23,561 nt of DNA from positions 1 to 23,561 of the forward strand of contig PWTC01000002.1 of NCBI GenBank assembly GCA_003563005.1. Reading direction: 5' to 3'. The position numbers and the translations under genes are program-made. The notes under the pieces were generated by a model. That model was not told the DNA's origin. It made no database searches and saw nothing but the letters and a program-made list of their open reading frames with translations. Origin of the DNA: Candidatus Acetothermia bacterium (lineage in GTDB: Bacteria > Bipolaricaulota > Bipolaricaulia > Bipolaricaulales > Bipolaricaulaceae). Shown one piece after another: positions 1-23,561 of the stretch; position 1 is the stretch's first letter, and the number at the start of each line of letters is the position of its first letter.

Positions 1-52
1 CGCCACGGCGAACGGGGAAGTACTTCTTCAGGCCCGAGACCTTGAGCAGCAC
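1..52 (-). CDS. Oligopeptide/dipeptide ABC transporter ATP-binding protein, OppF-like; N-terminal fragment only, gene continues past the window start
   Basis: Minus-strand frame reads V(GTG at 52)-LLKVSGLKKYFPVRRG. This is the typical OppF/DppF N-terminus and sits 7 nt after the oppD stop. Only 17 codons are visible. Confidence 0.45.
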   Translation of the reverse strand, partial: MLLKVSGLKKYFPVRRG

Positions 53-59
53 GTCTTGG

Positions 60-1085
60 TCAAGTTGCACTGTCGCTAGGGCCGACATCCTCACCCCCTG
101 TTCCATAGAGCCAGCACGCCGTGGCGTGTTGGTGGGCCACCTCTTCGAGCGGCGGCATCTCGCTTTGACATATCTCCATCGTGTGCGGGCAGCGCGGGTG
201 GAACGGGCAGCCCGGCGGTGCATGCAGCGGATCCGGCACGATGCCTCGGATGGGGTCCAGCCGCTCCTTCTGTGTGGACAGCGACGGGATCGATTTCAGG
301 AGCCCTTGCGTGTACGGATGCTTCGGGTCGTGGAACAGCGGCATCACCGGAGCGTGCTCGACCACACTGCCCAAGTACATGACCACGACTTCTTCGCACA
401 TCTCCGCCACAACACCGAGGTTGTGCGTGATGAACATGATAGCGGTGTGGAACTCCTTCTGAAGGCTGCGCATCAGGTCCAGCACCTGCGCCTGGATGGT
501 CACGTCCAGCGCGGTCGTCGGCTCGTCGGCGACGAGGAGCGCTGGGTTGCAGGACAGTGCCATGGCGATCATCGCCCTCTGGCGCATGCCGCCGGAGAGC
601 TGGTGCGGGTACTCGTCCACGCGCTGCTCCGGCAGGGGGATGCCGACCTGGCGCAGCATGTCGATCGCCCGCTTGCGGGCCTCCGCTTTGGAGACATGCT
701 GATGTAGCGTAACGGCCTCCATGATTTGGTAGCCGACGGTGAACACGGGGTTCAGCGAAGTCATCGGCTCCTGGAAGATCATGGCCATCTCTTTGCCGCG
801 GAGCGCACGGTACGCCTTGCCCTTGGGGTTCAGCTTCGCCAGGTCCACCCCGGGACCCCCGTTGCGGGTGAACATGATCTCCCCGCTGACGATCTTCCCC
901 GGTGGCATGGGCACCAGCCCCATGATCGAAAGCGCTGTCACGCTCTTCCCGCATCCGGACTCCCCCACGACGCCGAGCGTGCGCTCCTTGTCGATGGAGA
1001 AGTTCACCCCGTCCACGGCCCGCACCACTCCGTCCTCCGTGAAGAAGTGCGTCCGGAGGTCGTTCAGCTGGATGAGTGCCACCAT
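60..1085 (-). CDS. oppD: Oligopeptide/dipeptide ABC transporter ATP-binding protein (OppD/DppD type, with C-terminal oligopeptide extension)
   Basis: Walker [12 protein letters not shown] signature LSGGMRQR, Walker [14 protein letters not shown]-loop ITHNL. ATG at 1085 is preceded by a GAAGGGGG Shine-Dalgarno sequence. Confidence 0.9.
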
Positions 1086-1445
1086 GCCCCCTTCAGTTCA
1101 CCGCTGGAACCATTTCCCACAGCCAAAGCCCGCCCGAGCATCCTCACGCACCTCTGTGGGGCAGGCGCATGTCGCTTCCTCTCCCCCACACCGCGCCCCC
1201 GGCCTCTATCGCTCTCACAGAAGCGGTCGTCGCTGTGCAGGAAGGCACGAAAACGAGGTCTCCGTCGGGCAACCACACCATCTGCGTGCTCACGATCATC
1301 TTGCCCTTGCCCCTCCCCGAGGTGGAAGTCTAGCCGTGCGTCCAGCGCTTGGCAAATCCACCCTTGTGGTCGATCGACCCACCCGCACGGCTCACGATGC
1401 GCCGGGCGACACCCTGCTCACCGCCGGGAGGAACCTCACCGCACA

Positions 1446-1473
1446 TTGAGCCTCGCGCACCGAAAGCTACAAT
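1446..1473 (+). promoter_or_regulatory. Sigma70-like promoter for the S1-kor operon: TTGAGC (1446-1451), 16 nt spacer, TACAAT (1468-1473). The -10 lies inside the palindrome GCTACAATGTAGC (1466-1478).
   Basis: Consensus-like hexamers with correct spacing about 30 nt upstream of ATG 1505. A GGGAGG RBS sits at 1493-1498. Confidence 0.4.
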
Positions 1474-1504
1474 GTAGCCGCTCGGCAACAGCGGGAGGCA
1501 TCAG

Positions 1505-1924
1505 ATGACGCCCAAGATCGGGGACATCGTCGAAGGGAAGGTGGTCGGTGCGCATGCCGATGAGATCAGCATCGCGCTTCCTGATGGCACATGTGGCCAC
1601 TTGGACCGGGTGCCCGATCCACCGGCCTCTCTAACCCCCGGCCAGGAGCTCTGGGTTGAGGTCATTGGTCTCGACGCTTCCGGCCGTCCGCGGCTTGTCG
1701 AGGTAGGCGAAGTGGCACGGACAGGCCTGGCGTTCCACGAGGAGGTCGCCCAGATCCGCACATCGTTCTCCGGGAGTTCCGTCACTCTGCCCCAACAAGC
1801 AGAGGACAACGAGGCCCGGGTCGAGTGGCGGCTGCGCCGCTGGTTGAGCGATACCGAGTCGGGACTGGGGCGTCTCGTCAAGCGACGCGGCAGTCGGCTG
1901 TCCGAGAGAGCACACACAGATTAG
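1505..1924 (+). CDS. S1 RNA-binding-domain protein (YugI/general-stress-protein-13-like)
   Basis: N-terminal KIGDIVEGKVVG...GHLD...PGQELWVEVIGLD matches the S1 fold pattern, with a charged C-terminal tail. Good RBS; first gene of the operon. Confidence 0.55.
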   Translation: MTPKIGDIVEGKVVGAHADEISIALPDGTCGHLDRVPDPPASLTPGQELWVEVIGLDASGRPRLVEVGEVARTGLAFHEEVAQIRTSFSGSSVTLPQQAEDNEARVEWRLRRWLSDTESGLGRLVKRRGSRLSERAHTD

Positions 1925-1935
1925 GGGGGAGAAAC

Positions 1936-2169
1936 ATGCCCAAGGGGATTGCGGTCATCGACATGGAGCGGTGTAAGGGTTGCGGCCTGTGCATCGCCGC
2001 GTGTCCGTTCGGCGTGCTGGGGTTCTCCGAGCAGTACAACAGCTCGGGGTACAACGTGGCCTGCATGGTCCAGCCTGAGAAGTGCACCGGTTGCACAATC
2101 TGCGCCCAGATCTGCCCTGACGTGGCCATCGAGGTGTACCGCAAGGAGACGGCCAAGGGGGCAGCGTGA
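1936..2169 (+). CDS. 2-oxoacid:ferredoxin oxidoreductase delta subunit (2x[4Fe-4S] ferredoxin)
   Basis: Two CxxCxxCxxxCP motifs (CKGCGLCIAACP and CTGCTICAQICP) in about 77 aa. GGGGGAG RBS upstream. The stop overlaps the alpha-subunit start (GTGA). Confidence 0.85.
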   Translation: MPKGIAVIDMERCKGCGLCIAACPFGVLGFSEQYNSSGYNVACMVQPEKCTGCTICAQICPDVAIEVYRKETAKGAA

Positions 2170-3221
2170 GTCGCGTTCTGATGCGAGGGAACGAGGCCAT
2201 CGCAGAGGCGGCGATCCGCGCAGGTTGCCAGTGCTACTTCTGCTATCCCATCACCCCTCAGGGTGAGTTGGTCGAGTACATGGCACGCGAGCTTCCCGCG
2301 CGTGGCGGGGCGTTCCTGCAGGCCGAGTCCGAGACGGCGGCCATCAACATGGTGTACGGCGCCAGCGCGGCTGGGGTCAGAACCATGACTTCATCGTCGT
2401 CGCCCGGAATCAGCCTCAAGCTTGAGGGGATCTCCTACATGGCCGGGGCGCGCCTGCCGGGCGTCATCGTGAACATCATGCGGGGAGGCCCGGGGCTAGG
2501 GAACATTGCCCCCGCTCAAGGGGACTACTTCCAAGCGACCAAAGGCGGGGGACACGGCGACTACCGGCTGATCGTGCTCGCACCCTCCTCGGTTCAGGAG
2601 GCAGCCGAGCTCGTCATGCTGGCGTTTGACCTCTCCGATCGGTATCGCACACCAGCGATGTTGCTGGCGGACGGCATGCTCGGCCAGATGATGGAACCCG
2701 TCGAGCTCCCCGATCCCATCGACCCCGCGACCATCCCCGGGCGCCCCTGGGCCCTCACCGGCGCGGTCGACCGGGCACCCAACGTAGTGCTGAGCTTCGA
2801 CCTCGATCCGCAGGGCCTGAAGGAGATGAACAAGGGTCTCCAGAGGACGTACCAGGAGATCACGGAACGTGAGCTCCGGTGGGAGGAGGTCGACACCGAG
2901 GACGCCGATCTGCTGATCGTCGCCTACGGGTCGATGGGGCGCATCGCCAAGTCGGTGGTGCGCTCGGCACGCGAGGAGGGCATCAAGGCCGGGCTGGTCC
3001 GGCCGATCACGTTGTGGCCGTTCCCCTACGCCCGCATCCGTGAGCTGTCCGAACGCGTGTCCACGGTGCTCACCGCGGAGCTCTCCGCCGGCCAGATGTG
3101 GGAAGACGTACGGCTCGCCGTGGGCGATCGCGCGGCCACCCCGTTCTTCGGCGAGCTCGGCGGGGTCGTGCCCACGCCCCGTGATGTCCTAAGCGAGGTG
3201 AAGCGCTATGCCAATGGTTGA
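2166..3221 (+). CDS. 2-oxoacid:ferredoxin oxidoreductase alpha subunit (POR/KOR/VOR family)
   Basis: N-terminal GNEAIAEAAIRAGCQCYFCYPITPQGE is the typical KorA/PorA start. GTG at 2166 overlaps the delta stop. About 351 aa. Confidence 0.9.
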   Translation: MSRVLMRGNEAIAEAAIRAGCQCYFCYPITPQGELVEYMARELPARGGAFLQAESETAAINMVYGASAAGVRTMTSSSSPGISLKLEGISYMAGARLPGVIVNIMRGGPGLGNIAPAQGDYFQATKGGGHGDYRLIVLAPSSVQEAAELVMLAFDLSDRYRTPAMLLADGMLGQMMEPVELPDPIDPATIPGRPWALTGAVDRAPNVVLSFDLDPQGLKEMNKGLQRTYQEITERELRWEEVDTEDADLLIVAYGSMGRIAKSVVRSAREEGIKAGLVRPITLWPFPYARIRELSERVSTVLTAELSAGQMWEDVRLAVGDRAATPFFGELGGVVPTPRDVLSEVKRYANG

Positions 3222-3975
3222 GACAAGGATCCCCGAAGGGTACACGAAGGTGTTCACCCGCCCCGAGGCGCTGTCCGACGCCCAGTACACGTATTGCCCG
3301 GGCTGCCATCACGGCGTGATCACGCGCCTCGTCGCCGAGGCTCTCGACGAGCTCGGCATACGGGGACGCACCGTGGGCATCGCGCCTGTAGGATGCGCTG
3401 TGTTCCTGTACCGCTTCTTCAACTGCGACTTCGTGCAGGCCGCCCACGGGCGCGCCTGTGCTGTGGCCACGGGACTGAAGCGCGCGAACCCTGATTTGGT
3501 CGTCTTCTCCTATCAGGGCGACGGCGATCTGGGCGCGATCGGGACCGCGGAGACGGTGCATGCCGCCAACCGCGGAGAGAACATCACCGTCATCTTCATC
3601 AACAACCAGATCTACGGGATGACCGGGGGGGAGATGGCCCCAACTACGCTCCCGGGTCAACGCACGGTGACCTCGCCCGGCGGGCGCGACACGCGCCTTA
3701 TGGGTTACCCGCTCAAAGTTTCGGAGATGCTCGCCCAGCTCGACGGTCCTTGCTATATCACGCGACAAAGCGTGCACGACGCGCGTCACGTGGGGCTCAC
3801 GCGCAAGGCGATCGTGCAGGCGTTCCGCAACCAGCTCGAGGGAAAGGGGTTCTCCTTGGTGGAAGTGCTTGCCGCGTGCCCCACGAACTTCAAGATGTCG
3901 CCCGAGCAGGGCAACACCTGGGTCGTCGAGAAGGCGATGAAGGCTTTCCCCCTCGGGGATCTCAAAGGGGCATGA
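3208..3975 (+). CDS. 2-oxoacid:ferredoxin oxidoreductase beta subunit (TPP-binding)
   Basis: CPGCHHG and GDGD...NN TPP/FeS motifs. Overlaps alpha by 14 nt and gamma by 4 nt (ATGA). Confidence 0.9.
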   Translation: MPMVETRIPEGYTKVFTRPEALSDAQYTYCPGCHHGVITRLVAEALDELGIRGRTVGIAPVGCAVFLYRFFNCDFVQAAHGRACAVATGLKRANPDLVVFSYQGDGDLGAIGTAETVHAANRGENITVIFINNQIYGMTGGEMAPTTLPGQRTVTSPGGRDTRLMGYPLKVSEMLAQLDGPCYITRQSVHDARHVGLTRKAIVQAFRNQLEGKGFSLVEVLAACPTNFKMSPEQGNTWVVEKAMKAFPLGDLKGA

Positions 3976-4538
3976 ACATGGAACAAGGCATCGTGTTCGC
4001 GGGGTTCGGAGGACAGGGCGTTCTGCTGGCCGGGAAGGTGCTGGCCCGCGCCGGGATGGAGCACGGCCTGGAAGTCAGTTGGCTGCCCTCGTATGGGCCG
4101 GAGATGCGCGGCGGGACGGCGAACTGCACCGTGGTGCTGTCCGACGCGCTCATCGGCGCGCCGAACGTGGACGCGCCACAGGCGCTTGTGGCGATGAACC
4201 AACCCTCGCTGGACAGGTTCGAGCCCCAGCTTGTCCCCGGTGGTGTCGCCATACTCAATGCGTCGCTCATCGCGCGCGAGGCTCGGAGATCGGACATCAC
4301 CGTGGTGCCGATCCCCATGAACGACATCGCCCGTGAGCTGGACGCACCCCGCGCGATCAACATGGTGGCTCTCGGGGCTCTACTCCGCGCGCTCGACACC
4401 GTGCCCCTCGAGGTCGCTGGCGATGCCATCGCCCTGGAGATGGAGGAGCGGGGTCGCGCCAAGCTCGGCGAGGTGAACCGGTTGGCCCTGCAGCGCGGCT
4501 ATGAGGCTGCTAGCTCGGTTCTGCAGGCTGGGGCCTAG
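3972..4538 (+). CDS. 2-oxoacid:ferredoxin oxidoreductase gamma subunit
   Basis: MNMEQGIVFAGFGGQGVLLAGKVLA is the typical gamma-subunit start. The true start is internal to six-frame ORF 3750..4538 and is coupled to the beta stop. Confidence 0.85.
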   Translation: MNMEQGIVFAGFGGQGVLLAGKVLARAGMEHGLEVSWLPSYGPEMRGGTANCTVVLSDALIGAPNVDAPQALVAMNQPSLDRFEPQLVPGGVAILNASLIAREARRSDITVVPIPMNDIARELDAPRAINMVALGALLRALDTVPLEVAGDAIALEMEERGRAKLGEVNRLALQRGYEAASSVLQAGA

Positions 4539-4547
4539 GGTGACGCG

Positions 4548-4736
4548 TCAGACCTTCTGCACCTTGCCGGCCTTGAGACAACTCGTACACGCCTGGATTC
4601 GGCAGCGCTTGCCAGCCAGCACCGCGCGCACGCGCTGAAGGTTCGGCAGACGCACGCGCTTTCCGTGCTTGCCCGAGTGGCTGACGGTCGCGCCGAACGC
4701 CGGTCCCTTACCGCAAATGTCACATCGTCTTGACAT
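4548..4736 (-). CDS. rpmB: 50S ribosomal protein L28
   Basis: MSRRCDICGKGPAFGATVSHSGKHGKRVRLPNLQ is the L28 signature. The ATG at 4736 has an AAGGAG RBS at correct spacing. The upstream GTG at 4742 is an unlikely start. Confidence 0.85.
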   Translation of the reverse strand: MSRRCDICGKGPAFGATVSHSGKHGKRVRLPNLQRVRAVLAGKRCRIQACTSCLKAGKVQKV

Positions 4737-4745
4737 GAGCACTCC

Positions 4746-5402
4746 TTAGTCGATCGGGCCCTGGACATACCAGGGCTCCACAGGTTCCTGCTTCTCCGCA
4801 CCGCCGGCACGCCATCTGGCGTGCCCTAGGCGCGCCACCTCAAGCGCCTCGGGGTGCTCCCACTTCGTCCCGCCCGGGCGGACGCCCGGCGCCCGTTCCG
4901 CGAGCTCAGCCGCGTACCGCACCGCACCCGTGCCCACGACAAGCACATCGCTTCTGTCGTGCAGCTTCGCCACGGCCTCTTCGGCGCGCAGCACAGCCTC
5001 GGCGCCCGCGCGACGTCCGCTGATCCATGACGCGTAGAGCACATCGTCCCGATCATGGATCCACACCGCCACCCTGCCGGGCCACCAACGGGCGGCCGCG
5101 AACCCGAGCACCTCGGCCTGGCGAACACCGATCACGGGAACCCCGCTTGTCCGTGCCAAGCCGTGAGCGAACGCAAGGCCGATACGCAGCCCGGTGAACG
5201 AACCCGGCCCCACATCCACGCTGACCAACCCCAGCTCGCACGGGGCGACATCGCCAAGCCTCAGCACCGCGTCCACACACGGAGCGAGAAGCTCTACATG
5301 AGCCCGCCCGGCGCGGAACGCGGCCTCGTAGGAAGGCCCATCCTCACGCCAGAGGGCAACACCCCCGCGCTCGCCAGCCGTCTCGATGCCAAGGACCCAC
5401 AC
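4746..5402 (-). CDS. tsaB: tRNA threonylcarbamoyladenosine biosynthesis protein TsaB (YeaZ family)
   Basis: MWVLGIETAGERGGVAL...VDVGPGSFTGLRIG are hallmark TsaB motifs. Confidence 0.85.
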   Translation of the reverse strand: MWVLGIETAGERGGVALWREDGPSYEAAFRAGRAHVELLAPCVDAVLRLGDVAPCELGLVSVDVGPGSFTGLRIGLAFAHGLARTSGVPVIGVRQAEVLGFAAARWWPGRVAVWIHDRDDVLYASWISGRRAGAEAVLRAEEAVAKLHDRSDVLVVGTGAVRYAAELAERAPGVRPGGTKWEHPEALEVARLGHARWRAGGAEKQEPVEPWYVQGPID

Positions 5403-5491
5403 GGGGGCGAATCGTACCGTCCTCCGCCCACACGTACAACCTGCCGCGCCGCATCCATCGGCACTACAGGTGGGCAGGGACGCGCACGGCG

Positions 5492-6508
5492 CTAGAGGAG
5501 CCGGGACACCGAGGCGTGGCCCAGGTGCTCCCGCGCCCGCTCCGTCGCCACCCGCCCCTGCGGCGTACGCCGCAGGAATCCTTGGGTGATCAGGTAGGGT
5601 TCGAAGACGTCGGAGATGGTGTCCTTGTCTTCGCCTGTGGCCGCAGCGAGCGTCTCCAGGCCGACCGGACCTCCGTCGAACCGCTCCAGCATGATCGAAA
5701 GGAGGTTCCGATCTGCGCTGTCCAGCCCTGCCTCGTCGATGCCGAGCATATCGAGCGTACGTCGGGCCAGCGCCCGGTCCACCGTGGACGCGCCCTCCAC
5801 CTGCGCTACGTCGCGCGCCCGCCTGAGCAGTCTGAGCGCGATGCGCGGCGTGCCTCGGGCGCGGGCCGCAAGCTCATGCGCCCCGTCTTCGGCGGCACAG
5901 ATGCCCAGCCTCTCGGCAGCTCTGGCGACGACGATCGCCAGTTCCTCGGCGGTGTAGAACTCCATGCGGAACGTCACCTCGAATCGATCGCGCAGAGGCG
6001 AGGTCAACAGGCCTTCGCGGGTCGTCGCCCCCACCAGCGTGAACGGCGCCACGTCGAGGCGGATCGACCGGGCGTGCGGCCCTTCTCCCAGCACGATGTC
6101 CAGCTTGTAGTCCTCCATCGCAGGGTACAGGACCTCCTCGACGGGCCGGCGAAGGCGGTGGATCTCATCGATGAACAGGATGTCCCCGCGTTCGAGTCGG
6201 GTGAGGATCGCCGCCAGGTCGCCCGGGCGCTCGATCGCCGGGCCCGAAGAGACCTTGATCCGCGCCTCCATAGACTCGGCCAGGATGTGAGCCAGCGTCG
6301 TCTTGCCCAAGCCTGGCGGGGAAAGGAGCAACACGTGATCCAGCGGCTCGCTCCGGGCCCTGGCTGCTTGGATGAAGATGCGTAGCCGCTCCTTGACGCC
6401 CTCCTGACCGACGAACTCGTCCAAAGTCCGGGGGCGCAGGGCCCGCAGCGGGCGCTCGTAATCCTGCTCTTCCTGTCCCACTGTGCGCTCTGACATTCTC
6501 ATGGTCAT
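5492..6508 (-). CDS. ruvB: Holliday junction branch-migration helicase RuvB
   Basis: Walker [11 protein letters not shown], Walker [11 protein letters not shown], conserved RuvB blocks throughout. Start chosen at the ATG at 6508 (MTMRMSE) with a GGGGAGAGGG RBS. The upstream 33 codons of the six-frame ORF were rejected. Confidence 0.93.
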
Positions 6509-6538
6509 TGTAGCCCTCTCCCCGAAGGCCGCAACACG

Positions 6539-6567
6539 TTGCCGTGCGCGCCCCACAGACGTAGAAT
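6539..6567 (+). promoter_or_regulatory. Sigma70-like promoter: TTGCCG, 17 nt spacer, TAGAAT (6562-6567), 9 nt before ATG 6577. Likely a leaderless or near-leaderless transcript.
   Basis: Hexamers and spacing. There is no room for an SD sequence before the ATG. Confidence 0.35.
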
Positions 6568-6576
6568 GAACGGGCC

Positions 6577-7443
6577 ATGTGCTGGAAGCTCGTGCTGCTC
6601 TGCACACTGACCGTGCACTTCTGGGCGTGGGGCGGGTACGACAACGTGACCAGCCTCGATTGGTCCCCCAAGGGAGATCAGATCCTGTTCACCCACCAGG
6701 GCCAGCTGTACATCGGCGATGCGCCCAGCGGCGCCAACCACGTGGCGCTGACCTCGGAGCCGAGCCCGGTGGACTGGGGCCGCTTCTCGCCGGATGGCGA
6801 CTGGGTCACGTACGTGACGGCTGTAGAAGGCGGCTATAAGCTCTGGCAGCACATGCTGGCGGACAACGAGCGCAGGGAGTTGCACTTCTCCTCCCGCTAC
6901 ATCGGCCAACCCACGGTGGATCCCTCGCGGGACACCCCGCACACGCGGATCGCTTTTGTGGGGGAGATCGAAGCGACAAGAGGTAGGGGCACGGAGTTCG
7001 CGCTGTTCCTCATGGACCTTGAGTCTTCGAGGATCGACCGCATCATGTCTGTTCCCTGGCCCGTGGCGACCCCCGACTTCTCGCACGACGGTCGCCTCGT
7101 CGTGTTCGTCGGGCTGTGGGAGGCGAGCTGGGACCTGTTCGTGTTGGACATCGAGCGCGAGGAGTTCGAGCAGCTCACAGAGGACGGCTACTTCAACTGG
7201 TGTCCTCGCTTCTCACCCGGCGACAGATGGATCGCCTTCGAATCGAGAAGGAACGAGGTCTCGCACATCTACGTGATCCGTCGCGAGGGGACCGACCTCA
7301 CTCGGGTCACGCTGGCCGAGAGCGACGAGCCGATCGCGGTCTCGAGGAACGCCTTCCCCTCCTGGTCCCCTGAAGCGGACGTCATCCTCTACGCCTCGCT
7401 CCGCTTTGGCGGATGGGTGTTCTTGACGGAAGGGACCGAGTAG
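6577..7443 (+). CDS. Periplasmic PD40/TolB-like beta-propeller repeat protein with signal peptide
   Basis: Signal-like [19 protein letters not shown]. Repeated [32 protein letters not shown]40 blades. Confidence 0.8.
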
Positions 7444-8321
7444 TCCAGGTGCGCGCTGTAGCGGTAGGTCGTTTTGACGGGGTGCACGTGGGCCATCAGG
7501 CCCTGCTCGCTGCGGGCCGCCGCTTCGCGCAAGCGCGCGGCCTCCGCTTGATGACGTTCACATTCCCGCCAGACCGTCCGGCGTTACTGCCTCTCGCCGC
7601 CAGAGAGAAGCTCCTGCGCGCTCTCGCCGACGAGGTGTACGTGTGCCCTTGGGAGGACGTGCGGCACCTGGATGCGGAGGCGTTTCTCCGGGACGTGGTG
7701 GTGGATCAACTGGACGGGGTGGGGCTCATCGTGGGGCACGACCACCGTTTCGGTGCGGGAAGAGGCGGGGACCTCGCGCTCGTGAGGCGTTTGAGCGGCC
7801 CGCTGGGGCTGGAAGTCGTACCTGTCCCACCTGTTCACCACGGGGGATCCCCAGTGAGCGCGCGCAGGATCCGGGCACTGGTGCAACGGGGAGCGGTGGC
7901 CGATGCCGCAGTGTTGCTCGGCCGTCCGGTGATGCTGTTCGGCGACCCAGTGCGCGGTGCAGGCCTAGCACACCGATTGGGCTATCCCACGGTCAACCTG
8001 GCACTGTGGCCCGGGACGGTGGCCCCTGCTCCCGGGGTGTACGCAGCCCATGCCTACCGGTGTCCACAGGGACGCCAGGCTCTGTTCTACATCGGAGACC
8101 GCCCCACTTTCCCTGGCCTTGGGGCCTCGGCGGAGGTCCACTTCCTCGATGCCCCGCCTGCGGGCTCCGGTTCGGTCGAGGTTCATCTGTGGTCCCGTCT
8201 GCGCCCCGATCGCGCCTTCCCCAGCTCCGAGGCGCTCGTCGAGCAGATGGGGCAAGACCGTCGGGAGGCCGAGGCACTGCTGACCGCGCGTATGCCGGAA
8301 ACGCCGGTGCTGCTGGGCTAG
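7413..8321 (+). CDS. ribF: Bifunctional riboflavin kinase / FMN adenylyltransferase
   Basis: VAVGRFDGVHVGHQAL nucleotidyltransferase motif; C-terminal riboflavin kinase region. An alternative GTG start at 7449 would avoid overlap with the upstream gene. The 3' end overlaps the convergent gene by 4 nt. Confidence 0.85.
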   Translation: MGVLDGRDRVVQVRAVAVGRFDGVHVGHQALLAAGRRFAQARGLRLMTFTFPPDRPALLPLAAREKLLRALADEVYVCPWEDVRHLDAEAFLRDVVVDQLDGVGLIVGHDHRFGAGRGGDLALVRRLSGPLGLEVVPVPPVHHGGSPVSARRIRALVQRGAVADAAVLLGRPVMLFGDPVRGAGLAHRLGYPTVNLALWPGTVAPAPGVYAAHAYRCPQGRQALFYIGDRPTFPGLGASAEVHFLDAPPAGSGSVEVHLWSRLRPDRAFPSSEALVEQMGQDRREAEALLTARMPETPVLLG

Positions 8322-8863
8322 GTCCGGCGGATGAACGCGCGTGCTCCCTGGAGGAACTCGCCCACGACGCCGCCGAACCTCCGCCAGTCCGCCAGCAGCG
8401 CGAAGAGGATCCACAGCACACCGGCATAGGCGACGAGAGTTTCACCGCGCAGATAAGCCAGCACGTAAGGGCCGAACACCCAAGGGACGGCGAGCAGCAT
8501 GGTCAACGACTTGAACTTGAGGAACTCCCCCGTCCGCGTGTAGGAGAGAACGGAGAGCGACACAGCGACAAGCAGGTACACGAGCCCCACGCCCCGGTGC
8601 ACCAGGCCCGTCGCCACGAGGTACACCGCCGAGGACAGCACCATCAGCATGTCGAAGTGGAATTCGTGTTCGCCGACCCAAGTCGGGGCCGTCTCCAACC
8701 TCCTGGCGAGCCTGCCGTCCACAAGATCCGTGGTCCAACCGAGCAGGAGCAGCCACAGCACCGAAGTCAAGGCGGCAGAGCCTGCCGGGATCAGACCCAG
8801 AATAGCCATCCCCACGGCCCCACGGCTCAACGTCAGCAGGTCGGGCAGTGCCTTTCTGTTCAT
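8318..8863 (-). CDS. CDP-alcohol phosphatidyltransferase family membrane protein (PgsA-like, second half of catalytic motif divergent)
   Basis: DLVDGRLARR matches D-x2-D-G-x2-A-R. The downstream G-x3-D-x3-D part is imperfect. About 6 hydrophobic segments. The ATG at 8863 is preferred because an extended -10 TGTATAAT (rc of 8876-8883) lies 12 nt upstream. Alternative GTG start at 8884. Confidence 0.55.
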   Translation of the reverse strand: MNRKALPDLLTLSRGAVGMAILGLIPAGSAALTSVLWLLLLGWTTDLVDGRLARRLETAPTWVGEHEFHFDMLMVLSSAVYLVATGLVHRGVGLVYLLVAVSLSVLSYTRTGEFLKFKSLTMLLAVPWVFGPYVLAYLRGETLVAYAGVLWILFALLADWRRFGGVVGEFLQGARAFIRRT

Positions 8864-8886
8864 AGGCTTGGGTGCATTATACACCC

Positions 8887-11835
8887 CTAACCTCCAACCC
8901 GGAGTCCCTCATCCAATGGTGAGAAGCGGACCCGCGCCTCTCGGAAGGCTGGCACCTCCACCGTGAGCCGCACCCCGCGGAGGTCCACCTCAAGGCCCGT
9001 GCGCAGACATCCGTCCCAGATGCGCAGGACGCTCACACCCAGCTGGCGTGCCGCCCCGATCACCCCATCGAACTCCGCCCACAGGTGCAGGGCCCAGATG
9101 TCGCTCTCCCACACAACCTCCCCTGAGATCCGCTTGAAAACCAGCGGATCGAGGCCGATCCGGAGACCGCCCACGAGCTCTCCCAAGGAAGCCAGCTGGA
9201 CCCGACCGCGGACGATCACGTCCTCCCACTTCAGCGGGTCCAGGTCCGCGGCTCCATCCAACGTGAGTCTCCCGCCATCCCACGCGCGCTCCACCTTCCA
9301 CGAGAAGCGCTGCGGACTGAGCGGGATCGGTACAAAGGACAAGCTGATCGTGACGTCCTCCACGCTCATCTGCCAACGGGCCGGCAGCGCTCTGCCTTCC
9401 GCCAAGTCCAATCCTGCGCTGAATGACTGGCTCCAACCGTCGGACTCGCCGCGCACCGACAGCGTGGTTGTGCTGCGGGGAGGTTGGGCATCGAAACCAA
9501 ACGGCGTCCGCCCCACGCCCCACCGGCCTTGGTAGCCCAAGGTCAGCGCGCCAAGGCGCCACGCGGGAGTGAGAGAACCCACCAAGCGTTCCGTTCCGTC
9601 ATAGAGATCAACCATCATGCTCCAGGGCACCTGGAGGCGGGTGCCCCCGAGCCCCAGCTCGGCCGCCCAGGAGAGCGCCAGGCCGGTGCGCCAGCTCTCC
9701 AGTTCGTCCTCACGGTAGTGCCCGTGCCGTAGGGTCGCCGCCACCGTACCTCCGAGCCACTCCGTGCCGCGGCTGGAGAGCGACAGTTCCGGCAACCGCT
9801 CGAATACGATGCCGTCACGCTCGACGCGTCCCCAAAGGAGCGATCCATCCCAGGCGCCCAGCGGCCCCCGCGCGGAAGCCTCTACTCGTCCGTCCTGCAC
9901 ATCGAGGACGGAGCGCCATGCTCCCCATGGTGTGTCCCACGCAGCGCGCAGGCGGGCTCTTCCCGGGTCCAAGGACAAGTCTCCGCGCTCCCAGAACAGG
10001 TCCAGTGTGGGATGCAGTTCGCCGCGGGCGGGCAGCCAGGTCAACCCTAGCGCGCCCCAGAGCTCTTCCTGCAACGCCCACGGAATCGTCCAGCGCAGGA
10101 ACCAGTCTCCTTCGAGTCGTCCGATTTCGGGGAAAAGCGGCGATGCGTCCTCACCGAGCCGCGCGGCGTACACGGGCAGCCAGCCGGTGGGCACGCCGAA
10201 CGCCTCCACGCGAACGTTCTCCGCGTAGAGCCAGCGCTCCGGAAGCAAGACGAACCGACCCGCCGCGACGCTGTAGGGCGGGGCATCGAGGCAGGGGCAG
10301 CTGGTGAACACCGCATCGCGCGCCTCCAGCCGTGTCACCTCGCCCTCGCTGAAACTGGCGCGCCCCCAGGCAGCACGGTATACGAGCACTTCCTCCTTCT
10401 CGGGTCCGGAGAAGTCCGACCGGCCGGCGAGTCCCTCGGCCACGGCGCTCTCGAGCCCTCCAGAGCGATCGAACTGAGCGACGATGCGGTCTGCCGCAAG
10501 CTCCATGCCCGTGCCTGCAAGCCAGGCGCCACGCGCCTCGACCGTCCAGCCGACCGGCCCTTCCTTCGCCAGAAGCCAGTCGGCCTCGATCTCGTAGCCC
10601 TCGAGCTTGGCCGCCACCTGCCAACCCTCGAGGTACGCAGCGTCCTCCGCCACCACCAAGCGCTCGGCAACAAGCTCGGTGAAAGGTAGCGGCGCCCCGA
10701 ACCCCACCGTCCCGATGAGGAACGCGCCGAGCACCCCCCGCAGCCGCCAGCGGTCGATGGAGACGAATGCCCAGATCCCCAGCGCCACAAGGAGGATGTG
10801 GGGAAGCCAGGCCCCCAGCGAGGCGGGCATCATCCCGCGCCGGGCCATGGTCCGCGACCAGAGGAACAGGGCCTGCGCCGCCCCCACGATCACGAAGCCG
10901 GCGATCGCCCCCGTCGCTCTGCCACGCTTGCCCAGCAACGCGCCGAGCGGCGCGCCGAACAGGGCGAACACCGCGGCCGCCGCGGCGACGGCCAGCTTGG
11001 AGTGATACTCGACCACCAAGTGCCTCGGGTCGAGCCCAGAGCGGGTCAGCAGGTCGATGCGGGCGGAGAGCTCACGCAGGGACATCTCGCTCGGCGTCTT
11101 CCCCCCGAGCACGGCCTGGTGGACGTCCTCACCGACCTCCAGCCGCAGGCTGTCGAATCGGAGGACTTCCTCCAGCACCCCTTGCGCCGTGAACCTGAGC
11201 AGCTGGCCCTCGGACAGGAGCAGATCGCCTCGCTCGAAACGCGCCTCGACGGCCGTCACCACAGAAGGGAAACGGCCTTCGGGGGGGAAGATCCGTCCGG
11301 TCAGATCGTAGACGACGACGCCCCGCGCACGCTCCCCATCGTAGTGCTGCACGTAGTAGAGCTCCCCTTCGTGTCCTCGGAAGAACACGTGTTCCTGAAG
11401 GGTGGGGACCTCGCCACGGTACAAAACGCTCAGGAGCTCCCTGCGGTAGGCCTCTTCCGCTGAGGGCACGACGAACTCGGCCGTCACAAACGAGACCACG
11501 CTGGCGAGGATCCCAAACCAGAGGATCGGGACCAGCGTCCGCCGCAGCGAGTAACCGACCGTCTGGAAAGCCAGGAGTTCACGGTCGGCTGCCAGCCTTC
11601 CCAGGGCCAGGAACACGGACAGCAAGACCCCGGCGGGGATGGCGAAGGTGAGCAGGCTGGGGAGCTTGTAGACCAGCAGCCTGAGCATCGTGCCGGCCCC
11701 GACGCCCCGGGCGAGCATCACGTCCGAGAGCGAGAGCACAAGCTCCAGCCCGATAAACACGAGGAACGCCAGCAACGCAACCCCGAAGGGCGGCCACAGC
11801 TCTCCCCACACGTAACGATCGATCCGTCGCAGCAC
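8887..11835 (-). CDS. Fusion protein: N-terminal LptF/LptG-family permease, extra TM segment, then OstA/LptA-like plus LptD-C-terminal-like domain (982 aa)
   Basis: From GTG 11835 the protein reads MLRRIDRYVWGELWPPFGVALLAFLVFIGL..., i.e. YjgP/YjgQ architecture (3 TM, periplasmic domain, 3 TM, ending about aa 365). An in-frame hydrophobic segment (GVLGAFLIGTVGFGAPLPF) follows. Around aa 507-590, FTSCPCLD...ENVRVEAFGVPTGWLPVY...SPLFPEIG...DWFLRWTIPW aligns with the E. coli LptD block FTTC...WNARFKVGPVPIFYSPY...RRSGFLIP...YFEFYLPYYW. The W/G-rich C-terminus has a lone Cys near its end. The 5' 229 codons of the six-frame ORF (11836-12522) are antisense to miaB and were rejected. Confidence 0.6.
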   Translation of the reverse strand: MLRRIDRYVWGELWPPFGVALLAFLVFIGLELVLSLSDVMLARGVGAGTMLRLLVYKLPSLLTFAIPAGVLLSVFLALGRLAADRELLAFQTVGYSLRRTLVPILWFGILASVVSFVTAEFVVPSAEEAYRRELLSVLYRGEVPTLQEHVFFRGHEGELYYVQHYDGERARGVVVYDLTGRIFPPEGRFPSVVTAVEARFERGDLLLSEGQLLRFTAQGVLEEVLRFDSLRLEVGEDVHQAVLGGKTPSEMSLRELSARIDLLTRSGLDPRHLVVEYHSKLAVAAAAAVFALFGAPLGALLGKRGRATGAIAGFVIVGAAQALFLWSRTMARRGMMPASLGAWLPHILLVALGIWAFVSIDRWRLRGVLGAFLIGTVGFGAPLPFTELVAERLVVAEDAAYLEGWQVAAKLEGYEIEADWLLAKEGPVGWTVEARGAWLAGTGMELAADRIVAQFDRSGGLESAVAEGLAGRSDFSGPEKEEVLVYRAAWGRASFSEGEVTRLEARDAVFTSCPCLDAPPYSVAAGRFVLLPERWLYAENVRVEAFGVPTGWLPVYAARLGEDASPLFPEIGRLEGDWFLRWTIPWALQEELWGALGLTWLPARGELHPTLDLFWERGDLSLDPGRARLRAAWDTPWGAWRSVLDVQDGRVEASARGPLGAWDGSLLWGRVERDGIVFERLPELSLSSRGTEWLGGTVAATLRHGHYREDELESWRTGLALSWAAELGLGGTRLQVPWSMMVDLYDGTERLVGSLTPAWRLGALTLGYQGRWGVGRTPFGFDAQPPRSTTTLSVRGESDGWSQSFSAGLDLAEGRALPARWQMSVEDVTISLSFVPIPLSPQRFSWKVERAWDGGRLTLDGAADLDPLKWEDVIVRGRVQLASLGELVGGLRIGLDPLVFKRISGEVVWESDIWALHLWAEFDGVIGAARQLGVSVLRIWDGCLRTGLEVDLRGVRLTVEVPAFREARVRFSPLDEGLRVGG

Positions 11836-11875
11836 AGGCCATGTTAGCCCCGCTCCCACGGGACGCGCCAGCCGG

Positions 11876-11905
11876 TTGAGCCGGCGGAACGCGCTTGGGT
11901 ATGCT
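11876..11905 (+). promoter_or_regulatory. Candidate promoter for miaB: TTGAGC (11876-11881), 18 nt spacer, TATGCT (11900-11905), 11 nt before ATG 11917. Near-leaderless.
   Basis: Same -35 hexamer as the 1446 promoter. Sits in the divergent 80-bp intergenic region. Confidence 0.3.
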
Positions 11906-11916
11906 CTACACTGCCC

Positions 11917-13221
11917 ATGAACGCCTGCGTCCTTACCTGGGGTTGTCAGCTCAACGCGCACCGATCTGAGGAGATCGCGGGCGTCCTGGCCGCCGCCGGC
12001 TACCGCCTGGTGGAGCGGCCCGAGGACGCCGATCTCGTCGTGCTGAACACGTGCATGGTTCGTGAGCGCGCCGAACAGAAGGTCGTGGGCCGTGTGGGCC
12101 AGCTCAGCGGGCAGAAGCGTGATGGCCGTCCCCTGATCGGGGTGGGAGGATGCATGGCCCAGGGGCGGGCGGAAGCCATGATCGACCTCTGCCCTGGAGC
12201 GGATTTCGTGTTCGGAACTGGCAACCTTGCCGACATCCCCGAGCTGGCTGCGTGTGCCCGCCCCGGGAGGCCGATCGTGTCGGTGCCTGCCCCCGGTCGT
12301 AATGGCACTGCGCTTCCCGTGGTGCGCTCCAGCCGCTTCCAGGCCTATGTCCCCGTCTCCGAAGGCTGCAGCCATGCCTGCGCCTACTGCGTCGTGCCCC
12401 GCGTTCGCGGTCCCTTGAGGTCGCGCCCACTCCCTGACGTCATCGCCGAGCTTCGCCAGCTCGCCGAGGAGGGTTATCTTGAGGCAACGTTGCTTGGGCA
12501 GAACGTGGACGCCTATGGGCAAGATCTGAACGATGGGACGGATTTCGCAGCCCTGTTGAGGGAGGTGTCACAACTGCCTCTGGCCCGCGTTCGGTTCACG
12601 AGTTCTCACCCGGCCTATATCAGCGACGAAGTGCTTTCGGCCATAGCTGAAGCGGGGAACATCTGTGAGCACCTTCACCTCGCGGTTCAGTCCGGGTCCG
12701 ACCGCGTGCTCAGGGCGATGCGTCGGGGATACACACGCGAGGCGTTCGCCCAGCTCGCTGCACGTGCCCGCGCAGCGATTCCGGGACTGAACATCACCAC
12801 GGATGTGATCGTGGGGTTCCCCGGCGAGGACGAGGTGGACTTCGAGGCGACCCTGGCCCTCATCCGTGAGATCGAGTTCGGCAGCGTGTTCGTGGCCGCC
12901 TACTCACCCCGGCCATACACCCGCGCAGCCACCCTCACCGATTGCGTGCCGCCGCAGGAGAAAGGGCGCCGTCTCTCCGAGGTTCTGACTCTTTCTCGTT
13001 CCATCGCGGAAGCGCTTCATCAGAAGCGCTTGGGCGTCGTGGAAGAGGTCCTTGTGGAGGGACTCCTTCCGGGGGATGGACTCCTCCACGGGAAGACGCG
13101 CGACCATCGGACGGTGCTCTTCCCAGGTGATGCGGCTATGATCGGGGCGATGACCCACGTACGCATCACCCGAGCTGCTTCCGGGGCGATGCACGGCATT
13201 CCGGAGGTGGAGCCCACATGA
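11917..13221 (+). CDS. miaB: tRNA (i6A37) methylthiotransferase, radical-SAM MTTase with TRAM domain
   Basis: MTTase N-domain TWGCQLNAHRSE. Radical SAM block SEGCSHACAYCVVPRVRG has the CVVP-RG pattern of MiaB rather than RimO/MtaB. C-terminal TRAM-like region. Confidence 0.75.
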   Translation: MNACVLTWGCQLNAHRSEEIAGVLAAAGYRLVERPEDADLVVLNTCMVRERAEQKVVGRVGQLSGQKRDGRPLIGVGGCMAQGRAEAMIDLCPGADFVFGTGNLADIPELAACARPGRPIVSVPAPGRNGTALPVVRSSRFQAYVPVSEGCSHACAYCVVPRVRGPLRSRPLPDVIAELRQLAEEGYLEATLLGQNVDAYGQDLNDGTDFAALLREVSQLPLARVRFTSSHPAYISDEVLSAIAEAGNICEHLHLAVQSGSDRVLRAMRRGYTREAFAQLAARARAAIPGLNITTDVIVGFPGEDEVDFEATLALIREIEFGSVFVAAYSPRPYTRAATLTDCVPPQEKGRRLSEVLTLSRSIAEALHQKRLGVVEEVLVEGLLPGDGLLHGKTRDHRTVLFPGDAAMIGAMTHVRITRAASGAMHGIPEVEPT

Positions 13222-14186
13222 TCCTGACGGTGACACCGGATCCAGCATTGGACAAGACCTATTGGGTGGATCGCCTGGTGCCCCCAGCGGCCGATCATGA
13301 GGAGGTTCCGGTGCTCCGGGCACGCCGCTCCATGCGGGAAGCCGGAGGCAAGGGGATCAACGTCGCCATGTTCTTGGCACGGATGGGCATGGATGCTGTG
13401 GCCATGGGGTTCCTCGCGGGACACACCGGTCGGATGATCCTTCGGTATGTCCTCGAGGAGGGGGTCACCGCGAACTTCGTGTGGGTGGCCGGCGAGAACC
13501 GTACCACGGTGACGGTGCTCCAACGCGGACAGGAGTTCGCGCCGCTCGTGATCCATGAGGCGGGCCCCCAAGTCCCGAGCGGCTCGACAGCCCGCTTCCT
13601 GAAGAAGTATGACCAAGCGGCCGCCCGGGCGGAGTACGTGGTACTCGGTGGTCGCCTGCCTCCCGGCCTCGCAGTCGACTTCTACCGGGACCTTGCGCAT
13701 ACCGCCAAGGCACGCGGTGCGAAGGTCGTGCTCCACACTGGGGGTGCCCCGCTGTGGAAGGGGATGGAGGCTGGCCCCTTTCTGGTCAAGCCCGACATCC
13801 GCGATCCCGAGTCGCTTACGGCGCTTCCCGCGGGCACCGAGGACGACATCCTCCAAGCAGGCCGCCGCGCCATGGAGCTGGGCGTGGACATGATGCTCGT
13901 CTCGCATCACGTCACCGGCGACGTGCTGATCACCCCCGACAGCATCTGGGACCTCGACGCACGCATCCAGCTCAGTGAGTTCCGCAACCTGATGGGGGCC
14001 GACGACGCACTCGTGGGGGGCATTTTGTACCGCCTCGCTGAGGGAGACGAGCTCGAGGCCGCCGTCCGGTTCGGGATGGCCGCCGCGGTCGCCTCCTCGG
14101 AGGCGGAGGAGAAACTGTGCCGCTGTCGGGAGGACATCGAGCGGGAGATGGCACGGATCGAGATCCACCGGAGACCCCTAACATGA
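13218..14186 (+). CDS. PfkB-family sugar-phosphate kinase (1-phosphofructokinase / tagatose-6-P kinase-like)
   Basis: MILTVTPDPALDKTYWV is the FruK/LacC-type N-terminus. GG dipeptide and C-terminal DxxGAGD-like region of PfkB kinases. ATGA overlap with the miaB stop. Confidence 0.8.
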   Translation: MILTVTPDPALDKTYWVDRLVPPAADHEEVPVLRARRSMREAGGKGINVAMFLARMGMDAVAMGFLAGHTGRMILRYVLEEGVTANFVWVAGENRTTVTVLQRGQEFAPLVIHEAGPQVPSGSTARFLKKYDQAAARAEYVVLGGRLPPGLAVDFYRDLAHTAKARGAKVVLHTGGAPLWKGMEAGPFLVKPDIRDPESLTALPAGTEDDILQAGRRAMELGVDMMLVSHHVTGDVLITPDSIWDLDARIQLSEFRNLMGADDALVGGILYRLAEGDELEAAVRFGMAAAVASSEAEEKLCRCREDIEREMARIEIHRRPLT

Positions 14187-14638
14187 AGGTACGGGAGTTC
14201 ATGCGCAAGGACCTGTCCTCCGTGGAGACGGATACCCCGATCTCCGAGGTGATCTACATCATGGAGCACACGGAGCTTTCCTCGCTGCCCGTGGTGGACG
14301 ACAAGGCCAGGCTGGCGGGGGTGATCTCCGAACGCGACCTCATCCGTGCCGCCTTGCCCAGCTATTTCGACATGCTCCAGTCCACATCAGTCCTTCCCAA
14401 CATCGATCAGCTGGCCAAGGCCCTGGAACGGATGGCCGATCACCCTGCCTCCAGCTACATGACCGAGGCACCGGTGACGGTGCACCCTGAGGACGAGGAC
14501 CTTCAAGTCGCCGAGCTGTTCATCCGCAAGAGGCTCAAACAGATCCCTGTGGTGGATGCCGCGGGGCATCTGGTGGGCATCGTCCGCCGCATCGACCTCC
14601 TGGATCGGTTGAGCCAACGTGGAGTTCGTCGCACTTGA
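14183..14638 (+). CDS. Tandem CBS-domain protein (about 151 aa)
   Basis: Two CBS motifs (…LSSLPVVDDKARLAGVISERDL… and …QIPVVDAAGHLVGIVRRIDLL…). ATGA overlap with the pfkB stop. The true start is internal to six-frame ORF 14117..14638. Confidence 0.8.
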   Translation: MKVREFMRKDLSSVETDTPISEVIYIMEHTELSSLPVVDDKARLAGVISERDLIRAALPSYFDMLQSTSVLPNIDQLAKALERMADHPASSYMTEAPVTVHPEDEDLQVAELFIRKRLKQIPVVDAAGHLVGIVRRIDLLDRLSQRGVRRT

Positions 14639-17120
14639 CCTGAGCTGCACCGGACCGGATCCCGCACGGGACAGGATCTGGCGAATCGCCTGCGTCCGGT
14701 TCCACGGGGGCACGCCTGAGGCCGAGCTGGTGCACACACTCCCATCGGGGCGGGACGAGGCCCTTGCGGCCTCGCAGGCGCTGCTACACAGGGTGAAAGC
14801 CTTCTTGGCGGACCACGTGATCGTCGCCCACAACACCCTCTCCAAACAGGCCTTCCTGACACGCGCCCTGCGCGTGCATGGACTGGAAGCTGAGAACCCG
14901 TGGGTGGATACCCTGACGCTGTCGCGGGCAGTGTGGACCCATCTTGGGGATCACACGCTCGCCGCCGCACGGCGCCGACTGACCCCATCGCTGCCTGCAG
15001 AAGGCGGTGCGCTGTCGGACGCCCTCACCGCAGGCCACCTGTTCGTCGCCGCCTTGACCGCGACGGGATCTCTGCCGGAGGGAGCACGGCACGCCGTGAC
15101 GATGGTGCTCCCGGAGGAGGCTGCCCGATGGATCGTGCCCGTGCAGCGCGCCGCTCCCTCTACGCCACAGCCGATGCCGACGCCCACCTCACTCGACGGC
15201 TGCTTCACACGTCTGCAGGCCGCCTCGGGATGGCAGGACCGGCCTGGGCAGCGTGCCTACGCACAGGCGGTGGCCGACACCCTGGACACCGGACAAACCG
15301 CGCTCCTTGAGGCAGGACCGGGAACGGGGAAGACCTACGGCTATCTCGTGCCCCTGCTCCTCCGACTCCAACACGACAGGGGCCGGGCGGTGGTCGCAAC
15401 ACGTACCCGGGCGCTCCAAGAGCAGATTGTGGCCAAGGATCTTCCTTTCCTCGTCGAGCGCTTGGGCGTCGACATCCGGACGGCCGTGCTGAAGGGACGG
15501 GAGAACTACCTGTGCCCACGCCGTCTCCAGGAGGCGCAGACCCGCCTGCACCCTCCCGAACTCATGGCCCCGGTGCTCGCCTGGGCCGGACGTACCGAGA
15601 CGGGGGATCTCGACGAGGTAGCCGCACTGACCGCGGTCCCCGAGGGGCGTCGCTTGCTGAGCACCCTCAGGGATGTCCCGTATCTGTGCGTCGGCCGGGC
15701 CTGCCCATGGCGTCGCCGTTGCCCTTCCCGTCAGGCACGTGAGAGCGCGCGCGAGGCGCAGCTGGTGATCGCCAACCATGCCCTCGTGGGCTCCGATGTG
15801 GACTCCGAGGGGAGCATCCTCGGGCCGTACGCGTGGATCATCGTGGATGAAGCACATGCGTTCGCGCGCTCCGTCCGTGATGCACTCAGTAGGCGGCTCT
15901 CCCCGGCCTCGATCCCCCCGCTGCTTGGCGCGCTGCGCCGCGGGAAGACCGGAGCACTCGCCCGCTGGGGAGAGCTGGTGCCCGTAGACCTGTGTTCGCA
16001 TGCCTGGAAGGAGGTCGTTACGACGCACCGCGCCTTCTGGTCCGCCGTTTCGCCCCTGCTCGGCGGTGAGACCGGCCGTTACGACGCCCGGTTCACGCAA
16101 CCGGTCCACCACCAGGCCCACGCCCTTAGCGAAAGCCTTCACGCGCTCTCCGGGGCACTCGAGGACCTCGCCGGCCTCCTCCCCGACGAGGAGGCCGCGC
16201 TGGCCAGGGGATTCGCGGCCGAAGCGGTGCACCTGGGCACGTTGATCGAGAGTCTCCTTTTCCCTTCCGAGGAAGACCGCGTCTTCTGGTACACGCAGGA
16301 GCGGTCGGGCCCGGTGCTGGTGGCCTCCCCTGTCGAACTGGGGGAGACCCTGCAGCGGGAGCTCTGGTCAAGCCGTGCGGCCTCGGTGCTCACGTCGGCC
16401 ACCTTGTCGGCGGACGAGGAGGCCAGCACACTGGCGCGTGAGCTTGGCCTCGAGGGACAGGACACCGTGTTCGCCCGCTGGCCCTCCCCATTCCCCTTCT
16501 CGCACGTGCGTGCCTTCGTAACGAAGTTCCTCCCCAGGCCCGATGACCCAAGCTACCCGAAGGCCCTCGCCATGATGGTAGAGCAACTCGCCATCGTCAG
16601 CGGTCGCCGCGGCCTCGTCCTGTTCACCTCGGCGCAGATGCTCCAGGCTTGCCTGGTTCACATGCACGAGGTGGCCACGTTGGCCCAGGGGAGGGACGGA
16701 GAACGGGATCGCCTCCTGACCAGGTTCCGCGAGCTCCCTCCGCCGGCCGTCTTGCTTGGGCTCGACACGCTTTGGGAGGGCGTGGATCTCCCCGGTGAGG
16801 AGCTCGAGCTGCTCGTGGTGGCCCGCCTCCCGTTCCCCGTCCCTTCGGATCCTTTGGTGGAGGCGGAGTGCGAGCGGCTGCAGGCCTCCGGCATCCAACC
16901 GTTCCGAGAGCTGTTCCTGCCGCACGCCGTGCTCAGGTTGCGGCAAGGCGTGGGGCGTCTCGTGCGTAAGGAAGAGGACCGCGGTGTCATCGTGATCGCC
17001 GATCCCCGGGCTGGGACTGCATCTTACAGAAAGGCATTCCTCCAGGCACTTCCAGTGGAACCTACGCTCAGCCGCAGCGTCGAGGAGATCCTGGCTTGCC
17101 TCCCGGAGATCTTCGGCTGA
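14619..17120 (+). CDS. dinG: DinG-family (XPD-like, Fe-S) ATP-dependent DNA helicase with N-terminal DnaQ-like exonuclease domain that appears catalytically degenerate
   Basis: Walker A AGPGTGKT, DEAH box IIVDEAHAF, 4-Cys FeS region (YLCPRR...YLCVGRACPWRRRCP), C-terminal helicase motifs. The N-terminal 150 aa resemble the B. subtilis-type DinG exo domain. GTG start overlaps the CBS gene by 20 nt. Confidence 0.85.
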   Translation: MEFVALDLSCTGPDPARDRIWRIACVRFHGGTPEAELVHTLPSGRDEALAASQALLHRVKAFLADHVIVAHNTLSKQAFLTRALRVHGLEAENPWVDTLTLSRAVWTHLGDHTLAAARRRLTPSLPAEGGALSDALTAGHLFVAALTATGSLPEGARHAVTMVLPEEAARWIVPVQRAAPSTPQPMPTPTSLDGCFTRLQAASGWQDRPGQRAYAQAVADTLDTGQTALLEAGPGTGKTYGYLVPLLLRLQHDRGRAVVATRTRALQEQIVAKDLPFLVERLGVDIRTAVLKGRENYLCPRRLQEAQTRLHPPELMAPVLAWAGRTETGDLDEVAALTAVPEGRRLLSTLRDVPYLCVGRACPWRRRCPSRQARESAREAQLVIANHALVGSDVDSEGSILGPYAWIIVDEAHAFARSVRDALSRRLSPASIPPLLGALRRGKTGALARWGELVPVDLCSHAWKEVVTTHRAFWSAVSPLLGGETGRYDARFTQPVHHQAHALSESLHALSGALEDLAGLLPDEEAALARGFAAEAVHLGTLIESLLFPSEEDRVFWYTQERSGPVLVASPVELGETLQRELWSSRAASVLTSATLSADEEASTLARELGLEGQDTVFARWPSPFPFSHVRAFVTKFLPRPDDPSYPKALAMMVEQLAIVSGRRGLVLFTSAQMLQACLVHMHEVATLAQGRDGERDRLLTRFRELPPPAVLLGLDTLWEGVDLPGEELELLVVARLPFPVPSDPLVEAECERLQASGIQPFRELFLPHAVLRLRQGVGRLVRKEEDRGVIVIADPRAGTASYRKAFLQALPVEPTLSRSVEEILACLPEIFG

Positions 17121-17198
17121 GCTGGGCCCCGCGCGATCCTCCAACTGCCCGCTGCAGCCGGCTTGCGAGCCCCGCGGCCCGCGGATAGGCTCAGGAAC

Positions 17199-17669
17199 AT
17201 GAGGTTCCTGCTTGTTGTAGCCGCATGCGTCTGGGTGGCCCTGGGGGCTCTCGGCGGGCCAGTTGAGCTCCACTACTACTACACCCGCGGGTGCCCCGAT
17301 TGCGAGATGATGGGGCAGTTCCTCGAGACCCTGGCCACGGACTACCCGGAGCTGAAGATCGTGAAGATCCATGTGGGCTACGACTCGGCCAGCTGGCGCC
17401 GCATGGTCGCCATGGCCGATGCCTTCGGAACCGAGGGGAGGTACGTCCCCATGGTGTTCGTGGGCGAGGTGGGCGTTGCCGGGTTCGATCGCACCGTGGA
17501 GATGCTCCTCTACGACGAGGTCGAGCGCTGCTTGCAGGCGGGCTGTCCACCGCCTTCGGAGCGCCTTGAGGGCGGCATACCTTGGCGGCCCAGCCCGATC
17601 GAGATCCTCCTTGCCGCCGTGGTCCTGGTGGGGATCTTGGTGCTCTTTGTCGCCCCTTCGTCCCCCTGA
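17199..17669 (+). CDS. Exported/membrane-anchored thioredoxin-fold protein with CPDC active-site motif
   Basis: Signal-like MRFLLVVAACVWVALGALGG, then YYYTRGCPDCEMMGQFLETLATDYPELKIV (thioredoxin/glutaredoxin-like CxxC). A second Cys pair CLQAGC and a C-terminal hydrophobic anchor. Alternative TTG start at 17163. Confidence 0.6.
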   Translation: MRFLLVVAACVWVALGALGGPVELHYYYTRGCPDCEMMGQFLETLATDYPELKIVKIHVGYDSASWRRMVAMADAFGTEGRYVPMVFVGEVGVAGFDRTVEMLLYDEVERCLQAGCPPPSERLEGGIPWRPSPIEILLAAVVLVGILVLFVAPSSP

Positions 17670-17719
17670 CGTGTTCGTCCCGACCACAGACGAACTCCCC
17701 TCGAACGGGAGCGTTGCCC

Positions 17720-18649
17720 ATGCATAGCCACGTGCAGCCAGGCGGCATGCAGCGCCGACTTCTGTGGGGACTGCTGCTCACGGGGACGACCTTCTTCGCT
17801 GAGCTGATCGGTGGCCTGGTGACGGGGAGCCTCGCGCTGCTCTCCGATGCGGCGCATGTTTTCCTCGACATGTTCGCTCTGGGGCTTGCCTACGGCGCCC
17901 TGCGCCTCTCGGCCCGGCCGGCCAGCGAGCGGTTCACCTATGGGCTGCACAGGACGCAAGTGCTCGCGGCCCTCGTGAACGGGGCCATGCTCGCACTCGT
18001 GGCGGTGGGCATCGTCCGGGAGGCCATCGTCCGTCTGAGCGATCCCCGACCGATCCTCGCCGGCCCCATGGTGGCCATCGCCCTCGTCGGCCTCACGGTC
18101 AACCTGGCGGTGGCCTTCCTCCTGCGTGCCCACGACAAACACGATCTTGGTGTCCACAGCGCTTTCCTACACGTGCTGGGCGACGCGCTCGGCTCGCTGG
18201 GCACCATCGCCGCCGGGGCCGTCATCCTCCTCACGGGCTGGACGCCGGCCGACGCCGTGGCGAGCCTGGCCATCGCGGTCGTCATCATGATCGGCGCGGG
18301 GCGCGTGCTGCGCCGCTCGCTGCGGGTACTGGCCGAAGGCGTGCCCGAGGACATCTCGATCCGCGATGTGGCTGGGGCGATGCAGGCCGTCCCGGGCGTG
18401 GTGGGGGTCCACGATCTGCACGTGTGGGCCGTCGCCCCGGGATACGCAGCACTGAGCGCTCACGTGGTGCTGGGCGACCAGACGATCAGCACCGCCGAGC
18501 AAGTGATGACCGAACTCCGGCGGGTGCTCCACGACAAGTTCAGCATCGAACACACGACGCTGCAGGTCGAGTGTGCCCCCTGCCCGCCTGGCTCGGCGGC
18601 CTGCCCGGGGGCCGACTGCGGGTTCGACGCCTCGGCCTTGGGCACCTAA
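17720..18649 (+). CDS. Cation diffusion facilitator family metal exporter (CzcD/ZitB-like) with Cys-rich C-terminal tail
   Basis: Six TM segments with LSDAAHVFLD and HVLGDALGS CDF motifs, a cytoplasmic C-domain, and a terminal CAPCPPGSAACPGADC. GGGAG RBS before ATG 17720. The true start is internal to six-frame ORF 17582..18649. Confidence 0.85.
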   Translation: MHSHVQPGGMQRRLLWGLLLTGTTFFAELIGGLVTGSLALLSDAAHVFLDMFALGLAYGALRLSARPASERFTYGLHRTQVLAALVNGAMLALVAVGIVREAIVRLSDPRPILAGPMVAIALVGLTVNLAVAFLLRAHDKHDLGVHSAFLHVLGDALGSLGTIAAGAVILLTGWTPADAVASLAIAVVIMIGAGRVLRRSLRVLAEGVPEDISIRDVAGAMQAVPGVVGVHDLHVWAVAPGYAALSAHVVLGDQTISTAEQVMTELRRVLHDKFSIEHTTLQVECAPCPPGSAACPGADCGFDASALGT

Positions 18650-18817
18650 CGCCGCCCAGGCCTACGCCCTTCGCTGACGCGGCTGCCCTCCCCCGGGCCA
18701 CACTGGGTTTCCTTGTTCGCGGCCGAGTGTGCGAGGCGCTCACCACGTGGGCCTCGCCGCGCCTCCCCATCGGTGACCGCAGGAAAGCCGGCCCCCTGCA
18801 GGCGCAGCGTGTGGGGC

Positions 18818-20500
18818 CTAGAAGTCCGACGACACCAGTGTCATGAGGAAATGCGCCTTTAGCTGGCCGAACGCCCGCAGCCCCTGTAGGGCGTGATCGA
18901 TGATCCCTGCGGTGGAGGTCACGGACGGCGCGAGGAGCCTCTTGGGCGGCTTGACCACGATCGTGCGGCAGTGCCGACTCAGGCCTGCCGCTTCACGCGC
19001 ACGCCGGATGGCCAGCTCCAGCCCGCCCAGCTCGTCGACGAGGCCACGTTCCTGCGCCTGGCTCCCCGTCCACACCCGCCCGCCGCCGACGGCGTCCACC
19101 TCATCGCGCGACATCTTCCTGCTTGCCGCCACGCGCTTGAGGAACTGCTCGTAGATCGCCTCGATCGCCGACCGAAGTGTCCTGCGCTCTTCCTCGGTAA
19201 AGGGGCGTGTGCTGGAGAAGTACCCGGCGCGCTTGCCCCGAGTGAGCGCCTCCTGGCGAAACAGGATCTTCTCTAGCATCCCCGCGGTGACGATCTTCCC
19301 CATGAGCACACCGATCGAGCCGGTGATGGTGCCCGGCTGGGCGATGATCCTCGCCCCCGGGGTGGCCACGTAGTACCCGCCCGAGCCGGCCACGCCCCCC
19401 ATGGAGACGACGAGCGGCTTCTTCTCGGCCACGGTGTGGAGCGCCGCCGCCATGGCCTCGGACGAGGTCGCGGATCCACCGCCGGAATCGACATGGACCA
19501 CCACCGCGCCGACGCGCCTCTGGCGCGCCAGACTCCGCGCCTGATGAACCACCGTCAGATCCCCCGCCTTCTCCGAGAGGACGAGGGGAAGGCGAAAGGG
19601 CGGCCGGGCCGGCGGGGTGGAGCTCCGGCCGTCGACGATGTCCCCCGCGATCCGCAGCACGGCCACACAGCGACCGGGGCGCGGGACGGGCGGGCGCAGC
19701 AGCCGGCGTCTGGCCTGTGCGTACGTGGCCAGCCGGGCGGGCTTGGCGGATGTCCCGAGATGCCTCGGCAGGTCCTCCTCTCCGAGGAGCCCGTCCACGG
19801 CGCCGGCGTCCACCGCTCCCTCCGCCACATGCGGACCGCCGTCGACGATTGCCTCCGCTTGCTCCGTGGACACGGCGCGCCCCTGGGCGATGCCTTCCAG
19901 GCACTGCCGGTGGAGATCGTCGAGCAGCCAGTTCGCCATCTCGCGGGCCTGCTCGGACATCGACCGGCGCGTCAGGGTGTCGGCGGCCGTCTTGTAGGGC
20001 GAGATCGGGATGAACTCCGCCTCCACGCCGACCCGGGCCAGGGCATCCGCCAGGAAGTAGAACCGCCGCTCGTGGCCCAGCGCGGCCACCCACCCGCCAT
20101 GTTGGAGCAGGATCTCGTCGCAGGCGGTGGCCACGTAGTACTTGGCCATGTCGTACTGGTGCGACCAGGCGATCGCGCGCTTCCCGGCAGCCCGGAGGTC
20201 CTCGATCAGGTCACGCAGGCTCTGGAGCTGTGCGGTCGAGGTGCCGACCTCATACATGCGGAGGACGACACCCTTGACCCGGGGATCTCGCGCCACCTGC
20301 TCGAGCTCCGCCCCCAAGTCACGCAACGTGCGCACCTTGGGGACGAAGAGGCCCCGCGGAAACGGCGGGCGTGGAGGGGCCAGTTCCGGGAGCGGCCCCT
20401 CCAGCGTGAACACCACGTACTCGGGCGCCCTGCCCAGCCTCCGAAACCCATTGCTCAGCGCGCGCAGCACCCACCGGATCACGAACACCACGTAGCCCAC
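18818..20500 (-). CDS. sppA: Signal peptide peptidase SppA, tandem-domain 67K type (protease IV, MEROPS S49)
   Basis: 560 aa. N-terminal membrane anchor and two ClpP/crotonase-like halves (…VVHVDSGGGSATSSE… and GVAGSGGYYVATPG…). GTG start at 20500 with a GGAGG RBS. Confidence 0.85.
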   Translation of the reverse strand: MGYVVFVIRWVLRALSNGFRRLGRAPEYVVFTLEGPLPELAPPRPPFPRGLFVPKVRTLRDLGAELEQVARDPRVKGVVLRMYEVGTSTAQLQSLRDLIEDLRAAGKRAIAWSHQYDMAKYYVATACDEILLQHGGWVAALGHERRFYFLADALARVGVEAEFIPISPYKTAADTLTRRSMSEQAREMANWLLDDLHRQCLEGIAQGRAVSTEQAEAIVDGGPHVAEGAVDAGAVDGLLGEEDLPRHLGTSAKPARLATYAQARRRLLRPPVPRPGRCVAVLRIAGDIVDGRSSTPPARPPFRLPLVLSEKAGDLTVVHQARSLARQRRVGAVVVHVDSGGGSATSSEAMAAALHTVAEKKPLVVSMGGVAGSGGYYVATPGARIIAQPGTITGSIGVLMGKIVTAGMLEKILFRQEALTRGKRAGYFSSTRPFTEEERRTLRSAIEAIYEQFLKRVAASRKMSRDEVDAVGGGRVWTGSQAQERGLVDELGGLELAIRRAREAAGLSRHCRTIVVKPPKRLLAPSVTSTAGIIDHALQGLRAFGQLKAHFLMTLVSSDF

Positions 20501-20585
20501 CGCTTGCCCTCCTCGCCCCCCTCAGAGGGAGCTTGCCTTGTCCTGCCGGGGCGTCGCGCAGGCGACGCGCACCCGCGATCTCCCC

Positions 20586-21899
20586 CTACGCCTCGGGGTC
20601 CGTCGCCGGGGGAGGCCCCTTGGGCCTCTCCGACGGGGCCGGAGCTGTCTTCCTGCGCAGCAGCCCCTCGAGCGCGCCCACAAGGTCCGGCTCGGTCTCC
20701 CGTGCCGCCGCAAGCATCGCGCCCAGGTTCGCGCCTCCCTCGGCGGAGAAGAGCTTCAGGAAGTCGGTCACCTCGCCGGTGGAGACGAAGCGCACGTGGG
20801 CCTTCTGCAGGGCCTTGGCGAGCTCGGTCCCGATCGCCTCGTCCTTCTCGATCTCGCGGAACGCCCGCCCCGTCTCTTGGAGGCGGTTCAGTGCCTCGAC
20901 ACGCTTGGCGATGGCCTCGGCCTCGGCGACCCCCTTGCTGCGGATGACCTCTGCCTCGACCATCCCCACCGCCTTCACCCCTTCGGCCTCGCCCTCGCGC
21001 CGCAGGATGGCGGCTTCCCGATCCCCCTGCGCCTTCTCCACCGTGGCCTGGCGGGCGATCTCCGCCGACCTTACCTGGCGCACGCGCTCGACGGCCATCT
21101 CCTCCTCGGCCACCTGCTGCTGGCTGACGAAGATGGTCCGTTCCTTCTCCTGTTGCCGCACCCCGACCGCCTCGGAGGCGGCAGCCTCCATGACCTCGGC
21201 GGCCTGCCGGTTCTCCGCCTCGGCGATGCGGGCCTCCTTATCCCGGACGGCGATGTTCTGGCGGCTCTCGGCGTTGATCTCAGCCTCGCGCTTGCGAGCG
21301 ATGTCGGAGATCACCGAGGTACCGGGTGCATCGGTGATGTTGACCACGGCCACGTTCGTGACCACGCAGCCGTACTCGGCCATGTCGTTGGCGAGCAACT
21401 GCTGCAGCCGGTTGGCTATCTCGTCCTTCTTCTCGATGATGTCCTCGGCCGCGAACGCGGTGGTCGTGTTCCGGATGGCGTTCTCGATGAGCTCCTTGAC
21501 GCTGTTGATGAACGTGTCGACCACGCGGCCCGGCCAACGCTGCGCCGCCTTGAGGGGCTCGACCACCCGGACGTACACCGAGGCCGTCAGCGTGAACCGC
21601 GCGTTGCTCGCCGCGAACGAGACCATCTCAGGGATCCGGATCTCCACGACGCTCAGCGGCACGACGATCACATCCATGCCCAGCAAGGGAACCCACATGG
21701 GGATGTGGTAGTACGTGGTGCCCGTGTAACCTTCGATGTCGGGTGTCCCGGAGTAGACGGAGGTGCGGCCCCGCTTGACGATCACGTGGGCTTCGTCGCG
21801 CGGGACCACCCGCCGGCGTTTGGGGATCGCGATCATGAGGTACACCGCGAGGATCGCCGCGGCGCCGCCGAACAGGACGCTCAGCACTGTGGTCAGCAC
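20586..21899 (-). CDS. Flotillin-like SPFH/band-7 domain protein (YqiK/FloT family)
   Basis: N-terminal TM segment, SPFH domain, long E/A-rich coiled-coil region (AEAENRQAAEVMEAAASEA...). GTG start at 21899 with an AAGGAGGTG RBS. The 5' 31 codons of the six-frame ORF were rejected. Confidence 0.85.
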   Translation of the reverse strand: MLTTVLSVLFGGAAAILAVYLMIAIPKRRRVVPRDEAHVIVKRGRTSVYSGTPDIEGYTGTTYYHIPMWVPLLGMDVIVVPLSVVEIRIPEMVSFAASNARFTLTASVYVRVVEPLKAAQRWPGRVVDTFINSVKELIENAIRNTTTAFAAEDIIEKKDEIANRLQQLLANDMAEYGCVVTNVAVVNITDAPGTSVISDIARKREAEINAESRQNIAVRDKEARIAEAENRQAAEVMEAAASEAVGVRQQEKERTIFVSQQQVAEEEMAVERVRQVRSAEIARQATVEKAQGDREAAILRREGEAEGVKAVGMVEAEVIRSKGVAEAEAIAKRVEALNRLQETGRAFREIEKDEAIGTELAKALQKAHVRFVSTGEVTDFLKLFSAEGGANLGAMLAAARETEPDLVGALEGLLRRKTAPAPSERPKGPPPATDPEA

Positions 21900-21973
21900 A
21901 TCCCACCTCCTTCTTGTGAGGGCAGGACATCCCGTCCCTGCACTGCCAGGCGGCCCCTGCCCGTGCGCCCCAC

Positions 21974-22003
21974 AATCTAGCATGACGCACAACAGAAGGG
22001 CAA
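21974..22003 (-). promoter_or_regulatory. Candidate promoter for the flotillin-sppA operon: TTGCCC, 18 nt spacer, TGcTAGATT (extended -10), read on the minus strand
   Basis: Hexamers and spacing about 70 nt upstream of GTG 21899. Confidence 0.3.
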
Positions 22004-22202
22004 CTGGCTCCCGCCCTGCCGCGCCGCGCTGTCCTGCAAGCGTAGCCCACGCCCCCGCGGATTCCGCCGCCTGCGCACACCATCTCCACAGTGGCTACAC
22101 AGCAGGCAGCTACATTCGACCGCGGCGCGGATTTCCTTGGGCCGAGCCACATTCGGCAAGAGGCATGTCGTGCTACGCAGAGCGCGTAGATCACGGCAGC
22201 AC

Positions 22203-22230
22203 TGAAGCGCGGCCTCCCGGGTCGTAGAAT
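22203..22230 (+). promoter_or_regulatory. Candidate promoter: weak -35 TGAAGC, 16 nt spacer, TAGAAT (22225-22230). An AGGAGG RBS follows at 22260-22265.
   Basis: Same cgTAGAATg -10 context as the 6562 promoter. The -35 is weak. Confidence 0.3.
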
Positions 22231-22272
22231 GGGGGTGTCGGGCACCACCGCTCGACAAGAGGAGGTCCTGTG

Positions 22273-22860
22273 ATGATCAGACTGAGCCTGCTTGTGCTCG
22301 CGGGGTTGCTGGCGGCCGGGCTGGGCGCGGCCGGCCAGGCACGGCTGGATGCCTTCCCCGTGGGGACGACCACGATGGTGTTCGAGGTGGTGACCGAGGA
22401 GTTGGGCGAAGCCCAATCCCTTGAGCTCGTGGTGATCGCCTACGCCGACGGCACCTACACCGTGCGCATGATGGCCGAGGCCACCGGGACAGGAGATGAG
22501 CTCTCCGGATTCGGCTTCCTGTTCGGCGGAGCGAGCTTGGCCTACGGCGGAGGGGACGTGAGCCTGTCGCCGCTGCAGGACCTGATGGACCAGAGGAGAA
22601 GGCTGCAGGAGGGCGAGGTGTACATCCTGCGCGGCGGAGGGACGTTCACCGACGTCAAGGCTGTGTCCATCGCCGGCGTGGCGAGCATCGAAGGCGTGTA
22701 CCTCGATCCCGGGAGCCCCAACAGAAGGACGATCGTGGCCTTCGGCGTCTCCAAGCCCGTCTACACCATGCCGCGTGTGAGGCTTGAGCGGCAGCAGGAC
22801 GGTGCGTGGGAGACCGTGTTCTCCATGCAGCTGGTCACGTACACGTTTGCCGCCCCCTAG
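22273..22860 (+). CDS. Secreted hypothetical protein (about 195 aa) with cleavable signal peptide, no lipobox
   Basis: MMIRLSLLVLAGLLAAGLGAAGQA signal sequence. Coding-like composition. Strong RBS. Alternative GTG start at 22270. No recognisable family by eye. Confidence 0.55.
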   Translation: MIRLSLLVLAGLLAAGLGAAGQARLDAFPVGTTTMVFEVVTEELGEAQSLELVVIAYADGTYTVRMMAEATGTGDELSGFGFLFGGASLAYGGGDVSLSPLQDLMDQRRRLQEGEVYILRGGGTFTDVKAVSIAGVASIEGVYLDPGSPNRRTIVAFGVSKPVYTMPRVRLERQQDGAWETVFSMQLVTYTFAAP

Positions 22861-22867
22861 AGGCACG

Positions 22868-23554
22868 ATGCCGCTTCTCGACCTCAAAGGCATCACCAAG
22901 GACTACCTCCTTGGCAAGTCAGCGGTCCACGCCCTGCGCGGACTCGACCTGACCGTCGAGAAGGGCGAGATCGTGGCACTGATGGGGCCGTCGGGGTCGG
23001 GGAAGTCGACGCTCATGCACATCCTGGGGGCGCTGGACACGCCGACCGGGGGCACGGCCAAGCTCGACGGGAAGACGCTTCAGGAACTCTCCGAGAACCA
23101 CCTGGTGACGCTGCGCGGACGCAAGGTGGGATTCGTGTTCCAGACCTTCAACCTTGTGCCGACCTTGTCCGCCCAGAAGAACGTGGAACTCCCGATGATC
23201 TTCCTCGGGGTGCCCCGGAAGGAGCGCGCTGCAAGGGCCAGAGAACTGCTCACCAAGGTCGGGCTGGCGGACCGCATGCGCCACAAGCCCAGCGAACTCT
23301 CCGGCGGTGAGCGCCAACGCGTGGCCATCGCCCGCGCGCTGGCCAACGACCCGGAGATCATCCTCGCCGACGAGCCCACCGGGAACCTCGACACGGAGAC
23401 GGGCACGACCATCCTCGAGCTCTTGAGGCGATTGAGTTTGGATGACAACAAGACGGTCGTGCTCGTGACGCACGACCCGGAGGCGGCCCGCATCGCCGAC
23501 CGCGTGATCCACATGCGCGACGGCCGTGTGGTTGATGGGGATTCTCATGCTTAG
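22868..23554 (+). CDS. ABC transporter ATP-binding protein, LolD/MacB/FtsE-like (partner of FtsX-type permeases)
   Basis: Walker A GPSGSGKST, Q-loop, signature LSGGERQRVAIARAL, Walker B ILADEPTGNLD, H-loop VTHD. The true start is internal to six-frame ORF 22784..23554. Confidence 0.9.
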   Translation: MPLLDLKGITKDYLLGKSAVHALRGLDLTVEKGEIVALMGPSGSGKSTLMHILGALDTPTGGTAKLDGKTLQELSENHLVTLRGRKVGFVFQTFNLVPTLSAQKNVELPMIFLGVPRKERAARARELLTKVGLADRMRHKPSELSGGERQRVAIARALANDPEIILADEPTGNLDTETGTTILELLRRLSLDDNKTVVLVTHDPEAARIADRVIHMRDGRVVDGDSHA

Positions 23555-23561
23555 GGACTTC

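Follow-up and report, generated by a model that had tools for sequence, protein, structure and literature searches.

The protein closest in layout to the one described here is the "fusion pABC permease" G4FGC1 of Thermotoga maritima (Sexton et al. 2023, PNAS, PMC10160955), in which LptF/G-, LptA- and LptD-like domains are joined in one polypeptide of an LPS-free atypical diderm. Sexton et al. read it as one uncut chain, and they neither treat the junction as a signal peptide nor raise cleavage (PMC10160955). Another LPS-free diderm, Borrelia burgdorferi, has an LptD-type translocon, BB0838, that lacks a recognizable LptE and belongs to an Lpt system whose cargo is surface lipoproteins, but BB0838 is encoded by its own gene and LptF, LptG, LptC, LptA and LptB are likewise separate (bioRxiv 10.1101/2022.12.21.521298). 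In the Terrabacteria diderm Veillonella parvula, MlaD with its C-terminal beta-barrel combines an inner-membrane (IM) lipid-transport component and an outer-membrane (OM) barrel in one polypeptide (PMC10665443). MlaD, however, belongs to the MCE/Mla family, has no polytopic permease before its N-terminal anchor, and possesses a long helical stalk able to span the periplasm. In the canonical LptB2FGC-LptA-LptDE system of Proteobacteria, the components are on separate genes and the permease is an LptF/LptG heterodimer.

We analyzed a 23,561-nucleotide stretch of contig PWTC01000002.1 from a Candidatus Acetothermia bacterium of the Bipolaricaulota (hereafter, the window), in which one gene encodes a permease, a seventh hydrophobic segment (TM7) and an LptD-like translocon (Table 1). 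This architecture is not new, since the same layout was described in Thermotoga maritima in 2023 (PMC10160955). We liken G4FGC1 to the Bipolaricaulota fusion by its described layout; it comes from another phylum, and there are no Thermotogae isolate proteins among the matches listed. The frame has no internal stop codons on translation, and its best start is the GTG at position 11835. The NCBI gene call (P0001, 974 aa) would drop D6 and Y8, both invariant in an alignment of 35 homologues. All sequence motifs quoted in the original prediction for this gene are present, including CPC and the lone Cys in DGCLR.

Table 1. Features of the fusion gene and its immediate neighbors in the window.
Feature	Residues	Position	Strand	Remarks
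Whole fusion ORF		8887..11835	minus	982 codons + stop; LptF/G permease + signal-peptide-like TM7 + LptD-like translocon
LptF/LptG-type ABC permease domain	1-362	10750..11835	minus	six TM helices
Periplasmic beta-jellyroll of the permease	140-236	11128..11418	minus	between TM3 and TM4
Seventh hydrophobic segment (TM7)	363-386	10678..10749	minus	WRLRGVLGAFLIGTVGFGAPLPFT; internal signal peptide or signal anchor
OstA/LptA/LptD_N-type beta-jellyroll	387-565	10141..10677	minus	
C513-P-C515		10291..10299	minus	jellyroll end
LptD-type large antiparallel beta-barrel domain	566-982	8890..10140	minus	~26-28 predicted strands
C943		9007..9009	minus	conserved Cys close to barrel C-terminus (in DGCLR)
CDP-alcohol phosphatidyltransferase-like membrane protein		8318..8884	minus	188 aa; PF01066, 30 bits
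Intergenic region, presumed promoter region		11836..11916		81 bp; shared with divergent miaB
miaB		11917-13221	plus	divergent from the fusion

The first 362 residues are a bona fide LptF/LptG-type ABC permease. The Pfam family PF03739 (LptF_LptG) matches aa 7-357 (E = 1e-75; 255.3 bits, the family cut-off being 27.9) over profile positions 1-351 of 353, and this match together with Foldseek bears out the claim of a full permease made in the original prediction. AlphaFold, hydropathy and Foldseek agree on six TM helices, the third and fourth of which flank a beta-jellyroll. The helices were modeled with pLDDT of about 85-93, the jellyroll strands (148-233) lie within the PF03739 match, and the hydropathy profile shows six strong segments and then, at about 365-386, a less hydrophobic seventh. 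Comparison to LptG and LptF structures gave target-normalized TM-scores of 0.73-0.78 (Foldseek). By the NCBIfam equivalogs TIGR04407 and TIGR04408, the permease is neither an LptF nor an LptG orthologue, as it scores equally on both and misses both cut-offs (151.8 and 149.7 bits versus 230 and 240). All 35 homologues share residue E86, located in the TM2-TM3 loop, and its position is presumably consistent with that of the coupling residue (LptF E84/LptG E88) of E. coli. One permease type was seen in the Bipolaricaulota fusion, in contrast to the canonical heterodimer; other Terrabacteria likewise have a single "LptF/G" permease (PMC13018214).

The C-terminal part (aa 387-982) is a remote but genuine LptD homologue, the evidence for homology being its fold and a transitive profile, not a direct family match. 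A Pfam search of aa 386-982 returned nothing at E ≤ 1, and both profiles that the original prediction would have led one to expect, PF03968 (LptD_N) and PF04453 (LptD), fail on the window protein. Its C-terminal 600 aa have no direct match in Pfam, NCBIfam or PDB sequences, and a direct profile of this part against PDB sequences found only LptA (E = 1.7). Among 13 relatives, one matches PF03968 (3e-5) and one matches PF04453 (0.0028), and in sister fusion clades a PF03968 match above the cut-off begins immediately after TM7. A Bipolaricaulota-only profile finds 854 proteins. Among the best 150, some stand alone at a length of 650-830 aa, and several of these carry PF03968. The profile of the window's clade reaches such stand-alone relatives at E-values of 1e-15 to 1e-80. 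The joint profile of the window's domain and these relatives matches solved LptDs (E-values from 8e-34 to 2e-24).

Structure prediction points to the same family. In the AlphaFold models (pLDDT of 83.9 for the full-length protein and 85.6 for the C-terminal part), aa 387-982 form a beta-jellyroll and a large beta-barrel, for which DSSP on the predicted model counts about 26-28 strands, the exact number being uncertain. The best 15 Foldseek matches of the full model are full-length LptDs, followed by LptG/LptF, while the best 37 matches of the C-terminal model are all LptD (E-values down to 6.8e-20) and its best non-LptD match has an E-value of 4e-5. AlphaFold, Foldseek and the transitive profile thus agree on an OstA-type jellyroll followed by an LptD-type barrel, in line with what had been proposed from the sequence.

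Conserved residues match those of LptD as well. None of C513, C515 and C943 varies among the 35 aligned homologues; in a 66-sequence family alignment, C513 is invariant and C943 nearly so. In the joint-profile alignment, the family column of C513 falls on the conserved Cys in the N-domain of Pseudomonas aeruginosa LptD and that of C943 on its CC pair, and the TTC and HC Cys motifs of the joint profile align with cysteines of LptD. The block singled out in the original prediction as an "LptD junction" aligns, in the family profile, with the jellyroll-barrel junction of Pseudomonas LptD. The further proposal that the lone C-terminal Cys pairs with CPC agrees with LptD in its Cys columns (C513 and C943), and the disulfide itself is a predicted one. 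The fusion therefore resembles the canonical system in permease fold, jellyroll-plus-barrel translocon, junction block and Cys columns; it differs in that permease and translocon are fused and in that its barrel domain is shorter (417 aa versus about 550 aa in E. coli LptD).

Could the C-terminal part be some generic barrel, whether porin-like, usher-like, Omp85-like or a surface domain, functionally unrelated to Lpt and similar to LptD through a shared large-barrel fold? We regard this as very improbable, given that the combination of jellyroll and barrel matched LptD alone in the searches run, that 15 orders of magnitude in Foldseek E-value separate LptD from any other fold, and that the transitive match (E = 8e-34) brings the junction block and both Cys columns into register. 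Moreover, the fusion partner of this domain is an LptF/G permease, and its Firmicute counterparts lie among lptC/lptA/lptB-like genes. We are accordingly highly confident of the architecture and the LptD homology.

The 982-codon fusion ORF is real and uninterrupted. About 77 clusters of full-length proteins (42-86% identity) from Bipolaricaulota/Acetothermia MAGs keep it in a single ORF, and because these come from many independent assemblies, an assembly accident can be dismissed as its origin. A scan of genomes at the species level found permease, jellyroll and barrel in one stop-to-stop frame in 35 of 41 informative syntenic loci; of the others, four are cut by a contig end and two are apparently frameshifted. 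Conservation of the fusion in orthologues, on which the original prediction hinged, is thus established. The two split frames could be taken to mean that a missed stop, a frameshift or a chimeric contig joined two separate genes, as could a syntenic metagenome contig, L092, where the gene is split at the junction into ORFs of 382 and 531 aa. In L092, however, about 110 nt are deleted and conserved residues are lost with them; this deletion accounts for the split, so the contig shows a damaged fusion gene and does not preserve an ancestral arrangement of two genes. Given also that the single frame persists in independent clusters at identities as low as 42% and that more distant clades carry one frame too, the chance of an artefact is negligible.

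Fused LptF/G-LptD-like proteins also occur in diderm Firmicutes (P0155 from Halanaerobiales; P0165, P0187 and P0193 from Bacillota MAGs). They are distantly related to the Bipolaricaulota proteins (barrel HMM E-values of 1e-10 to 1e-19) and share with them the three-part architecture and the signal-peptide-like junction. Unlike the Bipolaricaulota genes, they reside within LPS/outer-membrane clusters, adjoining LptC/LptA-like genes, an ABC ATPase and lpx genes.

Around the Bipolaricaulota fusion, the setting is different from that of a canonical Lpt system. The window holds no lptB, lptA or lptC, as originally noted, nor any LptE candidate or lpx gene, and both lptB and lpx genes are also absent from the neighborhoods of loci L001, L003 and L004. 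Across the loci covered for this phylum, none of LptB, LptA, LptC and LptE was identified. LptE has been reported missing in diderm Firmicutes (PMC13018214) and Borrelia (bioRxiv 10.1101/2022.12.21.521298) as well. Unlike G4FGC1 as described, the fusion is paired with a CDP-alcohol phosphatidyltransferase-like gene, which begins 2 nt past its stop codon and is probably co-transcribed with it. The encoded protein conserves the motif DxxDGxxAR...GEH[ED]FxxD. This gene lies directly downstream of the fusion in all 41 informative loci of the window's clade and in the distant L004, and is absent from that position in other Bipolaricaulota clades. On the other side, the arrangement with miaB recurs in L089 and L092, and no sigma-70-like consensus was found in the intergenic region.

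The two halves are joined by the seventh hydrophobic segment that had been predicted, which would place the C-terminal rest outside the cytoplasm. TM7 has a hydropathy of 1.5-1.6, with RWRLR on its cytoplasmic side; it is unpacked in the AlphaFold model (pLDDT < 50) and is the least conserved of the TM segments (0.50 versus 0.61-0.83). In position and layout, it is the counterpart of the signal peptide with which unfused LptD-like relatives begin, and it matches the n-h-c organization of that peptide. For example, the signal peptide of the unfused P0113 (...PMSAFAQTEEIP, followed by LELTADE) is nearly superimposable on the junction of the fused P0094 (...LSAFAQDEEKKIP, followed by IDLTADQ). 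Inspection by eye found a positive n-region, a hydrophobic h-region and a small-residue c-region at the junction of 107 fused proteins with a jellyroll match and of six Firmicute fusions. The Firmicute fusions have textbook AXA sites, and AXA-plus-acidic cleavage-site features are present in most fusion clades other than the window's. In the window's clade, a conserved Pro-Pro-Phe comes after a stretch of small residues, P384 is invariant among the 35 homologues, and a count of -3/-1 motifs did not separate TM7 from control regions. Proline at +1 blocks signal peptidase I. Judged from its sequence, the junction resembles a signal peptide that was retained and may be cleavable.

Alternatively, TM7 may be a permanent signal anchor. 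The product would then be one chain with the permease in the IM and the barrel in the OM, that is, a covalent trans-envelope lipid conduit and tether, probably homodimeric. We consider this a credible but less than even prospect. The fusion has long been kept in several lineages (Bipolaricaulota/Acetothermia and Bacillota, including Halanaerobiales MAGs, with the layout also reported in Thermotogae), which could mean that the covalent link itself is useful. Both the Pro-Pro-Phe directly after the small residues and the invariant P384 fit an uncut chain, as do the two to three tandem jellyrolls of some clades, as if bridge length mattered, and Veillonella MlaD is a predicted precedent for an IM protein fused to an OM barrel (PMC10665443). 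However, the linker from TM7 to the barrel is a single jellyroll of about 175 aa, which at a roughly estimated 6 nm is too short for an ordinary periplasm; that of T. maritima is about 70 nm wide (PMC10160955). The canonical cleavage-site features of most other clades and the unconserved, unpacked TM7 also speak against an uncut chain, and a homodimer would bear two tethered barrels. The separate LptC/LptA-like genes and ABC ATPase kept beside the fusion in Firmicute loci favor two products. We therefore lean slightly toward a cut product, and put the odds of cleavage by signal peptidase I after TM7 at even or marginally better. A model for such "one gene, two proteins" expression is FbcH, the cytochrome b/c1 precursor of Bradyrhizobium japonicum, which is reportedly cut by signal peptidase into two proteins (work attributed to Thony-Meyer and colleagues, 1991). 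In FbcH, too, an internal signal peptide links a polytopic membrane protein to an exported domain after it; the precursor belongs to an unrelated family, and its cleavage is experimentally shown whereas that of the fusion is predicted.

Taken together, we propose an ancient conserved fusion of both ends of an Lpt-type lipid export pathway. The permease part would insert into the cytoplasmic membrane, TM7 would drive Sec export of the C-terminal 600 residues, and BamA would fold the barrel into the outer membrane. Cleavage by signal peptidase I would yield two proteins in a fixed 1:1 ratio: a free OM LptD-like translocon and an IM LptF/G, the latter probably homodimeric and driven by an unlinked ATPase of the LptB type. 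As a whole, with the cleavage step included, we give this account an even chance.

Because a closed Bipolaricaulota genome was reported without LPS genes (Hao 2018, PMC6092417) and the window likewise lacks them, LPS is an improbable cargo; the most likely one is another IM-made amphiphile, namely a glyco- or phospholipid, or lipoproteins. Precedents for non-LPS Lpt cargo exist in Thermotoga (PMC10160955) and Borrelia (bioRxiv 10.1101/2022.12.21.521298). The occurrence of the same fusion inside complete lpx/LPS outer-membrane clusters of Halanaerobiales and other Bacillota MAGs means that the architecture is compatible with LPS transport, and the organism could conceivably make an LPS-like glycolipid exported classically by this LptF/G and LptD. 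The closed genome (PMC6092417), the lack of lpx genes in the window and the three neighborhoods surveyed, and the wide miss of the LptF/LptG equivalog cut-offs (152 and 150 versus 230 and 240 bits) make this highly unlikely; classical LPS cannot be the cargo if the phylum is without lpx genes. A broader conjecture, which we think improbable, is that an uncut homodimer with an unlinked ATPase staples IM to OM, serves as the main anterograde route for bulk (glyco)lipid in LPS-free diderms, and represents the ancestral Lpt state of Terrabacteria. If that ancestral state were true, separate lptF/G and lptD would have arisen by fission, with P0117 and P0113 as fission products.

The 600-residue LptD-like half escapes Pfam, and the database names seen for the Bipolaricaulota gene are "LptF/LptG (YjgP/YjgQ) family permease" or hypothetical protein. 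The apparent absence of lptD in "atypical diderms" (PMC8871954) and in Halanaerobiales/Negativicutes (PMC5007114) has been used as evidence on the origin of the outer membrane. Such tables of lptD presence and absence change once Bipolaricaulota and Halanaerobiales/Bacillota MAGs are seen to carry an LptD homologue hidden in a fusion with LptF/G, a layout also reported in Thermotoga. The fusion gene is also a concrete candidate for the supply of lipids or lipoproteins to the outer membrane of LPS-free diderms.

The fusion frame runs without interruption through 982 codons and a stop, as the original prediction had it. A longer stop-to-stop frame reaching 12522 is not credible, as it overlaps with miaB, which is divergent. 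A purine-rich stretch precedes the GTG at 11835, and a start at this codon retains D6 and Y8, two residues that are invariant in 35 homologues. The public version of the protein (P0001, 974 aa) starts 8 codons further downstream and loses both; because these residues are omitted, comparison with the homologues suggests that the public start codon is probably mis-called. The window (G+C of ~66%) carries housekeeping neighbors; no lptA, lptB or lptC lies within it, in line with the original prediction that none is adjacent. A promoter and terminator scan of positions 8100-12100 returned nothing above chance.

Coordinates of the fusion, its neighbors and the homologous loci discussed in the text
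Feature	Sequence	Position (nt)	Strand	Remark
LptF/G permease-TM7-LptD-like fusion	window	8887-11835	minus	
Start region omitted from P0001	window	11812-11835		
Conserved C-terminal stretch (aa 959-982)	window	8890-8960		
CDP-alcohol phosphatidyltransferase-like gene	window	8318-8884	minus	188 aa; 2 nt past fusion stop
Housekeeping neighbors	window			oligopeptide ABC ATPase, pyruvate:ferredoxin oxidoreductase subunits, TsaD-family (PF00814) gene, ruvB, PD40 propeller
Housekeeping neighbors	window			ribF, miaB, pfkB, DinG-like helicase, cation-efflux protein, S49 peptidase, SPFH protein
Halanaerobiales fusion	L006, MAG JARRCS010000004.1	8001-11180		
Bacillota fusion	L007, metagenome contig	8001-11243		
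Split fusion	L092, JGI Ga0366840_1026166	5001-7741		
Unfused LptD-like gene (P0117)	L005, Candidatus Bipolaricaulia MAG	8001-10370		
Unfused LptF/G and 850-aa protein	L093, ENA ERZ27247707 contig	5452-9071		
ABC-2 exporter arrangement	L076, CP070725.1, Bipolaricaulota bin446	3920-6507		35 similar loci among L051-L087

The predicted conservation of the fusion in orthologues was borne out. A large protein collection holds 97 relatives of the window protein, ~77 of them full-length proteins of 947-1035 aa with 42-86% identity. All named relatives come from Candidatus Bipolaricaulota/Acetothermia (former OP1) MAGs, with the sole exception of one partial protein from a Caldiserica-labelled MAG, and the sources include two closed genomes, those of Ca. 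Bipolaricaulis sibiricus and strain J31. Two further word-indexed homologue searches retrieved close relatives only (26 and 11 matches). We also scanned one genome per species using the small downstream gene as the seed, which yielded 80 Bipolaricaulota loci; two of the 43 closest lack upstream sequence, leaving 41 informative. Directly upstream of the small gene, permease, jellyroll and barrel HMMs fall in a single stop-to-stop frame in 35 of these 41 loci, while four are cut by a contig end and two are apparently frameshifted. Such conservation of one frame excludes a frameshift, a chimera or an assembly artefact as the source of the fusion. On one metagenome contig syntenic with the window (L092), the fusion is split at the junction into ORFs of 382 and 531 aa by a ~110-nt deletion. 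Because the deletion removes conserved residues, the aligned sequences indicate a damaged fusion and not an ancestral two-gene state. A pseudogene or a mistake in assembly is the probable explanation for this locus.

The N-terminal part belongs to the LptF/G family. Residues 7-357 match PF03739 (LptF_LptG) end to end (255 bits), and the AlphaFold model, built from 35 sequences with a pLDDT of 83.9, shows six long helices and, at 148-233, a jellyroll; its target-normalized TM-scores against LptG and LptF chains are 0.73-0.78. The permease is therefore complete, as originally proposed. In the TM2-TM3 loop, E86 is invariant, and its position fits what we take to be the LptB-coupling glutamate. 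The LptF and LptG equivalog models score equally, both below cut-off, and in this respect the permease resembles the single "LptF/G" of a diderm Firmicute, which has been reported as a homodimer (PMC13018214).

Direct Pfam and NCBIfam searches of the C-terminal half found nothing, so that of the Pfam families proposed for the protein, PF03739 was matched and PF03968 and PF04453 were not matched by this half. A 13-sequence clade profile searched against PDB sequences retrieved only LptA (E 1.7). Because direct searches were empty, we used structure prediction and a broadened profile. The model of the domain alone (pLDDT 85.6, pTM 0.62) is all-beta, with a jellyroll of ~175 residues followed by ~26-28 long antiparallel strands. 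In Foldseek searches against the PDB, the 15 best matches of the full-length model are full-length LptD (E 5e-18), and each of the 37 best matches of the domain model is an LptD (E 6.8e-20 to 8e-6); the top-ranked non-LptD fold is the FimD usher (4e-5).

Sequence homology to LptD was closed transitively, via stand-alone relatives and a joint profile. The clade profile matched 854 proteins at E ≤ 1e-3 among 1.84 billion representatives. Among the best 146 of the 854, 74 have a stand-alone jellyroll-plus-barrel architecture (67 of the 74 are 600-830 aa); PF03968 lies at the N terminus of five of eight stand-alone matches scanned, and the source of one stand-alone relative, P0151, calls it LptD. 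A joint profile of 66 sequences (the window domain plus stand-alone relatives) matches solved LptDs (E 8e-34 for Pseudomonas aeruginosa, then 1e-26, 1e-25 and 2e-24), as well as LptA (5e-11) and LptC (8e-3). In this profile, the family block "sfTTCdlekphY...lfwlPyy...llPeiGy...Gwfvk" aligns on the jellyroll-barrel junction of LptD; its window equivalent, "FTSCPCLD...GWLPVY...LFPEIG...DWFLRW", had already been recognized as an LptD junction block. Two conserved Cys columns (C513 and C943 in the window protein) face the conserved N-domain Cys and the C-terminal CC pair of LptD, presumably C173 and C724/C725 of the Escherichia coli protein, which form interdomain disulfides. The suggested likeness of the CPC motif and the lone C-terminal Cys to the LptD cysteines thus appears sound at the level of aligned columns. 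In longer sister clades, PF03968 is matched above cut-off (21-27.5 bits) immediately after TM7. Fold, transitive profile match and cysteine pattern place the C-terminal part in the LptD family as a remote member, at scores below Pfam thresholds. Its last residues (aa 959-982, EVPAFxEAxxRFxPxDEGLRxGG) are among the most conserved stretches, with A963, F964, P973, D975 and L978 invariant; they are predicted with low confidence and lack the terminal aromatic residue that outer-membrane beta-signals typically have.

This domain layout has a published precedent in G4FGC1, the Thermotoga maritima "fusion pABC permease," which was detected in the toga fraction and is conserved in all Thermotogae (Sexton et al. 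2023, PMC10160955); our literature search found no other mention of such a fusion. Among the best 146 of the 854 matches, 22 join an LptF/G domain to a jellyroll and/or barrel (21 with a barrel, one a partial sequence). Save for the partial one, they are 978-1188 aa long, and they belong to several clades; named members come from Acetothermia, Halanaerobiales, Halanaerobiaceae and other Bacillota MAGs. Two Firmicute loci that we fetched show a classical outer-membrane cluster of BamA, OmpH, the fusion, LptC/LptA-like genes and an ABC ATPase, and the Halanaerobiales locus also encodes LpxD, LpxC, FabZ, LpxA, LpxI and LpxB. No LptD could be found in Halanaerobiales and diderm Firmicute lineages by Antunes et al. 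2016 (PMC5007114). Just downstream in the Halanaerobiales locus lies a 785-aa protein without a Pfam match.

Family members vary in other ways. P0095, P0096 and P0097 (759-790 aa) are not the same fusion: they are tandem LptF-LptG proteins with two PF03739 domains per polypeptide, a different kind of Lpt gene fusion. The N terminus of the unfused P0117 ("MLNRLDPYLLRLR..FTFLILILIL") aligns with the N terminus and TM1 of fused LptF/G with a score of 51 (shuffles, 33.6 ± 3.8, maximum 46), and from this alignment it looks as if an internal permease deletion turned TM1 into a signal peptide. On L093, next to a Pup-proteasome cluster, a stand-alone LptF/G of 356 aa, with 31% identity to the window domain, has a 4-nt overlap with the end of an 850-aa protein without a Pfam match; the two may represent, in another phylum, an unfused LptF/G and LptD-like pair in reversed order. 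Fused and unfused members alike carry from one to ~three jellyroll units ahead of the barrel, for example P0115 (942 aa), P0119 (884 aa), P0121-P0127 (~775-808 aa) and P0098-P0104 (1134-1188 aa), as if LptA-like bridge modules were built into the LptD-like polypeptide. Among L009, L010, L036, L038, L050 and L052-L087, many contigs with clearly Bipolaricaulota-type genes and synteny carry the label "uncultured Thermotogae/Thermotogaceae bacterium," and others are labelled Caldisericota or Neomarinimicrobiota; the MAGs have probably been given the wrong taxon.

At the junction, TM6 is followed by DRWRLRG, ~19 uncharged residues (VLGAFLIGTVGFGAPLPF) and TELVAE, the strand that opens the next domain. 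TM7 has no invariant position, its mean column conservation is 0.50 (versus 0.61-0.83 for TM1-6), and pLDDT falls below 50 only here and at the extreme C terminus. Across the 107 fused proteins whose junction the jellyroll HMM could anchor, the segment looks like a Sec signal peptide, with n-, h- and c-regions that are basic, hydrophobic and rich in small residues, respectively, the last lying 3-10 residues before the jellyroll. Longer Bipolaricaulota clades and Firmicute fusions have a textbook AXA as c-region, with acidic residues after it (e.g., "LSAFA|QDEE," "PAPARA|AGDNK" and "SPHAVA|ENIPVE"). Unfused relatives of the C-terminal part have an ordinary signal peptide at exactly this position: unfused P0113 reads "...PMSAFAQTEEIP|LELTADE" and fused P0094 "...LSAFAQDEEKKIP|IDLTADQ." Because of the low conservation, the low pLDDT, the n-h-c layout and the match to these signal peptides, we conclude that TM7 is signal-peptide-like, and would be a signal peptide kept from an lptD-like gene when it became fused to lptF/G.

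The analysis establishes which domains are present, that the fusion is conserved and that its junction resembles a signal peptide, and a route for the chain can be proposed. The permease part would enter the inner membrane, TM7 would start Sec export of the LptD-like part, and BamA-family machinery would fold the barrel into the outer membrane; an outer-membrane "bacterial surface antigen" gene reported for the phylum (PMC6092417) is taken to encode an Omp85/BamA-family protein. An LptB-like ATPase encoded elsewhere would power extraction, which the invariant E86 fits. That signal peptidase cuts the chain into two proteins is, in our estimate, an even chance or slightly better. The junction has the look of a canonical cleavage site in most clades, is homologous to real signal peptides, and is unconserved and without predicted packing; separate LptC/LptA-like genes also persist beside the Firmicute fusions. 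An uncut chain forming a single trans-envelope conduit is the less probable reading, favored by how long several lineages have kept the covalent link and by a conserved Pro-Pro-Phe that follows the small residues in proteins of the window's clade. The count of -3/-1 "AXA-like" motifs after TM7 leaves room for it too, as it does not discriminate (33/35 sequences, versus 26-34/35 in control loops). The single jellyroll between TM7 and the barrel, ~6 nm by rough estimate, argues for cutting and against a conduit when set against the ~70-nm-wide periplasm of T. maritima (PMC10160955).

Because LPS genes are absent from a closed Bipolaricaulota genome (PMC6092417) and from Thermotoga (PMC10160955), and because the Borrelia LptD handles surface lipoproteins (bioRxiv 10.1101/2022.12.21.521298), by analogy the cargo is most likely a non-LPS lipid or a lipoprotein. 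The small downstream gene, which keeps the DxxDGxxAR motif and a shortened G-x2-[ED]-x3-D motif, hints at a phospholipid-type cargo. It is paired with the fusion in all 41 loci of the window's clade and in the distant L004. In a second Bipolaricaulota clade it follows an ABC-2 exporter (ATPase and ABC2_membrane permease) and not an Lpt fusion, still adjoining ruvB, and in the clade of P0108 it is absent from the fusion locus; a functional link to the fusion is therefore suggestive only.

Taken together, these results confirm the observation and support the structural interpretation of the original prediction. Beyond the layout known from Thermotoga, the fusion is present phylum-wide in Bipolaricaulota and occurs in LPS clusters of diderm Firmicutes, from which LptD was thought to be absent. 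Its junction is newly recognized as a probable retained signal peptide, so that "one gene, two proteins" becomes a serious rival to a single-chain trans-envelope conduit.
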